Of a DNA stretch of 64,000 bases, positions 1 through 64,000 are shown piece by piece. The DNA is from Nitrosopumilus sp. (GTDB taxonomy: Archaea; Thermoproteota; Nitrososphaeria; Nitrososphaerales; Nitrosopumilaceae), in contig OZ242220.1 of the NCBI GenBank assembly GCA_965206745.1, positions 1-64,000 on the forward strand, given 5' to 3'. Position 1 is the first letter of the stretch. Each line of letters begins with the position of its first letter. The translations under genes and the position numbers were made by a program. A model generated the notes under the pieces. That model did not search any database and was not told the DNA's origin. It saw nothing but the letters and a program-made list of their open reading frames with translations.

Positions 1-37
1 TATCAATTTTCAACAATGAAAGGTTAAATACAGTCTC

Positions 38-310
38 ATGAAAAACTTCCTTGTGCCTACTGCGTATGTACTATTAAATTCGGATTTAGGATCAGATGAG
101 TCAATCATCGGTGAGGTAAAACAGATTCTTGCAGAAGAAGGTGTCAAATATGAAATTCAGGGCGTCTACGGGGTGTATGATATTGTCTTGAAGTTATCCT
201 CTGATGACGCTGAAAAATTACGTGCAATCATTACCAACAGGGTTAGAAAGATCAGCAAAGTCCAATCGACACTAACGATGATGGTAATAGAAGAACAAGA
301 GAATCTATAA
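38..310 (+). CDS. Lrp/AsnC ligand-binding (RAM) domain protein
   Basis: AYVLLN...GVYGVYDIVLK...IRKISKVQSTLTM pattern; true start possibly GTG at ~53. Confidence 0.85.
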   Translation: MKNFLVPTAYVLLNSDLGSDESIIGEVKQILAEEGVKYEIQGVYGVYDIVLKLSSDDAEKLRAIITNRVRKISKVQSTLTMMVIEEQENL

Positions 311-1456
311 TCTCTTTATCGCATCAATGACATTAAAAATCTGAGACTCGGTGTTAAAAAAGTGGGGGGATGCCCGTACAATCTTTTGATTCATCATCTC
401 CCGTACTGCCAGAATAATATTCTGTCTCTCCAATTTTTCAACAACCTGCTGCGAGTCAAGTCCCTCAAGATTAAAAGAGACGATGCTCGTTCTGGCACTT
501 GGATCCTCTGGCCCATACAGGACAATGTTTGGAATCTTTGATAGCTCTTCCCTAAAGATGCTGGATAAATGCTGGTTTTTTTTGCGTATGTTGTTCATGC
601 CAAATTTCAGCAGATAGTTCACCGATGATTCCAATCCTACGATTCCCGCATAATTTCTAAACCCGGTCTGAAATTTATCTGGCAGTTCCTTGTATGTCAG
701 TTTGGAATCACCGTCAATGACTGCAGATTCGCCGCCAACGGTTTTCGGTTCCAACAGTTCACTGGAACTTTTCTTGCAGTAAAATAATCCTGTTCCCATA
801 GGACCGCAGAGCCACTTGGAACCGTTAAAGGACATAAAGTCACACCTGAGTTTGGAGACATCTACATCCCCGATGCATCCTACAGTTTGCGCGCTATCAA
901 TAAAAAACGGAGTCCTCCCTTCAAGGATTTTCCCTATCTCTTCTACTGGCAGGATTGCGCCGGTGTTATACAGCGCATGACTGAGTGCAACCAGTTTTGT
1001 GTTGCTATTAATGCAGGATTCCAAATCATCCAACTTGAAAAAGCCGTTATCATCAATGGTCAAGCTTTGTATGGAAACTTTTCCTTGCAGTTTGATCCAC
1101 GGATAAAAATTGGAGTGGTGCTCGTGTGCCATTCCACGAATTATCATATTGGAATTACTATCAAAGGACAGTCCGTTTGCCACAAAGTTGATTCCATCAG
1201 TAGTGCTTTGAGTCAGGACAACTTCATCAGGATGGCAGGAGATGATTCTTGCAATGGTTTTTCGCGCATTTTGGAGTTTCTCATTAACGAATGGTTCGGA
1301 CTCTTTTGAGTCAGGACCAATGGAACTGTATGTAGTTAGGAATTCCTTCATGGCCTCAATACTTTGGATAGGCATCAGAGAAACGGATGCATTGTTTAGA
1401 TAGATTTTCCCTGAGGCCGGAAAATCATCAGAAATGTCTTTTGATGCCAAATTCAT
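305..1456 (-). CDS. Class V PLP aminotransferase, cysteine desulfurase-like
   Basis: IYLNNAS, EHHSN, DSAQTVG, NGSKWLCGP (PLP Lys), VRASPHFFN. Confidence 0.85.
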   Translation of the reverse strand: MNLASKDISDDFPASGKIYLNNASVSLMPIQSIEAMKEFLTTYSSIGPDSKESEPFVNEKLQNARKTIARIISCHPDEVVLTQSTTDGINFVANGLSFDSNSNMIIRGMAHEHHSNFYPWIKLQGKVSIQSLTIDDNGFFKLDDLESCINSNTKLVALSHALYNTGAILPVEEIGKILEGRTPFFIDSAQTVGCIGDVDVSKLRCDFMSFNGSKWLCGPMGTGLFYCKKSSSELLEPKTVGGESAVIDGDSKLTYKELPDKFQTGFRNYAGIVGLESSVNYLLKFGMNNIRKKNQHLSSIFREELSKIPNIVLYGPEDPSARTSIVSFNLEGLDSQQVVEKLERQNIILAVREMMNQKIVRASPHFFNTESQIFNVIDAIKRL

Positions 1457-1482
1457 TATTATATCTGTAGGATGCTAAGGGG

Positions 1483-2070
1483 GTGTTGGATAAAAATCCT
1501 GAGCAGGCTGCAGATAATTTGATGCAGATTCGAATCAAGTTTGAACAGAAAAATCCCAACATGGTCTTATGTTCAAAACCGTTCCACAAGGCAGAGTTTC
1601 TTGATAGACTAATCAGTTCAACTGAGGATCCAATAATTTTCATTGACATGGATCTGCTTTATACCGGATATGTAAAATCAGGGATGATTCAGAAGAAGAA
1701 AAATCTAACGATCTTTTGTCCAAATAGGATAGACTGGGAAGAAAAGTTGTCGGAAGTTATCTCCAAGGTGTCAAAGGAGAGATTTCTGGTAATCATCGAC
1801 TCGCTTAATGGGGTGTACAATCTGTTTGATGAGTTGGAATCTGCCAGATTCATTAATTCGTGTATAATGTTACTCTCATCAATTGGAGACTATGCCAAAT
1901 CATCAATTGTGGTAACTGGCATGGTACGAAAAAAAGACAATGGAAATTGGGTTCTATCGCCAGGCGGAAGGCACATCATAAAATCAGAGAAAACAGGCAC
2001 CTATCTTCTTAAAAAAATTGAAGATGACCTGGTTATAGATACTCTGAGTCAAAAAGGCAGCACAAAGTGA
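1483..2070 (+). CDS. Hypothetical protein, degenerate RecA/KaiC-like P-loop fold
   Basis: LVIIDSLN Walker-B-like motif; no clear Walker A. Confidence 0.55.
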   Translation: MLDKNPEQAADNLMQIRIKFEQKNPNMVLCSKPFHKAEFLDRLISSTEDPIIFIDMDLLYTGYVKSGMIQKKKNLTIFCPNRIDWEEKLSEVISKVSKERFLVIIDSLNGVYNLFDELESARFINSCIMLLSSIGDYAKSSIVVTGMVRKKDNGNWVLSPGGRHIIKSEKTGTYLLKKIEDDLVIDTLSQKGSTK

Positions 2071-2094
2071 CAGAGATCTGAGCGATCAGAAATT

Positions 2095-2127
2095 AAACGC
2101 CGTTATAAAATATCAAACGCCGTTATA
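2095..2127 (+). promoter_or_regulatory. 13-bp direct repeat AAACGCCGTTATA x2 upstream of ferredoxin, candidate operator
   Basis: Copies at 2095-2107 and 2115-2127 (20-bp period), just upstream of an AT-rich TATA-like box. Confidence 0.5.
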
Positions 2128-2181
2128 GGACGGTATTTTTAGGCAAATTATATTAATGCCAAACCAGAAAATGATTTTGTT

Positions 2182-2481
2182 ATGCCAGTAGGAATTATTC
2201 CAGACATCAGCGAACAAATGTGTATCGGATGCGCACTATGTGTAGAAATCTGTACCACACTTGGACCAGATGTCCTCAGAGTAAAACCAGTTGAAGGCTG
2301 GAAGAGAGGTAAAGCATTTGTCTTTTATCCAGAAAGATGTATTTCTGATGGTGCATGCATTGGTGTATGCCCAACAAAAGCAATCTTTTGGATGCGACCA
2401 ATGGACTTTACAGTTGGACAACCAGTCCCACTCTACAAGAACTCAGTCTTCGTCAAAGGTTGGACTGAATTAATCGATTAG
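2182..2481 (+). CDS. 4Fe-4S dicluster ferredoxin
   Basis: CIGCALCVEIC and CISDGACIGVCP motifs. Confidence 0.92.
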   Translation: MPVGIIPDISEQMCIGCALCVEICTTLGPDVLRVKPVEGWKRGKAFVFYPERCISDGACIGVCPTKAIFWMRPMDFTVGQPVPLYKNSVFVKGWTELID

Positions 2482-2541
2482 ATTAGTTCGTCAATTTTTA
2501 ATTTCTTTTTATTATTTTAAATTTTCAAAGCACCTGTTGCA

Positions 2542-2635
2542 TCATCTCTGATTAGGTTTTTCTTTGACCAGAATAGCTGCAAGGAATATTCCCTGGAATA
2601 ATGAGTAGATGATCAATTCAGGATGTTTCCAGATG
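2542..2635 (-). pseudogene. 3' half of small membrane protein gene split by islet 1
   Basis: Reads IWKHPELIIYSLFQGIFLAAILVKEKPNQR*, in frame with the 5' half at 4010-4176 across a TTCCAGATG duplication. Confidence 0.6.
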
Positions 2636-2822
2636 TAACAACAGTGATTGCTACAACACTAAACATTGCTAGAAGAAGTTTCTGGCTTTTTTGTATAGTC
2701 ATTGTACTATACAGAACTAATTTCTTTAAAGCGTTTGATTCAATTCTGATAAAACCAAAAAATATTAAAGTGAATTTTTTTGTCTGTTTCTTAATTTCAC
2801 ATCTCATAAAAATTCAATGGAA

Positions 2823-3023
2823 TTAGGGTTTGTAGTTTATCAATAGTAATAATGAATACAAGATAAAAATACATACATAATAAATGATGGAATGTCTTTC
2901 TAACTTGTTTAAATTTCTGACTTGCTGGATAAAAAACCAGATTCCAAATAATGTAAAAATAACAGGAATGCCTAGACAGTAAAAATAATAATCACTTATC
3001 TTAGAGTTTAATGCCTGAACCAA
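2823..3023 (-). CDS. Small hypothetical membrane protein (islet 1)
   Basis: Two hydrophobic stretches; very AT-rich, so may be spurious. Confidence 0.35.
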   Translation of the reverse strand: MVQALNSKISDYYFYCLGIPVIFTLFGIWFFIQQVRNLNKLERHSIIYYVCIFILYSLLLLINYKP

Positions 3024-3264
3024 TCAATATTGAAATAGATAAGAATGTAATAGTAATTATTAGCAACACAAAACAACTAAAATCTAAATTGATATTCTAC
3101 CAACTAATTTGTGTATGTGGTATTGATTTTATGATATGTGATGAGATATTAAAATTTTATAAAATAATTCTGTCTTTATTTTCTAAATGAAGAATCCTAC
3201 TCGTTTTTTCCTAAACATCTATCAAACAATGATTTTGGATTAAGTTTGTAATTGCAAATAATTT

Positions 3265-3543
3265 CTATGTTAAAATCTTCTTCATAATATCTACATATCC
3301 ATCTGGACGTCTACCTCTAGTTTCTGGCATGTCTCTTAAATTACAAATTACTTCTGCAATATCTTTAATATTGTTTTTTATTTGATCTGAGTATGGTAAA
3401 TTTTTTAAAATTTTGTCAACTTCATCCATACCATACCATCCATTTTGCATAATCTCGACAAAAAATATTCTAGCCAAATGTTCTCTTTCATCGGCATGCA
3501 TAGTGGCTGGATTAATATGAACACTTTTGATTTTCTCTGTCAT
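3265..3543 (-). CDS. Hypothetical protein (islet 1)
   Basis: Likely start MTEKIK at 3543; the longer ORF upstream runs through the hairpin region. Confidence 0.5.
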   Translation of the reverse strand: MTEKIKSVHINPATMHADEREHLARIFFVEIMQNGWYGMDEVDKILKNLPYSDQIKNNIKDIAEVICNLRDMPETRGRRPDGYVDIMKKILT

Positions 3544-3679
3544 TTTTTTAACGTCCAATAGTTTTATTGATGGTTTACTGTATTTATCCATATTGCATAA
3601 AATCACTAAAGATAAATGATTTACAACAAAGATCACTCTTGAATCATTATCATAGCTTGATAGATTTCTCTTTTCAAAG

Positions 3680-3715
3680 TCATGTTTGATGGGGGACTGA
3701 ACCTGGATATCAAGC
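3680..3715 (+). repeat. 36-bp inverted dispersed repeat matching 51298-51333 in the antiporter gene (35/36)
   Basis: tcatgtttga[t/c]gggggactgaacctggatatcaagc, compared base by base. Confidence 0.9.
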
Positions 3716-3721
3716 GAATGT

Positions 3722-3907
3722 TCATACATGTATTGCTCTATCTGGAAAGAGTTTTGTAAATTCATCTATGGCAGAATCAATTTTAGATAATGCTTCCTCT
3801 TTGGTATTTCCATACACAGCAATTTCGGGACTCAAGCTACATTTTACCATATATCCGTCACTCAATTTTTTGATATGGTATGTAATGCCATCATATACGT
3901 TGGACAT
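3722..3907 (-). CDS. HicB-like (UPF0150 fold) antitoxin domain, orphan
   Basis: DGYMVKC..PEIAVYGNTKEEALSKIDSAI pattern typical of the HicB N-terminal domain. Confidence 0.7.
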   Translation of the reverse strand: MSNVYDGITYHIKKLSDGYMVKCSLSPEIAVYGNTKEEALSKIDSAIDEFTKLFPDRAIHV

Positions 3908-4009
3908 GGTTCAACATCATGATGCTCTCGTATGACTCTTTATTATAGCCTAGAATCAAATTATCAGAATTAATAATTAACAGAAACTACACAGTACAAT
4001 TACAACAGG

Positions 4010-4176
4010 TTCCAGATGAAGGGGTTTTTGAATTCAGAGATCCAGATCTCATCATGGACTATCACAATTGGATCCGGAAAAGAATCCTCGTATGTATCAT
4101 CTGAGTTCAATGTCCATTCCTCCGTATAAAACAACCCCAAGAGTGTCAGGATTGTAAAAAATGAGGCTACTGACAA
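4010..4176 (-). pseudogene. 5' half of small membrane protein gene split by islet 1
   Basis: TTG start; SVASFFTILTLLGLFYTEEW...KNPFIW is open up to the duplicated 9-mer. Confidence 0.6.
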
Positions 4177-4238
4177 AATATCATTCCACAGGCATGGTTT
4201 AGATGATTAAATACTTGGGATTATTTGTAATAGTGGAT

Positions 4239-5219
4239 ATGACCAAAACAATTTTTTTCAGTTTACAAAAAAAGTTGCTGATATTGGTCTTGTCTGCAAC
4301 CCTGACTTCAATTTCAATTACCACCATTCTGTTCCTAAATTTTGACAACATACCAATTTTTGAACTGCAGGAAAATATCGTGTGGATCGGGATAACATTG
4401 ATGATTGGGTTGAGCATTCTGACATATTTTCTTTCAAAGCGTCTGTCTGAACCAATCACGAAACTTGGCGATGCGGCAAATAAAATTTCGCAGGGGGACT
4501 TTAGTGTTAGAACCAACATAAAGTCACACGATGAGATAGGACGCCTGTCTTCATCTTTTGATTCAATGGCACAAAAATTGCAGGAATCGCTATTTGAGAT
4601 CAAAGAAAAGGAAGAGGTCATCAAGCAGCAAGAAGATATCTTGCTAAAGTTTTCTCAGCAGGTTCAAAATGACTGTGTTGGAGTTATTGACATGAAGGAT
4701 TCCACCAAGATTTCAAGCAAACTATCAGACGAGAGCATTACAAAGCTGTATGAGATTTTCCTGAATTTTATGGCAAAGATTGTACATAATCACAACGGCG
4801 AGGTGGTAAAGAACATCGGGGATGCCCTGATGTTCAGGTTTCCAAATGTTGATCCCGATGATACCGTGGCAATGAAGAATATCCTGGAATGCTGCCTGTC
4901 AATGATTGATTCCCATGATGCGCTAAAAGAACAGCTGGATGCAGAAAACATGCCAGAGTTGGATTACAAGATCAGCGCAACTTATGGCTCTGTAAAAATA
5001 GCTCAAAGCACAACCTCCAACACTTCAGATATTTTTGGGCCCACAGTAAACAGATGCTTCAAGATTAACTCACTCTGTCCAAGAAACGGCGTGGTGATTG
5101 GAATTAATTTGTATGAGATTCTAAAGGGTTTTGACGAATACGAGTTTACGAAATTTACATCAAATGAGATGGAAAAAAAATACGGCTATAGTATTTTTGA
5201 AGTTAAAAGAAAGGGATGA
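4239..5219 (+). CDS. Membrane-bound class III adenylate cyclase with HAMP domain
   Basis: 2 TM, HAMP (PITKL...DEIGRLSSSFDSM), IDMKDST, KNIGDA, DIFGPTVN; K/D pair suggests ATP specificity. Confidence 0.88.
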   Translation: MTKTIFFSLQKKLLILVLSATLTSISITTILFLNFDNIPIFELQENIVWIGITLMIGLSILTYFLSKRLSEPITKLGDAANKISQGDFSVRTNIKSHDEIGRLSSSFDSMAQKLQESLFEIKEKEEVIKQQEDILLKFSQQVQNDCVGVIDMKDSTKISSKLSDESITKLYEIFLNFMAKIVHNHNGEVVKNIGDALMFRFPNVDPDDTVAMKNILECCLSMIDSHDALKEQLDAENMPELDYKISATYGSVKIAQSTTSNTSDIFGPTVNRCFKINSLCPRNGVVIGINLYEILKGFDEYEFTKFTSNEMEKKYGYSIFEVKRKG

Positions 5220-5235
5220 GAGTCTTTACGCCCGG

Positions 5236-6384
5236 TTATTTTTTTAAAAACCCAAGCTTTAGCCGACCCCAACTTTGTCCCTTTGAGGGCTTCAATGAGA
5301 GATAGTCTAGCATCTCATATGTGATTGTAAACCCCTTGCCGACCATGGTGTCATCCTTGTCGTAACTCTCCTTGTTTGGCACAAGTTCATCAGCCAAGTC
5401 CTTGATTTTCTTGGTTTTGAGATCAAACAGTCGTATCTTTTTGCCATTCTCAAGCTTGATTACTGCATCGCCACTCAGGCCCTGGATGGAAAAAGCCTCA
5501 AAGAATCTGATTGATCCGCCTTTTTTTAATTCAATAACCGAATCATAGGTAAACTTCCCCCCATAAAACAAAATCTCCCTTGCAGACAAGATCACATCAT
5601 CTTCTACATTGAGAACAATGATTGAGTCAGCCTCAAGCAGTACGGTATTTGCAAGATTTTCTGCAACAATTTTTCCATTAGGAGCTGAAATTTGGGTTCT
5701 ATGCTCTTGAGTTTGAAAAACTCCGACGCGAATGGGATCCTCGATGCGAAATTTCCTGCCGTAGATATTTCCCAGCACTACATCGCCATTATCCACGATG
5801 ATTTTGGCGCCATTATCAACCTTGTATTTATTTTCTAACGCATCTATGAACTTAAAGTCCCCGCTTGTCAGGTGAATGTTTGTCTGGTACTCCTGCGTCC
5901 ACGACGGACTAGAGATGTTGCCTTGCATTATGATGGAACCGTCATAGCTAAAGCTTCCCGCCATAAAATTCCCCTTTATTGACAAAGTGCCGTTTGCTTT
6001 TTGCTCCAACTCAATTTCGCCAAGAGTCTTTGATCCGAACAGTCTGGATCCAGTAGAGTTTGATTTGTTCAGTGTCAAGGCCCACTCTTGGGCAGTTTTC
6101 ATCTCTTTGAATAGTTCCTGGCCTAAGATTTGATTTTTCCTTCTGACATCAGCCTCAGAATCACCCGAATAAACTCTGGAATTTTTCAATTTCTCATTAT
6201 CTGTCTCGGGATATTTCTTGCCAATTTTTAGATCGTCGTATGCCTGCTTGATCTTGATAAATTGCTCATTTTCTCCACCGCGGTCTGAGTGAAACTGCAG
6301 TGCCAACCGTCTGAACGCATCTCTGATTTCTTTCTCAGTCGAACCCTCCAAGACTCCCAAGATGTCATAATTATTCTCTACCAT
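5236..6384 (-). CDS. J-domain protein with beta-rich C-terminal domain
   Basis: NNYDILGV...IRDAFRRLALQFHSDR...FIKIKQAYDDL; HSD in place of HPD. Confidence 0.8.
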   Translation of the reverse strand: MVENNYDILGVLEGSTEKEIRDAFRRLALQFHSDRGGENEQFIKIKQAYDDLKIGKKYPETDNEKLKNSRVYSGDSEADVRRKNQILGQELFKEMKTAQEWALTLNKSNSTGSRLFGSKTLGEIELEQKANGTLSIKGNFMAGSFSYDGSIIMQGNISSPSWTQEYQTNIHLTSGDFKFIDALENKYKVDNGAKIIVDNGDVVLGNIYGRKFRIEDPIRVGVFQTQEHRTQISAPNGKIVAENLANTVLLEADSIIVLNVEDDVILSAREILFYGGKFTYDSVIELKKGGSIRFFEAFSIQGLSGDAVIKLENGKKIRLFDLKTKKIKDLADELVPNKESYDKDDTMVGKGFTITYEMLDYLSLKPSKGQSWGRLKLGFLKK

Positions 6385-6485
6385 GATTGCACCAAAGTTA
6401 TTTTTTCAAATCCCTATACTTAGGTTATTACGTGGAATATCAAGGATTCGACAATATTTTTAACATAGCAATTGAAAATAAATCA

Positions 6486-7142
6486 TTATTTCTTCTTTGA
6501 TTTTAGAACCGCAATTATGGCTATGGCAACTCCAATGAATCCAACGCCAATTCCAGCATATCCTGCGTCATTTGCTTGATTTTGTTCCAAATGTTTCACT
6601 GATTCTTTCAAATCATTGATATCTGCAATCAGGGCAGTATGCCCGTCAATCATTTGTGTTATCGTAATATCAGAGGATACAGGAAATTCTATGTATGATC
6701 GTTCACTTACCTTTGGCGGATGCATGGACAGGCTGATCGGAGTATCTGCAATGGTTCCAAGAATATTTGCCTGATAAAATCCTGAAACAGTCGGGTTGAC
6801 AAACGCATGGTATTTGCCCACGACATCATGATCAGGCGAGAGAGGAAGTATGATGCTTTTGTCCTTGTGGACTAGTTGTATCTTGACTGTCTTTTTTAGA
6901 TCCGGAATTCCATTGGCAAACTCTTGGGATGCGGCGCATTTTAGCGCATCAGGAATGTCAGGACATGGGACTAGCGGACTGGCATAAAACTCGATGGCAT
7001 TGGTCTCTCTGGATACGACTGGCTCGTTCATCCAACCAATCTCAACTCTGTAATCACCCACAGAATCAATTGTATGCCCATATGCGGCTCCAGACAGGCA
7101 GGGAATTATCAATAGGGACAAAATTGTGAAATTTAATTTCAT
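6486..7142 (-). CDS. Exported, C-terminally anchored protein; mature N-terminus probably His
   Basis: Signal peptide ending AAYG|H, short coiled coil, C-terminal TM plus basic tail. Confidence 0.7.
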   Translation of the reverse strand: MKLNFTILSLLIIPCLSGAAYGHTIDSVGDYRVEIGWMNEPVVSRETNAIEFYASPLVPCPDIPDALKCAASQEFANGIPDLKKTVKIQLVHKDKSIILPLSPDHDVVGKYHAFVNPTVSGFYQANILGTIADTPISLSMHPPKVSERSYIEFPVSSDITITQMIDGHTALIADINDLKESVKHLEQNQANDAGYAGIGVGFIGVAIAIIAVLKSKKK

Positions 7143-7233
7143 ACTTGAAAAACCAAATTTGATTTTAAAAATGTTCTATCAATTTTCAAAAGATGACAAA
7201 GTTTGCGTCAGATTATATCTAAGAACTCAAGAT

Positions 7234-8583
7234 TCAGGAGACTGAATGCGTCATCTTGAAATCTTCCATATTCTTATCAAAAAAGAATTTGTCAGTAAAG
7301 GCAGGTTTCAAGTCATCCAACCAGATTGCATTCTCGTCATATTTTGCAAAAAATGGCACCTCTACCCAATCAGGATTTCTGCCCTGCAAGAATCTCAAAA
7401 CAATTACCTTTTGATTATTGATATTTGCAGTCCCAATAACATGCACCTTTCCGGGCGTTGCTGACATGCTTGGTCCACGAACGGTTCTGGCCAGTCCACT
7501 AACTGAGGAATATGCCTTTTTGAAGATTTCATGGGCCTCTACCAGTGGGATTCCAAAGTAATGCTGAGCCCCCGTATCCCTAACTACAAACATGTAGTAT
7601 GGAATACAGCCGAGTCGGACTTGTTTGGTCCACATCTTTGCCCACATTTCTGCATCATTGTTGATGTGTGCTAGCAGGGGGGATTGGGTTCTGATTTGTG
7701 CGCCTGTTTTTCTTACTGCCTTGATTGCATTTTTTACTGCATCTGTTGACAATTCGTTCAGATGATTAAAGTGGGACATGAATGCAAGATGCAGACCGTT
7801 ATCCGTGATTTTTTTAAAGACATCCAACATTTCCTGGGAATCAGAATCTGTCAGAAATTTGTATGGCCAGTATGCCAGAGCTTTTGTTCCAATCCTGATC
7901 GTCTTGAGATTCGGAAGCTTTGCATCAATTAGCGTGTCGATGTATTTTGCAAAAATTTTGGCCCTCATGATCATCGGATCCCCGCCGGTGAAAAGTATGT
8001 CGCTGATCTCCGGATGCTCGCTCACATATTGAACAAGCTGCTGGCCTTCTTGCATGGCAAACTTCATCTCGTCCATTCCAACAAACTGTGGCCACCTGAA
8101 ACAAAAGCTACAGTATGCATGGCATGTCTGGCTTTGGCTGGGGAAGAAAAGGCAGGTTTCCTTGTATTTGTGCTGCATTCCATAAAGTTTGGTTCCATCC
8201 TTTAGTGTCGGAACATTAAGCTCCATCTGTCCTGCAGGATGTGGATTTAACTGTAAACGTATCTCATTTGCAATTTTTGTAATCTCTTTCTTCTCAAGGT
8301 TATTTTTCAAAGCTGTCTCCATTTTTGCATAGTGCTCTGGCTTTAACATCCCCTTTTGTGGGAATGTCAGGACAAAGATTGGATCATTTGGAATGTTATT
8401 CCAGTCAATTAGCTGCTCAACGACATAATTATTTGCCTTAAACGGCAAAACATTTCCCACAACCTCCATTTCAAACTGGGTTTTCTCGCCAAGATTCTGA
8501 ATTTGTGGCAGAGTGCGAAAATTTGATAATGTGTAAGATTTTAGTGATGGCGATTCATTCCATACTGATTCCTGATGGGTCAT
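7234..8583 (-). CDS. KamA family radical SAM protein (lysine 2,3-aminomutase-like)
   Basis: HKYKET, CHAYCSFCFR, ILFTGGDP, HFNH, PYYMF. Confidence 0.88.
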   Translation of the reverse strand: MTHQESVWNESPSLKSYTLSNFRTLPQIQNLGEKTQFEMEVVGNVLPFKANNYVVEQLIDWNNIPNDPIFVLTFPQKGMLKPEHYAKMETALKNNLEKKEITKIANEIRLQLNPHPAGQMELNVPTLKDGTKLYGMQHKYKETCLFFPSQSQTCHAYCSFCFRWPQFVGMDEMKFAMQEGQQLVQYVSEHPEISDILFTGGDPMIMRAKIFAKYIDTLIDAKLPNLKTIRIGTKALAYWPYKFLTDSDSQEMLDVFKKITDNGLHLAFMSHFNHLNELSTDAVKNAIKAVRKTGAQIRTQSPLLAHINNDAEMWAKMWTKQVRLGCIPYYMFVVRDTGAQHYFGIPLVEAHEIFKKAYSSVSGLARTVRGPSMSATPGKVHVIGTANINNQKVIVLRFLQGRNPDWVEVPFFAKYDENAIWLDDLKPAFTDKFFFDKNMEDFKMTHSVS

Positions 8584-8722
8584 TTTCTAATTGACACGCT
8601 TGCCCTTGTTAAATGTTATATCATTCGTACGCATGAAATTTATCAGTTGATCAGAAATCCGATTGGAAATAGAAATCATATTAGAGGTTACGTTTGTATT
8701 CTAGAACAGGAGAATGTGTTAG

Positions 8723-10519
8723 TTGGCTGAGGATGAAATAATAAGCGCAGTAACAGGACAGACCAGTGAAATTCAGAGTGTTTCAACGATCATAGGATCC
8801 TCCGAATCGCTGCAACTTGCATTTGCAGTTTTAGTTATCGGGATTATAGGCATCGTGTTAGTTTATCGCAGTTTTTCAAATCGGGTTCAGACTAAAAAAT
8901 TTAATTATATGAGACCTCACCTCTCAAAATTTGTCAGAGTCGGTGTTTTGCCGTTTTTTGCGATAATTCTCATTACGAGCATGAACGTATACATTCAATC
9001 TTTTGACGTATTTGATGAAACAACAGTCAGAAATGCTGAACAAATTGTAACAGATGCAGAAGAGGGAACGATGGAGGATGCAGAGGAAATGCTGACGGTG
9101 GCCGGAACTTTTGGAAAAATTCTTGATTCAATCAACATACTGGTAATTGGATATACCATAGCACATTTGATTCCCATTATTATCGCTAAACGAGAGAAGA
9201 CCAGTCTTGAAAAGGAAGACTTTGCAATGTGGAAGGACATGAGGGGGTTTACAGATGATGAAGGTGACTTGTTTCACAAATTCTTCAAATGGGTTGCCCC
9301 TATAAACACGCCAGAGGATATCTCCAAAGAAGAATTTGAGGAAAAACTAAAAACCGAGGAAGGAAGGCACTTTCTTGAAGAGTATAGGACAACCAAAGGA
9401 TTGCCAATTGGCAGCTACGAGCAACTAATCAAAGAACCATTTGAAGGCTGGAAAAAGTCCGAGAGAGTAAAGTATGCGGATTATTTTAAAAGATCCACAT
9501 CAGGCAATAATCAATCAGGTAAAAAGCTCAGAACAGGACAGGAGGTTGAGGAGATCTATCCAATTGATACATGGAGGGAAGAAAAAAGACTGGACGGGTT
9601 TGATCCAATAATTCCCGGGGCAAAACCTCCAGGACACGCCTTGAGAAAAAGAAAAAATCTTCCAAAGTCCGTCTCCCAGATTCTGCCTCTGGGAATTTTT
9701 GCAGCTGTAGTAATCGGCATTGTTAGCTGGTGGGGAATTGACCTAATCGTACTTGCAACGGCAACGGGGGGCTTGGCCATCGGAATTGGGCTGGCATTAC
9801 AAGAGACAATGCAGAATTATTTTGCATATATTTTGATTAGAAAAGACAAGATATTTGCAGAAGGTGAGCGTGTAAAGTTGGATACCGGGTATAACGGATA
9901 TGTGCACAAAATCACGCCTAGGGTCACGTACATCAGGGATGCACTAAACGAGTCATTTGCGGTAATTCCAACCAGGCAGCTAGTCAATGCCCAGATAATT
10001 AACTATTCCAAAGAGGTCAAGATGGTTCCGGCCATTGTGGAGGTGGGCGTCTCCTATCTTAATGATCCAAAACAGGTTTCTGCAATTCTAGTAAAAGTTG
10101 GCAAGCGTGCAATGAAGGAGGTTGTTGACGGGAAAGGCAGGCATCTTATCAGACAGTTAAGGTGTCCCTATTTGGACAAAAACAGACCAAGCTGCGGTTG
10201 TGACAAGGACATTCATGTGGAGATAAACCAGCCAGTAGTCAGATTCAATCAGTTCAATGACTCATCATTGGATTTTTCACTATGGCTTTATGTGAGGGAT
10301 TATGGGGCACAGTTCAAGACCAAAACAGACATGAGGATGATCATGTATGAAGAGTTCAAAAGATACGATATCAGAATTCCATGGCCAATTAGAACAGTAT
10401 ACCAGGGAGATGAAAAACGCGAACAGGCGGAGATTGACAAGCTCAATGAACAGAGGATGGGAGTTATTGACAGATATGGCATCGGGGACATTGGCCGTGG
10501 CAGTGGTGAGGATGAATGA
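8723..10519 (+). CDS. Mechanosensitive channel, MscS family, extended
   Basis: IGIGLALQETMQNYFA, GERVKL, IPTRQL, EVGVSY, FNDSSLDF, IRIPWP. Confidence 0.88.
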   Translation: MAEDEIISAVTGQTSEIQSVSTIIGSSESLQLAFAVLVIGIIGIVLVYRSFSNRVQTKKFNYMRPHLSKFVRVGVLPFFAIILITSMNVYIQSFDVFDETTVRNAEQIVTDAEEGTMEDAEEMLTVAGTFGKILDSINILVIGYTIAHLIPIIIAKREKTSLEKEDFAMWKDMRGFTDDEGDLFHKFFKWVAPINTPEDISKEEFEEKLKTEEGRHFLEEYRTTKGLPIGSYEQLIKEPFEGWKKSERVKYADYFKRSTSGNNQSGKKLRTGQEVEEIYPIDTWREEKRLDGFDPIIPGAKPPGHALRKRKNLPKSVSQILPLGIFAAVVIGIVSWWGIDLIVLATATGGLAIGIGLALQETMQNYFAYILIRKDKIFAEGERVKLDTGYNGYVHKITPRVTYIRDALNESFAVIPTRQLVNAQIINYSKEVKMVPAIVEVGVSYLNDPKQVSAILVKVGKRAMKEVVDGKGRHLIRQLRCPYLDKNRPSCGCDKDIHVEINQPVVRFNQFNDSSLDFSLWLYVRDYGAQFKTKTDMRMIMYEEFKRYDIRIPWPIRTVYQGDEKREQAEIDKLNEQRMGVIDRYGIGDIGRGSGEDE

Positions 10520-10557
10520 TTTTCTCAAAACTTAAGAAACCCATTGGTTGACATTTC

Positions 10558-11433
10558 TTGTTGGGCAGATTATCAGTAATTGCAGGCAAATCTTCTGAAG
10601 ATTTGGCAAGAAAGCTCTCTGGAAAGATAAATGCAAATCTTGTAAAATCAGAAGTTAGAATTTTTGCCGACGGGGAAAGCAAGATAACACTTGTCGGAAA
10701 GGTATCCAAAGGAAAGGCCATTGTTGTTCAGTCAATTTATCCGCCGGTGGATACAAATCTAATACAGGCACTATCACTTGTTTCAAAAGCCAAGGAAACG
10801 GCATCGGAGGTGATTGCCGTGATCCCATACATGGGATATGCAAGACAGGACAGGGAATTTCTGCCAGGAGAAGTCGTAACAATGAAGGTCCTTGGAAAGT
10901 TATTCAGAGGGGCAGGGGCGTCAAAAATTATTGCAGTGGATATCCACAGTATGATTGGATTCAAACATTTTGCCATCAAGACAGAGAATGTATCTGCAAT
11001 TCCTGAACTTGTACAGTATGTCAAGAAATTGAGACTGAAAGATCCCCTTGTGATATCGCCGGATCAGGGTGGAAAAGAAAGGGCAAAGGAATTTGCAAGA
11101 GAGTTAGGCTCAGAATACGTCGCTTTGGAGAAAAAGAGGGACAGAAAAACAGGAAAAGTTCAGATAAAGACAAAAGATATCGATGTGGCTGGCAGGGATT
11201 TGATTTTGGTTGACGATATGATTAGTACCGGAGGCAGTATTGTCAAAGCCACACAGTTTCTTAAAAAGCGAAAATGTAAAAAAATCTACGTTGCATGTAC
11301 ACACGCGTTGCTGATGAATGATGCTCAAGGAAAGATAAAAAGGGCAGGTGTCACAAAAATTGTCAGCACAAATACGATTCCGGGCAAAACGTCAGTCGTG
11401 GATGTATCTAATACCATTGTAAAGGCAATTTAG
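10558..11433 (+). CDS. prs: Ribose-phosphate pyrophosphokinase
   Basis: FADGE, PYMGYARQDR, SPDQGG, LVDDMISTGGS. Confidence 0.95.
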   Translation: MLGRLSVIAGKSSEDLARKLSGKINANLVKSEVRIFADGESKITLVGKVSKGKAIVVQSIYPPVDTNLIQALSLVSKAKETASEVIAVIPYMGYARQDREFLPGEVVTMKVLGKLFRGAGASKIIAVDIHSMIGFKHFAIKTENVSAIPELVQYVKKLRLKDPLVISPDQGGKERAKEFARELGSEYVALEKKRDRKTGKVQIKTKDIDVAGRDLILVDDMISTGGSIVKATQFLKKRKCKKIYVACTHALLMNDAQGKIKRAGVTKIVSTNTIPGKTSVVDVSNTIVKAI

Positions 11434-11435
11434 TT

Positions 11436-12383
11436 ATGCCAGAAAGTTTTTTTGTTTTATCTAAAGATTATCTGGAACTTGCGATAGATGAGATTACTGC
11501 AATAGCAAAGATGCATGACAGATTTTCCAAAATCAAGGTGATTTCCAATCTGGTAATTGTCCAATCCAAAACAAGTGGGAATGAGATAGCAAAGCGAGCC
11601 ACATTCGTAAAAATTTCTGGGCAGATTTTACGGAAAATGTCAGGATTATTTTTGGATGATGAAAATGTGGGGGTTTTAAAAAATGCAAAAACTTTTGTCT
11701 GCAGGGTAGTTAATTTGTCATCAAATCAGTTTAACATTCCAGAACTGGAAAACTCGATGGGGGATATGATATCAAAGTTCTCGCATGCCAAAGTGAATTT
11801 GAAGAATCCGGACATTACGGCATATCTGATTTTTACAAACACTGAAAACTTTTTTGGGTTTTCAAAACGAACCAAGGGACAAAAAAGACCAAAAAAAATT
11901 GAAAAGCATCCCCACGAACTGGATTGGAAGCTAACTAGGGTTATGATTAATCTGATAGGGCTGAAAAAAGGAGAGACCGTCTGTGATCCGTTTTGTGGAA
12001 CCGGTACGACACTACTCGAGTCCGAATCAATGGGAATTCATGGCATCGGGCTGGATTTTGATGAGAAGATGTGCAAGATTGCCCAAAAAAATCTCAAGGC
12101 TAACAATTACCATTCAAAGATTTTAAACTCTGAATTTCAGGGATTGTTGGAAATATCTGATGAATTTGATGGGATTGTGACTGACCTGCCTTATGGAATA
12201 GCCTCAAAGACATCAGAAAAGCCTCAGGAAATCCTGAAAAAATTCTTCTCAATTCTGTCTAAACGAAAGAGGGTGGCAATAATGTACAAAAAGGAGCTGG
12301 ATTTCAACTCAAAGCTAAGCGGGTTGAAGAAATATCACATCTATAGGCATAAAAGCTTGACAAGGACAATTCTGATCAAATGA
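11436..12383 (+). CDS. THUMP-domain tRNA (guanine-N2) methyltransferase, Trm11-like
   Basis: [24 protein letters not shown]-like N-terminus. Confidence 0.8.
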
Positions 12384-13288
12384 AACTTGTATTCTTGGGA
12401 ACATCAGCGGCACAGCCTACCGAAAATAGGGGGTTGTCATGTATCTGCCTGGAGAGGGACGGGGAGATTCTGATGTTTGATGCCGGCGAGGCCGCTCAGA
12501 TATCTTTTATGAGATCAGGTTTGGGATGGAATAAAAAAATGAAGCTGTTTGTCACGCACATGCACGGTGATCATTGCATAGGAATCCTGGGATTGTTACA
12601 GACCATGTCCATGCAGAACAGGACTGAAACATTAGAAATTTTCGGACCGAGTGGAATTGAAGAATTCATCTCAGCCAATATCAAGGTATTGAACTTTGGA
12701 CTGTCATTTCCCGTTTTAATAACCATCATCAGGGAAGGAAAAATTTTCGATGGTGAGAAGTTTTCAATGCATGTATGCAGGGCCAATCATTCAGTAGCGG
12801 CGTTTTCGTACCTGTTTGAGGAGAAAGACAGGCCGGGAAGATTTAACACTGAAAAAGCCAAACAGCTGGGAATCCCTGAAGGAAAATTATGGAGTGACTT
12901 GCAGAAAGGTCAAAGGGTCACGGTCAATGAAAAAATAATAAAACCAGAGCAGGTACTAGGGGAGAAACGTAGCGGCATCAAGATTGGAATCTCCGGCGAT
13001 ACAATGCCCACTACAGAATTGGAAAAGTTTTTTGAGAATTGTGATTATCTGGTGTTTGATTCGACATTTTTGGATGAAGAAAGACAGAAAGCGCAAGATA
13101 CGCGTCACTCTACTGCAAGACAGGCAGCTACACTGGGGAAAAATTCCAGAGTCAAAAATTTGATTTTGACTCATTTTTCAGCTAGATACAAAGATGAGCA
13201 AGGACACTTGAGGGAGGCACAAAAAATACACGATTCAGTGATAACAGCTAGGGACCTTTTGGAGATAGAGATTAAACGAGATGTTTGA
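12380..13288 (+). CDS. rnz: Ribonuclease Z
   Basis: [28 protein letters not shown], flexible arm. Confidence 0.95.
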
Positions 13289-14006
13289 TTTAATCAAGGA
13301 TAAAATTAAAAGCTGTGAAAAAGTTGTCTTTGTGACAGGGGCTGGTATTTCACAGGAGAGCGGGATTCCTACATTTCGAGGAAAAGACGGGTTATGGAGA
13401 AATTATAGTGCAATGAGGCTTGCCACAATAAATGCATTCTATGATGATCCAAAACTCGTATGGCAGTGGTATAATGAAAGAAGGAGGAACATTCTTCAGG
13501 CACAAGGCAATCCGGGCCACAAGGCAATTGCCGAACTTGAAAAATATGCCCAGGTCGTAGTTTTGACACAAAATATTGATGGATTGCACCAAAAATCCGG
13601 AAGTTCAAACGTATTGGAACTCCATGGCAGCATTGTAAGGATCAAGTGTTCTGTATGTGACTATAACGAAGAGATTTTGAGCGAAATTTCCGACTTGCCG
13701 CCTTTGTGCAAGTGTGGAAATATACTTAGACCAGACGTCGTATGGTTTGGAGAGTCGTTATCAGAGGATGTCTGGAACAGGGCCATGGATTTTGCAAGTC
13801 AGTGTGATTTAATGGTAGTTGTAGGCACATCACTTGCAGTGTCTCCGGCAAACACGCTGCCACACTATGCCAAGCAAAACAATGCAACGTTGGTTGAAGT
13901 TAATCCAGAAAGGACTGATATGTCATGGAAGATGGACGTGACAATCAGAAATACCAGTGCAGCAATTCTGCCCAAACTGGTTTCATTGTTTAGAGGCAGA
14001 TCATAA
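13281..14006 (+). CDS. cobB: NAD-dependent deacylase, Sir2/CobB family
   Basis: [37 protein letters not shown]. Confidence 0.92.
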
Positions 14007-14708
14007 TTGATAAAAGATATCGTTTGGTTCTGATACCAAGGGGATCTGGATTACAAATTGACATAGCTTCACAATCCTCAGTGTGTACTCATATCCACAC
14101 AATATGGGATTCACTGTTGCATAGTTTAGATTTGTAATGGATTTTAATGTGAAGATATTCCAGAAAAAAGTTCCCTTGTATGCGGTTCTAGTTGAATTGG
14201 AATTTTGTCCTTCCATCGGTATCAGGATATTGAAGAACACGACATCGAGTTGTTTAGTTGAGGGGGAAATTTGAGATGACATTATTGTAGTATTTTGAGT
14301 GGAAACGAGTGTTGCTGCTCACTGATCAGCTGTTGGTTGGCTCGTAGATTCTAAATTTGAGTTGCCATTGAAAATATTTTGTATTGATTCCATAGGATTG
14401 AAACCAGAGAATCCTTTTTCGATCATTTTTTGTGATGATTCTATTGTCTCAGAAATCGTACCAGTTATTTTACCTTGAGCGTCATTTACTTGACCGGGCA
14501 GTGATTCACTTTGGTCTACAATCGTATCAATTGACGAGTCGATTCCTTGTCCTACTGAATTTGAAAGATCGGATCCAAAGACATGTGCGTCATTTTGTAG
14601 AGAATCAAACGTGGCTGCAGATGTAGGAGACAGGTTGTCAGCTTCATTAAACAGTATCATGCCTCCCAAAACCATAACGCCTACGATTATGCCTAGTTTG
14701 ATCAACAT
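14001..14708 (-). pseudogene. Membrane-anchored hypothetical protein, probably degraded (ORF 14319-14708 plus in-frame 14001-14282)
   Basis: Two ORFs in one frame separated by a single TGA and 12 sense codons; N-terminal TM. Confidence 0.45.
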
Positions 14709-14965
14709 CTATGAATAATTCAAAAAAACAGATTTTACACTTAAACTGAAAAAAATGATCAAAAATGAGTGAATTTTATTAACTAATTTTTGCTCTGATA
14801 AGTTGGCGTGTGTTTTCAGCATATAATTGACTAAAAATGAAAAAATATCCCTATTGTCATATCTCTACTCCATACACTATTCAATTTGTGTCATTTTGTA
14901 ATTTTCACTGTTTTCAACGGATTGTTCAATTAGGCGGATCGGTGTTAAGTCAGGGTGATAAAAAA

Positions 14966-15160
14966 TCAGTAATCCTTGCCATCAATAACAATAATGCCTA
15001 AACCTAATGCAGTAAACCAAGTTTTAGGATTTTCAGAAATTGATTCTTTCACAATACCTGCTGTTCCTTTAAGTGCAGACATAACATCATTTGGATGCTG
15101 TCTTTCAAGCTCATCAAGCATCACTTTGATTAATGCTTCAAAATCTATTTGGATAACCAT
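14966..15160 (-). CDS. Hypothetical protein (islet 2)
   Basis: ATG ORF with plausible composition and hydrophobic C-terminus. Confidence 0.55.
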   Translation of the reverse strand: MVIQIDFEALIKVMLDELERQHPNDVMSALKGTAGIVKESISENPKTWFTALGLGIIVIDGKDY

Positions 15161-15209
15161 AATAAATCATATCTATTCTAGAATATAGATTTTGCTGGAA
15201 AATAAAGAA

Positions 15210-15494
15210 TTATAATAATTTCATCCAACAACTATCTTTCTCATTTGAGAGCCAGCTAAACCCATGAAGTTTCAAAATATCATTAATTTCTCTCCAAGTA
15301 TTTTTTTGAATCCAATTTCTAGGTGTTATTTTGACTGAATCTCCTTCATTTACACTAGTAATTTTCTTGATTCGTTTTTCTAAATTATTTACAAAATTTG
15401 GTTTTGTTGTAGATTTTTTAATCAAGTCTAGATACTTGTTGTTATCTAAATTCAACTCAATGTTTACAGCTTGAGCTAGTGTTTTCCCATCCAA
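15210..15494 (-). CDS. Hypothetical protein (islet 2)
   Basis: 94-aa ORF with Trp-rich C-terminal domain (WREINDILKLHGFSW). Confidence 0.55.
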   Translation of the reverse strand: MDGKTLAQAVNIELNLDNNKYLDLIKKSTTKPNFVNNLEKRIKKITSVNEGDSVKITPRNWIQKNTWREINDILKLHGFSWLSNEKDSCWMKLL

Positions 15495-15645
15495 TCCTTA
15501 ATGTGGCTTTACAAAATTGAGATTAATCTTTAACAACTCTGAAAATGACTCTAGTCAAACACGGATTACGTAGATTCCAATCACCGCAGTACCTCTGGGT
15601 GCCCTGAATTGATGTGGTTGTACATGTGCAAGTTTGCATGAAGTC

Positions 15646-16062
15646 CTAACTTTCATTATTTGAAAATGAAATCCAATCTATAATTCCATCAATATTTGTT
15701 GAAACCAGTTGTACCTTTATTGGCCCGAGGGGCGATTCTTCTGCCTCATCACACACTGCAACTTGATCTGCAAAAGCAGCCTGTTTGTTTAGAAGAAACC
15801 AGGTACTATCACCTTTCAAATTATCTTCCAAGTTGCGCGTGTAACTTTTTTGGGATTGAGCAGACAGGATTGACTCGCAAATTTTTTCCAAGGATCTCAA
15901 CTCGTTTGACTGTGCCTTTATCGAAGAAACTTCGTTCTTTATCGTCGAATGTGGAAAGATGTTGGAGATTGCCTGCCTGACTTTTTCAGGATCCTCAGAC
16001 GGGTTTACTGGGCAGACCATCTCTATTTTACAATTGATGTTTGGAATTTTCATTCTAACCAC
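15646..16062 (-). CDS. RNA-binding domain protein (UPF0201/DUF54)
   Basis: VNPSEDPEKVRQAISNIFP, LNKQAAF, ESPLGPI. Confidence 0.85.
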   Translation of the reverse strand: MVRMKIPNINCKIEMVCPVNPSEDPEKVRQAISNIFPHSTIKNEVSSIKAQSNELRSLEKICESILSAQSQKSYTRNLEDNLKGDSTWFLLNKQAAFADQVAVCDEAEESPLGPIKVQLVSTNIDGIIDWISFSNNES

Positions 16063-16601
16063 TTTTGAATAATTTTAAAAGCCTGCTCGATTAACTCCTC
16101 CTTCGTTATGCCAACATTGGATATTGCATCATCGGAAAGTGCAATAGAGTCACTTACACCGACTCCCAATTCACGGTTGTCCCTTTGTTCAAAGTGTTCC
16201 TTTGTCTGTGGATCATCTGATCTTCCTCTTTTTTGCAGAAAATCAAATCTGGTATCAGTGGAGGCATGAACTGCCAATAATTTTACAGTGCCATATTTTT
16301 TCAGCACCTGAATCTCATCATTGGATCTTACTCCGTCAATCAAAATTACATTTGAGGTTGAAGATTCTATATGTGGTCTGACCAGTTCGGCTATGGCGCC
16401 AGGACCGTTCTTCTCCCTTAACTCAAGCATTAACTTGCCCAAATTTTCCCTACTAGACTCCAAGTTTCTTTTTTTAGCTTCCTCTCTGACAGCATTTCCC
16501 ATGTTGATTGTTTCATAGCCCTTTAATGCCAATTCTTCTGCAATGGTAGACTTGCCAGCTCCGGGCATGCCTGTCAAACATACGATTAATTTCCCCAACA
16601 C
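16050..16601 (-). CDS. UPF0200 P-loop kinase (archaeal dephospho-CoA/nucleotide kinase-like)
   Basis: GMPGAGKS, IDGVRS, RGRSDDP, RDNREL. Confidence 0.82.
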   Translation of the reverse strand: MLGKLIVCLTGMPGAGKSTIAEELALKGYETINMGNAVREEAKKRNLESSRENLGKLMLELREKNGPGAIAELVRPHIESSTSNVILIDGVRSNDEIQVLKKYGTVKLLAVHASTDTRFDFLQKRGRSDDPQTKEHFEQRDNRELGVGVSDSIALSDDAISNVGITKEELIEQAFKIIQKWLE

Positions 16602-16667
16602 ATATCAGAAAAAGGGCTCGTCTATGAAGCTACCGCAAATAATTATAAACATACTGCAAAAAATATC

Positions 16668-17213
16668 ATGATGCGTGCTTTTGTAGCTGTTGAAGTCACA
16701 GATGATAATATAATAAATTCAGTCAGGGAATTTCAAGAGGGCATCAGTATTGATGCCAAGCCTGTGGAACTGAAAAATCTGCATTTCACCTTGCAGTTTT
16801 TAGGGGAAATTTCGGAGAAGGTTGCCCAAAAGATCATCCAGTCTCTTAAAACAATCGAATTTTCGAGTTTTGACATCAATCTGAAAGAAGTTGGGGCATT
16901 TCCCAGACCCAGACACCCAAGAATAATTTGGATTGGAACAGATGAGAATGGCAGAAACATGTTGGTTCAATTATCCAAAAAAGTGGAAAAGGCGTTGGAA
17001 CCGCTAGGATTTCTTCCAGATAAGCCGTTTAAACCTCATATCACAGTGTTTAGAATTAAAAAGAAGGTGGGGGATGTATCAGGAGAATTGAAAAATCATA
17101 AAATGAAGAATTTTGGGCTTCAAAAGGTCTCAAAGATTAAATTAAAAAAAAGTGAGCTTGGTGCAGATGGACCAATTTATTCAGACCTGGCGGAGGTTGA
17201 TGCAAAAAAATGA
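16668..17213 (+). CDS. thpR: RNA 2',3'-cyclic phosphodiesterase (2'-5' RNA ligase, 2H family)
   Basis: Two HxT motifs (LHFTL, PHITV), GAFP. Confidence 0.9.
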   Translation: MMRAFVAVEVTDDNIINSVREFQEGISIDAKPVELKNLHFTLQFLGEISEKVAQKIIQSLKTIEFSSFDINLKEVGAFPRPRHPRIIWIGTDENGRNMLVQLSKKVEKALEPLGFLPDKPFKPHITVFRIKKKVGDVSGELKNHKMKNFGLQKVSKIKLKKSELGADGPIYSDLAEVDAKK

Positions 17214-18538
17214 AGCAGATAATCTCCAAGATATCTAAAACTGTAATGCCTTCAAAAGCAATGGAAAAATCAAAGAGACAGATCGCAGAAACAGCTTTCA
17301 GCCTGGTTGAAAAGGAGATTGAAGGGTATTCAGAAGTGGTAGGATTGGAGTTTGGCGGGTCGTTTGCAAAGGGTACATGGCTGACCGAAGATGCAGACAT
17401 TGACATCTTCATCAAATTCAAGAAGGATGTATCTGAAGAAAAATTTGAAAAAATTTCCAAGGAGATTGGATTTGCCTCATTGGAGGAATATTCTCCTTAT
17501 GTCAGGTACTCTCAACACCCTTACGTTGAGGCCAAGGTTGATGATACAAAAATCAACATCGTACCATGCTATGATGTCGCCATGGGGGATTGGAAGAGTG
17601 CTGCAGACAGATCCCCATTTCATACAAGATTCATGAAAGAATCACTAGGGCCAAAAATGAGAGACGAGGTAAGGATTCTAAAGACGTTTCTAAAGTCAAA
17701 TGGAATTTACGGTGCAGAGATAGCAAAACAAGGATTCAGCGGGTATGTTTCAGAGGTTTTGATTTTGGAATTTAAAAGCTTTGAGAACCTTGTAAAATCA
17801 ATCTCAAAAATCAAAGAAAAACAGATCATTGGAAAAACGGACAAGAAGTTTGACACCTCAATTGTAATAATAGATCCAGTAGACAGTAACCGGAATTTGG
17901 CTGCTGCCATCTCCGATGAGAATATCGGGAAACTCATTCTTATTTCAAGGGCGTTCAAAGAGAAACCAAACCAAGGATTCTTCAGGATTAAAGGATCAAG
18001 GATATCAGAGGAATTTTGGGGTAATTTGTTGGTCGTAAAATTCGACTTTAGAGACAGGAGCCCGGATATCATCTGGGGACAGATAAAAAGGGCAGCCTCA
18101 ACGCTGTCCACACAGCTAGAATTGGGGGGATTCACCGTGTTGAGAAGCAAATCCTACACGGATCAAAAACAGATCTATCTTTTGTTCTTCCTGGAGTCCA
18201 TCAAGATCAGTGGGATCTATTCCAAAGATGGACCAGAGTTTTTCAGAGAGGATGGCACCAACAGCTTTATTGTCAAGAATCTTAAAAATACAAAATTGAT
18301 GTGGGTTGGAAACAACAAGAGAATAATTTCCCTAGAAAAAAGAGAACATACTGATGCAGTAAATTTTATGAAGGAATTTTTGGAGAAAAATCTTCAGGCA
18401 GGCATGCCCAAAGGTCTTCAAGATGATCTCAAGCAAGGTTTCAAGATATCTGTGGGAGACAAAAATCTAAGCAAATCAATTAAAGAGGAGGCAGCTGAAT
18501 TGATTTCAGTAGATGGCGCACTCCTTCATTTCAATTAA
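17210..18538 (+). CDS. cca: CCA-adding enzyme, archaeal class I
   Basis: GGSFAKGTWL..DADIDIF, HPYV, SAADRSPFH, GFSGY. Confidence 0.95.
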   Translation: MKQIISKISKTVMPSKAMEKSKRQIAETAFSLVEKEIEGYSEVVGLEFGGSFAKGTWLTEDADIDIFIKFKKDVSEEKFEKISKEIGFASLEEYSPYVRYSQHPYVEAKVDDTKINIVPCYDVAMGDWKSAADRSPFHTRFMKESLGPKMRDEVRILKTFLKSNGIYGAEIAKQGFSGYVSEVLILEFKSFENLVKSISKIKEKQIIGKTDKKFDTSIVIIDPVDSNRNLAAAISDENIGKLILISRAFKEKPNQGFFRIKGSRISEEFWGNLLVVKFDFRDRSPDIIWGQIKRAASTLSTQLELGGFTVLRSKSYTDQKQIYLLFFLESIKISGIYSKDGPEFFREDGTNSFIVKNLKNTKLMWVGNNKRIISLEKREHTDAVNFMKEFLEKNLQAGMPKGLQDDLKQGFKISVGDKNLSKSIKEEAAELISVDGALLHFN

Positions 18539-19274
18539 GAAATTTTCTAAAGAGCCATACTCAAACATCTTGGGATATCCAAGTGCAACTAGTCGACAAA
18601 TCAGATCAAGGATTGCCGAGCTGGAAAAGTTGAAAATTAGATCAATCTCCTTGACAGGCCCTACGACGCTTGGAAACCTGGCAATTTTGGGAAAAGGATA
18701 CGTCGGTGTCGTTGTAGTTGCAAAGAAAGGCAGCAAGGAGGTCGCCCTAAAAATCAGAAGGACAGACTCCCCGAGAAAAAATATGAAGAATGAGGCAGTG
18801 TTGTTAAAGTTGGTCAATTCAGTCAAGGTTGGCCCAAAAGTGATCGATGTCAGTAAAAATTTCCTAGTCATGGAGTATCTTCAGGGGGAGAAATTTAGCA
18901 ATTGGATTGGAATGTTAAAGGGAGTTGGAAGTGCGAAAAAATTAAAATCTGCAATTAAAAGTGTGTTGGAGGACTGTTACAGATTAGATCAGATAGGACT
19001 TGATCATGGGGAACTAAGCAACATTTCAAAGCACGTCATTGTGGGCAAAACAAAATCCTCACTGATTGATTTTGAAAGTTCAAGCACAAAGAGGAGGCCA
19101 TCCAATGTCACATCAATTACCCAGGCCTTTTTCATCGGGTCAGGGATTGCCAAAAAGGCACAGAAAATTTACAAAAATCCTCCCAAGGAGAAGATCATTG
19201 AAGCACTAAAGTCGTACAAACATGAAAAATCACAGGAAAACTTTGAAGAACTGCTCAAAATCCTGAAATTATGA
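18513..19274 (+). CDS. Atypical Ser/Thr protein kinase (RIO/Bud32-like)
   Basis: LGKGYVGVV, ALKIRR, HGELS, LIDFE. Confidence 0.8.
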   Translation: MAHSFISIKKFSKEPYSNILGYPSATSRQIRSRIAELEKLKIRSISLTGPTTLGNLAILGKGYVGVVVVAKKGSKEVALKIRRTDSPRKNMKNEAVLLKLVNSVKVGPKVIDVSKNFLVMEYLQGEKFSNWIGMLKGVGSAKKLKSAIKSVLEDCYRLDQIGLDHGELSNISKHVIVGKTKSSLIDFESSSTKRRPSNVTSITQAFFIGSGIAKKAQKIYKNPPKEKIIEALKSYKHEKSQENFEELLKILKL

Positions 19275-19348
19275 TGGGATCGGCAGGATTTGAACCTGCG
19301 ACCACTAGTCCCCCAGACTAGTATCATACCAAGCTAGACGACGATCCC
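19275..19348 (-). tRNA. tRNA-Pro(GGG), intronless, CCA not encoded
   Basis: Reverse complement folds to a cloverleaf: GGGATCG/CGATCCC acceptor, CTAGT-CTGGGGG-ACTAG anticodon arm, GGTTCAAATCC T-arm. Confidence 0.95.
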
Positions 19349-19404
19349 TTGTTTCAGAGGCACAAAATGAAATTATTAAATCGTCGTATTGACAAGCAAA
19401 ATCG

Positions 19405-19614
19405 ATGAAACTCTGTAATATCTGCCACAAGATTTCTGCTACAAATCAGGATCACCTTGACTGCGTTCAAAGAAGAAGCATAGAACTGGAAGGCGAGGAT
19501 TTTAAAAACGGCATTCCAGAAAAACTCAACCTTTCAAAAGATACTCAGGAATTGGATGTGGGGGTCAAGGCAATTCTGGAACATCTTTCAAAGAGCAAGG
19601 ATTCAGACGAATAG
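19405..19614 (+). CDS. Small hypothetical protein with Cys/His zinc-finger-like N-terminus
   Basis: CNIC...HLDC. Confidence 0.6.
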   Translation: MKLCNICHKISATNQDHLDCVQRRSIELEGEDFKNGIPEKLNLSKDTQELDVGVKAILEHLSKSKDSDE

Positions 19615-19615
19615 A

Positions 19616-20761
19616 CTAAAGCCATTTTGACAGCCTTTCTTTTTCAAACTCTATTTTTTTGGAAAGATTATCAACAGTTGACTCTGTGAGATTAGTCGAT
19701 GGTTTGGGTTCTGCAAACATGTCAACCTCGATTACAGATGCAGTGTCCCTGCCGGATTCAATAAAACACCCGCCTTTCCCCTCAAAGAGTGCGGATTCCT
19801 CACCGGATTGGATTTTTGCAATGATGTTTTGTGCCACTGTGATACCTTCCCCCTCTGCAAAGATTCCAGCCTTTGGAACTGCCATTTTTCCTACTGTCAA
19901 GCTGGTCACATCACCTACTGCAAAGACATTTTCAGTCGGTGTCTTGCAGTCTCTGTCTATCGGGATGAATCCAGGCATTTGAGCTAGTCTGGAATCATAA
20001 ATTACTTTGGGGGCAATGTGCGGCGGAACAGCTAAGAGTATGTCAAAGTCAGCCTTGCTTTCTTCGAAGATTAATTTTTTGGCCTCGACGGATTTTATTT
20101 TGCATGAATTATGAAAGGTGATCTGTTCGGAGTTTACCAGTTGAAGAATCTGTTCACTTACTTTAGGTCCTGCAGCTGGCAGGGTGATGGGGGCAGGACT
20201 GTAAAAATCAATCTGTACAGAATCACGGACCCCTCGTCTTCGAAGCATGGAGTCTATCAGCAGGCTTGCCTCAAATGGCGCCGGAGGACATTTGTAGGGC
20301 ATTCCCATTATAGAGACTGCAATTTTTCCAGATTCGATGCTCTCGAGTCTCTCACGTATTTTTAAAAGCTGGTTGTGATCATAGAGATTGAATCCGTTCT
20401 CCTCCAATCCGGGAATTATTTGTGGAGCCAGCACCGCCCCCATTGAGATGATTAGAAAATCAAATGGAATTTCCCGAGTTTTTGTTTTTACATTCTTGCC
20501 TTCAAGATTGATTGATAAAATTTCATCCTTGATGAAGCTGATCTCTTTCTTATGCAGTTCGTTTAGAGATCCAGTGGAATCCTCCAAAGTTCTAGTCCCA
20601 GTTATGATCCACAGTTTGGCAAATCCCACCATAAACCAGTCTTTTTTGTCAATTATGGTAATTTTTACTTGTGATGACGATAACGTGCTTCTTAGTGTAT
20701 TTGCAGCTGAGAGGCCACCAAATCCCCCTCCCAAAATTACAACGTGCGGAATGTTTGCCAA
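19616..20761 (-). CDS. FAD-dependent oxidoreductase, sulfide:quinone oxidoreductase/FCSD-like
   Basis: GGGFGG, YKCPPAPFE, FAVGD, VPKAG, GGCFIE. Confidence 0.8.
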   Translation of the reverse strand: MANIPHVVILGGGFGGLSAANTLRSTLSSSQVKITIIDKKDWFMVGFAKLWIITGTRTLEDSTGSLNELHKKEISFIKDEILSINLEGKNVKTKTREIPFDFLIISMGAVLAPQIIPGLEENGFNLYDHNQLLKIRERLESIESGKIAVSIMGMPYKCPPAPFEASLLIDSMLRRRGVRDSVQIDFYSPAPITLPAAGPKVSEQILQLVNSEQITFHNSCKIKSVEAKKLIFEESKADFDILLAVPPHIAPKVIYDSRLAQMPGFIPIDRDCKTPTENVFAVGDVTSLTVGKMAVPKAGIFAEGEGITVAQNIIAKIQSGEESALFEGKGGCFIESGRDTASVIEVDMFAEPKPSTNLTESTVDNLSKKIEFEKERLSKWL

Positions 20762-20762
20762 C

Positions 20763-21503
20763 TTAAAGTGCCTGGGTTGTGGGTCGTATCAGAATCTCAT
20801 TTACATTCACGTGTGATGGGGAATCAACTGCGTACAGGATTGCATTTGCGATATCCTCTGCTTGTAAAGATTCCATCTTCTTTGCAGATTCAACAAATCC
20901 CTGCAAGGATTCATCGGTAATTGTATCATTGAGTTCTGTTGCAACGACTCCCGGCTCGATACTAGTTACTCGAATGTTGGAGCGGACGCTGAATTCTTGT
21001 CTTAATCCTTCGCTGAACGCTGCAACTGCATATTTCGTTGCACAGTAGACGCTGCCGCCGGCAAAAACTATCCTTCCTGCTACTGACGAAAGATTGACTA
21101 TGTGCCCTGATTTTTTCTCCTTCATGTGTGTAATTACGGCACCTGTGGAATACAAGACACCCTTGATGTTCACATCAACCATCTGATCCCACTCGTCAAC
21201 TTTGAGGCTTTTGAACAGACTCAGCGGCATCAGGCCCGCATTATTTACAAGAATGTCAATAGAGCCCCACTTTTCCAAAACCGCTTTGGCAAAACTCTCA
21301 CATTCGGATCTCTGTGTCACATCTAACTTCTGATAAAATACCTGACCGCCATCAGAGGAGATTTTTTTTGCAAGTTCCTCTAATCTGTCAACCCTTCTGG
21401 CACCTATGGCAACCCTTGCGCCTGCCTTTGAGAGGGCCAAGGCAGTAGCGAATCCTATTCCACTGCTTGCCCCGGTAATTATTGCAACCTTGTCTTTAAT
21501 CAT
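20763..21503 (-). CDS. SDR oxidoreductase (NADP-type, YdfG-like)
   Basis: TGASSGIG, NNAG, YCATK. Confidence 0.9.
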   Translation of the reverse strand: MIKDKVAIITGASSGIGFATALALSKAGARVAIGARRVDRLEELAKKISSDGGQVFYQKLDVTQRSECESFAKAVLEKWGSIDILVNNAGLMPLSLFKSLKVDEWDQMVDVNIKGVLYSTGAVITHMKEKKSGHIVNLSSVAGRIVFAGGSVYCATKYAVAAFSEGLRQEFSVRSNIRVTSIEPGVVATELNDTITDESLQGFVESAKKMESLQAEDIANAILYAVDSPSHVNVNEILIRPTTQAL

Positions 21504-21611
21504 CTAATCTTCAAGCAGATTATGGCCAAACATCGTAAAAACGTTTAGACATAAGAAAATTCAACGATAAATTCTAACACCTTTATTAAAAGAAAAATAA
21601 CATTACAGAAT

Positions 21612-21839
21612 ATGCAGTCTGAGAAATGCGCTTACTGTGGTGATTTAACTGATATGCCATTCCAGTGCAATTACTGCAAGGACCCCTTCTGCGCAGAACA
21701 CAGGCTTCCCGAAGAGCACAGGTGTGTAAAACTCACCCAGATCAGGGCCAAGAAATTTGGAGAGCGAAAAGTCATCCGTGATGGCGGACGCAACAAGCCA
21801 AACATTTTGAGGCGGATTTTTGCAAGATTCAGAAATTAG
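21612..21839 (+). CDS. AN1-type zinc finger protein
   Basis: CAYC...PFQCNYCKDPFCAEHRLPEEHRC. Confidence 0.88.
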   Translation: MQSEKCAYCGDLTDMPFQCNYCKDPFCAEHRLPEEHRCVKLTQIRAKKFGERKVIRDGGRNKPNILRRIFARFRN

Positions 21840-22120
21840 TACGGACTTTTGTCAGGGGAAATTTTTGCCCGTCTTCCCTGATAAATCAACGCGATGGCAA
21901 GTGCAAACATCACCATTGCAGTCAGTGGAAAATTTTGCGGTGCTGGCAAGATAAACCAGTAGTAGACTCCAAAGCCGATTGAGACGATTGCCTGTGTCCA
22001 TAATTTTATCCATTTTGGCAACTTTACCAATCTGCTGATAGCTTCAACTGCAAAGATCCCAATTACGGGGTAAATTGTATAAAGAAGGAAATCAATCACG
22101 TCGACGCCTGTATGGGACAT
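21836..22120 (-). CDS. Hypothetical membrane protein (3 TM)
   Basis: Hydrophobic segments. Confidence 0.7.
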   Translation of the reverse strand: MSHTGVDVIDFLLYTIYPVIGIFAVEAISRLVKLPKWIKLWTQAIVSIGFGVYYWFILPAPQNFPLTAMVMFALAIALIYQGRRAKISPDKSPY

Positions 22121-22151
22121 GTCTTGTAATCAAAAAAGGTGTAATTTCTAT

Positions 22152-22709
22152 CTAATCTTCCAGGCGCACCTTGGTTGCTATGTTCTTAGCAATTAAGGCC
22201 TGGGCATTCTCATATGGAATTGTAGCAATGTCTTCAGTCTTGAAGGGACCGTACTTTTCCAGATCCGCACCGACAATTTCATCCACGTCATGAAGGAACC
22301 TGACGACAATTTTTTTGGTTTTGTGATTTTGGGCCAATGATTCCAAAAATTTTGACTTTCCATTTACAGTAGCAGAGATGATCATCTTGGTTCTCTCACT
22401 TTGCTCTTCCTGTGAATCAAGAATGAATTTTTCCTCATCAAGCAGATGGCCCGGTTCCAAGTCGGCAGATTTTGAGATTTTGTCCAGTCTGATTTCTATT
22501 AATAATGATGCCAGTTCTGTGACCATTTCTATCATGGTGTCTTTGATCTTGTTTTCCATTCCATCAAACTCCTGTTTTTGCAAGTTCCCAATAAAATCAG
22601 CCAGATTCCTGTAAAAATTTGGATCAATCTCCGAAATGGAATCATTTTCAATTTCACGCAAAACCGTCTGATGCAGCGAGTTGATATCGATTTGGTTTGA
22701 TTCTGACAT
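22152..22709 (-). CDS. GINS complex subunit (Gins15/51-like)
   Basis: RLDKI, LLDEEK, C-terminal B-domain IVGADLEKYGPFKTEDIATIPYENA. Confidence 0.82.
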   Translation of the reverse strand: MSESNQIDINSLHQTVLREIENDSISEIDPNFYRNLADFIGNLQKQEFDGMENKIKDTMIEMVTELASLLIEIRLDKISKSADLEPGHLLDEEKFILDSQEEQSERTKMIISATVNGKSKFLESLAQNHKTKKIVVRFLHDVDEIVGADLEKYGPFKTEDIATIPYENAQALIAKNIATKVRLED

Positions 22710-22750
22710 GTCTTACCTAATCCTTAAATGGCTGATGTATTTGTGTTTGA

Positions 22751-24223
22751 TTGAAGAATAAATTGCCATATAAAGTCAGCCACGGTAAAGCAATCCAAGT
22801 AACATACTCCTCTGACGAGGTTTTTTCAAGAATTAAGCACGAGGGCATCCAGTTTATAGATCTTCAGTTTACAGGCCTGACAGGTCATTTTCATCATACC
22901 ACGATTTCAGCAAATACCTTCACTCCAGAACAGATGAGGGACGGACTACCAAAATTGGACGGCTCATCAATTATCGGATTTACCAGCATTGATGATTCAG
23001 ATCTGCTTCTAAAGCCTGATCCAAATACATTTGCAATCATTCCCTGGATGACTGAAAACAAGACAGCCCGGCTGTTGTGCGATATTTACTGGGGGGAGAA
23101 CAGAGGAAGATTATCAAGGGATCCGAGAGGGATTTCTCAAAAGGCTGAGGAATACATCAAAACTCAAGGTTATGATTTTAGTACATGGGGTCCGGAGGTG
23201 GAATTCTTTGTATTTGACAAAGTGCACTGGGATGTTCTAACTCCCTACAAAGGCCAGTCATACTCTATCGAATCAAAAGAAGCTCCATGGAATCAGTCAG
23301 GTGATGGATATCCGATGGGGCTGCAAGAGGGATACTATCCAAGCACACCTGCAGACACCCTGACACCGTACAGAAATGAATGCGTGAATATTCTTAGTAC
23401 AAATTTCGGAATTTTGTGTGACAACCACCATCACGAGGTGGCAACTGCAGGACAGTGTGAGATTGATATCAGATATGACTATATGACAAATGCAGCAGAT
23501 GCCGCACAGTCATACAAGTATGTAATCAGAAATGTGGCACAGAAATATGGCAAGGTTGCAACAATGATGCCAAAGCCGATTGCCATGGATTCAGGTTCTG
23601 GAATGCATGTCAATGTTAGTTTGTGGAAGGGACAAGAAAATGCATTCTATGATCCAGATGACGAAATTGAGCTAAGCCAGCTTGGAAGATACTTTTGTGG
23701 CGGAATAGTCAACCACGCAAAAGCACTCTCTGCCATTTGTAATCCGACAACCAACTCGTATCACAGACTGGTTCCGGGATATGAGGCCCCGGCATACATT
23801 GCATGGAGTTCTGGAAATCGTTCTGCCATTGTGAGGGTCCCAAAACATCTCAAAGGAAAAAACTATTCCGATCTTAAAAGACTTGAATTCAGAGCACCTG
23901 ATCCTTCATCGAACCCGTATCTCGTGTTTGCAGCAGTGACAGCTGCAGGAATGGACGGGGTTAAGAAAAAGATGGATCCAGGGGACGAAGTCCGTGATGA
24001 TATCTTCAAGATGACCAAATCCGATAGGAAGAAAAGAGGAATCGGCGTCCTTCCAAAAAGTCTCGGTGAGGCCCTAGATGAGCTGGAGAGTGACAGGAAA
24101 TTCCTCAATCCAATCTATACAAACGATGTTGTAGACAAGATTATCGAGCTAGAAAGAAGGGATCAGCGTGAGATAGCCATCAGACCGCATCCGCATGAAT
24201 TTTATCTGTACTTTGATGTTTAA
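22751..24223 (+). CDS. glnA: Glutamine synthetase type I
   Basis: DGSSI, GPEVEFF, HHEVA, MPKP, GSGMH, RLVPGYEAP, EFRAPDP. Confidence 0.96.
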   Translation: MKNKLPYKVSHGKAIQVTYSSDEVFSRIKHEGIQFIDLQFTGLTGHFHHTTISANTFTPEQMRDGLPKLDGSSIIGFTSIDDSDLLLKPDPNTFAIIPWMTENKTARLLCDIYWGENRGRLSRDPRGISQKAEEYIKTQGYDFSTWGPEVEFFVFDKVHWDVLTPYKGQSYSIESKEAPWNQSGDGYPMGLQEGYYPSTPADTLTPYRNECVNILSTNFGILCDNHHHEVATAGQCEIDIRYDYMTNAADAAQSYKYVIRNVAQKYGKVATMMPKPIAMDSGSGMHVNVSLWKGQENAFYDPDDEIELSQLGRYFCGGIVNHAKALSAICNPTTNSYHRLVPGYEAPAYIAWSSGNRSAIVRVPKHLKGKNYSDLKRLEFRAPDPSSNPYLVFAAVTAAGMDGVKKKMDPGDEVRDDIFKMTKSDRKKRGIGVLPKSLGEALDELESDRKFLNPIYTNDVVDKIIELERRDQREIAIRPHPHEFYLYFDV

Positions 24224-24498
24224 GCTCTTCCAGTAAGTTGGAAGACAAGCAGTAAAGAGGCAGTCATTAATGCAAGTCCGATTACCAGAAATACCACCCT
24301 GTTACTCTCAGATGTCGCAGTTTTGTATAGCAGAATCCCGCCTATAAGACCCAGGAATAATACGGACACCCCACCGACTACTATGCCAAAACTAGTGTTA
24401 GTGATAAGCGGGTGAAAGAGTCCTGCAAGTAGTGCAAAAAATGCAAGCAGGTAGATATACGTGAATCCAGTGAGGACTTCGGACATTGCCTTTTTCAA
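24220..24498 (-). CDS. Hypothetical membrane protein (3 TM)
   Basis: Hydrophobic segments. Confidence 0.7.
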   Translation of the reverse strand: MKKAMSEVLTGFTYIYLLAFFALLAGLFHPLITNTSFGIVVGGVSVLFLGLIGGILLYKTATSESNRVVFLVIGLALMTASLLLVFQLTGRA

Positions 24499-24553
24499 TA
24501 TTTTTCACAAAATGATTTAACAATTAAAGGTTTGAAAAGATGCCAAAATAATC

Positions 24554-26272
24554 TTACATCATGCCGCCCATATCAGGCATGCCTCCCATTCCAGGGGGCA
24601 TTCCTCCCATGCCGCCCATTCCGGGTGGCATTCCAGGCATTCCGCCTTCTCCGCCAGGAGGTCCACCGGCAGATTTCTGAGTGGCAATTACATCATCGAT
24701 TCTGAGAATCATGCATGCGGCCTCTGCAGCCGCTGAGACAATTTGAAGTTTGACTGCAAGGGGTTCAATAATATCGCCTGACTTCATGTTTGCAATTTTT
24801 CCTTTCATTACGTCAATTCCAGTCCATTTCTCCCCCTTTTGCTGTTTGGAACGAAGAAGTGTGAGGGTATCAATTGGATCCATTCCGGCGTTTTCAGATA
24901 GTGTGAGCGGAATTTCTTCTAGTGCATCGGCGAACTTTTCTGCTGCAAGCTGTTCCCTGCCTTCTAAAGACTTGGCCCAGCCTCTCAGTTTTGTTGCCGC
25001 AAATGTTTCAGGGGCGCCTCCGCCTGCAACAATCTGAGGTTTCAAGATTACATCTTTTACGACCATTAAAGCATCATGAACGGAACGTTCAACTTCATCC
25101 ACCACTCTTTGTGAGCCTGCACGAAGAAGCAGTGTTACGGATTTTGGATGCTTGCACCCTTCAACAAATACCCACTTGTCCTCCTCAATTTTTCTTTCTT
25201 CCACAACATCTGCAGAGCCAAGATCTTTTTCAAAGAGATCATCGAGGTTGGTGATGATTCTGCCACCTGTAGCTTTTGCCAGTTTGCTAAGATCACTTTC
25301 CTTGATTCTTCTGACTGCCATGATTCCGGATTTTGCAAGATAGTGCTGAGCCATGTCATCTAATCCCTTTTGGCATAGAACCACGTTTGCGCCAGAGCCA
25401 ATGACTTTGTCAACCATTGTCTTTAGCATCCTGTTCTCTTCATCCAGGAATGATTTGAGTTGTTGGGGATTGGAGATGTTGATTTTTGCATCAGTCTCAG
25501 TCTTGCTGATTTCTAATGCGGTGTTGATTAGTGCAATTTTGGCATCACTGATTGATCTCGGCATGCCACCATGAACAATCTCCTTATCAAGAACAATGCC
25601 TTGAATGATAAGCGAGTCCTTGATGGAACCGCCTGCTTTCTTTTCCACTTTGATGTCGTCAATATCGACTTCAAATGATTCGCCGTCTTTTTCTACAACA
25701 GCGAGGACTGATTTTACAATAATATCGGCTAGTAAATCGGAATCTTTTCTAACGAGTTTTGTTTGCATCGAGGTTTTGGCAATCTTGTTTAGAGTGGCCT
25801 TGTCATTGGCCGTAATCGTATCTGCGATTTCTTCAAGGTACTCTTTTGCCTTTCTTGCGGCCTTTCTGTATCCGTCAACAATGACTGTGGGATGCACATC
25901 TTGATCAATTAGCGATTCTGCCTGTGAGAGTAATGCGCCTGCCAACACAACGGCTGATGTTGTACCGTCTCCAACCTCATTATCGGTGGTTTTTGAGATT
26001 TCAACTAGCATCTTTGCCGCCGGGTGCTGTACGTCAATCTCCTTTAGGATGGTAGCACCGTCATTTGTAATAGTGACATCGCCTAACGAGTCGACTAGCA
26101 TCTTGTCCATGCCTCTAGGACCAAGGCTGGTATGAACAATTTCGGCAATAATTTTGGCTGCCGTGATGTTGTTTTTTTGGGCTTCCCGTCCTTTGGTTTC
26201 AGTACCGCCTTCCTTCAGCAAGACAACGGGCATGTTTCCTTTAGAAGTTGCCTGCATTCCCATAAATGCCAA
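24554..26272 (-). CDS. ths: Thermosome (group II chaperonin) subunit
   Basis: [25 protein letters not shown]-rich tail. Confidence 0.96.
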
Positions 26273-26343
26273 AACCCCCGATTCCCCTTTTATATCTTCC
26301 AGATCAAGATCGGTAGTTTTGAAATTATATCGGTGTTTTTAAA

Positions 26344-27690
26344 TTGGGAAAATCAGGATGGAAAGCAATGGTCAAATCACCAAATAGGGTAGCTTATGAT
26401 AAAATTTTTAAAAAATTAAAGGATCATCACAAATGGTTTGAAAATTCAATTCCATTGATTGCAAGTGAGAATATACCCAGTCCCGCAGTCAGGGAGGCAA
26501 TAATCTCTGATTTTGGAAACAGGTATGCAGAAGGATGGCCAGGGGAGAGAGTCTATGCAGGCTGTGTCTACATTGATGATGTAGAGTTTGAATGTATGAA
26601 ACTGGCTAAAAAATTATACAGGGCAAAGTTTGCAGACGTGAGACCGATATCAGGTGTTGTTGCAAATTTGGCGATATATTCGGCATTTACGGATCCTGGA
26701 GATATCATGCTGGCACCTTCAATACCGGCAGGAGGACACATTTCACACGGAAAGAAGGAGCATTCCGGCACTGCGGGGTTGGTCCACGGATTAGAGATCG
26801 AGTTCTATCCGTTTGATGCCGAAGAGATGACAATTGATGTAGACAAGACAAAGCAAAAAGTAAAAGATCTCAAAAAAGACAACCGTCTCCCAAAGATGGC
26901 AATGTTTGGCGGCTCGCTGTTCTTGTTTCCCCACCCCGTCAAGGAACTGTCTGATTTTCTAAAGAGTTACGGCATGCATATCAATTATGATGCGGCCCAT
27001 GTTGCAGGATTAATTGCAGGCGGGAAATTTCAGGATCCGCTGCGGGAAGGAGCAGACACGATGACTATGAGTACCCACAAAACTTTGTTTGGTCCCCAAG
27101 GCGGACTTGTCCTAGGTTCAGAAGAACATGAGGAGGCCATCAAAAAAGCAACGTTCCCGGGCCTTACCAGCAGCCATCACATCCATCACATGGCAGGAAA
27201 GGCAGTTGCCTTTGCCGAAGCTTTGGAATTTGGAAAGGATTATGCAACAGAGGTAATCAAAAATGCCAAGACATTTGCAGAGGCCTTGAGTGACAACGGA
27301 TTCAAGGTACTAGGAGAGAAGCGGGGATTCACACAGTCCCACCAGATTGCAGTCAATGTTCTGGACTATTCTGATGGCGGAAAGGTGGAAGCTGATTTGG
27401 AAAAGGCAAACATCATAGTAAACAGACAGCTCATTCCAGGCGATATCAAGGCCGGACGAAACTATTTCCATCCCGGAGGAATAAGACTGGGGGTTTCAGA
27501 GATTACACGGTTGGGAATGAAAAAGTATGAGATGCAGGAGATTGCTTCGCTGATAAGACAAGTTGTGATTGATAAAAAGGATCCAAAGAAGATACTTTCA
27601 AAAGTCAAGACACTCAGGAAGGATTATCAGAAAGTCAGGTTCTGTTTTGACAACAAATTGGGTGCCTACGAGTACATCAAACTAAGATAG
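26344..27690 (+). CDS. glyA: Serine hydroxymethyltransferase
   Basis: LIASEN, YAEG, GGHISH, DAAH, STHKT; likely start ATG 26368. Confidence 0.95.
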   Translation: MGKSGWKAMVKSPNRVAYDKIFKKLKDHHKWFENSIPLIASENIPSPAVREAIISDFGNRYAEGWPGERVYAGCVYIDDVEFECMKLAKKLYRAKFADVRPISGVVANLAIYSAFTDPGDIMLAPSIPAGGHISHGKKEHSGTAGLVHGLEIEFYPFDAEEMTIDVDKTKQKVKDLKKDNRLPKMAMFGGSLFLFPHPVKELSDFLKSYGMHINYDAAHVAGLIAGGKFQDPLREGADTMTMSTHKTLFGPQGGLVLGSEEHEEAIKKATFPGLTSSHHIHHMAGKAVAFAEALEFGKDYATEVIKNAKTFAEALSDNGFKVLGEKRGFTQSHQIAVNVLDYSDGGKVEADLEKANIIVNRQLIPGDIKAGRNYFHPGGIRLGVSEITRLGMKKYEMQEIASLIRQVVIDKKDPKKILSKVKTLRKDYQKVRFCFDNKLGAYEYIKLR

Positions 27691-27695
27691 ACCTG

Positions 27696-30600
27696 CTAAT
27701 AGTCCGTAAGCAAGGACTGATCCCCCCTGCTCTTTCCAAATACCAGCTCGATCTCATCAGAAAGGGCATGAATTCTTCCCCTTTGGTACTCGCCGACGTC
27801 ATACTTTTCGACAAGTCTTTTTGCAAGTTTCAGATATTTTTCCACAGAACCCCTTGTAATTGTGGCAATGAGTTTGTGCCCGCAGACACACGTTTGAATA
27901 AGGGGCATTCGTCGGAATGACTTTCCACATGCCGTACACCTGAAGCTCTGTCTTGCATATGCCCTAAGATTTCCCATCAGGTCTGGAACCAGGTGCGTCG
28001 AGATTACGTTTGAAACAATTTCCGAAGTGTTTACAGCATCAATTAATTCCGCATTCCTGACTTGCATGTCAAATTTGTCAAGCATCGAGCCAAGCGTCGA
28101 GTATGCACTTCTGGATTTTGACGTGGTAAGGGACGAGGTTGCATGCGTAAAGTGATAGTCGTAGAACTGTCTCTCAGTCTCAAGGCGGGATTTGATGATT
28201 TCGATGGATGAGACGTCAGATGACTTGATCTGCTTGAGTGTTGATTCAAAGAATTCAAGCGGGAGCGTCTTTGTGACTTCAAGGTTGTGTGCCTGAGGCT
28301 GGGACTCGTGTGGCAGGACGTGGGGCTGAATAAGTAATGGCGCATCCATCAGTCCGCCGATTCTATCTGAAAGAAACTGCCTGGAAAAGTTCAAGAGACT
28401 GTCCATCAGGAGCATTATGGAGTCGGCATCCCCGTCAGCATCCCTTCTTTTGGCAGAATGCCAGTTTGGGGTTGCAAAACAAACATGCGTTTCGGTGTAT
28501 CCTATGATTCGTCCCACTATTCCCACAGATGTGTGTGGGGCCAAGCCAATAATCAGGTGTCCGATTAATTCCTTAGAGTTCTTCACATTGTAAAATGAAT
28601 GTGTCCCATAGAACTTTTCCAAAATAACATCAATGTACTTGCAGGCAGATACGAGATAATTGCCAATTTCATACGGAATGATTACATCCTGCATTCGAAG
28701 TTCAACGGTTTGATCTTCAGACTCTAATGGCTTGCCATCAACGTCATGGGAGTATCCGAGTGACTTTAGCTTCTCAACTGGCGTTCCAATCCATGAAGGT
28801 TTGAATTGCGTAAGCGGGGAGTTTGTTGCATCGAATCGGACTGTTCCGTCTTTGAAAGTTGTCAATCCAAAGTTCTGCCTTACAAGCCCTTTTTCAAGCG
28901 GTTCGGCAATTCTGTCCTGATTGATTAATTGTTTGACTCCTTTGAAGGGCTCCCTTGCACGAATTCCCATCTTTTCCTGAGCTAAAAGCAGCTTGTTCTT
29001 GAGCGGGAATGGCTGGTGCGAGTGAGTGATGGCCTTGCGCTTGCATTTCTCACAGAATGGTTCCTTCAGAGCACTCCTGCACTTGGGGCATTCGAGGTTG
29101 ACTGCAGTCTTTGTGCCACAGATTGAGCATTTTATCCCAATTGATGGTTGATTGCATTTGATGCAAAACCTGTTGTAGAGATCTGCAAAGAAATGTTCGG
29201 TTCTTGATGCCTTGAGAAGATCCCGTGTGGGTCCGCCCTTCTCGCTTACTGGAAACAATACGTGTGTGGCAGGCTTCATTTGCCTGGGGGCTGCCTTTTC
29301 AGGCCTTCCTATTCTGACTCCGATGCTAGTTGAAAACTTGTTGTTAATCTGAATGCCAGATGACTCTGACAGAATTTTCGGTACTGACAAGTCACTGATT
29401 GCCGGTTTTTCTCTAAACAGCAAATTAAAGAAGATTTTTGCCTCTTGGTGCTCTAGGATCAGCGTCTCATTTTCAACCTTGTGGGGGGTTCCCAGATTTT
29501 CGAGAATCTTCTTGGCTTGAGCCAGATACACTATTGATGTTTCATTGACTTTTTCCGGTTCCAAAAGTTTGAGAAGATCTTTTGATGAGATTTTATCCCA
29601 GAAATACAGGTAATGTGGATGAAGTGGGATTTTAAAATCAAGTGAAATTTTAATTGCCTCATCTATTGTGGGAGTCCTATTCAAAAATTGGTTTAGGTAC
29701 TGATCATCTGGCTCATACTTTGCAATTTTTTGTTTCAGTTCTTCCATCCAAAATTCTTCAACATAGGCTGAAGGTACCAACTGGGCGTTGTTCTCTAGAA
29801 AATCCCCAAACGAGATTAGAATGTCGCCAAGATGCAGAATCTTTTCTATCTCATTTTTAATCTCCAGTCCGTGTTTGATATCTCGAATTTTTACGACGCT
29901 GCCATTGTTGAGACGGACAGTGGGGGTATCTATCGAATCAACAAATGCCACAGTAGCCCCTTTCCCAGGAATGTCGATTTTGATCTGGGTTCCAACTGCC
30001 ACCGTATGATCAAGAATTTCCGCAATTACCGGATGAATCCCTACTGCTGCAAAGCCCGTATTACAGGCCCTCCCGTATCTCAAACGGAACCCTCCTAATT
30101 TGTTAGGCATGGACAAGACTGACCTGCCTGTGATTACTTCACGCATCCTTTTGGCTGCGGCATCTTCCTGGTTATCACCGGTCTGAACGGCTCCCTTGAG
30201 ATCATTGAGCCATTCCCAACCATCCAGATTGTACAGTTCGATCCTTTTGAGAAGTTTTTTTGATCGCCCAATCAGTCCGTCATTTAACACACGCAGGGCC
30301 CCTCCTCTGACTCGGTCTGTCTGTATTCTGACCATCGACTTGTGGTTGACTACCTCAAATGGATCCGTATCAACGCCTGCCAATTCTACTGGGAGATTGG
30401 AAATTACGTGCTCAATGTCCTCATCTAAGATATGAAATTGGAAACTGCTTGCCTCCCTTTCATAAATCCGTAACTCCTCAACAAACCTGCCTGTCTCGTC
30501 GTCAAATGAGTTGGCCTGGAATTTTGAGAGGCCGGCAATCTTCCTGACATGATCTGCAATCAGCAAAGTAACTGCAGACTCTGTTCCGCCGGCTGAACGC

Positions 30601-31070
30601 ATCGGTCCTGCAATTGAGACGGACAGATATTCGGTGCCATCTTTGTTCTTCTTTATTTTTATTTCGTTAATTCCTTGCAGCGGTGCAATTGTAACCCCTT
30701 CTGTGATGATTGCCAGCCCTACACGCACTGCAAGATCTAATTTGTCCTCAAGGGTGGCATCAGGAAGACAGTACTTGCCCTGGGCGATCTCCTTTGCCAA
30801 AATTAATGCGGAGAGTTCTTTTCCGTTGGTCTTTAAAATTTCTCTTAGGGGATCGGCGATGTCAATTTCGTGCATTTTTGCGACCCTGTCTGCCAAATCA
30901 AAGGCGATTTTAGGCTCGATATTGCCTGAGGAGTCCGACAAGCTTGATTTTGCCGCTGCTGCATGCTCAAATACCGAATATGTCTCGTTTGAAAGACCAG
31001 AATAGTAATCCAGATAGTAGTCTGGCATTTTAATATCGCTGATTCGGGATATTGTATCATCTTCGGACAT
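27696..31070 (-). CDS. polC: DNA polymerase D large subunit DP2
   Basis: GPMRSAGGT, GGFRLRYGR, FKDGTVRFD, KRRDADGDAD, zinc fingers; no intein seen. Confidence 0.96.
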   Translation of the reverse strand: MSEDDTISRISDIKMPDYYLDYYSGLSNETYSVFEHAAAAKSSLSDSSGNIEPKIAFDLADRVAKMHEIDIADPLREILKTNGKELSALILAKEIAQGKYCLPDATLEDKLDLAVRVGLAIITEGVTIAPLQGINEIKIKKNKDGTEYLSVSIAGPMRSAGGTESAVTLLIADHVRKIAGLSKFQANSFDDETGRFVEELRIYEREASSFQFHILDEDIEHVISNLPVELAGVDTDPFEVVNHKSMVRIQTDRVRGGALRVLNDGLIGRSKKLLKRIELYNLDGWEWLNDLKGAVQTGDNQEDAAAKRMREVITGRSVLSMPNKLGGFRLRYGRACNTGFAAVGIHPVIAEILDHTVAVGTQIKIDIPGKGATVAFVDSIDTPTVRLNNGSVVKIRDIKHGLEIKNEIEKILHLGDILISFGDFLENNAQLVPSAYVEEFWMEELKQKIAKYEPDDQYLNQFLNRTPTIDEAIKISLDFKIPLHPHYLYFWDKISSKDLLKLLEPEKVNETSIVYLAQAKKILENLGTPHKVENETLILEHQEAKIFFNLLFREKPAISDLSVPKILSESSGIQINNKFSTSIGVRIGRPEKAAPRQMKPATHVLFPVSEKGGPTRDLLKASRTEHFFADLYNRFCIKCNQPSIGIKCSICGTKTAVNLECPKCRSALKEPFCEKCKRKAITHSHQPFPLKNKLLLAQEKMGIRAREPFKGVKQLINQDRIAEPLEKGLVRQNFGLTTFKDGTVRFDATNSPLTQFKPSWIGTPVEKLKSLGYSHDVDGKPLESEDQTVELRMQDVIIPYEIGNYLVSACKYIDVILEKFYGTHSFYNVKNSKELIGHLIIGLAPHTSVGIVGRIIGYTETHVCFATPNWHSAKRRDADGDADSIMLLMDSLLNFSRQFLSDRIGGLMDAPLLIQPHVLPHESQPQAHNLEVTKTLPLEFFESTLKQIKSSDVSSIEIIKSRLETERQFYDYHFTHATSSLTTSKSRSAYSTLGSMLDKFDMQVRNAELIDAVNTSEIVSNVISTHLVPDLMGNLRAYARQSFRCTACGKSFRRMPLIQTCVCGHKLIATITRGSVEKYLKLAKRLVEKYDVGEYQRGRIHALSDEIELVFGKSRGDQSLLTDY

Positions 31071-31080
31071 GGATACCCTA

Positions 31081-31833
31081 CTACTTGCTTCTTTGAATTG
31101 CTTTTGCTATTTGCCCGAGTTTTGTGATACTACCGCCTTTTTCAAGGAATGTTCCAATGACTAGGGCATCTGCTCCGGCCTTGACCAGACTTTGGGCAGT
31201 CTTTACATCTTTGATGCCCCCGCCCACTATCAGAAACCCATTAAACGCATGTCTGACAGTCTTTACCATTTCAGGGGTGACGCTGGTTTTTGCACCAGAG
31301 CCTGCCTCCAAATACACGAATCTCATACCAAGAAACTGTGCTGCCAGAGAGTATGCTGCGGCAATTTTTGGTTTTTCAAATGGGATTCCTCTTGCCGAAC
31401 CTACAAACCATGCAGATGTCCCATCCCCTATTACCAGATAGGCAGTTGGGAGTGGTTCCAATCCAAATTTTAGGACACTTGGAGCGCCCAAAGCTTGCGC
31501 CTGGGTAATAAAATATGGATTTTCAGAATTCATCAACGAGCTAAACAATATGGCATCTGCATCAGGTACAACACCCGTAATGTTGCCTGGGAACAAAATG
31601 ATTGGAATCTTTAGGCCTTTTTTGATTCCCTTTACAACCTTGGCCATCTCAATCTGATCAGTTGCCGATGAGCCCCCAACCAGAATTGCAGAGGCCCCAA
31701 TCTTTTCAACATCTTTGGCAAGCTTGCTTGATGCCTCTAAATTGGATACTTCTGAATCAATCAACACGAACAATAATGCATTTTTCTTTTTTAGCTCTGA
31801 TTTTAGGAACGATTCGACTTTGTCTGTGGCCAT
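31081..31833 (-). CDS. Geranylgeranylglyceryl phosphate synthase
   Basis: LVGGS, ILFPG, YLEAGSGA, IVGGGI. Confidence 0.92.
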   Translation of the reverse strand: MATDKVESFLKSELKKKNALLFVLIDSEVSNLEASSKLAKDVEKIGASAILVGGSSATDQIEMAKVVKGIKKGLKIPIILFPGNITGVVPDADAILFSSLMNSENPYFITQAQALGAPSVLKFGLEPLPTAYLVIGDGTSAWFVGSARGIPFEKPKIAAAYSLAAQFLGMRFVYLEAGSGAKTSVTPEMVKTVRHAFNGFLIVGGGIKDVKTAQSLVKAGADALVIGTFLEKGGSITKLGQIAKAIQRSK

Positions 31834-31897
31834 AAAAGAGATTTGTGTATGTCTCTTTAAAGTTTAATTGGAATGCTGTATACAGATTTGTATAGCT

Positions 31898-32260
31898 ATG
31901 GACGAGTTGGAAGAATCTAATTTTAACAACATTATACGGAAAATCATCAAAAAATCACTGTTTACAGAGCGACAAGTTGAAATTATTTTAAATCAGAAGG
32001 ATCTTCTTGAATCGAGTTTTCCCATCAGTAAGGGTGCGTATTACAGGCAAGTTGGGCAGTCTAGGGACAAATTAATTGGATTATTCTATTCAATCATACT
32101 TTTTCGTGGTCTAGGCATACTTTTGCCTGATGATATAGATGTGATATCAAAGCTTTCAGAGCAGATTAGTGTGATTAATGAGAGTGATATTTTCCCTGAG
32201 AGAGAAGAAGAAGTGATTAATGTGATTGATAGGCTCATTCGTCAGGCATGCAATATGTGA
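31898..32260 (+). CDS. Hypothetical protein with HTH-like segment
   Basis: SLFTERQVEII...ISKGAYYRQVGQ; start taken at MDELEE. Confidence 0.7.
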   Translation: MDELEESNFNNIIRKIIKKSLFTERQVEIILNQKDLLESSFPISKGAYYRQVGQSRDKLIGLFYSIILFRGLGILLPDDIDVISKLSEQISVINESDIFPEREEEVINVIDRLIRQACNM

Positions 32261-32935
32261 TGTATGTGATATGGTTAGTCTGCCTCAAATCAAACCGTAT
32301 GTGATGATATGTGTGTGATTGTTAATCTAAAGTGTGAAATAATATTGTTCAATCACAATAAATCACGCTGTAGGCGTAAAAGTTGTGATGTTGATAGAAA
32401 TTCCTGAACCTGATGTGATTTTAAACATGGTTCTGGCATTCATTATCGGTGTTGCAGGACTGATTGCTTACTTTAAGGCACGTCCATTCATAAAAATTAA
32501 GAGAGATGTTTTTGATGCCTCACAAGCTGAACGCTTGGAATACTATGAAAGACAGCTAATTGACATGAAAATACGCCTAGATGCCATAGAAATCCAAGGA
32601 ATTGAGCAAAAAACAGAGGATCCCAACCTAGAGTTAAAACAATTCCTAGAGAAACTAGCCATGAATCAGGTCCAAGAAAAACCAATTGAGGTTCCCAGCA
32701 AGGTCGAATCTGTTCCTGAAAAGGTCGATTCCACGCCCATTATTCAGAATATTGTGCCTATAAACCCGGTTAACTATGTGTTGCACCTAATCACAACCAA
32801 AGATATGACATCACGTGACATTCAAATCACACTAAAGAAGAGCAGGGAGCACACCTCACGTCTGATGAAAAAGTTATTTGAAGAAGGATATGTTCAAAGA
32901 AATACCGAATCAAAACCATACACTTACTCAATCAC
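32141..32935. repeat. Dense GTGAT/ATCAC pentamer array near oriC
   Basis: 11 GTGAT + 2 ATCAC in 32141-32419; four more ATCAC at 32790, 32810, 32826, 32931. Confidence 0.75.
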
Positions 32936-32990
32936 CGAAAAGGGAATTGCAAAAGTGGGACGGACCGAAGAGAATCTCCTAGTACAGTAA
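32385..32990 (+). CDS. Membrane-anchored winged-helix (MarR-like) DNA-binding protein
   Basis: N-terminal TM, coiled coil, C-terminal MTSRDIQITLKKSREHTSRLMKKLFEEGYVQR...YSITEKG. Confidence 0.8.
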   Translation: MMLIEIPEPDVILNMVLAFIIGVAGLIAYFKARPFIKIKRDVFDASQAERLEYYERQLIDMKIRLDAIEIQGIEQKTEDPNLELKQFLEKLAMNQVQEKPIEVPSKVESVPEKVDSTPIIQNIVPINPVNYVLHLITTKDMTSRDIQITLKKSREHTSRLMKKLFEEGYVQRNTESKPYTYSITEKGIAKVGRTEENLLVQ

Positions 32991-33114
32991 GATATTTTCA
33001 GATCTTTTTTGTGATGGATTTATTGGATTTTATGAAAAATTAGTCGTATTTTATAGTAATATTATGTTTAGATAAATTATTAAATTATATATATTATTAA
33101 TTTATAGTAATAGT

Positions 33115-33276
33115 ATGTCAGTACAAGACAATGAGGTTCTAGTAAAAATTACCTCTGCAGGTACAATATCAATCCCAAAGCAGTTTAGAAAGTATATGGA
33201 CATCCAAAAAGGCGAATATGTCAAAGTAATTCTCGGAAAAGATCGATTGTTGGTTAGAAAGGTAACGATCTCTTGA
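33115..33276 (+). CDS. AbrB/MazE/SpoVT family DNA-binding protein (53 aa, missed by the ORF track)
   Basis: MSVQDNEVLVKITSAGTISIPKQFRKYMDIQKGEYVKVILGKDRLLVRKVTIS. Confidence 0.88.
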   Translation: MSVQDNEVLVKITSAGTISIPKQFRKYMDIQKGEYVKVILGKDRLLVRKVTIS

Positions 33277-33280
33277 TCAG

Positions 33281-33667
33281 TCATTGTTGTTTTTGAGTTA
33301 TTTTGGGGGTTTGATATGTCCATTCTCGGCCATTTCTGGTTCTATTTACCCTCCCTTTTGTAGCAAATCGTGACAAGTATGTGGAGATAATACTAAGTTT
33401 TACAGGCTCATTATATTCATCCTCATATTTCTCAAGAACGTTCGTTGAGGTAAACTTGCCCATTGGGAAGAACTTGTCGACGATATTCCAAATCTTGGAA
33501 CCGGCCGAATCCATGTTTGTAGGTTGATGCTCTTCTTCAATATTCATCAAGTCCATCATCTCGAAGATTTTAAGGACCTTGTCTCTGGTCACATTGCCCT
33601 CCAGCTTGATGTCATACCGGGCACCATCAGAATCCTCCATATCAATTCGAATACGTTTTTTAGCCAT
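33281..33667 (-). CDS. Winged-helix-like protein divergent from cdc6
   Basis: FTSTNVLEKYEDEY..VKLSIISTYLSRF..GRVNR...WTY wHTH pattern. Confidence 0.7.
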   Translation of the reverse strand: MAKKRIRIDMEDSDGARYDIKLEGNVTRDKVLKIFEMMDLMNIEEEHQPTNMDSAGSKIWNIVDKFFPMGKFTSTNVLEKYEDEYNEPVKLSIISTYLSRFATKGRVNRTRNGREWTYQTPKITQKQQ

Positions 33668-33689
33668 CTTTGAGATCTAATTGATCCAG

Positions 33690-34150
33690 ATGTTGACAGT
33701 TGAAATGATCCCAGAATATTTGTTAACTAGGTGGTTTGTTAATATTGACTGCACAAGCCACGCCTAGCCCATATTCTGTTATTAACAACCATTCCAGAAT
33801 TGGCCCCTCCTGAATAGGATATTTCGTGCCTGGAGTGGAAATAAAGGGGTCAAAATGGAGATATTCACAGTGTTAACACCCATCTTAACGCCTGGAGTGG
33901 AAATAAAGGGGTCAAAATGGGCTTTTTTCAGCATATCTTAACACCAAATTAACAACCATGTTAACCTGTTCCACATGCAGGAACAAACCCACACACCAGT
34001 ATTTCCACTCTATGTTTTTTTTAATTTTTTTTAATAGAAAATCTAAAACTAAGTAAAAATAATTAATTACAAACTAAACTAGTATTACTATTCTATTCTA
34101 TACTCTCTTAATTGAGGTGTAGTTGTTGATATTGACTGGAAATGAAGGTG
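33690..34150. other. Replication origin oriC: ORB repeats plus AT-rich unwinding element
   Basis: Perfect 31-bp direct repeat GCCTGGAGTGGAAATAAAGGGGTCAAAATGG at 33828-33858 and 33890-33920; inverted ATTTCCACTC at 34001; ACTGGAAAT at ~34135; AT tract 34010-34110; directly upstream of cdc6. Confidence 0.85.
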
Positions 34151-34151
34151 T

Positions 34152-35360
34152 GTGAGTATGTCTGACCCGATAGATGACTTGCTTGATGCGGCAGAATCTG
34201 GAAGATCAATTATCAAAAATCGCGACGTTCTTCATTTTACATACATTCCAAGTGTCATTTTACATAGAAAATCCGAACAAGAAAAAGTTACCCAGTCCCT
34301 CTTGCCAATCCTAAAACAATCAAGGCCCTCAAACCTCCTAGTTTATGGCAAGCCTGGAACTGGCAAAACACTGGTCGTAAAAAAAGTGCTCTCCAAGATC
34401 CAGGAGAGGGTTGAGAAATCAAAATTTCCGATAAAACTTGTATATTCCAACTCAAAAAATGAGACCACATTATACGGGCTACTAGTCAGCCTAGGCAGGC
34501 AACTGGGCCTGGAACAGGACGAACTGCCCACAACCGGACTTGCCATCAGCGAGGTCTTCAAGAGACTCCTAGCCAAGATTGAGGAGGAAGAACTTAATGC
34601 AGTTTTTGTAATTGATGAGATTGATTACCTTGCACAGCTAGTAGCAAAAACTGGCAAGGACATCCTGTACCAACTGACAAGGGCAAACGAGCAGCTAAAA
34701 CAGGGCTCCCTGACCATGGTGGGGATATCAAATGATCTGACATTCAAAGAAAAACTGGATCCCAGGGTAATTAGCAGCCTGGGAGAGGAGGAGATTGTAT
34801 TTACGAATTACAACGTCGAGCAGATAAAAAAAATTCTTGAGGAGAGAATTAGCGAATCCTTCATCGAAGGCTCTGTAGAGGAACCGGCCCTGAACCTCTG
34901 TGCGGCCCTTGCAGGAGGGGAACACGGCGATGCCAGAAGGGCCATTGACCTGCTTCGCGTATCAGGCGAACTGGCCGAGAGACAGCAATCTGAAAAGGTC
35001 ACAAATAATCATGTCAGGGATGCGGCCATGAAAATTGAAGAGAACAAGGAGGAGGCCTCCCTCAAATCATATCCGCTTCATGAAAAACTGGTGATTATAG
35101 CCATAATGAAGGCCAGCGGTTCTTCGACAGGCGAGATTTATTCCTCCTACAAAAACCTCTGCAAGATGCTAAGCAAGGACGAACTTACCCAGAGAAGGAT
35201 TACACAGATGCTCGGTGAGATTGAGTTGTCAGGGATTATCTCCGGAAGGCTTATCCATCAAGGCATTCATGGCAGGACAAAAAAATTCAAACTTACGATA
35301 TCATCTGAGATGATAAAAAAATCATTCCAAGATGACCTAAGTCTGCAAGACATTGTCTAA
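34152..35360 (+). CDS. cdc6: Orc1/Cdc6 replication initiator
   Basis: YGKPGTGKT, VIDEID, DPRVISSL, HGDARRAIDLLR, C-terminal wH. Confidence 0.96.
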   Translation: MSMSDPIDDLLDAAESGRSIIKNRDVLHFTYIPSVILHRKSEQEKVTQSLLPILKQSRPSNLLVYGKPGTGKTLVVKKVLSKIQERVEKSKFPIKLVYSNSKNETTLYGLLVSLGRQLGLEQDELPTTGLAISEVFKRLLAKIEEEELNAVFVIDEIDYLAQLVAKTGKDILYQLTRANEQLKQGSLTMVGISNDLTFKEKLDPRVISSLGEEEIVFTNYNVEQIKKILEERISESFIEGSVEEPALNLCAALAGGEHGDARRAIDLLRVSGELAERQQSEKVTNNHVRDAAMKIEENKEEASLKSYPLHEKLVIIAIMKASGSSTGEIYSSYKNLCKMLSKDELTQRRITQMLGEIELSGIISGRLIHQGIHGRTKKFKLTISSEMIKKSFQDDLSLQDIV

Positions 35361-36782
35361 ATTGGAACTGTAATTTTGATGAAAGACTTGGAAGGTCTTT
35401 AAATTTACAATTATGGCAATGCCGGGATTTGGAGTCATTCCCACACTGGCCTGAAAAGGCGTCTGCCTCTGCCAAGAACCCGAGTTTACCAACAGGATTC
35501 CCTTGTACATATCCAACTGGGCTCTGTGAACATGGCCCACATGAAAGATATCCGGTATGTCCTGAATCACCATAAGATCCTCCATTTCAGGCGCAATTGG
35601 CGTCTGGCTGCCGTAAATTGGGCTGAGGTGCCTTGCCCTGAGCAGGTGTTTCATGACATTGGTAGGCCTGTCATAACTGAGACCTGGTGTCGTCTTTACA
35701 ATGTCGTCTATACTTTGTCCATGAAACATTGACACGATGACCCCATTCAATGAGACTACAGCAGGATTGCCTACCATCATCACATTTTCCCTCTCCCATA
35801 GGCCTGAATTGTATTTTTTTGGGATGGCCGGCTGTGGCAGTGCCCTTCTGCCCGGATCGTGATTTCCAGGCATTATGATGACTTGGATATTTTTGGGGAT
35901 TTTGTCAATCAGGTCCTCTGCTTTTTTCAGCTGCTCCTGAATCGTCTGGCAGACCAGTTCCTTGTTCTGATTTGGATAAATTCCAACCCCGTCTACAATG
36001 TCTCCACCAATTAGGACAAACCGAATCTTTCTTGCAACCGGATCCGGACTGGATATCCATGATACAAAATCTGAAAATTCCTCTTCCATGAAATACTTGC
36101 TTCCAATATGCAAGTCAGAGAGAAAGACGGCATGTGCATCACTTTCTGACTTGTTTCTTGCCTGGTCTGGGATGTCTGGTAAAATCAAGTCCTTGATGAT
36201 ATATCCAGAGTTTTTTGCAGAGCCGATTCTGGCCATGACAAACTGATCCAATAGCAGGGTGCCTGCAGTTTTCTGCAGTTCCTCATCAAAAATCACGCCC
36301 TCAAACGAGCCTGAGGGATCCTCCAGAACTATCTTTGTGATATTGCGCTCAGAATTTCTGGTGGTGACCAGTCCACACACGTACAGATCGCCGTCAATCT
36401 TTGCATTTTTTAGAGACCCTGCGGATTTGAGCGATTTTGATTCTGGCCTGTCCGAAATTATCCGTTTAAGCTTGTTAAATCTGCTCGAAAACAAGGCATT
36501 GTACCCTTTGACTCCCTCGCCTGACGTGATCTTGTCAGTCGGATCAGACAGTATCTTGAGCTCGCTTTGCAGTGATGAATCCTCCTTAATTCCAAGATAT
36601 ACCTCCAAATCATCCTGATTGATCTGGAATAGTTTTTGCCGTGTCTTTTCCCTTACTATCTCCTTGATTACCCTCTCCAATTTTTTGACATCCACATTAT
36701 CTAGAATCTTAAAGGCATCAGGATGGATCTGAAATCCTTTACTCAACGCATAGCTTAACGCAAAGGCCAGTTCCTTTTTCAT
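35337..36782 (-). CDS. polB: DNA polymerase D small subunit DP1
   Basis: OB fold, SDLHIGS, GDIVDG, PGNHD, HG, RHLSP, GHVH. Confidence 0.94.
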   Translation of the reverse strand: MKKELAFALSYALSKGFQIHPDAFKILDNVDVKKLERVIKEIVREKTRQKLFQINQDDLEVYLGIKEDSSLQSELKILSDPTDKITSGEGVKGYNALFSSRFNKLKRIISDRPESKSLKSAGSLKNAKIDGDLYVCGLVTTRNSERNITKIVLEDPSGSFEGVIFDEELQKTAGTLLLDQFVMARIGSAKNSGYIIKDLILPDIPDQARNKSESDAHAVFLSDLHIGSKYFMEEEFSDFVSWISSPDPVARKIRFVLIGGDIVDGVGIYPNQNKELVCQTIQEQLKKAEDLIDKIPKNIQVIIMPGNHDPGRRALPQPAIPKKYNSGLWERENVMMVGNPAVVSLNGVIVSMFHGQSIDDIVKTTPGLSYDRPTNVMKHLLRARHLSPIYGSQTPIAPEMEDLMVIQDIPDIFHVGHVHRAQLDMYKGILLVNSGSWQRQTPFQASVGMTPNPGIAIIVNLKTFQVFHQNYSSNLDNVLQT

Positions 36783-36837
36783 ATCAAAGAATATCCTTTG
36801 GTTTAATTAAATCTGTGCCTGTACCAACCCTCAAATA

Positions 36838-37395
36838 TTGTTCATGAAATACCGCAATATGGACAAAATCAGAGTAATCGTATTTTTTATATTTCTGGGA
36901 CTGTTTGCAGCCACGTACCAAATCGGATCGATGACTACTGTGAGTGAGGAAGAGGCAGATGCCTTCATGGCAGAATTTAACGATCTCGTTTTAGATATCG
37001 ACGCATTTGGGATCTTTACGCACAACCTGACTATTGCACTACCAATGTTTATCCCGGGATTTGGTGTGGCATGGGGACTGTTTGCAGCATGGTCAACGGG
37101 GTTTGGTTTTGCCGCAATAACTCTAACTACACCAGAACTCGGTGAAATTTCCCCACTCTCAATTCTTTTTCTGTCCCCGTTTGGCTTGATGGAGTTGGCT
37201 GCATACTCTTTTGGAATTTCCAGAAGTTTTATTCTAATTGGAGCAGTAATCAAAAAAATCAATCTGGTTCCACTAATTAAACCAACATTGATTGAAATTG
37301 GCATTGTGACGGGGCTTCTTTTGGCTGGAGGGTACATAGAATTTTACATGATAGAACTAGCTCAGGCCGAGTTCCAGACGATATCCATGCGTTGA
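36838..37395 (+). CDS. SpoIIM (DUF95) family membrane protein
   Basis: IFTHNL, PFGLMELAAY, LLLAGGYIE. Confidence 0.78.
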   Translation: MFMKYRNMDKIRVIVFFIFLGLFAATYQIGSMTTVSEEEADAFMAEFNDLVLDIDAFGIFTHNLTIALPMFIPGFGVAWGLFAAWSTGFGFAAITLTTPELGEISPLSILFLSPFGLMELAAYSFGISRSFILIGAVIKKINLVPLIKPTLIEIGIVTGLLLAGGYIEFYMIELAQAEFQTISMR

Positions 37396-37439
37396 GAACT
37401 CCCTGGCATAGAATTTTACATGATAGAACTAGCTCAGGC
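37335..37439 (+). repeat. 33-bp direct duplication of the SpoIIM gene 3' end (72-bp period)
   Basis: catagaattttacatgatagaactagctcaggc at 37335-37367 and 37407-37439. Confidence 0.9.
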
Positions 37440-37798
37440 AGAGGGCCTAGTTGACATGCCCGGGCTCGAATCCCCCGGTTTCCATTCTTGGTAGTTCTTT
37501 CCATGTGCCTCTGGATTCTTTTAACCTCATGCTTGTGGAAAACCCAGACGAATCAACCCCCCCTCCACCTGAACCTTTCAGGCCTATTACATCCCTTAAC
37601 CCTCCACCTTCAGGATCCCCCCTGCAGGTTACTTTGATAATACGTGCCAGGAACCCACCCATTTACGCCATCTGGTGTCTGGAATGGATTTATTCTAAGG
37701 AAATCTGCCATTTCAGCTGCCAAAATAAGAGTTTAGATATACTATACGCTACATCTAAAATAATTTAGTAGTAAATTATAAACCAAACAAGGTCAAAT

Positions 37799-38698
37799 TT
37801 GATCATGAAAGCGGCCATCACATTACTAGCTTTACTTGTGGCCTCATCAGGATATTTTGTGAGTGAATCATTTGGTGCAATTCCTGAGAATCAGGCATTT
37901 CTTTTAGAAGGTTCAGGTTTTGCAGTAAGTGAAGAGACCATCAAATTATCCCAAATTACTCTGGGCCTGTTTTCTCAGGACAAACGTGGAAGCTCAACTA
38001 ACTTTCTGATAGAAGACGGCTTTGTTACATTAGATGGAAAGAAATTTACAATTTCCGATTTGGAAGGAAAATTTTTGCGTGAAGGCAACTACATTCGGTT
38101 GACTGGCGAAATCAAAAGTTCAGGCGGATCTGATACATCAATTAGCTTTTTTGGAAGGCTGGTAGATGAAAGTAAGGATGCGTCAGTCTATGGCTTTACG
38201 GGCAGAATTACGACACCCGATACGGTTTACAAAGTAATTTACACAACAAAACTATCCACCATTGAAAAAGCTATTTCAGAGACAGGATCTGCATCCTCTG
38301 ACAAATTTACAGTTCATATTCTAGAAAATGCATCCACCCAAGGAATCAGCTCTGATATAGTTCCTGGACAAAAATCTTCTGTACTACTGAGATTCTTTTC
38401 AGATGATCGAATTTCGATAGAACCAAAATCCACCATTACGATAGTCAATGATGATACAGTATCCCACAAAATCATCAGTGGGAAGGAAAACTATGGCGAT
38501 CGACATGATCCGTTTACTCCTGATGGCAGAATTTCAACTGGTGTTATAGAGCCAGGAGAGACAGCAACGATAACATTTGATGATGCAGGATTTTACAGAC
38601 TGTATGATCCAGACTATACTTGGATGAAGATTGTAGCTTATGTATTTCCAAATTCAGACAGTCTGACTTTGGGCACAGGATTAAATGCAGGAAACTAG
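37799..38698 (+). CDS. Exported protein with C-terminal cupredoxin-like domain, non-canonical ligands
   Basis: Signal peptide; IVNDDTVSH...IEPGE...FDDAGFYRLYDPDYTWM. Confidence 0.72.
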   Translation: MIMKAAITLLALLVASSGYFVSESFGAIPENQAFLLEGSGFAVSEETIKLSQITLGLFSQDKRGSSTNFLIEDGFVTLDGKKFTISDLEGKFLREGNYIRLTGEIKSSGGSDTSISFFGRLVDESKDASVYGFTGRITTPDTVYKVIYTTKLSTIEKAISETGSASSDKFTVHILENASTQGISSDIVPGQKSSVLLRFFSDDRISIEPKSTITIVNDDTVSHKIISGKENYGDRHDPFTPDGRISTGVIEPGETATITFDDAGFYRLYDPDYTWMKIVAYVFPNSDSLTLGTGLNAGN

Positions 38699-39408
38699 CT
38701 TTCCCACTGCCATCTGTAATTCATGTAAGAATCAAGACTCGTTTGATTAAACACCATTACAGACAAATCAGAAAACTCCCTTCCTTCCAGCTCTTTTACC
38801 GTTCCCTCGAAACTTGTCTCATCCTCAGTAGTTATTGCCTCAAAAACATGAACCCTCATCCTGTCAGTCTCAAAACCGTGCTCTCGAAGGTAAGTTGCTA
38901 TCTCAGATGGCATGAAATGCTTGTCTGGCTGTTTTGGCCAGGGTCTTGGAACTAACAATACACTGAAACCGTCAATCAATGCTTTTTGCAATTCCAACTT
39001 TTTATCCTCAATAGGAGTTGTAACGTGCATCGTAATTACCTTGGACTTGTCAAGGGGGACCCTTGCCCTTGATGCGGCAACCTGAATTGAACTGATGCCT
39101 GGAACAATCTCAACATCGCCAAAAATCTCTATCAGTCTGTCCACAACTTCTGATTCTGAAAAATTAACATCGCCAGTAAATGGAACAACCAATGTTCTGT
39201 CACCGAGCTGTGGAAGAATTTTTTGATACGAGTCTTCCTGATCATTCATAGTAATTTCATAGATCTCCTTTCCTGTGATCAGGCCTTTGATTGTTTTTAG
39301 CGTGTATTTGTAGCCTATAACGACATCGCAACTTTGAATTATCTCTTTTACAATCTCTGTTACGTATTTTGGAGAACCGGGCCCGACACCTACAGCATAA
39401 ACTTTCAA
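38695..39408 (-). CDS. cbiE: Cobalt-precorrin-7 C5-methyltransferase
   Basis: VGVGPGSPKY, TGD, VPGISSIQVAASR, FSDLSVM. Confidence 0.82.
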   Translation of the reverse strand: MKVYAVGVGPGSPKYVTEIVKEIIQSCDVVIGYKYTLKTIKGLITGKEIYEITMNDQEDSYQKILPQLGDRTLVVPFTGDVNFSESEVVDRLIEIFGDVEIVPGISSIQVAASRARVPLDKSKVITMHVTTPIEDKKLELQKALIDGFSVLLVPRPWPKQPDKHFMPSEIATYLREHGFETDRMRVHVFEAITTEDETSFEGTVKELEGREFSDLSVMVFNQTSLDSYMNYRWQWES

Positions 39409-39902
39409 TTTTGCTCTATCAAGTTTTGCCTGTCTTTAATATATTGCACAAAAGGCCCCCAATCCACCTTCATGTATTTTGTAGGCTCCTTTGCAGGATA
39501 TTTTACCCAATCCTGGGCTATCGAATACTGAAACTTTTCATCTTTCCCGTCCTTTTGATACTCCAGTTGCAATGAACTTCCCCATTCCTTCTCTGTAAAG
39601 CCAATGCTGGAAATATCATCAAAAGATATTTCTACATTTCTTTCATCCTCACAATCATTCATCAGGTCCTCCTCACCGTATCCATCATGGCAAACCATGA
39701 TATTTTTTGATTTGATAAAATTGACTACCTGTCTCTGTGTAATGGCCTTCCACCAGTTTATTTTGGACTCTGTCTTGTGAATAAACATCAAATGTCTGTT
39801 AGTTAGTACCAGCATGCCCTCTCTTCCTCCGATCGAGAAGAATTTGTTTGACTCTCTCCATATTGAAACCAGATGTGCCTGAATCTTCTCACCAGGTTCC
39901 AT
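39405..39902 (-). CDS. Hypothetical protein, PH-like fold
   Basis: GMLVLTNRHLMF...ISFDDI pattern. Confidence 0.65.
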   Translation of the reverse strand: MEPGEKIQAHLVSIWRESNKFFSIGGREGMLVLTNRHLMFIHKTESKINWWKAITQRQVVNFIKSKNIMVCHDGYGEEDLMNDCEDERNVEISFDDISSIGFTEKEWGSSLQLEYQKDGKDEKFQYSIAQDWVKYPAKEPTKYMKVDWGPFVQYIKDRQNLIEQN

Positions 39903-39975
39903 ATCCGTTAGTTTGTTGGACTTTGTTAAAAACTAATACCATTAGCTTTTAAGTGAGAATTTCTGGGGGAAATTA

Positions 39976-41646
39976 TTGAACAAAGCGTACCTGATCCCCC
40001 TTATTTCATTATTGATAGTCGGTCTTGGCAACAACGCAGTTGCCCAATCTGATGACAAATTAGTAGTGCTGGAAACAGACCTTGGAACCATCGTAATGGA
40101 ATTCTTTACTGACGATGCACCAAACCATGTTGATAATTTCGTCGGCTTGGCAGAATCGGGATTTTATGATGGAGTGGTGTTTCATAGAATTATTCCAGGG
40201 TTTATGATCCAAGGTGGTGATCCTAACACGGTTAGTGGTGATCCCAACACCTGGGGGTCCGGCGGTCCTGGCACGAATGTGGATGCCGAATTCAATACAA
40301 TAAAGCATAATCGCGGAATATTATCGATGGCAAGATCTGCTGATCCTAACAGTGGAGGTTCACAGTTTTTCATTGTTCATAAAGATTCTAACTTTTTAGA
40401 TGAACAGTATACGGTGTTTGGAAGGATTGCAACTGAGGAGAGCTTTGAGACTTTGGATAAAATTGCATCAGTGGAAACTGGCAGCGGGGACAAGCCGACA
40501 GATCCTGAAAAAGTCAGAATAACAAAGGCTATGGCAGTAAACCGTTCTGAAGTTTCAAATCTTCTTGAATTGTCAGAACCTGAACGCCTCGAATCTATGA
40601 CACCTCCTTTAACTGACAATCGAGAACTTGAAAGTGATGAGCTTGGAATTACATTTAGCATACCTGAGGGCTGGACACTGCAAGAATTAGAAAAAACCGC
40701 AGATGACTCCCCTGACCTTGTCGCAATCGGACCAAAGATGGGTGCAGTGAATCCGAACATCTCCTTAACGATACAAAATACCGATCAAAGAACCTTTGAT
40801 GAAATAGTAGCTGAAAAAACTAGCATGTTGGAAGAACTTGCAGCATCTGAAAATTTGGAAATAATTTCACAGGATTGGGCCTCTATCAATGGAACAGATG
40901 CATTTGTAACTGATGCAAAAGGAGTATTTTCCACTGAGGTTGGAGATGTGGACGTACAATTTAGAGAGGTTGTATTTCATAGTCCTGAAAAATACTATGT
41001 CATTGTATATGCAAATGGTTTAGATGATTTTGCCTCAGAACTGCCTAGATTTGAAGAAACGTTAAACTCCTTTGAAATACTAGACTCTTCATCCTCATCT
41101 TCTGATAAACTAGACTCTTCATCCTCATCTTCTGATAAACTAGACTCTTCATCCTCATCTTCTGATAAACTAGACTCTTCATCCTCATCTTCTGATAAAC
41201 TAGGCGACTACAGACAAACAGGCAACGACACTGGCGCCTTTGAGCAAGTAGTAGAAGTTCCTGATGAATCCTCAGAAGGGGATGGGGGCTGTTTGATAGC
41301 AACAGCCACATTTGGCTCAGAACTTGCACCCCAAGTTCAACAGCTCCGTGAGATTCGAGATAATATTATTCTGTCAACTGAATCCGGAACTGCTTTTATG
41401 AGTGGATTTAACCAGATCTACTATTCCTTTTCGCCCATAATTGCTGACTTGGAACGGGAGAACCCACTTTTCAAGGAAGCCGTTAAACTCTCAATCACCC
41501 CAATGTTGTCCACACTATCAATTCTAAACCATGTCGAGATTAATTCCGAATCTGAAATGCTATCTTATGGAATTGGAATAATTTTGATGAATCTTGGAAT
41601 TTATTTTGCCGTACCTGCAGTTGTCATTTACAAGATTAGAAAATAA
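39976..41646 (+). CDS. Exported cyclophilin PPIase + PsbP-like domain + CFI-box-type C-terminal anchor
   Basis: FHRIIPGFMIQGGDP, LSMAR, GSQFFI, YTVFG; FSIPEGW; GGCLIATATFGSE and C-terminal TM. Confidence 0.88.
   Translation: MNKAYLIPLISLLIVGLGNNAVAQSDDKLVVLETDLGTIVMEFFTDDAPNHVDNFVGLAESGFYDGVVFHRIIPGFMIQGGDPNTVSGDPNTWGSGGPGTNVDAEFNTIKHNRGILSMARSADPNSGGSQFFIVHKDSNFLDEQYTVFGRIATEESFETLDKIASVETGSGDKPTDPEKVRITKAMAVNRSEVSNLLELSEPERLESMTPPLTDNRELESDELGITFSIPEGWTLQELEKTADDSPDLVAIGPKMGAVNPNISLTIQNTDQRTFDEIVAEKTSMLEELAASENLEIISQDWASINGTDAFVTDAKGVFSTEVGDVDVQFREVVFHSPEKYYVIVYANGLDDFASELPRFEETLNSFEILDSSSSSSDKLDSSSSSSDKLDSSSSSSDKLDSSSSSSDKLGDYRQTGNDTGAFEQVVEVPDESSEGDGGCLIATATFGSELAPQVQQLREIRDNIILSTESGTAFMSGFNQIYYSFSPIIADLERENPLFKEAVKLSITPMLSTLSILNHVEINSESEMLSYGIGIILMNLGIYFAVPAVVIYKIRK
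41079..41203 (+). repeat. 30-bp perfect tandem repeat x4 encoding LDSSSSSSDK
   Basis: actagactcttcatcctcatcttctgataa at 41079, 41109, 41139, 41169. Confidence 0.95.
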
Positions 41647-41657
41647 TTAAATCTCTT

Positions 41658-43016
41658 CTACCAAACATCATCTACCTCGTCAAGCAGCCTGTATTCCTTC
41701 TCCGTATCACGTTTCATCAGTTTCAGCCTTGAGATGTCCCTGTCAAAGAACAGATCTATCGTCCAATCAAGAAGTACGCGAGTTTTTTTGTCAAATGTCG
41801 TAATCTTTGAGAGATACACGTTTCTCCAAATCAGCCAAGCCCAAAATCCGGAAATGTTCATTCCCAAAAACGTGGCAATCCCTGATCTTTTTCCAATGAT
41901 TGCCATCTGTCCCTTGGAATGGTAAACAAATCTCTCTTTTTTAGAATTTTTAATCAGTGCGATTAGATTTTTGGCAGCAATCTTTGCCTGAGCTTCTGCA
42001 ATTTGGGCAGTCGGAGGCAGTGGTCTTTGTGTCTGAGGATCAATGTATAGTGCACAGTCACCTATTGCAAATACTCCGGGAAAATCCGAAACTTCCAGAT
42101 GGTCATTTACTACGACCTTTCCCTTTTCCGTCTTAAACATTGATCTCTTGATGGTGTTGACTGGAGTCACCCCTGCAGTCCAAATCAGTGTCTTTGTGAT
42201 TATCGAGTCAATTTTAGAGGAATCAACTGGCTCCTTTGGATTCTCATCCAATGATTTTGTTGTCACCTCGTTCCCATCAAAACTGGTAACTGCCGTCTTT
42301 AATCTAATGTCAATTCCCCTCTCCATCATCTTCTCTTTTGCAAAATCTGCCAGCTTTTGGTTAAATCCGGGCAAAATCATTCCCAGAGCTTCCAGGACAA
42401 TCACCTTGAGATCACCTTTGTCAATTGTGGGATAGTGCTTTCTTGCATCTAAAAGCAGATCCATTAACTCTCCTGCAGTCTCAATTCCGGCAAATCCTCC
42501 CCCCACAACTACAAAATTCAAAAAACTTTTTCGAAGGATTGGGTTTGTTTCATTTTCAGCCTGCTCCAACATATCGATCACCCTGTTTCTCAGCACGACG
42601 GCGTCATTGAGCGTCTTCATAGTGTAGGCATTCTTTTCAACATCTGCCATTCCAAAGAAGTTAGTTTCGCTTCCAAGTGCAACCACCAAAAAGTCATAAT
42701 GAATCAAGATGCCCCTCTTATCCTTGGTTCCCCACAATGTTACTAGCTTCCCGTAGGGATCGATGTTTTTGATTCTTCCCTCATAGAACTTTGTTTTTTT
42801 ACAGATTGTTCTGATGGGCAAAACAATATGCCTAGTCTCAATCATTCCGGATGCGACTTGCGGCAGCATTGGCGTAAACAATAGAAAGTTATCCTCGCTT
42901 ATCATTATTATCTCAATTTCAGGATCGTTTCCAAATTTTGATTCTAGTTCTCTGGTACATTCCACTCCTGCAAAGCCTCCGCCCAAAACCACGATCTTCT
43001 TCTTATTTCTTGCCAA
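41658..43016 (-). CDS. ndh: Type II NADH dehydrogenase (NDH-2)
   Basis: Two GGGFAG motifs, FTPML, WTAGV, FAIGD, PTAQIA, KGQMAIIG. Confidence 0.88.
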   Translation of the reverse strand: MARNKKKIVVLGGGFAGVECTRELESKFGNDPEIEIIMISEDNFLLFTPMLPQVASGMIETRHIVLPIRTICKKTKFYEGRIKNIDPYGKLVTLWGTKDKRGILIHYDFLVVALGSETNFFGMADVEKNAYTMKTLNDAVVLRNRVIDMLEQAENETNPILRKSFLNFVVVGGGFAGIETAGELMDLLLDARKHYPTIDKGDLKVIVLEALGMILPGFNQKLADFAKEKMMERGIDIRLKTAVTSFDGNEVTTKSLDENPKEPVDSSKIDSIITKTLIWTAGVTPVNTIKRSMFKTEKGKVVVNDHLEVSDFPGVFAIGDCALYIDPQTQRPLPPTAQIAEAQAKIAAKNLIALIKNSKKERFVYHSKGQMAIIGKRSGIATFLGMNISGFWAWLIWRNVYLSKITTFDKKTRVLLDWTIDLFFDRDISRLKLMKRDTEKEYRLLDEVDDVW

Positions 43017-43076
43017 TGGTATCTTTTACACAAACTGGGTGAATATATGCTATAAGAATAATATCTGGATTGCCCC

Positions 43077-43745
43077 CTAGGTTCTCATAATGTCTGAATG
43101 TAGTATGTCATAGGCTCTTGATGAATCCCTCTCATTTAAGATAATTGTGATGTTATCTTGGCTGAAAAATGCGTTAACCAACTCAACGCCGTTTGCATGC
43201 AGCACCTCGGCTACATAGGACACCACATCTGATTGGTTTTGAGAGTTTGGAATTGAAATTCTAATTTTTGCAAGGCCCGTACTAAACATATCGTCCCTTT
43301 CTGGGATGTGATTGAAGATCTGCCTAATATCGTCCATATCCTCTGCAAGAAATCTAAATGAATCAGACAATCTGAAAAACTCATAGTTGTTTGTTACCTT
43401 GGAGAATTTGTCCAAAATTGCCATTGGATCCATCTGATTTGAATCCTTTATGGAAAACCTGACATCCATTATTCCATCAGTCAATGCCAACCTCGCATTC
43501 TTCAAGACTGACTCTTCCTTGAGATCCTCTTTACTTTCAAACGAATCGGCATATCTCTTAATAGCTACAACTACTGTATTGAGATTTACAGCATTTCCTA
43601 GGACTCTTTCTATCTCCGGCTGAATCTTTACTGCCAGGGCCGTATAATTTATCAAATCCATCTTCATACAATCATAAATTGAGCGATTTCTGGTAATGAT
43701 CTCCCTTACCACTTCGGGTATGGACATGTTTGTAGTCCTCATCAT
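43077..43745 (-). CDS. ACT-domain protein with N-terminal HTH-like region
   Basis: LINYTALA...VVVAIKRY; C-terminal ACT-like fold. Confidence 0.7.
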   Translation of the reverse strand: MMRTTNMSIPEVVREIITRNRSIYDCMKMDLINYTALAVKIQPEIERVLGNAVNLNTVVVAIKRYADSFESKEDLKEESVLKNARLALTDGIMDVRFSIKDSNQMDPMAILDKFSKVTNNYEFFRLSDSFRFLAEDMDDIRQIFNHIPERDDMFSTGLAKIRISIPNSQNQSDVVSYVAEVLHANGVELVNAFFSQDNITIILNERDSSRAYDILHSDIMRT

Positions 43746-43750
43746 GATTA

Positions 43751-43821
43751 TTATATAATGTCAGTTATAATAGGATTATGTAAGAAATCAAAGAAATATC
43801 CATAATCTTTATATAATGTCA
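43751..43821. promoter_or_regulatory. Divergent promoter with 13-bp direct repeat TTATATAATGTCA
   Basis: Copies at 43751-43763 and 43809-43821, with GATTATG/CATAATC inverted repeat between. Confidence 0.5.
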
Positions 43822-43840
43822 TACATATTACATACTATAG

Positions 43841-44332
43841 GTGAATATGACAATGTACTTTGATAGCGAATTTGAAAGAATCTTCAAAAAAATGTCCAGC
43901 TCTTTTTTTGACATCGATGACATTCTTGAGGAACTCAAGGAATCTGGTCCGCACTATTACAGTTACACAATGACTGTCAGTCCGGATGGTAGGCCCGTTG
44001 TAAGGGAGTATGGAAATGTCAAACCAGGACACTTGCCTGCTGACACACGAGAACCACTCGTTGATACAATTGTTGATGAAAAAGACAAAGTAGTAAAACT
44101 CATAGCTGAGATGCCAGGAGTTGAAAAATCCGACGTCAAGATTGTTGTCAAAAACAAAACAGTCGATCTTTCAGCCAAACGCGGTGATAAGAGATATCAC
44201 ACAAAAGTTCCCTTGCAACACAAGGTTGATGAAGACTCTGCAAAGGCTTCCTACAAAAACGGGGTTTTGCAGATCATCTTCAAGTTAGTTGAGGAGGAAA
44301 AACCAAAAGACAAAGTGGTGGAGGTTGAATAA
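43841..44332 (+). CDS. hsp20: Small heat shock protein Hsp20
   Basis: PDGRPVVREYGN, REPLVD, AEMPGV, ASYKNGVL, VEVE tail. Confidence 0.92.
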   Translation: MNMTMYFDSEFERIFKKMSSSFFDIDDILEELKESGPHYYSYTMTVSPDGRPVVREYGNVKPGHLPADTREPLVDTIVDEKDKVVKLIAEMPGVEKSDVKIVVKNKTVDLSAKRGDKRYHTKVPLQHKVDEDSAKASYKNGVLQIIFKLVEEEKPKDKVVEVE

Positions 44333-44358
44333 ACCCCTCACTAATTTGAGGTACTGAT

Positions 44359-46509
44359 ATGAACAAAGTAATTTTAAAAATTGAAGAAAGTCCGCAACAG
44401 CATGTTGGAAGGGGCAGGGCAATAGTTGATCCCAAAATCATCGAGGATCAAGGATGGAGTACTGGACAGATCTTGGAACTAACATACAACAAAAAGACGC
44501 ATGTAAAACTCTGGCCTGGCACGGTCGTAGAGTATGGTACTGGCACCATCAAGATCGATGGAATGACCAGACAGAATATAGGGGCCGGCATAGGTGATAA
44601 AATTTCAATAAAATCAGTCGAGGCCGTTAATGCCCAACAGATTGTTTTGTCTCCGACTGAAAAAATTACAGCCGAAGGACTGCAGGAATACATGATTTAC
44701 AACTATCTCAATCACGTATTTACAACCGGGGATTCGGTATCTCTGAACACGCAGATGGGAGGCAGGGTTCAATTTGTTGTAACTAGTACGAAACCGCCAA
44801 AGCCTGTCATTGTTACAGAGAACACAGTTTTCAAGCTAGGGACAATGACCAAAGGAATTGACTCATCTGTGCCCAGAATAACATACGACGAGCTTGGAGG
44901 CCTAAAAAATGAGGTTCGAAAAATCCGAGAGATGGTCGAACTGCCAATGAGGCATCCCGAACTCTTTGATAAAATAGGCGTGGAGGCCCCAAAAGGCGTG
45001 CTTTTGTATGGTCCACCAGGAACTGGCAAAACCCTGCTTGCAAAAGCAGTCGCAGGAGAAACAAATGCCCACTTTATCTCCCTTAGCGGTCCTGAAATAA
45101 TGGGCAAGCATTACGGGGAAAGCGAGGAGCGAATCAGGGAGATCTTTGCCCAAGCTGCAGAGAATGCTCCGAGCATAATCTTCATCGACGAGATTGACTC
45201 GATTGCTCCAAAAAGAGATGAGGTATCAGGCGAATTAGAGAAGAGAATTGTATCCCAACTGCTGACTCTGATGGACGGCATGCAGTCCAGGGGCAAGGTT
45301 GTCGTGATTGCAGCCACCAACAGGCCTGACTCGATTGATCCTGCACTCAGAAGGCCTGGAAGATTTGACAGGGAGATAGAGATTGGAATTCCAGACGATG
45401 AAGGAAGGTTTGATATTCTCTCAATCCATACCCGCGGAATGCCAATTGATCAAAAAGTGGATCTCAGACGAATCTCAAAGATTACACATGGATTCGTAGG
45501 GGCTGACTTGGAAGTATTATCCAAAGAGGCGGCAATGAGATCCCTTCGCAGGATTATTCCTGAGATTGATCTTGATGAGGAAAAAATCTCGTCAGAGATA
45601 CTCCAAAAGATCCAAATTACCGGCGATGACTTTGGGGATGCGCTAAAAGAAGTTAGGCCCAGTGCACTCAGGGAGGTCCAAGTACAGGTTCCAGATGTTA
45701 GCTGGGACGATGTAGGCGGATTGGATGGGCTAAAGGAGGAACTCCGGGAAGCTGTTGAATGGCCTATCAAATACAGGGATGCATATGATTACGTAGATGT
45801 GGAATCGCCAAAAGGAATTCTGCTGTACGGCCCTCCCGGAACTGGCAAGACCATGATGGCAAAAGCCCTTGCAAAAATGACAGAGTCCAACTTTATCAGC
45901 ATCAAGGGTCCGGAACTGCTCTCAAAATGGGTTGGAGAATCTGAAAAGGGGGTAAGGGAGATCTTCAGAAAGGCCAGACAGGCAGCGCCATGCATCATAT
46001 TTTTTGACGAGGTTGATGCGCTTGTTCCAAGACGGGGCAGCGGCTCTGGCTCACATGTTACAGAAAACGTGGTATCCCAAATTCTTACAGAGATTGACGG
46101 ATTAGAGGAACTGCACGACGTGTTGATAATTGGTGCAACAAACAGATTGGACATCGTAGATGAGGCCCTTCTCAGACCGGGCAGATTTGACAGGGTCATC
46201 AAAGTTCCAAATCCTGATGCGAAGGGACGACTGCACATCTTTGAGATTCATACAAAAAACAAGCCCCTCGGAGATGACGTGCAGCCCTCAGAAATAGTAA
46301 AGCTGACTGAAGACTTTAGCGGCGCTGAGATTGCAGCAGTTGCCAACAGGGCAGCCATTACAGCTTTGAAGAGATATGTTGCCGGCAAGTCAAAGAATGT
46401 CAAGGAGATCAAGATTGTCCAACAAGATCTCATCGATGCTGTCGATAAGGTAAAGCCTCGAAGAAAGGAGGCGCCCATACCCCAATCCATAAAACAGTCT
46501 AAATACTAA
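44359..46509 (+). CDS. cdc48: CDC48/VAT family AAA ATPase
   Basis: Two AAA modules ([23 protein letters not shown]). Confidence 0.95.
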
Positions 46510-46527
46510 GGAAAATGACATAGAACC

Positions 46528-46746
46528 ATGAAGCTCTATCTGGACTTTGAACCGTGCAAAGAGTGCAATGCCATGATGACCGAACTGAGCAGTCCTGAAA
46601 TGCTGTTTGCCGATGAAAAAACTAGGGCAGACGAATCGGCAAAGTTTCTTAGACATCTGACGTATAACCACAATGAGGTAGTCCAAGCAGTCATGGAAGA
46701 TCTTCCAAAGCAGAAGAGAGATCAGGAACCTGATTTCTACAAATAG
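46528..46746 (+). CDS. Small hypothetical protein with CxxC and HxxxxH
   Basis: CKEC, HLTYNH. Confidence 0.65.
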   Translation: MKLYLDFEPCKECNAMMTELSSPEMLFADEKTRADESAKFLRHLTYNHNEVVQAVMEDLPKQKRDQEPDFYK

Positions 46747-46816
46747 CCGCCTTTACTCTTAGCAATGAATAATCATATTCATATACAAAACCACCGTAAT
46801 ATTCTTGTGAAACTAT

Positions 46817-47254
46817 ATGAAGACTAGCATTATTTTTAGCATAATTGCTCTGCTTGCACTGGCCGGTTTTTCACAGACGACATCTGCCATTGAAATAGAA
46901 CAGATACCGGGGCCGCCACAGATACCCGAACCCAGTCCCCTGCCAGATCCCATCAGAATGCCAGATCCTCCATTTGCACCAAATCCTTTCCCCGAAGAAT
47001 CTGATTCAGAAAAACTAAAGCAACTAACTAACGAAAATAATAATCTGAAACAACGAAACAAACATCTGCAAAACCAGATACAGTCACTCAATAATGAAAA
47101 GTCCAGACTACTGGCAGAAATATCAGAGCTAAACGGTATGATACAAAATCTAAAGAAGATTACATTAGAACAAGTTAAAGTGATGATGGATCTGGTGAAC
47201 CAACTCAAAGAGACAGCATACGAAAAGATATTTTCTCCTGCAGTTCAACTGTAG
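46817..47254 (+). CDS. Exported Pro-rich/coiled-coil protein
   Basis: Signal peptide, Pro-rich linker, heptad repeats. Confidence 0.65.
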   Translation: MKTSIIFSIIALLALAGFSQTTSAIEIEQIPGPPQIPEPSPLPDPIRMPDPPFAPNPFPEESDSEKLKQLTNENNNLKQRNKHLQNQIQSLNNEKSRLLAEISELNGMIQNLKKITLEQVKVMMDLVNQLKETAYEKIFSPAVQL

Positions 47255-47271
47255 GATGTCTCTCAAGCAGT

Positions 47272-48192
47272 CTATTCTGCCAGCTTTAATGTCTTCCTAA
47301 TCAGGACCGTCCTGTTTCTGATTGTGACATTGCTGATTCCAGATTCTGCTGCAAACTTTTTCTGACTGATCCTCTCCCCGTTCATTATACATGAGATGTA
47401 TAATGATGCGGCAGCCTGCGCCACAGGGTGCTTTCCAGCAGTAATCTGCTCCCTCTCGCAGCGGTCTAGTATCTTGAATGCATCCCGTTTTGTCTTCTCT
47501 CTCAGATTCATGTTGTTTGAGATTTTTGAGATAAACGATGCTGTATCGTACTGGTTAAGACTCAATTCTAGCTTTTTGATTATGGTTCTCAAGTCTCTGG
47601 AGAGTATCCGCCTTTCAATATTTCCGGCATCTGCTATGTCGTCTAGTGTTCTTGGCATGTTGTTTTCCCTACATGCTGCATAAAGTGAGGCTGCAATCAG
47701 CGAGGCCATGCTCCTTCCCCTAGTCAGCCCCGCACTGACTGCTTTTCTATAAATGTAGGCTGCATTTTCCACGACATTGTCTGAGATTCCCAGTTTTGTC
47801 TTCATCCCGTGAAGTAAGGTGAAAGCCTTGCTTAAACTAGCCGTCTTTCTTGATTTGCTTCTTTGATCCCACGTTCGTAATCTGTTGAACTCGTATTTTG
47901 TTTTGCTAGGCAGCGCCTTTCCAGTCGAATCTTTATTTGCGCCAATCACAGTTGACAGCCCCCTGTCATTCATAGTTAATGATGTGGCAGGACCCGTTCT
48001 TGACAGCTTCATAAAGTCCTCTTGGCTGTAACTGCCGTTTCCATGTGATGCATCAGTCATGTTTTGCAATAGGATAAGACCACATCCCCCACAAACAATT
48101 TCTCCCCTTTCGGAATCTGTTATTGTTGGATAGGCCTTGCAAGCATCTAGTTGACACTTGACATCATGGCTGTTTGAAATATCTTCTATCAC
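47272..48192 (-). CDS. tfb: Transcription initiation factor IIB paralog
   Basis: GEIVCGGCG zinc ribbon, RTGP, GLSTVIG, RLRTWD, cyclin repeats, VTIRNR. Confidence 0.93.
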   Translation of the reverse strand: MIEDISNSHDVKCQLDACKAYPTITDSERGEIVCGGCGLILLQNMTDASHGNGSYSQEDFMKLSRTGPATSLTMNDRGLSTVIGANKDSTGKALPSKTKYEFNRLRTWDQRSKSRKTASLSKAFTLLHGMKTKLGISDNVVENAAYIYRKAVSAGLTRGRSMASLIAASLYAACRENNMPRTLDDIADAGNIERRILSRDLRTIIKKLELSLNQYDTASFISKISNNMNLREKTKRDAFKILDRCEREQITAGKHPVAQAAASLYISCIMNGERISQKKFAAESGISNVTIRNRTVLIRKTLKLAE

Positions 48193-48361
48193 TGTAAATT
48201 ACTATTTGGTGATTATAAAATAAAAATATCATGATTCAGGTAATTTTGTAATCAAAACTAAACTTTACAAACAAAAAATACCTAGAATCTTCTCAAAAAC
48301 TAGTTTCTAATTGTAACATTATACGTGCTGTAATAAATGTTAAAATTAAAACATTTTTGGC

Positions 48362-48553
48362 TTATTTTTTGATTGATTCCAAAGAATGTCCGCGGTTTGT
48401 AATCATTTGAGTGACTGCCTCAATGGTGTAGTCAATTCCGTGCTCTTCCTCAAAATGATCTCTTAACTTCTCAATTAGGCCCAAAGTTTTTTCTTCATCA
48501 AGAAGGTATTTGCATTCAAAACCATAGTCCTCACATCTCAACTTTAGCATCAT
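48362..48553 (-). CDS. DUF1059-like small metal-binding protein
   Basis: LRCEDYGFEC...HFEEEHG. Confidence 0.75.
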   Translation of the reverse strand: MMLKLRCEDYGFECKYLLDEEKTLGLIEKLRDHFEEEHGIDYTIEAVTQMITNRGHSLESIKK

Positions 48554-48681
48554 TTAGTCTGGAAAACAGACTGAACCTATAAAAACTGTGGACACATCTA
48601 AATCTGAACTTGACTAGGCACAAACTGCATCAGACCCGATTCAAACAGCACTAATAATGTCAATTAACTTCTATTGAACAT

Positions 48682-49062
48682 ATGAAAGGCCTAGAGTTTA
48701 TTTTTCTTGGAGCAGGCTCAGTACTTGGGGCATATCTGAGATTCAAAGTGGTGGAATCTCCTCTGCTTTTTAACACACTGCCCATCAACGTCCTGATAGT
48801 CAATGTACTTGGGGCCTTTGTCTTGGGCATGTTTGTTGTTCTATCACAGCACTGGCATCTTGATGGAAGATATTCTCTATTTGCGGCAGTCGGATTCTGT
48901 GGCTCGCTTACCACAATGTCCTCATTTGCACTTGATTCTAGCAATCTTTTGGAGAGCAACCAGTACGGAACCCTCATTATCAACATACTGGCTAATGTTG
49001 GCCTCTCAATTGCAGCACTGATTGGAGGAAAGTCATTAATGAGCGGGATTATTAATAATTAA
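48682..49062 (+). CDS. crcB: Fluoride channel CrcB/FluC
   Basis: GAYLRF, VNVLGAF, GFCGSLTTMSSF. Confidence 0.92.
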   Translation: MKGLEFIFLGAGSVLGAYLRFKVVESPLLFNTLPINVLIVNVLGAFVLGMFVVLSQHWHLDGRYSLFAAVGFCGSLTTMSSFALDSSNLLESNQYGTLIINILANVGLSIAALIGGKSLMSGIINN

Positions 49063-49068
49063 TTAGAA

Positions 49069-49299
49069 ATGGTCTATTCATATCAAGTTGTAAAGTTTCA
49101 AACAATTTCCTTCGTACAAGGAACTCATTGGTCTCAATCTGTAGGTGACAAAGGAATCCTTTACAAATCGCTCAAAGATCCGTTCTCAAAACTTATCGTT
49201 CAGTCTTCTAATGGATCAAAAAAACTCTATCGTGTTCCAAAGGACAGAACGGTCGTTGTGACAAATGACACCGTACATTTTCTCGGCGAAATATCCTGA
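49069..49299 (+). CDS. Small hypothetical protein
   Basis: ATG ORF co-oriented with crcB. Confidence 0.6.
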   Translation: MVYSYQVVKFQTISFVQGTHWSQSVGDKGILYKSLKDPFSKLIVQSSNGSKKLYRVPKDRTVVVTNDTVHFLGEIS

Positions 49300-49572
49300 T
49301 TATTTAAAAAACTGATCAACCTGGTCTCTGTATTTTAGAGCAATCTTTCCAAATTCTGTAAAATCGTCTGCAGTTGGATATTTCATCTTCATCGCAAACT
49401 GATTGATGAATACGGATAACGCACTGCCGATGATCAGGTTATACACTCCGTCTGCAATGTTGTTTGAATATGGAAACGCCACCTTGATAAATGGCAGGTA
49501 TGTCTCTGTCTGCGAAATCATTAATTTGATGTGCTTTTCAACGAATTCTTCCACGTCAGCAGGAATTGCCAT
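49300..49572 (-). CDS. Small hypothetical protein
   Basis: ATG ORF with typical composition. Confidence 0.65.
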   Translation of the reverse strand: MAIPADVEEFVEKHIKLMISQTETYLPFIKVAFPYSNNIADGVYNLIIGSALSVFINQFAMKMKYPTADDFTEFGKIALKYRDQVDQFFK

Positions 49573-49866
49573 GATTATACTGGTATCGATTTCTTATAAA
49601 TAGGATTTTGATTTTTACGATGATCTCTTACCCACAAATTTGGATTCATGCACTTTTCTGTCCATTAAAAGACATCACAACTGTCTATTGCAGTCCGGAG
49701 AAATTCCTTCAAATTCTGCGAATTTGCAGCAGCTTTGTATGGGCAGTTTCTGCCAGGTTTGCCATGCGCCCATTTTTTAAATTTGATCAAAATGAAATTG
49801 AATTTATACGGCGAATGCCATTTTTCATTATTGCTTGATCTGGATAAGAAAGTATTTGGTGGCATC

Positions 49867-50130
49867 ATGACCAAGGAAATCATAGGTGCTGCCCCGCCCG
49901 CATTTCCTGACACGAAAAAGAATCTTGAAGACGAACTCGGAATACTAATTGCAGAGTTGGAAACACTCTCTGATGAAAGTTTGAAAGATCTGCTGCAAGA
50001 ACAAAAAATTGCCCAGGAACACATCAATAGTAGGCCCGGCGCAATGGCCCTGGCCCAAAACAAAATTCAACTATTCAACGAGTACAGCAAGAAATATCTT
50101 CAAGCTATACAGCAAAGACTGCAATCCTAG
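49867..50130 (+). CDS. Hypothetical helical protein
   Basis: Start taken at MTKEIIG after a GGTGG-like RBS. Confidence 0.6.
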   Translation: MTKEIIGAAPPAFPDTKKNLEDELGILIAELETLSDESLKDLLQEQKIAQEHINSRPGAMALAQNKIQLFNEYSKKYLQAIQQRLQS

Positions 50131-50224
50131 CCATCCGAATCCGTACTGTTGATTGTTTTCATGCCTAATTGAGAACCCTGTAAACAAAGGTGTGTCTGCC
50201 AGAAAAGATCCTGTGGGGCATGGT

Positions 50225-51691
50225 CTATTCCTTTTGGGACTCCTTGTCCTTGATGAATCCGCCCCCGACAGTATCGCCTAGATCTTCGGATGTTTTCTCT
50301 GCCGCAGCCGAATCCTCCTTGGGTTCCTCTGCGGGCTTTACAAATCCCCCCTCAACGGATTCTGGCGGAGGGATCTTTTTTGATCTTCCCAGTCCGATCG
50401 TGGTAATAATCACTGATGACAAGATAATAAAGAATATGAGCTGTGGGTATGCATCCGCATTTGGCAATCCCAAGGTAATCGGATATGTTGCAAGGACTGC
50501 CGCAGCCAGGCCCCTTGGTATCATGGAGTTTGTTACTGCCCTATCCAAAAGCGAGAATCTTTTTGTCAATGTTATCTTGCCGACAAACAATCTGCCAAAG
50601 TAGACGGCAACCGTAATGAGGACACCAAACACAAGATACTCTATCTGTCCAAAACTTGCCAGCAAGCCAACAAACACAAAGAAGAACGATCTTACCAAAA
50701 ATGTCAACTGATTGTGCGTGGGATCATCCATCTCAATCCTTGGGAGTTTGAATCGTAGTACGCGTGAGAGATGATTCTTGTTTCCAATCATCAGACCAAA
50801 CACCAGGGCAGTCAGTGCGCCGGACTCTCCAAATGAATTTGCCAAAAAGAACAGGACAAACAGGATTCCCAGTGTAAGCATGTATGCGTGTTGGGCATTG
50901 CCGAGCTTTGTCGATACATACATCCAGGGAATTCCCACCCCAAACCCAAGCACCAGTCCAACTATGACTGCTCTGCCAAGGGTCTCTTGCAGTGTCTGAA
51001 TATCAAAATGCCCGGCCAGTATTGCCTCAAACAGAATAAACGCAATAATTGTGGCCAAAATATCAGTTAATGCAGATTCAAAACTCAGCATCGACTTGGT
51101 CTCTTCTGAAATTTTGATGTTTCTTACCAGTCCAAACACGATCGCAGAACTGCTTCCCCCGACAATGGATCCCAGCAGAATACTCTCCAACCACAGCCAT
51201 CCTAATGCAAAGTGGGCGGCAAGTGAAATCATCACAACTGATAAAATAAAGCCAAGAATTGCAAGCGTAAATGAAAAGTGTGCAGTCTTCAAAACATGCT
51301 TGATATCCAGGTTCAGTCCCCCGTCAAACATGATGATAATCAACGCAAGGGCTGCAAAGTATGGTACCACCTGAATTACAGCTGCGGGCTGGATAATTCC
51401 AAATATGGGCCCGATAATCACGCCAAGAATCATTAGAAAAGCTACATCCGGAATCCCCGTTTTTTTGAAGAATGCCTCGCCGGCTACCCCTAGAAAGATC
51501 ACCACACCTGCAGCAAGCAGTATCACGTGAGCTTCGGCAATGGGCCCGTCATGGATAGAGAGCGTTCCAATCGAACTTTGCAACTCTGCAACTTTATCAA
51601 AAATCATACTCGAGTCAAAATCAGACAAGGGAAGCGAATCCCACGTCTGGCCGTCAAACAAATTCAAAATGGACAAAATTATGGGATTCAT
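50225..51691 (-). CDS. Cation:proton antiporter, CPA1/NhaP family
   Basis: IPDVAFLMILGVIIGP, MFDGGLNL, FESALTD, FFFVFVG, PRGLAAAVLA. Confidence 0.9.
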   Translation of the reverse strand: MNPIILSILNLFDGQTWDSLPLSDFDSSMIFDKVAELQSSIGTLSIHDGPIAEAHVILLAAGVVIFLGVAGEAFFKKTGIPDVAFLMILGVIIGPIFGIIQPAAVIQVVPYFAALALIIIMFDGGLNLDIKHVLKTAHFSFTLAILGFILSVVMISLAAHFALGWLWLESILLGSIVGGSSSAIVFGLVRNIKISEETKSMLSFESALTDILATIIAFILFEAILAGHFDIQTLQETLGRAVIVGLVLGFGVGIPWMYVSTKLGNAQHAYMLTLGILFVLFFLANSFGESGALTALVFGLMIGNKNHLSRVLRFKLPRIEMDDPTHNQLTFLVRSFFFVFVGLLASFGQIEYLVFGVLITVAVYFGRLFVGKITLTKRFSLLDRAVTNSMIPRGLAAAVLATYPITLGLPNADAYPQLIFFIILSSVIITTIGLGRSKKIPPPESVEGGFVKPAEEPKEDSAAAEKTSEDLGDTVGGGFIKDKESQKE

Positions 51692-51792
51692 TTATGACTG
51701 TTTGTAAATATATCGGGATAAAAGTCAAACTAGCCAATTCGGGATTTTTAGGCTCTAACTGATTTTTAAATGACATATTCCTGACCCATGCT

Positions 51793-52335
51793 GTGAGTGC
51801 CACAAATCAACTCCGTGCTGATCATGATCAGGTTCGCCGTCTAGAAAAAATAGTATCAAAATGTGCCGCCGAACTATACAAAGGAACCAGGGTTCCATTC
51901 TCAGATCTGACAAAAATCACGATAGTAATTTCGGAATTTGTCGACACCATTCACCATTCCAGGGAGGAGGACTCGTATTTTCCATGCGTTGCAAGCTATG
52001 ATTCCCTAAAAGATGAGATTCGAAAATTCATGATTGAGCATGAGTTTGGCAGGAATGTAGCTCGGCAGATATCACACCACCTAAAAAGATGGAAGAATGG
52101 GGAGGATGCCCAAGAACCTGTATCGCGATATTTGAGAACGTATGCCATATTCCTAAATGACCACCTCAACAAGGAAAACAAGTTCTTTGATACGGCAGAG
52201 GCAGAGGTCTTATCAAGGGAGGAAGAAGTTGAAATGTACGAGCAATACAGATCAGTCTTTGCCATAGTGAAAAAAGTTGAGGAGCTGATTGCAGACATTG
52301 ATTATCTGGAAGATCAGCCCTGGGCCAAAAATTAA
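51793..52335 (+). CDS. Hemerythrin-like (HHE) domain protein
   Basis: ADH, HHSREE..FP, EHE, HLNKE. Confidence 0.85.
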   Translation: MSATNQLRADHDQVRRLEKIVSKCAAELYKGTRVPFSDLTKITIVISEFVDTIHHSREEDSYFPCVASYDSLKDEIRKFMIEHEFGRNVARQISHHLKRWKNGEDAQEPVSRYLRTYAIFLNDHLNKENKFFDTAEAEVLSREEEVEMYEQYRSVFAIVKKVEELIADIDYLEDQPWAKN

Positions 52336-52347
52336 CGTAAGCTCTTT

Positions 52348-52887
52348 ATGGGTTATTTGGATATTTCACTCATGAAACCTTTCATTCTTTGGATGACCGG
52401 TCTTCCTTGTTCAGGAAAGACTACCATCGTAAAAGATCTGCAAAAAGACATTCCAAATCTGGCAATGCTTGACGGTGATGAGCTAAGAGAATGGTTCTCT
52501 CCAAAAGACTTTTCAAAGGCCGGACGTGACGAGCACAACAAAAAAGTTGCCCATTTGGCAAAGCTCTTGTTAAAACACGGCGTTCCAAGCGCAGTATCCC
52601 TTGTCTCACCATATGTTGAGAATAGGGAAAATGCCAAAGAGATCATCAATGCAGGCAATCAGTTTGCAGAGTGTTATGTCAAGTGCTCACTTGAAAAATG
52701 TGAAGAAAGAGATGTCAAAGGCATGTATGCCAAGGCCAGAAAGGGGGAAATCAAAGGATTTACGGGGATTGATGATCCCTACGAGGCTCCCGAAAAGGCC
52801 GATTTGGTAGTTGATACGGAACATGATTCACTTTCAGACAGTGCAGACAAGATCAAGGACTTTCTTAAGGAAAGAAACCTACTCTAA
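52348..52887 (+). CDS. cysC: Adenylyl-sulfate kinase
   Basis: WMTGLPCSGKT, LDGD, RDVKGMY, FTGIDDPYEAP; likely start 52372. Confidence 0.94.
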   Translation: MGYLDISLMKPFILWMTGLPCSGKTTIVKDLQKDIPNLAMLDGDELREWFSPKDFSKAGRDEHNKKVAHLAKLLLKHGVPSAVSLVSPYVENRENAKEIINAGNQFAECYVKCSLEKCEERDVKGMYAKARKGEIKGFTGIDDPYEAPEKADLVVDTEHDSLSDSADKIKDFLKERNLL

Positions 52888-53694
52888 TTTTTTAAATTCC
52901 TCAATTATTTTATCATGAATTAACCCGTTTGTTACCAGAATGCCGTTATGATGAAACACATCTTTGTTGTTGTATGTGATGTCGTTTCCTAGCATGTCCG
53001 TCATTCTTCCCCCTGCCTCTGAAATTATGCAATAAGAGGCAGCCGAATCCCATTCTTTCATTTTGTTTGTGGTCGTGATGTAGGCTTCAGCCTCACCCGA
53101 ACTTATCTTTCCCACCTTTAGCGAACTGCCTATGCTTGCAAAATCCTTGATGCCCAACTTCTTGATGAATGACTTTTCCCTGTCTGAGAGATGATGTCTT
53201 GAACCCACGGTCCTGCATTTTGAAATTTCTGAAACATTGGTTACAGATATCTTGTTCCATCCTCCACCTGAAAATCTGAATGCCCCGCTCCCCTTTTGGG
53301 CGACAAACAATGTTTTTTCTGTAGGCCATCCAATTACGCCAAGAATTGGTTTTTTATTTTTAATCAAGGAGATCATCACCGTAAATTCGCCTGTCTTGTC
53401 AATGAAATCAGAGGTCCCGTCAAGCGGGTCTACGATCCATATTGTCTCCTGCGATATTCTCTGCAAATCATCCTTATCCTCCTCAGATAAAATCCAGTGT
53501 TTTGTGTGGGACAGGACTTTTTTAATCACCTCATTACTCTTCAAATCCGCATCTGTAACTGGGGAATCGTCATTTTTTGTAGTTGTCTTGTAATCTTTTT
53601 GATAGATATCCAGAATCGCATCTCCGGCATCAATTGCGGCCTTGATGGCAATATCCAACTCCGGAATCTTGTTTGAAATGGGAATATCTTGCAA
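52879..53694 (-). CDS. cysQ: 3'(2'),5'-bisphosphate nucleotidase
   Basis: SPVTDAD, LSEE, WIVDPLDGT, GSSLK, EWDSAA. Confidence 0.9.
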   Translation of the reverse strand: MQDIPISNKIPELDIAIKAAIDAGDAILDIYQKDYKTTTKNDDSPVTDADLKSNEVIKKVLSHTKHWILSEEDKDDLQRISQETIWIVDPLDGTSDFIDKTGEFTVMISLIKNKKPILGVIGWPTEKTLFVAQKGSGAFRFSGGGWNKISVTNVSEISKCRTVGSRHHLSDREKSFIKKLGIKDFASIGSSLKVGKISSGEAEAYITTTNKMKEWDSAASYCIISEAGGRMTDMLGNDITYNNKDVFHHNGILVTNGLIHDKIIEEFKKLE

Positions 53695-53704
53695 TGGAGA
53701 TTAC

Positions 53705-53956
53705 CTAGGTTGTAAGTTCTGGCTTTAATGTCCAGACGACTCCAAGTACAATAAATGGAATTGACATTACTCCGATGATGGCAAGTATGGTGTTAAATTG
53801 TGCAGTTGACACCTCCGGATTGTTTATTATCCATGGCAAGGGCAGCGTTATGATTATCCAAATAATTCCCAAAAGTATGATTAGCTTTGCCTTTGCTTTT
53901 CTGTCTTTCATAGGATTTCCTCCTTTTGGCGTTGTATTAAATTCATCTGAACTCAT
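53705..53956 (-). CDS. Small membrane protein (2 TM)
   Basis: Start MSSDEF overlapping the SDR stop. Confidence 0.65.
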   Translation of the reverse strand: MSSDEFNTTPKGGNPMKDRKAKAKLIILLGIIWIIITLPLPWIINNPEVSTAQFNTILAIIGVMSIPFIVLGVVWTLKPELTT

Positions 53957-54696
53957 TTGATTGATTCCCCTCCATCCACAGTCAGTATTGCACCCGTGGT
54001 CCATGATGCATCATCTGAGGCAAAGTACAAGACTGCCTTTCCAATCTCATCAGGCTGCCCAATTCTGCCAATTGGGTGTTCATTATTCATGAATTCTCTG
54101 TCTTTTTCAGTCCCCAAGAATGGTTTTGTCATGTCTGTATCGACCACCCCGGGGCAGATGCAATTAACCCTGATCCCGTCTTTTGAGTACTCTAGTGCCC
54201 AGCACTTTGTCAATAGGATCAAGGCGGCCTTTGATGCAGAATATGCATCTGCATTGAACCCCTGGTATGCCTTTATCCCGGCATCTGATGATATGTTGAT
54301 TATTGACCCGGATGTTTTCTGCAAATGAGGAATTGCCTCCTTGGTAAATCTAAACTGCCCTGTGAGGTTTACATCCAAAACCCTGTTCCATTCTTCCTCG
54401 TCAATCTCATGTAATTTTTTTATCTCAGGAAATACTCCTGCATTGTTTACAAGAATATCCAATCTTCCAAATTTTTCAACCACCTTGCCCACGACATCTT
54501 TCACCTCGCCTGTAACCCTAATGTCTGCCACAATGCCTATGGAATTGGGAATCTCCTTTACTGCATTCTCCAATCTCTCCTTATTTTTTGCAGTGATTGC
54601 CACAGTAGCCCCGTTCTCTGAAAGAATCTTTGCAGTAGCCAGCCCAATTCCGCGACTCCCACCTGTTACTAGGGCAATTTTACCAGATAATCTCAA
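53953..54696 (-). CDS. SDR oxidoreductase (FabG-like)
   Basis: TGGSRGIG, NNAG, YSASK, IRVNCICPG, TVDGG. Confidence 0.9.
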   Translation of the reverse strand: MRLSGKIALVTGGSRGIGLATAKILSENGATVAITAKNKERLENAVKEIPNSIGIVADIRVTGEVKDVVGKVVEKFGRLDILVNNAGVFPEIKKLHEIDEEEWNRVLDVNLTGQFRFTKEAIPHLQKTSGSIINISSDAGIKAYQGFNADAYSASKAALILLTKCWALEYSKDGIRVNCICPGVVDTDMTKPFLGTEKDREFMNNEHPIGRIGQPDEIGKAVLYFASDDASWTTGAILTVDGGESIK

Positions 54697-54831
54697 TATT
54701 GTCTAGATTTAAAATCGTAATTTATAGATCTATTAATCAATTTTAGGCACAAAAAATTATACAAAATATGATGATTTTCTATAAAATTTAACATTAAATT
54801 TTAAATACTTGGAGTTGTTATAGTTGTTAAT

Positions 54832-55052
54832 GTCGAAAGATGTAATTACTATCGACTAAAACTGCGTAACCCCGCAGAACGAAAAAAGGTGATCAGACGT
54901 TAAACGACTGACAAAGAGAGGAAATCTCTCATTGTTCTGTAACAAAGGGGTATACGCCTTTTCAACTTTCTAAAAGTGCTTGTTGCATGACTCTGATTTT
55001 AGGCAATTGATGAATCGTTGATTTCTTTGTGGTCTGGCATCTCGTGCAACAA
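54832..55052 (+). ncRNA. Candidate structured non-coding RNA
   Basis: Stems with G-U pairs on the + strand: GCGTA-ACCCC-GCAGAAC/GTTCTGT..GGGGT-A-TACGC enclosing two hairpins; TTGTTGCATGA/TCGTGCAACAA; GTCGA/TCGAC. Confidence 0.5.
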
Positions 55053-55113
55053 ATCAAAATCATTCTATAGTGAATACAAATTTTAAAAAATAAACAAATA
55101 TACTAATTTACTA

Positions 55114-55181
55114 TATATGGTAATTAACCATATATAGTAATTAACCATATATAGTAATTAACCATATATAGTAATTAACTA
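55114..55181. repeat. 17-bp quasi-palindromic tandem repeat x4 (TATATAGTAATTAACCA)
   Basis: Units at 55114, 55131, 55148, 55165. Confidence 0.9.
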
Positions 55182-55210
55182 TATACTAACCAAGTATATA
55201 GTGAGATAAG

Positions 55211-55420
55211 TTGAGTTTAGAAAATCAGACAATTGTTAAAAGCGGTGAAACTTTTGAAATTAGTGGATTCTATTGTTATGATGGTCATATTTCTAAAAAC
55301 GGCGAAGAATGTTTTGTTCCAGACCCTTCTTATCTAAAATATTTTAAAAAAGGTGATGTCGGTTCAAAGTTGGGTTCATGTCCTCATGATATTAATTGGA
55401 TTCTTATATCTGCTCAATAG
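55211..55420 (+). CDS. YjzC-like small Cys/His protein
   Basis: KSGE...SGFY...C...KKGD...C...W pattern. Confidence 0.55.
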   Translation: MSLENQTIVKSGETFEISGFYCYDGHISKNGEECFVPDPSYLKYFKKGDVGSKLGSCPHDINWILISAQ

Positions 55421-55853
55421 CTTTTAATTCTTCTAAAGCTAAATCGTAATAGTCTCTTGTTGATTTATTTTCCATCCCTAACGCTTTTAAATTTTTAATT
55501 CTTCTAAAATAATCAATATACTCTATTTCATCATATGCATCTTGAAAATATGGCCCTATAATGTATAGATCATCTACAATTTGATCTAATATTTTTTTGG
55601 CGTGTTTATACTCTGCATTTGCACCTTTGATTAATATCAAATGTCTTTTGATAATTTTCTTAACCTTCTTCTTTTTTCTATCTTGTTTAATACGATCATA
55701 AAGAAAAGGTATGATTAATGCACTTGAAATGGAAAAAACAATCATAATCCAATTAAATTCTGATACAAAGTCGATCTTAACATAAAGTGAAATAATTATT
55801 ATGATCGCTGGAATCGGCAAACTGATCATTCCTAATTTAAATTCATTATTCAT
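55404..55853 (-). CDS. Hypothetical membrane protein (islet 3)
   Basis: 2 N-terminal TM plus basic cytoplasmic domain. Confidence 0.6.
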   Translation of the reverse strand: MNNEFKLGMISLPIPAIIIIISLYVKIDFVSEFNWIMIVFSISSALIIPFLYDRIKQDRKKKKVKKIIKRHLILIKGANAEYKHAKKILDQIVDDLYIIGPYFQDAYDEIEYIDYFRRIKNLKALGMENKSTRDYYDLALEELKAIEQI

Positions 55854-56009
55854 AATTTAACGATCTTTTCATAAAGTTATTTAATATAAGTAATAAGTAA
55901 CAATAATTTTTACCAAATTTTAAAATTATAATTCAATTTTGTGATGAATATTAATTTCATACTAGTGTAATTTATTGAATATATTGGAATCTAGATTTAT
56001 TTTTCTGCC

Positions 56010-56090
56010 ATGTCAGATGGTATTTTCTTAATCGTGACTTTATCTGTTGGAATTGTATTTTTGATCTTTATTGCCTACCTCATTGCATGA
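56010..56090 (+). CDS. 26-aa single-TM peptide
   Basis: MSDGIFLIVTLSVGIVFLIFIAYLIA*. Confidence 0.4.
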   Translation: MSDGIFLIVTLSVGIVFLIFIAYLIA

Positions 56091-56100
56091 TTCAATCAAT

Positions 56101-56512
56101 TTAGATGATTATTTGCCTCCCTGCACAGTCTAATCCAAACCATATTTTCTGAAATTATGTCAGTCACCTGGTTGTATGAAACAACCTTGAATTTCATCCC
56201 ATGTAACATGTTTTCCCTTTTTCGTGCCATCACGCTCTCTCAAACAACTCTTTATTGTAGCAAATGTGTCCCCAATCACCCATCTTTTTCCACAACCTGC
56301 AGTCTTTTTCCACTCAGTATTTGCATCTTTACTGCCATTGTACGCAGATACGATGAGGTATCACATCTGGAATTTTTTCGGACCGGAATCACAGCATATT
56401 TCCTCATGGTACAGGTGCTCAAATATTGTGGCCGCACGATATGTATCATCTGCCAACACCTAAGATACGGTGTTTCTTTTGCCTGACTCTTCAGCCAGAT
56501 CAATTAGATGCT
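56101..56512 (-). pseudogene. Degenerate IS5-family (IS903/ISH-type) transposase, C-terminal fragment
   Basis: Across frames: VLADDTY..IFEHL, AVIPVRKNS, EWKKTAGCGKRW, DTFATIK, ESVMARKRENM..KVVSYN, matching the DGAYD / WKK.GYG.RW..E..FS.IK pattern; stops and frameshifts. Confidence 0.75.
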
Positions 56513-56529
56513 TTTAGTTATGGAGTGGG

Positions 56530-56991
56530 CTATATCTGGGGGCGGACTGTACCATCGAAAAGATAAACTGATACCGAACCCAACGTTTCCCCGTTTGGAT
56601 CAATTACAATTGAAACTTCTTGCATGTCTGAAATGGAGATAGTTTTTTGCCCGTCATAATCCCATGTAAAATACTCTGAGATTCCAGTTTGATGGGGCAT
56701 TCCTACCCGCTGAAAATCTTCAGAAAAATTAAACGCATCCCCATTTATGGCAATTGATAAAACTTTTGGACTGCTGCCATTTGGAACAAAGCTGAAAAGA
56801 TATTCGCCTGGCTCAAGGGTAAAATTTTGAGTATAGACCCCATCAACGTAAAGATTAGGATCTGCAAGTGTCACATGAAATGCACTGACACTCTTCTCTG
56901 TTTTGTCTGATGAAAAAATTGCTAAAACAATTACTACTGTTGCAATTATGGGTATGATGATGATTTTTTTATTCAATAAGACACGTTCCAA
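56530..56991 (-). CDS. Membrane-anchored exported hypothetical protein
   Basis: N-terminal TM, beta-rich domain. Confidence 0.7.
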   Translation of the reverse strand: MERVLLNKKIIIIPIIATVVIVLAIFSSDKTEKSVSAFHVTLADPNLYVDGVYTQNFTLEPGEYLFSFVPNGSSPKVLSIAINGDAFNFSEDFQRVGMPHQTGISEYFTWDYDGQKTISISDMQEVSIVIDPNGETLGSVSVYLFDGTVRPQI

Positions 56992-57054
56992 ATTGCGTTA
57001 TAAAAATAAATTTCAATAGGCTTAAGTTCGTAAATATGGGGCAAATAGTAGCAA

Positions 57055-57342
57055 ATGGACTTTGTTTGTAAGAGATGTGGGTCTGTATTTTGTGCAGCAA
57101 ATAGGGAATCAACCTGCAAAGACTGCAGTATCCAGCTGGTCCTGCTAGATAAGCAGCTAAAGATCAATGATGGAAGAATAAAGAAACTCGAAGAGCATAA
57201 AAAATCCGAATTAAAAAATCCCAAATCAGAGAACGCCAAAACTCACCTAGAAACTATGCAGCGATTGGAGTATAATCTGCAACTTGAATACAAAAAACGT
57301 GATGGGATAATTAAGATGATAAACTCCAAGACCTCATTCTAG
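57055..57342 (+). CDS. Zinc-ribbon plus coiled-coil hypothetical protein
   Basis: CKRC...CKDC. Confidence 0.6.
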   Translation: MDFVCKRCGSVFCAANRESTCKDCSIQLVLLDKQLKINDGRIKKLEEHKKSELKNPKSENAKTHLETMQRLEYNLQLEYKKRDGIIKMINSKTSF

Positions 57343-57523
57343 ATCCCTCCATCACGGCTTCAAATTACGGCTATTTAGGAAGAGCATTTTTGAGCATCTT
57401 GCATTCATGTATCTGCCTTCAGGCCAAAATCATCAAAAAGCATCATTTTACTTAGTTATTTTTAATGTCCTGTTAACCATTATTTACACTGGAAATTAAG
57501 TACATATTCCTAAACTCAGACTC

Positions 57524-58171
57524 ATGTCCAATTTAACCAACAAATGGTCAAAGCAATCCCAGCCTAGTATTACTGAAAAAATTAACGATACCATCAAGCC
57601 TAAAGGTGCCTTAAAGCCAAGAGTGCAAGATGGGATTAAAAAATTACAATTACAAATTAAAAAATTAGATACCATGTTAACAAGTTTGCAGGAACGTGAT
57701 GCAAAGCTATTCCAACGAATCGTGGATGCAACGCAAAAACATGACACTCAAACAACCAAAGTTCTCGGAAATGAACTGGCTGAAGTTAGAAAGGTTACAA
57801 AAATTTTGAGTAGTGCCAGGATAGCGCTAGAACAGATAGAATTACGATTAACTACATGCAGTGATCTTGGAGACACCGTAGTAGCCATAATGCCAACAAT
57901 GGGACTGATGAAGAATCTCAAATCTTCCCTTGGAAAAATCATGCCTGGTGCTGAGCAAGAAATTGGCCAAATGGCAGAAATGCTTGGTGGCTTTATGACC
58001 GAAAGTTTCTCAGGGGATGCGGCATTTGGAATGGACCAGACATCCAGCGCAGAGTCTGAAAGCATCCTAAAGGAGGCCGCCGCTGTTGCTGAAAGTTCGG
58101 CAGGACAAATGTTCCCTTCGGTTCCAACAGATTCGGAAGAAGCAACAACCACCACCGCAAAATATCTTTAA
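57524..58171 (+). CDS. ESCRT-III/Snf7 family protein (CdvB paralog)
   Basis: LQERDAKLFQRIV...NELAEVRK...ALEQIELRL.T..DLGD; ILKEAAAVAE; no C-terminal wH. Confidence 0.88.
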   Translation: MSNLTNKWSKQSQPSITEKINDTIKPKGALKPRVQDGIKKLQLQIKKLDTMLTSLQERDAKLFQRIVDATQKHDTQTTKVLGNELAEVRKVTKILSSARIALEQIELRLTTCSDLGDTVVAIMPTMGLMKNLKSSLGKIMPGAEQEIGQMAEMLGGFMTESFSGDAAFGMDQTSSAESESILKEAAAVAESSAGQMFPSVPTDSEEATTTTAKYL

Positions 58172-58181
58172 TTCTGAAACC

Positions 58182-58646
58182 CTATTGATCAAATGAATCT
58201 CTGGATTCCTTGATTTTTCTGACTCTGCTGCCCTCATCATCAATCACCCTGTCAACACCAGAAAGCCTGTCCCTTAAGGTATTGATGATGGAGCCTACCT
58301 CGTCAGCCTCATTTTCCACCCTCAACCTCTTGTTGGCAAGCTCTGCAATTCCCTTGTTTTCCTCCTCTATGTATTCACTGACTTTCTGAAGCTTTTCTTT
58401 GAGATTCTTAATATCGACTGATTCCTCTTCAATGTCCTTTTCAAGCAGTGTTCTCTTATCTTTGAGATTTTTAATCATTAAACCAACGTAATCTATTGCC
58501 TCTTCCAATTTTGCCCGTTTTGTCATCAACTCCCCAATTCCAATTTGACTGGAAGTCTCTACCGTAGAACTGGATTCTTCAGCACCGGCATTCTCACTTT
58601 TCTCCTCTACCATCTCTCCTCCCTCATTTTTGAATTTGTCAAACAT
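58182..58646 (-). CDS. Coiled-coil protein
   Basis: Long heptad pattern; convergent with the CdvB paralog. Confidence 0.72.
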   Translation of the reverse strand: MFDKFKNEGGEMVEEKSENAGAEESSSTVETSSQIGIGELMTKRAKLEEAIDYVGLMIKNLKDKRTLLEKDIEEESVDIKNLKEKLQKVSEYIEEENKGIAELANKRLRVENEADEVGSIINTLRDRLSGVDRVIDDEGSRVRKIKESRDSFDQ

Positions 58647-59130
58647 TTTATGATTTACTTTCCAAAATGGGAATAAAAAGTTACATTAGATCTCAAAGCT
58701 GACCTTGTGAATGATTTTTAGTCAATCAAAGAGAAAGGTGATTTTTCACCGGATTGATCTTTTGAATTCCCAGGCCAAACCAATGAATTTTCCTGAATTG
58801 GTGATTGATTCTCCAATTTGCAGTAATCTGAGATTCTGAGCCATCTCAGGAATTGACAGGCCAAGCTGTAAACTAGATCCGTTTCTGCATCTTTTCCAGA
58901 AAATACCATGAATCTGGGGCTTCTTTGCCCAAATATCCCCTCATCCCTTGAAATATCCCGCAGATCTTCTCCCAATTTTGATGCTTTTCCATCAAAAATG
59001 ATGATTTCCTGCACTGATATGCCTTGTAATTGGCACAACCCAAAGAGATTTGGTCATCAAATGAGTAGTTCTCTGCAAATCCACACCTGTTAGACCCTTC
59101 AGGCAACGCAGAGGCCCGTCTAAACCTCCC

Positions 59131-59380
59131 CAAAATGACAAAATTCAGGAATTATCCTGTTCCTTATATGCTAAAATTTGGCAAATTGACATAAAATTTG
59201 GCAAAATGGAACATTTTCTGTCAAAATATTCCAAAATGACATTTTTTTAGAAAAATGACGTTTTTTTGAATCAATTTTTAGGCGTAATTTTTTCATTCAT
59301 TTTTCAAAATCTCGAAAATGGAGCAATTTTTCTAGTAAAATTGGTGTTCCGCTATGCGTTCCGCTATAAAGTTTCAAAAT
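59131..59380. promoter_or_regulatory. AAAAT-rich repeated-motif region upstream of wHTH operon
   Basis: TAAAATTTGGCAAA at 59172 and 59192; CAAAATGAC repeated; GTTCCGCTAT at 59346 and 59358. Confidence 0.5.
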
Positions 59381-59414
59381 GTTCCTCATAAACCCCTCCA
59401 TTCTATACTAGAGC

Positions 59415-59702
59415 ATGTCAAAACAACAATACAGGTCCGAAATGGGCATAATGGGCGATATCTTAGACGTGACTGCCGATGGCGGTCGTGGGGGAGTCAT
59501 TGTATCTGCAATCTCTCGCAAAGCCAACCTGTCTCACTATGCAGTACTAGACAAATGTGAGAAACTAGTAGAAGCAGGCTTGGTCGAATCCGTCAAAAAC
59601 GACAGGAACAGGGTCTTTTTGATTACTGAAAAAGGACTCTTGTTTTTTCAGGAATTCAAGAAATTTCAGGGACTAGTCGAAAGCATGAATCTAAGGTATT
59701 GA
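59415..59702 (+). CDS. Winged-helix transcriptional regulator (HTH_45-like)
   Basis: YRSEMGIMGDIL...ISRKANLSH...LVEAGLV...ITEKG. Confidence 0.85.
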   Translation: MSKQQYRSEMGIMGDILDVTADGGRGGVIVSAISRKANLSHYAVLDKCEKLVEAGLVESVKNDRNRVFLITEKGLLFFQEFKKFQGLVESMNLRY

Positions 59703-59706
59703 GCAT

Positions 59707-60744
59707 ATGAATCCAAAAATCGTACCAATTCACAGGAAAAAGTCTTTTGGAGAAGATGGAATGCTTTTTGTAAGGACAGATGGTATCATTGATACAATGA
59801 CCAAAGTACCTCTTTTAGTAGCAAGTGTACTCATTGTAGCAGCTATAATGCCAGCCCAGTCCTCATTCAGTTCTCCAAAAGTCCTAGATCTAATCATATA
59901 TCCGGACGGAACAACACATGTTTCAGCAGAGATTGATATGGATCCGCTAGCTACTGACTATGAACTTGAACTGTTTGGAAGCACAATTGATAATTTTGTC
60001 GCCGTAGGCGAAAATGAGTTTTTGCTCTCATCTGACGTCATTGGCGACTCTGCGCTGATTGAAACCTTTGGCTCATCTGTCATATCTGTAGAATATGACA
60101 TTCATGATTTAGTGTCCAAGCAGGGCAGAGTTTGGACGTTTTCTTTGGATACGCCTTCTGATTTTACACTACTTTTACCAAAAAATTCAGCAATAGTCGG
60201 CATGACAAATATCCCAATTAATATGGAAATAGCAAATGATCAAAACAGATTAACACTGTCTGGCGGCAATACTGAGATCGACTATCTTTTCAGTACGACA
60301 TCAGATCCGGTAATTCCGGCCAAGCCAGCCAATCAGCCGACTAGTACCATTGATCTAAATTACATGATCTATGCCATAGTTGCCGGAACCACAATAGCTG
60401 CCGTGGTTGGAATTGTGGCCATTGCCAAAACAAGGCAAAAAAACCAAAGATCTGCCAAAGAAAGCAAAGTTGTTCAAACCACTCCAGATGCCGAGACAGT
60501 CGACCCTGCTGCAATCTTCAAACTAAGACCTGATATTCGTGAAGATGATAAAGAGATAGTGAAGTTTATCTCTGAGAACGGGGGAAAAGTACTTGAGAGT
60601 GATTTGAGAAAAAAGTTTCTACAGCCACGAACTACCATGTGGCGTGCAGTCAAGAGATTAGAGCGTTATGGCATAATTGAAATTCAAAAGAAAGATATGC
60701 AGAATTTGGTAAAACTACGCAAGGACGTGGAGGAAGAGGAATGA
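59707..60744 (+). CDS. Membrane-spanning regulator: extracellular domain, TM, cytoplasmic HTH
   Basis: Signal/TM, beta domain, TM, then DDKEIVKFISENGG..ESDLRKKFLQPRTTMWRAVKRLE..G. Confidence 0.8.
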   Translation: MNPKIVPIHRKKSFGEDGMLFVRTDGIIDTMTKVPLLVASVLIVAAIMPAQSSFSSPKVLDLIIYPDGTTHVSAEIDMDPLATDYELELFGSTIDNFVAVGENEFLLSSDVIGDSALIETFGSSVISVEYDIHDLVSKQGRVWTFSLDTPSDFTLLLPKNSAIVGMTNIPINMEIANDQNRLTLSGGNTEIDYLFSTTSDPVIPAKPANQPTSTIDLNYMIYAIVAGTTIAAVVGIVAIAKTRQKNQRSAKESKVVQTTPDAETVDPAAIFKLRPDIREDDKEIVKFISENGGKVLESDLRKKFLQPRTTMWRAVKRLERYGIIEIQKKDMQNLVKLRKDVEEEE

Positions 60745-61562
60745 ACACATTAGCATTACTTGCAATATTTGTACTGGTTTCTGCAACCGCATCAACCTCA
60801 CTGGTTGACAGCGCATATGCTCAAAATGATCCATCCATTTTGCTACGCATTACCACGCAGGCAGACGAGCAAATTGTCAACCAATTAGAGAGGATTTATG
60901 GCGATTCCATCCCATCTGATATCCAAACCCTGTATCAGAACGGCCACATTGCAGTACAGTCATTGGAGGATTCACTGCCTGATGATGTGGATGGGGCACA
61001 GGAGAACTTCCTCATCGCAATGAAGACCTTTAAACAAATTACAAGAACGCTCTTATCCACACCGGAAGTAAGCGACACTCCTGCAGATGAGGATGACCGG
61101 GATCTTGAAAGCGAACTAGACAGGCTGGAAAAGTATTTTCAGAACATAAAGACAATATCTGAAAGGCATGACACGGGAATTGACCTGTCTTACATCGAGG
61201 GACTGTTTGTCCAAGCCCATGATCAGATAAACTTTGGTGAATTCGAGGTGGCCATTGAAACGATCGAGCAGCTAGAGTTGCTCATTGAGGCGATCAGGCA
61301 CGACATTAGCGAACATGAATCCCACTCAACATCTGATAGAAACAAGAATTTTGCCTTAAAACAGCTAGACAAAATCAAATATACGTTAGATGAGATTGAA
61401 TCCGTCGATCCTGGCATGCTCGAACTCGAGGAGGCAAATCATCTGGTTCAAGAAATTGAAATCCTGATCTCAGAGGACAATATTTCTGATGTAAAGAAGA
61501 GATTTACAGAATTGACCGAACTGGTAAAAATTATCGAGAGATCATCTAGTCATACATCATAA
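60741..61562 (+). CDS. Exported acidic helical protein
   Basis: Signal peptide ending AYA; helical repeats. Confidence 0.7.
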   Translation: MNTLALLAIFVLVSATASTSLVDSAYAQNDPSILLRITTQADEQIVNQLERIYGDSIPSDIQTLYQNGHIAVQSLEDSLPDDVDGAQENFLIAMKTFKQITRTLLSTPEVSDTPADEDDRDLESELDRLEKYFQNIKTISERHDTGIDLSYIEGLFVQAHDQINFGEFEVAIETIEQLELLIEAIRHDISEHESHSTSDRNKNFALKQLDKIKYTLDEIESVDPGMLELEEANHLVQEIEILISEDNISDVKKRFTELTELVKIIERSSSHTS

Positions 61563-61594
61563 GCTTCATATACATTTTCCAGAGAATTTGGACA

Positions 61595-61789
61595 ATGGCA
61601 TCCAAAGCAATTACTGTCGGCGTCGGAATACCAATGATCGTTGTAGGCGCCCTGATGGCATGGCTGTGGGCTCCAGCTGAGGGGGATTTTCAAAACCAAG
61701 TGGAGCTGATAGGAAGCACAATTGGGATCCTAGGAGTGATATTCTTTATCTCGGGATTGTTTTATACAAAGGAACCCGTAATGCATTAG
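61595..61789 (+). CDS. Small 2-TM protein
   Basis: Two hydrophobic segments. Confidence 0.65.
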   Translation: MASKAITVGVGIPMIVVGALMAWLWAPAEGDFQNQVELIGSTIGILGVIFFISGLFYTKEPVMH

Positions 61790-61830
61790 AAACTCACTGA
61801 ATAAATAATGAAAAAAATTACAATTATTAC

Positions 61831-62544
61831 TTGAAAGTTAGATTATTTGAAGTATTTACTTCAGTTGAAGGTGAGGGAATTCTTTACGGGACCAAGACCC
61901 TCTTTGTGAGACTGGCAGGATGTCCCTTTACATGCTTTTACTGTGATACAAAAGAGTCACTGCCTCTTGATTCTGGGACTGAATATTCCATTGAGGATGC
62001 AAACTGCCTGATTGACTCTAGCTTGAAGAACCAAACTTACAAGGTAAATTTTACAGGCGGTGATCCCCTAATCCAGCATGAGGCAGTCGCACTACTTGCA
62101 AAACACATCCAGGACAAGAAGATCCCGACATACTTGGAATCCTCATGTTTTGATATTGATAGGTTTGATCATGTATTGCCGTTCATTGACATTGTCAAGA
62201 TTGAATTTAAAACAATAGATTCTGATTTTGTCGATACAAAGCACTATGAGAAGCTAATCGGCCACACAATGAAATGCCTCCAGTCCTCTGTCAAGTCAGG
62301 AAAGACAACTTACATCAAAGTCGTGGTCAGTTCAAAAACTGGACCGGATGAATTTGCAAAGCTGGTCCGTGAAATTTTTGATGTCATATCCAGAGACGAT
62401 ATTGACGGTTTCATCATTCAACCCACCTATGGAATTTCAGAGCCTTCGCTAGAACTCTTACTGGAACTATACGACCTGGTCTATCCCCACTACATTGATG
62501 TGAAGGTGGTTCCACAACTGCACAAATTTATCGGTGCCCCATAG
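61831..62544 (+). CDS. queE: 7-carboxy-7-deazaguanine synthase
   Basis: FTSVEGEG, FVRLAGCPFTCFYCDT, TGGDP, PQLHK. Confidence 0.92.
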   Translation: MKVRLFEVFTSVEGEGILYGTKTLFVRLAGCPFTCFYCDTKESLPLDSGTEYSIEDANCLIDSSLKNQTYKVNFTGGDPLIQHEAVALLAKHIQDKKIPTYLESSCFDIDRFDHVLPFIDIVKIEFKTIDSDFVDTKHYEKLIGHTMKCLQSSVKSGKTTYIKVVVSSKTGPDEFAKLVREIFDVISRDDIDGFIIQPTYGISEPSLELLLELYDLVYPHYIDVKVVPQLHKFIGAP

Positions 62545-62607
62545 TATTACTACCTGCCTGAAAATCAGACTAGGTTCAAATACTGGAAAAATTCCCTGTG
62601 AATATCA

Positions 62608-63165
62608 ATGGATCAAGAACGTGTAGAAAAGCTAGTCAGGGAACTAATCATCGAGGTCGGAGAGGATCCCACACGCGAGGGACTGCGCAAGACCCCTGAA
62701 AGGATTGCAAATATGTACAAAGAGATCTTTGGCGGATATGATTCAGATTCAGAACTGTCTGTTCAATTCTCAGAGGATTCTGATGTGGTAATTGCACGGG
62801 ACATTCAATTTTATTCAATGTGCGAGCATCACATGCTGCCATTTTACGGAAAAATTCACATTGCATATTCTCCAAACGGCAGGGTCTTTGGAATTTCAAA
62901 GCTTGTCAGATTGGTGGAAAAGTACTCAAAGAGACTCCAAATTCAGGAGCGGCTCACCAAGAACATCGCCGATGAACTGCACTCACAGGGAGTAAAGGGC
63001 GTCGTCGTTTTAGCTGATGCAGAGCACCTGTGCATGAAGATGCGCGGTGTCAAAAATGATGCAACGCTCTCCTCATCTGCATTTAGGGGAATCTATGAAA
63101 ACAAGGAGGAAAAAATAGGCGTGATGGCACTTCTTAGAAACGGCGCCTCAGACTTGTCCTTTTAG
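62608..63165 (+). CDS. folE: GTP cyclohydrolase I
   Basis: GEDPTREGL, SMCEHH, GISKLVR, RLQIQER, HLCMKMRG. Confidence 0.95.
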   Translation: MDQERVEKLVRELIIEVGEDPTREGLRKTPERIANMYKEIFGGYDSDSELSVQFSEDSDVVIARDIQFYSMCEHHMLPFYGKIHIAYSPNGRVFGISKLVRLVEKYSKRLQIQERLTKNIADELHSQGVKGVVVLADAEHLCMKMRGVKNDATLSSSAFRGIYENKEEKIGVMALLRNGASDLSF

Positions 63166-63196
63166 GCAATACTGAAAAATTAAATAATCAATATTT

Positions 63197-63466
63197 TTGA
63201 TCACAGACATGGGGGCAAATCCGTACGTTCACATTCCAAAAGAATCATGGCCAAACTGGACATGGTATGCAATTGAATGTATCATTGTAATTGCCGTCTC
63301 AATGCTGGCTTCAAGCAAAATTACAGACTCCATTGAAGGACTCGCCCCTGACGTACAAAACTATGTATTCATGGGAATCTTTGGCGTATTCTTTCTGCTC
63401 TGGTATGTCGGAATCAGAGGCCTGATTCTAAAAAAGAAGATTCTTAGGAACAGTTACCAGAATTAA
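63197..63466 (+). CDS. Small membrane protein
   Basis: Two TM segments. Confidence 0.65.
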   Translation: MITDMGANPYVHIPKESWPNWTWYAIECIIVIAVSMLASSKITDSIEGLAPDVQNYVFMGIFGVFFLLWYVGIRGLILKKKILRNSYQN

Positions 63467-63999
63467 TCAAGATATCTTGTCTTATCTGCAATGCCAGCTT
63501 TTTCAAACGCAGTCTTCCTGTTGTTGCACGACTCGCAGACTCCGCAGTGATATTTCTTGTTTGAATAACAACTCCATGTTTTAAAGATGGAATTCCCCAG
63601 ATCCTTGATTCCTGATTTTAACAGATCACTTTTTGACAAGCCGACTACATATGGTGACCAGATCTCGATATTTTTTCGCAGTTTTGACTTGATGCCGTCA
63701 ATCTCACCCTGATTAAACGCATTTTCTAGCTTTTTTGCAAAATTCGGTCTGCAGTCAGGATAATGCCTGTCTCCGGTATGGGCCCCATATGCAACTAGGG
63801 ATGCATTCAGTGTAAAAGCCCACGCCGAGGCAATTGACAGAAACACTGCATTTCTAATTGGTACGACGATCGAGTACTCAAACTTGCCAGGAATCTCTCT
63901 TTTGGAGCTTGTTAAAACATTAGAGTCTCCGTACAGGCCTTTCATAAATCCGATGTCTACTATTTTGTGTTGCTTCAAGCCCAATCTCTTTGCAAAGGA
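63463..63999 (-). CDS. queC: 7-cyano-7-deazaguanine synthase (5' truncated by window edge)
   Basis: VVPIRNAVFL, YPDCRP, TWSCY, HCGVCESC. Confidence 0.92.
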   Translation of the reverse strand, partial: SFAKRLGLKQHKIVDIGFMKGLYGDSNVLTSSKREIPGKFEYSIVVPIRNAVFLSIASAWAFTLNASLVAYGAHTGDRHYPDCRPNFAKKLENAFNQGEIDGIKSKLRKNIEIWSPYVVGLSKSDLLKSGIKDLGNSIFKTWSCYSNKKYHCGVCESCNNRKTAFEKAGIADKTRYLD

Positions 64000-64000
64000 T

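Follow-up and report, generated by a model that had tools for sequence, protein, structure and literature searches.

Why should a 36-base piece from inside a Na+/H+ antiporter gene recur, inverted and almost unchanged, directly behind an orphan antitoxin-like gene of the same archaeal chromosome? The question arises in a stretch of 64,000 nucleotides from a Nitrosopumilus genome, which was analysed as a whole and is called the window here. A first-pass annotation, made from the letters alone, had offered three answers: a spacer-length, self-targeting guide or antisense RNA, the att core of an element that integrates in the antiporter gene, and a captured repair template. Its fall-back was a one-off capture. 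Below we follow the copy from its donor to the islet in which it lies, and then weigh how it may have come there.

The repeat and its donor gene

A pattern search and the reading of both places confirmed the repeat. Positions 3680-3715 of the window (+ strand) and the minus strand of 51298-51333 agree in 35 of 36 bases, and the number of matches expected by chance, from 100 dinucleotide shuffles of the window, was 0.00. The repeat is the best long-range inverted repeat in the 64-kb window, with 47,582 bases separating the two inverted copies. Within its own genome (1,861,144 bases) the 36-mer is found twice, once in the islet described below and once in the antiporter gene.

The donor stretch (51298-51333, minus strand) is part of an intact gene for a 488-aa Na+/H+ exchanger (50225-51691, minus strand; Pfam Na_H_Exchanger, E 1.4e-37). 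The islet copy (3680-3715) carries the antiporter coding strand on the + strand of the window. It takes in two bases of Ile120, the codons Met121 to Lys131, and one base of His132, out of 488 codons. As the first-pass annotation had read it, this stretch encodes MFDGGLNLDIK (M121-K131), and the single mismatch is a silent third position, Asp123 being GAT in the islet and GAC in the gene.

The copy has sharp edges. A BLAST match widens to 3680-3722 against 51293-51333, with 93% identity over 43 columns and a 2-base gap, and the flanks of the two loci are unrelated, with 10 of 40 bases identical on the left and 12 of 40 on the right. Because the mismatch falls at the 11th base, the longest exact stretch common to the islet and the donor locus is 25 bases. 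In congener orthologues, the corresponding antiporter stretches match the islet copy at just 25 to 34 of the 36 bases (29 top-scoring loci read), therefore the donor was the own lineage or a very near one. At Asp123, the codon is GAT in 27 of the 29 orthologues read, as in the islet copy. This would fit a copy that predates a T-to-C change in the resident gene, a donor in a sister strain, or a later mutation of the copy. The exact 36-mer had 0 matches in viral contigs and 0 in species-representative contigs, collections from which its own genome was possibly left out. We conclude that the islet copy of the antiporter piece is real, single and recent.

Judging from sequence features, a replication origin likely lies between the two copies, at 33828-34110. 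Two perfect 31-base direct repeats, 62 bases apart (33828-33858 and 33890-33920, spanning 33828-33920), presumably resemble origin-recognition boxes. They are followed by a very AT-rich tract (33828-34110 with the repeats), directly upstream of an orc1/cdc6 gene (34152-35360; Cdc6_lid, Cdc6_C). The inversion of the copies around oriC, as originally proposed, fits this placement. Both copy sites lie the same way round with respect to fork movement, one on each side of the likely origin, and, as a speculation, a template switch between sister forks would fit.

A self-comparison of the genome, counted apart from one family of 36-base repeats at 1.49-1.54 Mb, yielded six pairs shorter than 70 bases, at least 93% identical, and more than 10 kb apart. 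These are the antiporter copy, a 31-base tRNA-Leu fragment, and four pairs that are wholly or mainly intergenic; in this genome-wide self-comparison, a distant copy of a protein-coding fragment was found in no other case. The tRNA-Leu fragment (G000:C1:1287023-1287053 versus 1822888-1822918, 30/31 identical) stands alone, 535 kb from the tRNA, and resembles the att relic that an integrated element would leave. Repeats of another kind were also observed in the window: at 55088-55189 a 17-base unit with internal palindromes occurs about five times in an AT-rich spacer, and at 41068-41217 there are four copies of a 30-base tandem repeat.

A foreign islet with a strain-specific block

The copy lies in an AT-rich islet (approximately 2550-4200), with a GC content of 0.23-0.35 compared to 0.37-0.46 in the flanks. 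Its neighbours are a ferredoxin gene on one side and a HAMP/cyclase gene on the other. The earlier description of the islet as foreign is supported. The spot is variable, because the congener G017 holds a 204-aa gene in the islet's place. Behind the HicB-like gene, which is read from the minus strand, come first 6 bases, next the 36-mer, then about 120 bases and finally a 97-aa gene. The 6-nt gap noticed before between the copy and the HicB-like stop is indeed there: the stop codon occupies 3722-3724, and the 6-base spacer before it (3716-3722, + strand) belongs to sequence that a sister strain shares from 3716 rightwards.

The arrangement around the 36-mer is not conserved. In a search of the 150 other genus genomes, the islet DNA (3265-3910) turned up in none, the remaining matches being antiporter genes or a gene of the congener G014, and a linkage of hairpin and HicB-like gene was likewise seen in 0/150. 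Metagenomes gave the same result for the four closest of 17 loci with HicB-like relatives, at which the slot holds the partner gene described below or another gene, and no antiporter piece.

The 97-aa gene (3265-3558, minus strand) is of a kind carried by mobile elements, and its TTG start at 3558 was set from the 98-aa relatives P0004 and P0005. A frame of 166 aa is on record here (3265-3765, minus strand) and runs through the 36-mer. With relatives of 98 aa, it is probably over-extended by 69 codons. The sole relative in the genus is in G014, approximately 500 bases from the gene of a 418-aa tyrosine integrase (PHROG integrase E 2.5e-24); this region also contains a duplicated fragment of the integrase, next to a tRNA-Ser. 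Homology to G014 comprises the 97-aa gene and about 45 upstream bases, and stops well short of the 36-mer. Relatives of the 97-aa protein were found neither in genome contigs, searched with the single protein, nor in viral contigs, searched with the alignment. The alignment search of genome contigs returned three loci; in the best one, the encoded frames are identical to those of the G014 copy. Two repeats were also seen around the G014 integrase (L094/L095, G014:C1:943950-956826): an inverted one of 532 bases (91%) and a direct one of 276 bases, the latter duplicating the 5' part of the integrase next to the tRNA-Ser. The pattern of these repeats suggests tandem or rearranged integrated elements.

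Public sequencing data made it possible to compare strains. Words of the window were contained in 16 public runs. Two of them, X1 and X2, come from one study and have 95% of the sampled words, and others, from a second study, have 23-29%, X3 and X4 being one sample there. Logan contigs of X1-X4, which are assembled contigs and not raw reads, were aligned to 2400-4400. The own-type sequence is spanned with 0 differences by an X1 contig of 1,256 bases (2557-3812) and an X2 contig of 1,200 bases (2557-3756); the own-type joint is bridged by X1 and X2 only, in one study that is possibly the source of the genome.

The contigs of X3 and X4 (depth 24 and 40) represent a sister strain. They agree with 3716-4024 (10 differences) and 3716-4128 (17 differences), and then run into 268 and 112 letters unlike the window, departing exactly at 3715|3716. 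The sister strain retains the HicB-like gene and the 6 bases past its stop. A left break of the same kind lies at 2607 in X1, X3 and X4; its edge is blurred by an 11-base match of the loose end, which continues to 2622. In addition, a minor contig of X2 (depth 69 versus 598) joins 2607 to 3716, with some letters in between. The contigs of X1-X4 delimit an AT-rich block of 1,108 bases (2608-3715), which is replaced by other sequence in the sister strain. From the breaks at 2607 and 3715|3716 it follows that the 36-mer forms the last 36 bases of this block. It is located at the exact breakpoint between strains.

No microhomology is found at the left joint. At the right joint, the ATGTT at 3718-3722 equals the five donor bases that come next after the copied piece, with a 2-base offset, and may be either microhomology or a prolongation of the copy. 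Further templated pieces were not found in 3500-3960, where the next best match was an AT-rich one of 18 bases (E 0.011). A second strain polymorphism was observed on the far side of the HicB-like gene, at 4065-4147, where a minor X2 contig (depth 27 versus 582) swaps 81 bases for 168 other letters.

The HicB-like gene and its empty partner slot

The gene beside the breakpoint (3722-3907, minus strand) encodes an orphan protein of 61 aa, for which a HicB-like nature had been proposed. No family of Pfam, NCBIfam or PHROG reaches threshold for this protein, and a sequence-profile search of the PDB with its alignment gave nothing meaningful. Relatives were detected in 26 of the 401 genomes of the family, its own genome counted. 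The structure predicted from an alignment of 20 relatives (pLDDT 78.3) has three strands and one long helix. Its top Foldseek matches are the HicB antitoxins 6hpb_B, 6u0i, 6g1n and 4p78, with prob 0.96-1.00 and TMq 0.61-0.67, at E values of only 0.06-0.4; dsRNA-binding domains are among the weak rows. The model corresponds to the N-terminal antitoxin domain only, and the C-terminal DNA-binding domain is absent from the 61-aa protein.

The neighbourhood of relatives points in the same direction as the fold. In two distant relatives, L063 and L065, the next gene passes Pfam HicA_toxin with 59.5 and 38 bits, and the L065 protein itself (28% identical) scores 26.4 bits for HicB_lk_antitox, with a cut-off of 27. 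At the level of predicted fold and gene neighbourhood, the label HicB-like seems fair. A search of species-representative genome contigs with the single protein found three distant bacterial loci, and viral contigs contained no relatives. For the subfamily P0002 (77-82% identical), all 151 genus genomes gave the own copy only.

Close relatives of the gene have a companion. In all six of the closest HicB-like loci readable in context (44-64% identity), namely L047, L048 and L049 from genomes and L066, L067 and L068 from metagenomes, a partner gene of 81-94 aa lies downstream of the stop; the relatives with 77-92% identity stand outside this count. In four of the six, the partner begins 26-33 bases past the HicB-like stop. 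At L047 its open frame begins 97 bases on, and at L049 the partner gene is frameshifted. A same-strand frame of the partner type was present downstream in 15 of the 18 HicB-like loci tested. At an E value of 0.001 or below, 13 proteins of the partner family were found in a collection of approximately 5.8 billion, and the family has no match in Pfam. Its members share a conserved LGF...SDAP...L(Q/E)H stretch, and the family may represent a divergent HicA-like toxin. At L048, L066 and L067 the pair adjoins Cys/His-rich frames of 376-410 aa that look like transposases, at L067 with one on each side.

Behind the HicB-like gene of the window this partner gene is missing, and the 1,108-base block fills the slot that the six closest relatives use for it. 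A profile of five partners, searched against the six frames of 2500-4250, revealed no significant remnant (best 0.5 bits). The orphan status claimed for the gene also holds in the genome as a whole, which has no HicA_toxin match and no match to the partner profile. Two candidate remnants were discarded. A minus-strand frame at 3715-3750 resembles the partner C-terminus (E 0.064 and 0.2, in tiny search spaces), a likeness put down to chance because the stretch overlaps the native HicB-like 3' end, common to L066. The frame of the 30-letter loose end at 3716, read as a basic partner-like N-terminus, was too short to count.

The toxin may have been lost at an earlier time, or it may never have been paired with this HicB-like subfamily: for the nearest relatives (77-92%), none of the 13 partner-family proteins lies on a contig of matching length. 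The genome has a second HicB-like paralogue, of 71 aa, outside the window (G000:C1:82066-82281, minus strand). Relatives in its subfamily precede a partner of 86-87 aa, and no such frame was found after it.

The predicted hairpin

A long imperfect hairpin had been described around the copy. Its stems stand, as the + strand RNA shows them in its minimum-energy fold (-18 kcal/mol). A special stability does not, on either strand: 32 of 200 shuffles folded as well as the + strand RNA (z -0.85) and 58 of 200 as well as the minus-strand RNA (-11.7 kcal/mol, z -0.54), and for the hairpin as DNA z was -0.50. The minus-strand fold is weaker because each G-U pair becomes an A-C mismatch there. In sense, the + strand RNA corresponds to the antiporter mRNA, and read-through from the HicB-like gene would yield the minus strand.

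The sole stem independent of the strand is the outer one of 8 bases, seen both in the fold and in an inverted-match test, in which 3655-3662 (+ strand) pairs with the last 8 bases of the copy (3708-3715). Among genomic 36-mers, 6% have an 8-base inverted match to their 60-base flanks; when random genomic ones are placed at the islet site, the share is 8%. The involvement of the terminal 8-mer is less common, with 0.8% of random placements at the site in a post hoc test. The inverted partner of the final 8 bases sits 45 bases upstream, and is not accounted for by the repair model set out below.

Origin of the copy

The 36-mer is probably an inert, one-off piece of filler DNA from the chromosome, made when a break beside the antitoxin gene healed with foreign DNA. 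The break would have arisen right behind the HicB-like gene, and would have been healed by illegitimate joining to approximately 1.1 kb of AT-rich mobile-element DNA. Into this joint, 36, perhaps 41, antiporter bases would have been copied or captured as a fragment, leaving the donor gene intact. The same event, or another at the same spot, would have removed whatever came after the antitoxin gene, which in relatives is the HicA-like toxin. The break-repair origin, be it by templated synthesis or by fragment capture, the former toxin gene, and the order of events are what we infer from the present arrangement; the antiporter copy probably has no function of its own.

We prefer filler DNA to a guide RNA or an integration site because the copy is located exactly at the seam of a strain-specific foreign patch. 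This choice is supported by the position of the copy at the breakpoint, by its sharp edges, and by a donor that is intact and a copy that is unique. Its weak points are the lack of a clean microhomology, the 8-base inverted match, the polarity of the alleles, and the reliance on contigs. The evidence leads to the fall-back of the first-pass annotation, a one-off capture, and nothing in it speaks for a captured repair template.

Could the copy act as an RNA instead? As had been pointed out, the orientation is right for it: a minus-strand read-through transcript would pair with the antiporter mRNA, possibly through 10 + 25 base pairs around one A-C mismatch. No terminator-like site was found after the HicB-like gene (0 found), and the likely promoter of the next gene, read from the sequence near 3583-3590, lies further downstream, therefore the copy would sit in the 3' tail of the HicB-like mRNA. 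An exapted antisense RNA, in which this tail pairs with the antiporter codons 121-131 and damps the antiporter, is nevertheless very unlikely. Its arrangement is conserved in no other genome searched, its hairpin does not rise above shuffles and is weaker on the transcribed strand, Rfam gives no match for the locus at E up to 1, and the sister strain exists without the piece. More doubtful again is the bolder version, an orphan antitoxin mRNA on a mobile islet that bears a captured 36-base antisense "spacer" against the Na+/H+ antiporter mRNA of the host. If it were true, mobile DNA could, by a route independent of CRISPR, bring an ion transporter of its host under programmable RNA control. 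For a spacer-like guide RNA bound by the HicB-fold protein, in a programmable self-targeting system, speak only the 36-base length and the neighbouring protein with its dsRBD-like fold. Against it, there is no repeat array around the 36-mer, Cas1 has no match in the genome (a control search was positive in 7 of 14 genomes), the instance is single, and the closest HicB-like relatives are paired with toxin-like genes, not RNAs; we give this proposal next to no credence. An assembly chimera or a decayed antiporter pseudogene is highly improbable as well. Short repeats can mislead assemblers, and the motif is conserved at the protein level. However, the Logan contigs of X1 and X2 cross both joints with 0 differences, so as far as contigs show the arrangement is no artefact, and a second recorded contig, of 2,312,944 bases, carries an identical 166-aa frame that runs across the piece. 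Logan-type assemblies presumably use a word length of 31; the longest shared exact stretch, of 25 bases, is shorter, therefore such a word graph should not be able to fuse the two loci. In a pseudogene, 97% identity inside would not go together with random sequence outside, and the decayed pseudogene was rejected on these sharp edges.

The position at the breakpoint is equally well explained by a relic of a mobile element. The element would have sat in the antiporter gene of this lineage or recombined with it, and would have kept a host piece of 36-43 bases at its end, after imprecise excision or as an att core. It would later have been joined beside the HicB-like gene. The copy stands at the very end of the foreign block, its GAT codon, as in 27 of 29 congeners, allows a donor other than the present chromosome, and an orphan att-like tRNA-Leu fragment of 31 bases is found elsewhere in the genome. 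In the available text of Krupovic et al. 2019 (PMC6563490), 68 defined thaumarchaeal sites comprise 39 tRNA genes, 15 intergenic sites and 14 3'-distal gene parts, so thaumarchaeal elements do use protein-coding genes (14/68), and the 36-43 bases of the copy fall within the 29-69 bp given there for crenarchaeal att sites. Yet the gene-targeting elements of that text use 3'-distal regions, and here the target is internal, at codon 121 of 488; the main text of PMC6563490, as available, does not contain the word "antiporter". No recombinase or integrase family was found in any islet frame (Pfam, NCBIfam, PHROG). The copy is single, and no direct repeats stand out around the block, the longest pairs in 2300-4500 (15-31 bases, 73-93%) being at no block edge. 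The gene segment is present in 104 of 120 congeners, and none of the matches listed suggests an antiporter split by an element. The one in G062 that ends inside the site belongs to a continuous frame of 453 aa, 67% identical to the window protein. In G014, the related element is next to a tRNA-Ser, and 410 kb separate it from the antiporter of that genome. The proposal of an att core in the antiporter gene is not borne out by these results, and an element relic in general, which needs more steps as well as features that were sought and not found, is unlikely.

Meaning and comparison with known systems

If filler DNA is the right reading, the locus is a natural record of the healing of a break in a marine ammonia-oxidising archaeon, with a joint that brings together foreign DNA, a probably lost toxin partner, and 36 bases from across the replication origin. 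For end-joining or template-switching repair in this archaeal group it could become a test case, since filler is well known in eukaryotes and little documented in archaea. There is no wider consequence unless the antisense reading is true. In addition, the analysis corrects an over-long gene call of 166 aa, and points to a small family of HicB-like proteins and partners without a Pfam match.

Compared to archaeal att sites in coding genes (PMC6563490, as far as its available text goes), the likeness lies in a short stretch of a host gene on mobile DNA, with an att-like length. Here, however, the copy is single and inverted, 47.6 kb away from the gene, with no integrase, an internal target, and no occupied site.

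With HicAB modules, the likeness is that the 61-aa protein models as the N-terminal fold of HicB, and that its relatives lie directly upstream of HicA or HicA-like genes. In contrast, the gene of the window has no toxin gene, its product has no C-terminal DNA-binding domain, and no family reaches threshold for it.

Filler DNA, made by synthesis-dependent end joining or by replication-based template switching, has been described mainly in eukaryotes. A narrow literature search, in sources available in part, found no archaeal case at a repair joint. The islet copy differs from such templated insertions in its host, an ammonia-oxidising archaeon, and in having no clear microhomology at the junction. 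It resembles the products of synthesis-dependent microhomology-mediated end joining and of FoSTeS/MMBIR-like switching in that tens of bases come from the same genome, the donor stays intact, the piece lies at the exact joint of a rearrangement with sharp edges, and inversion is possible.
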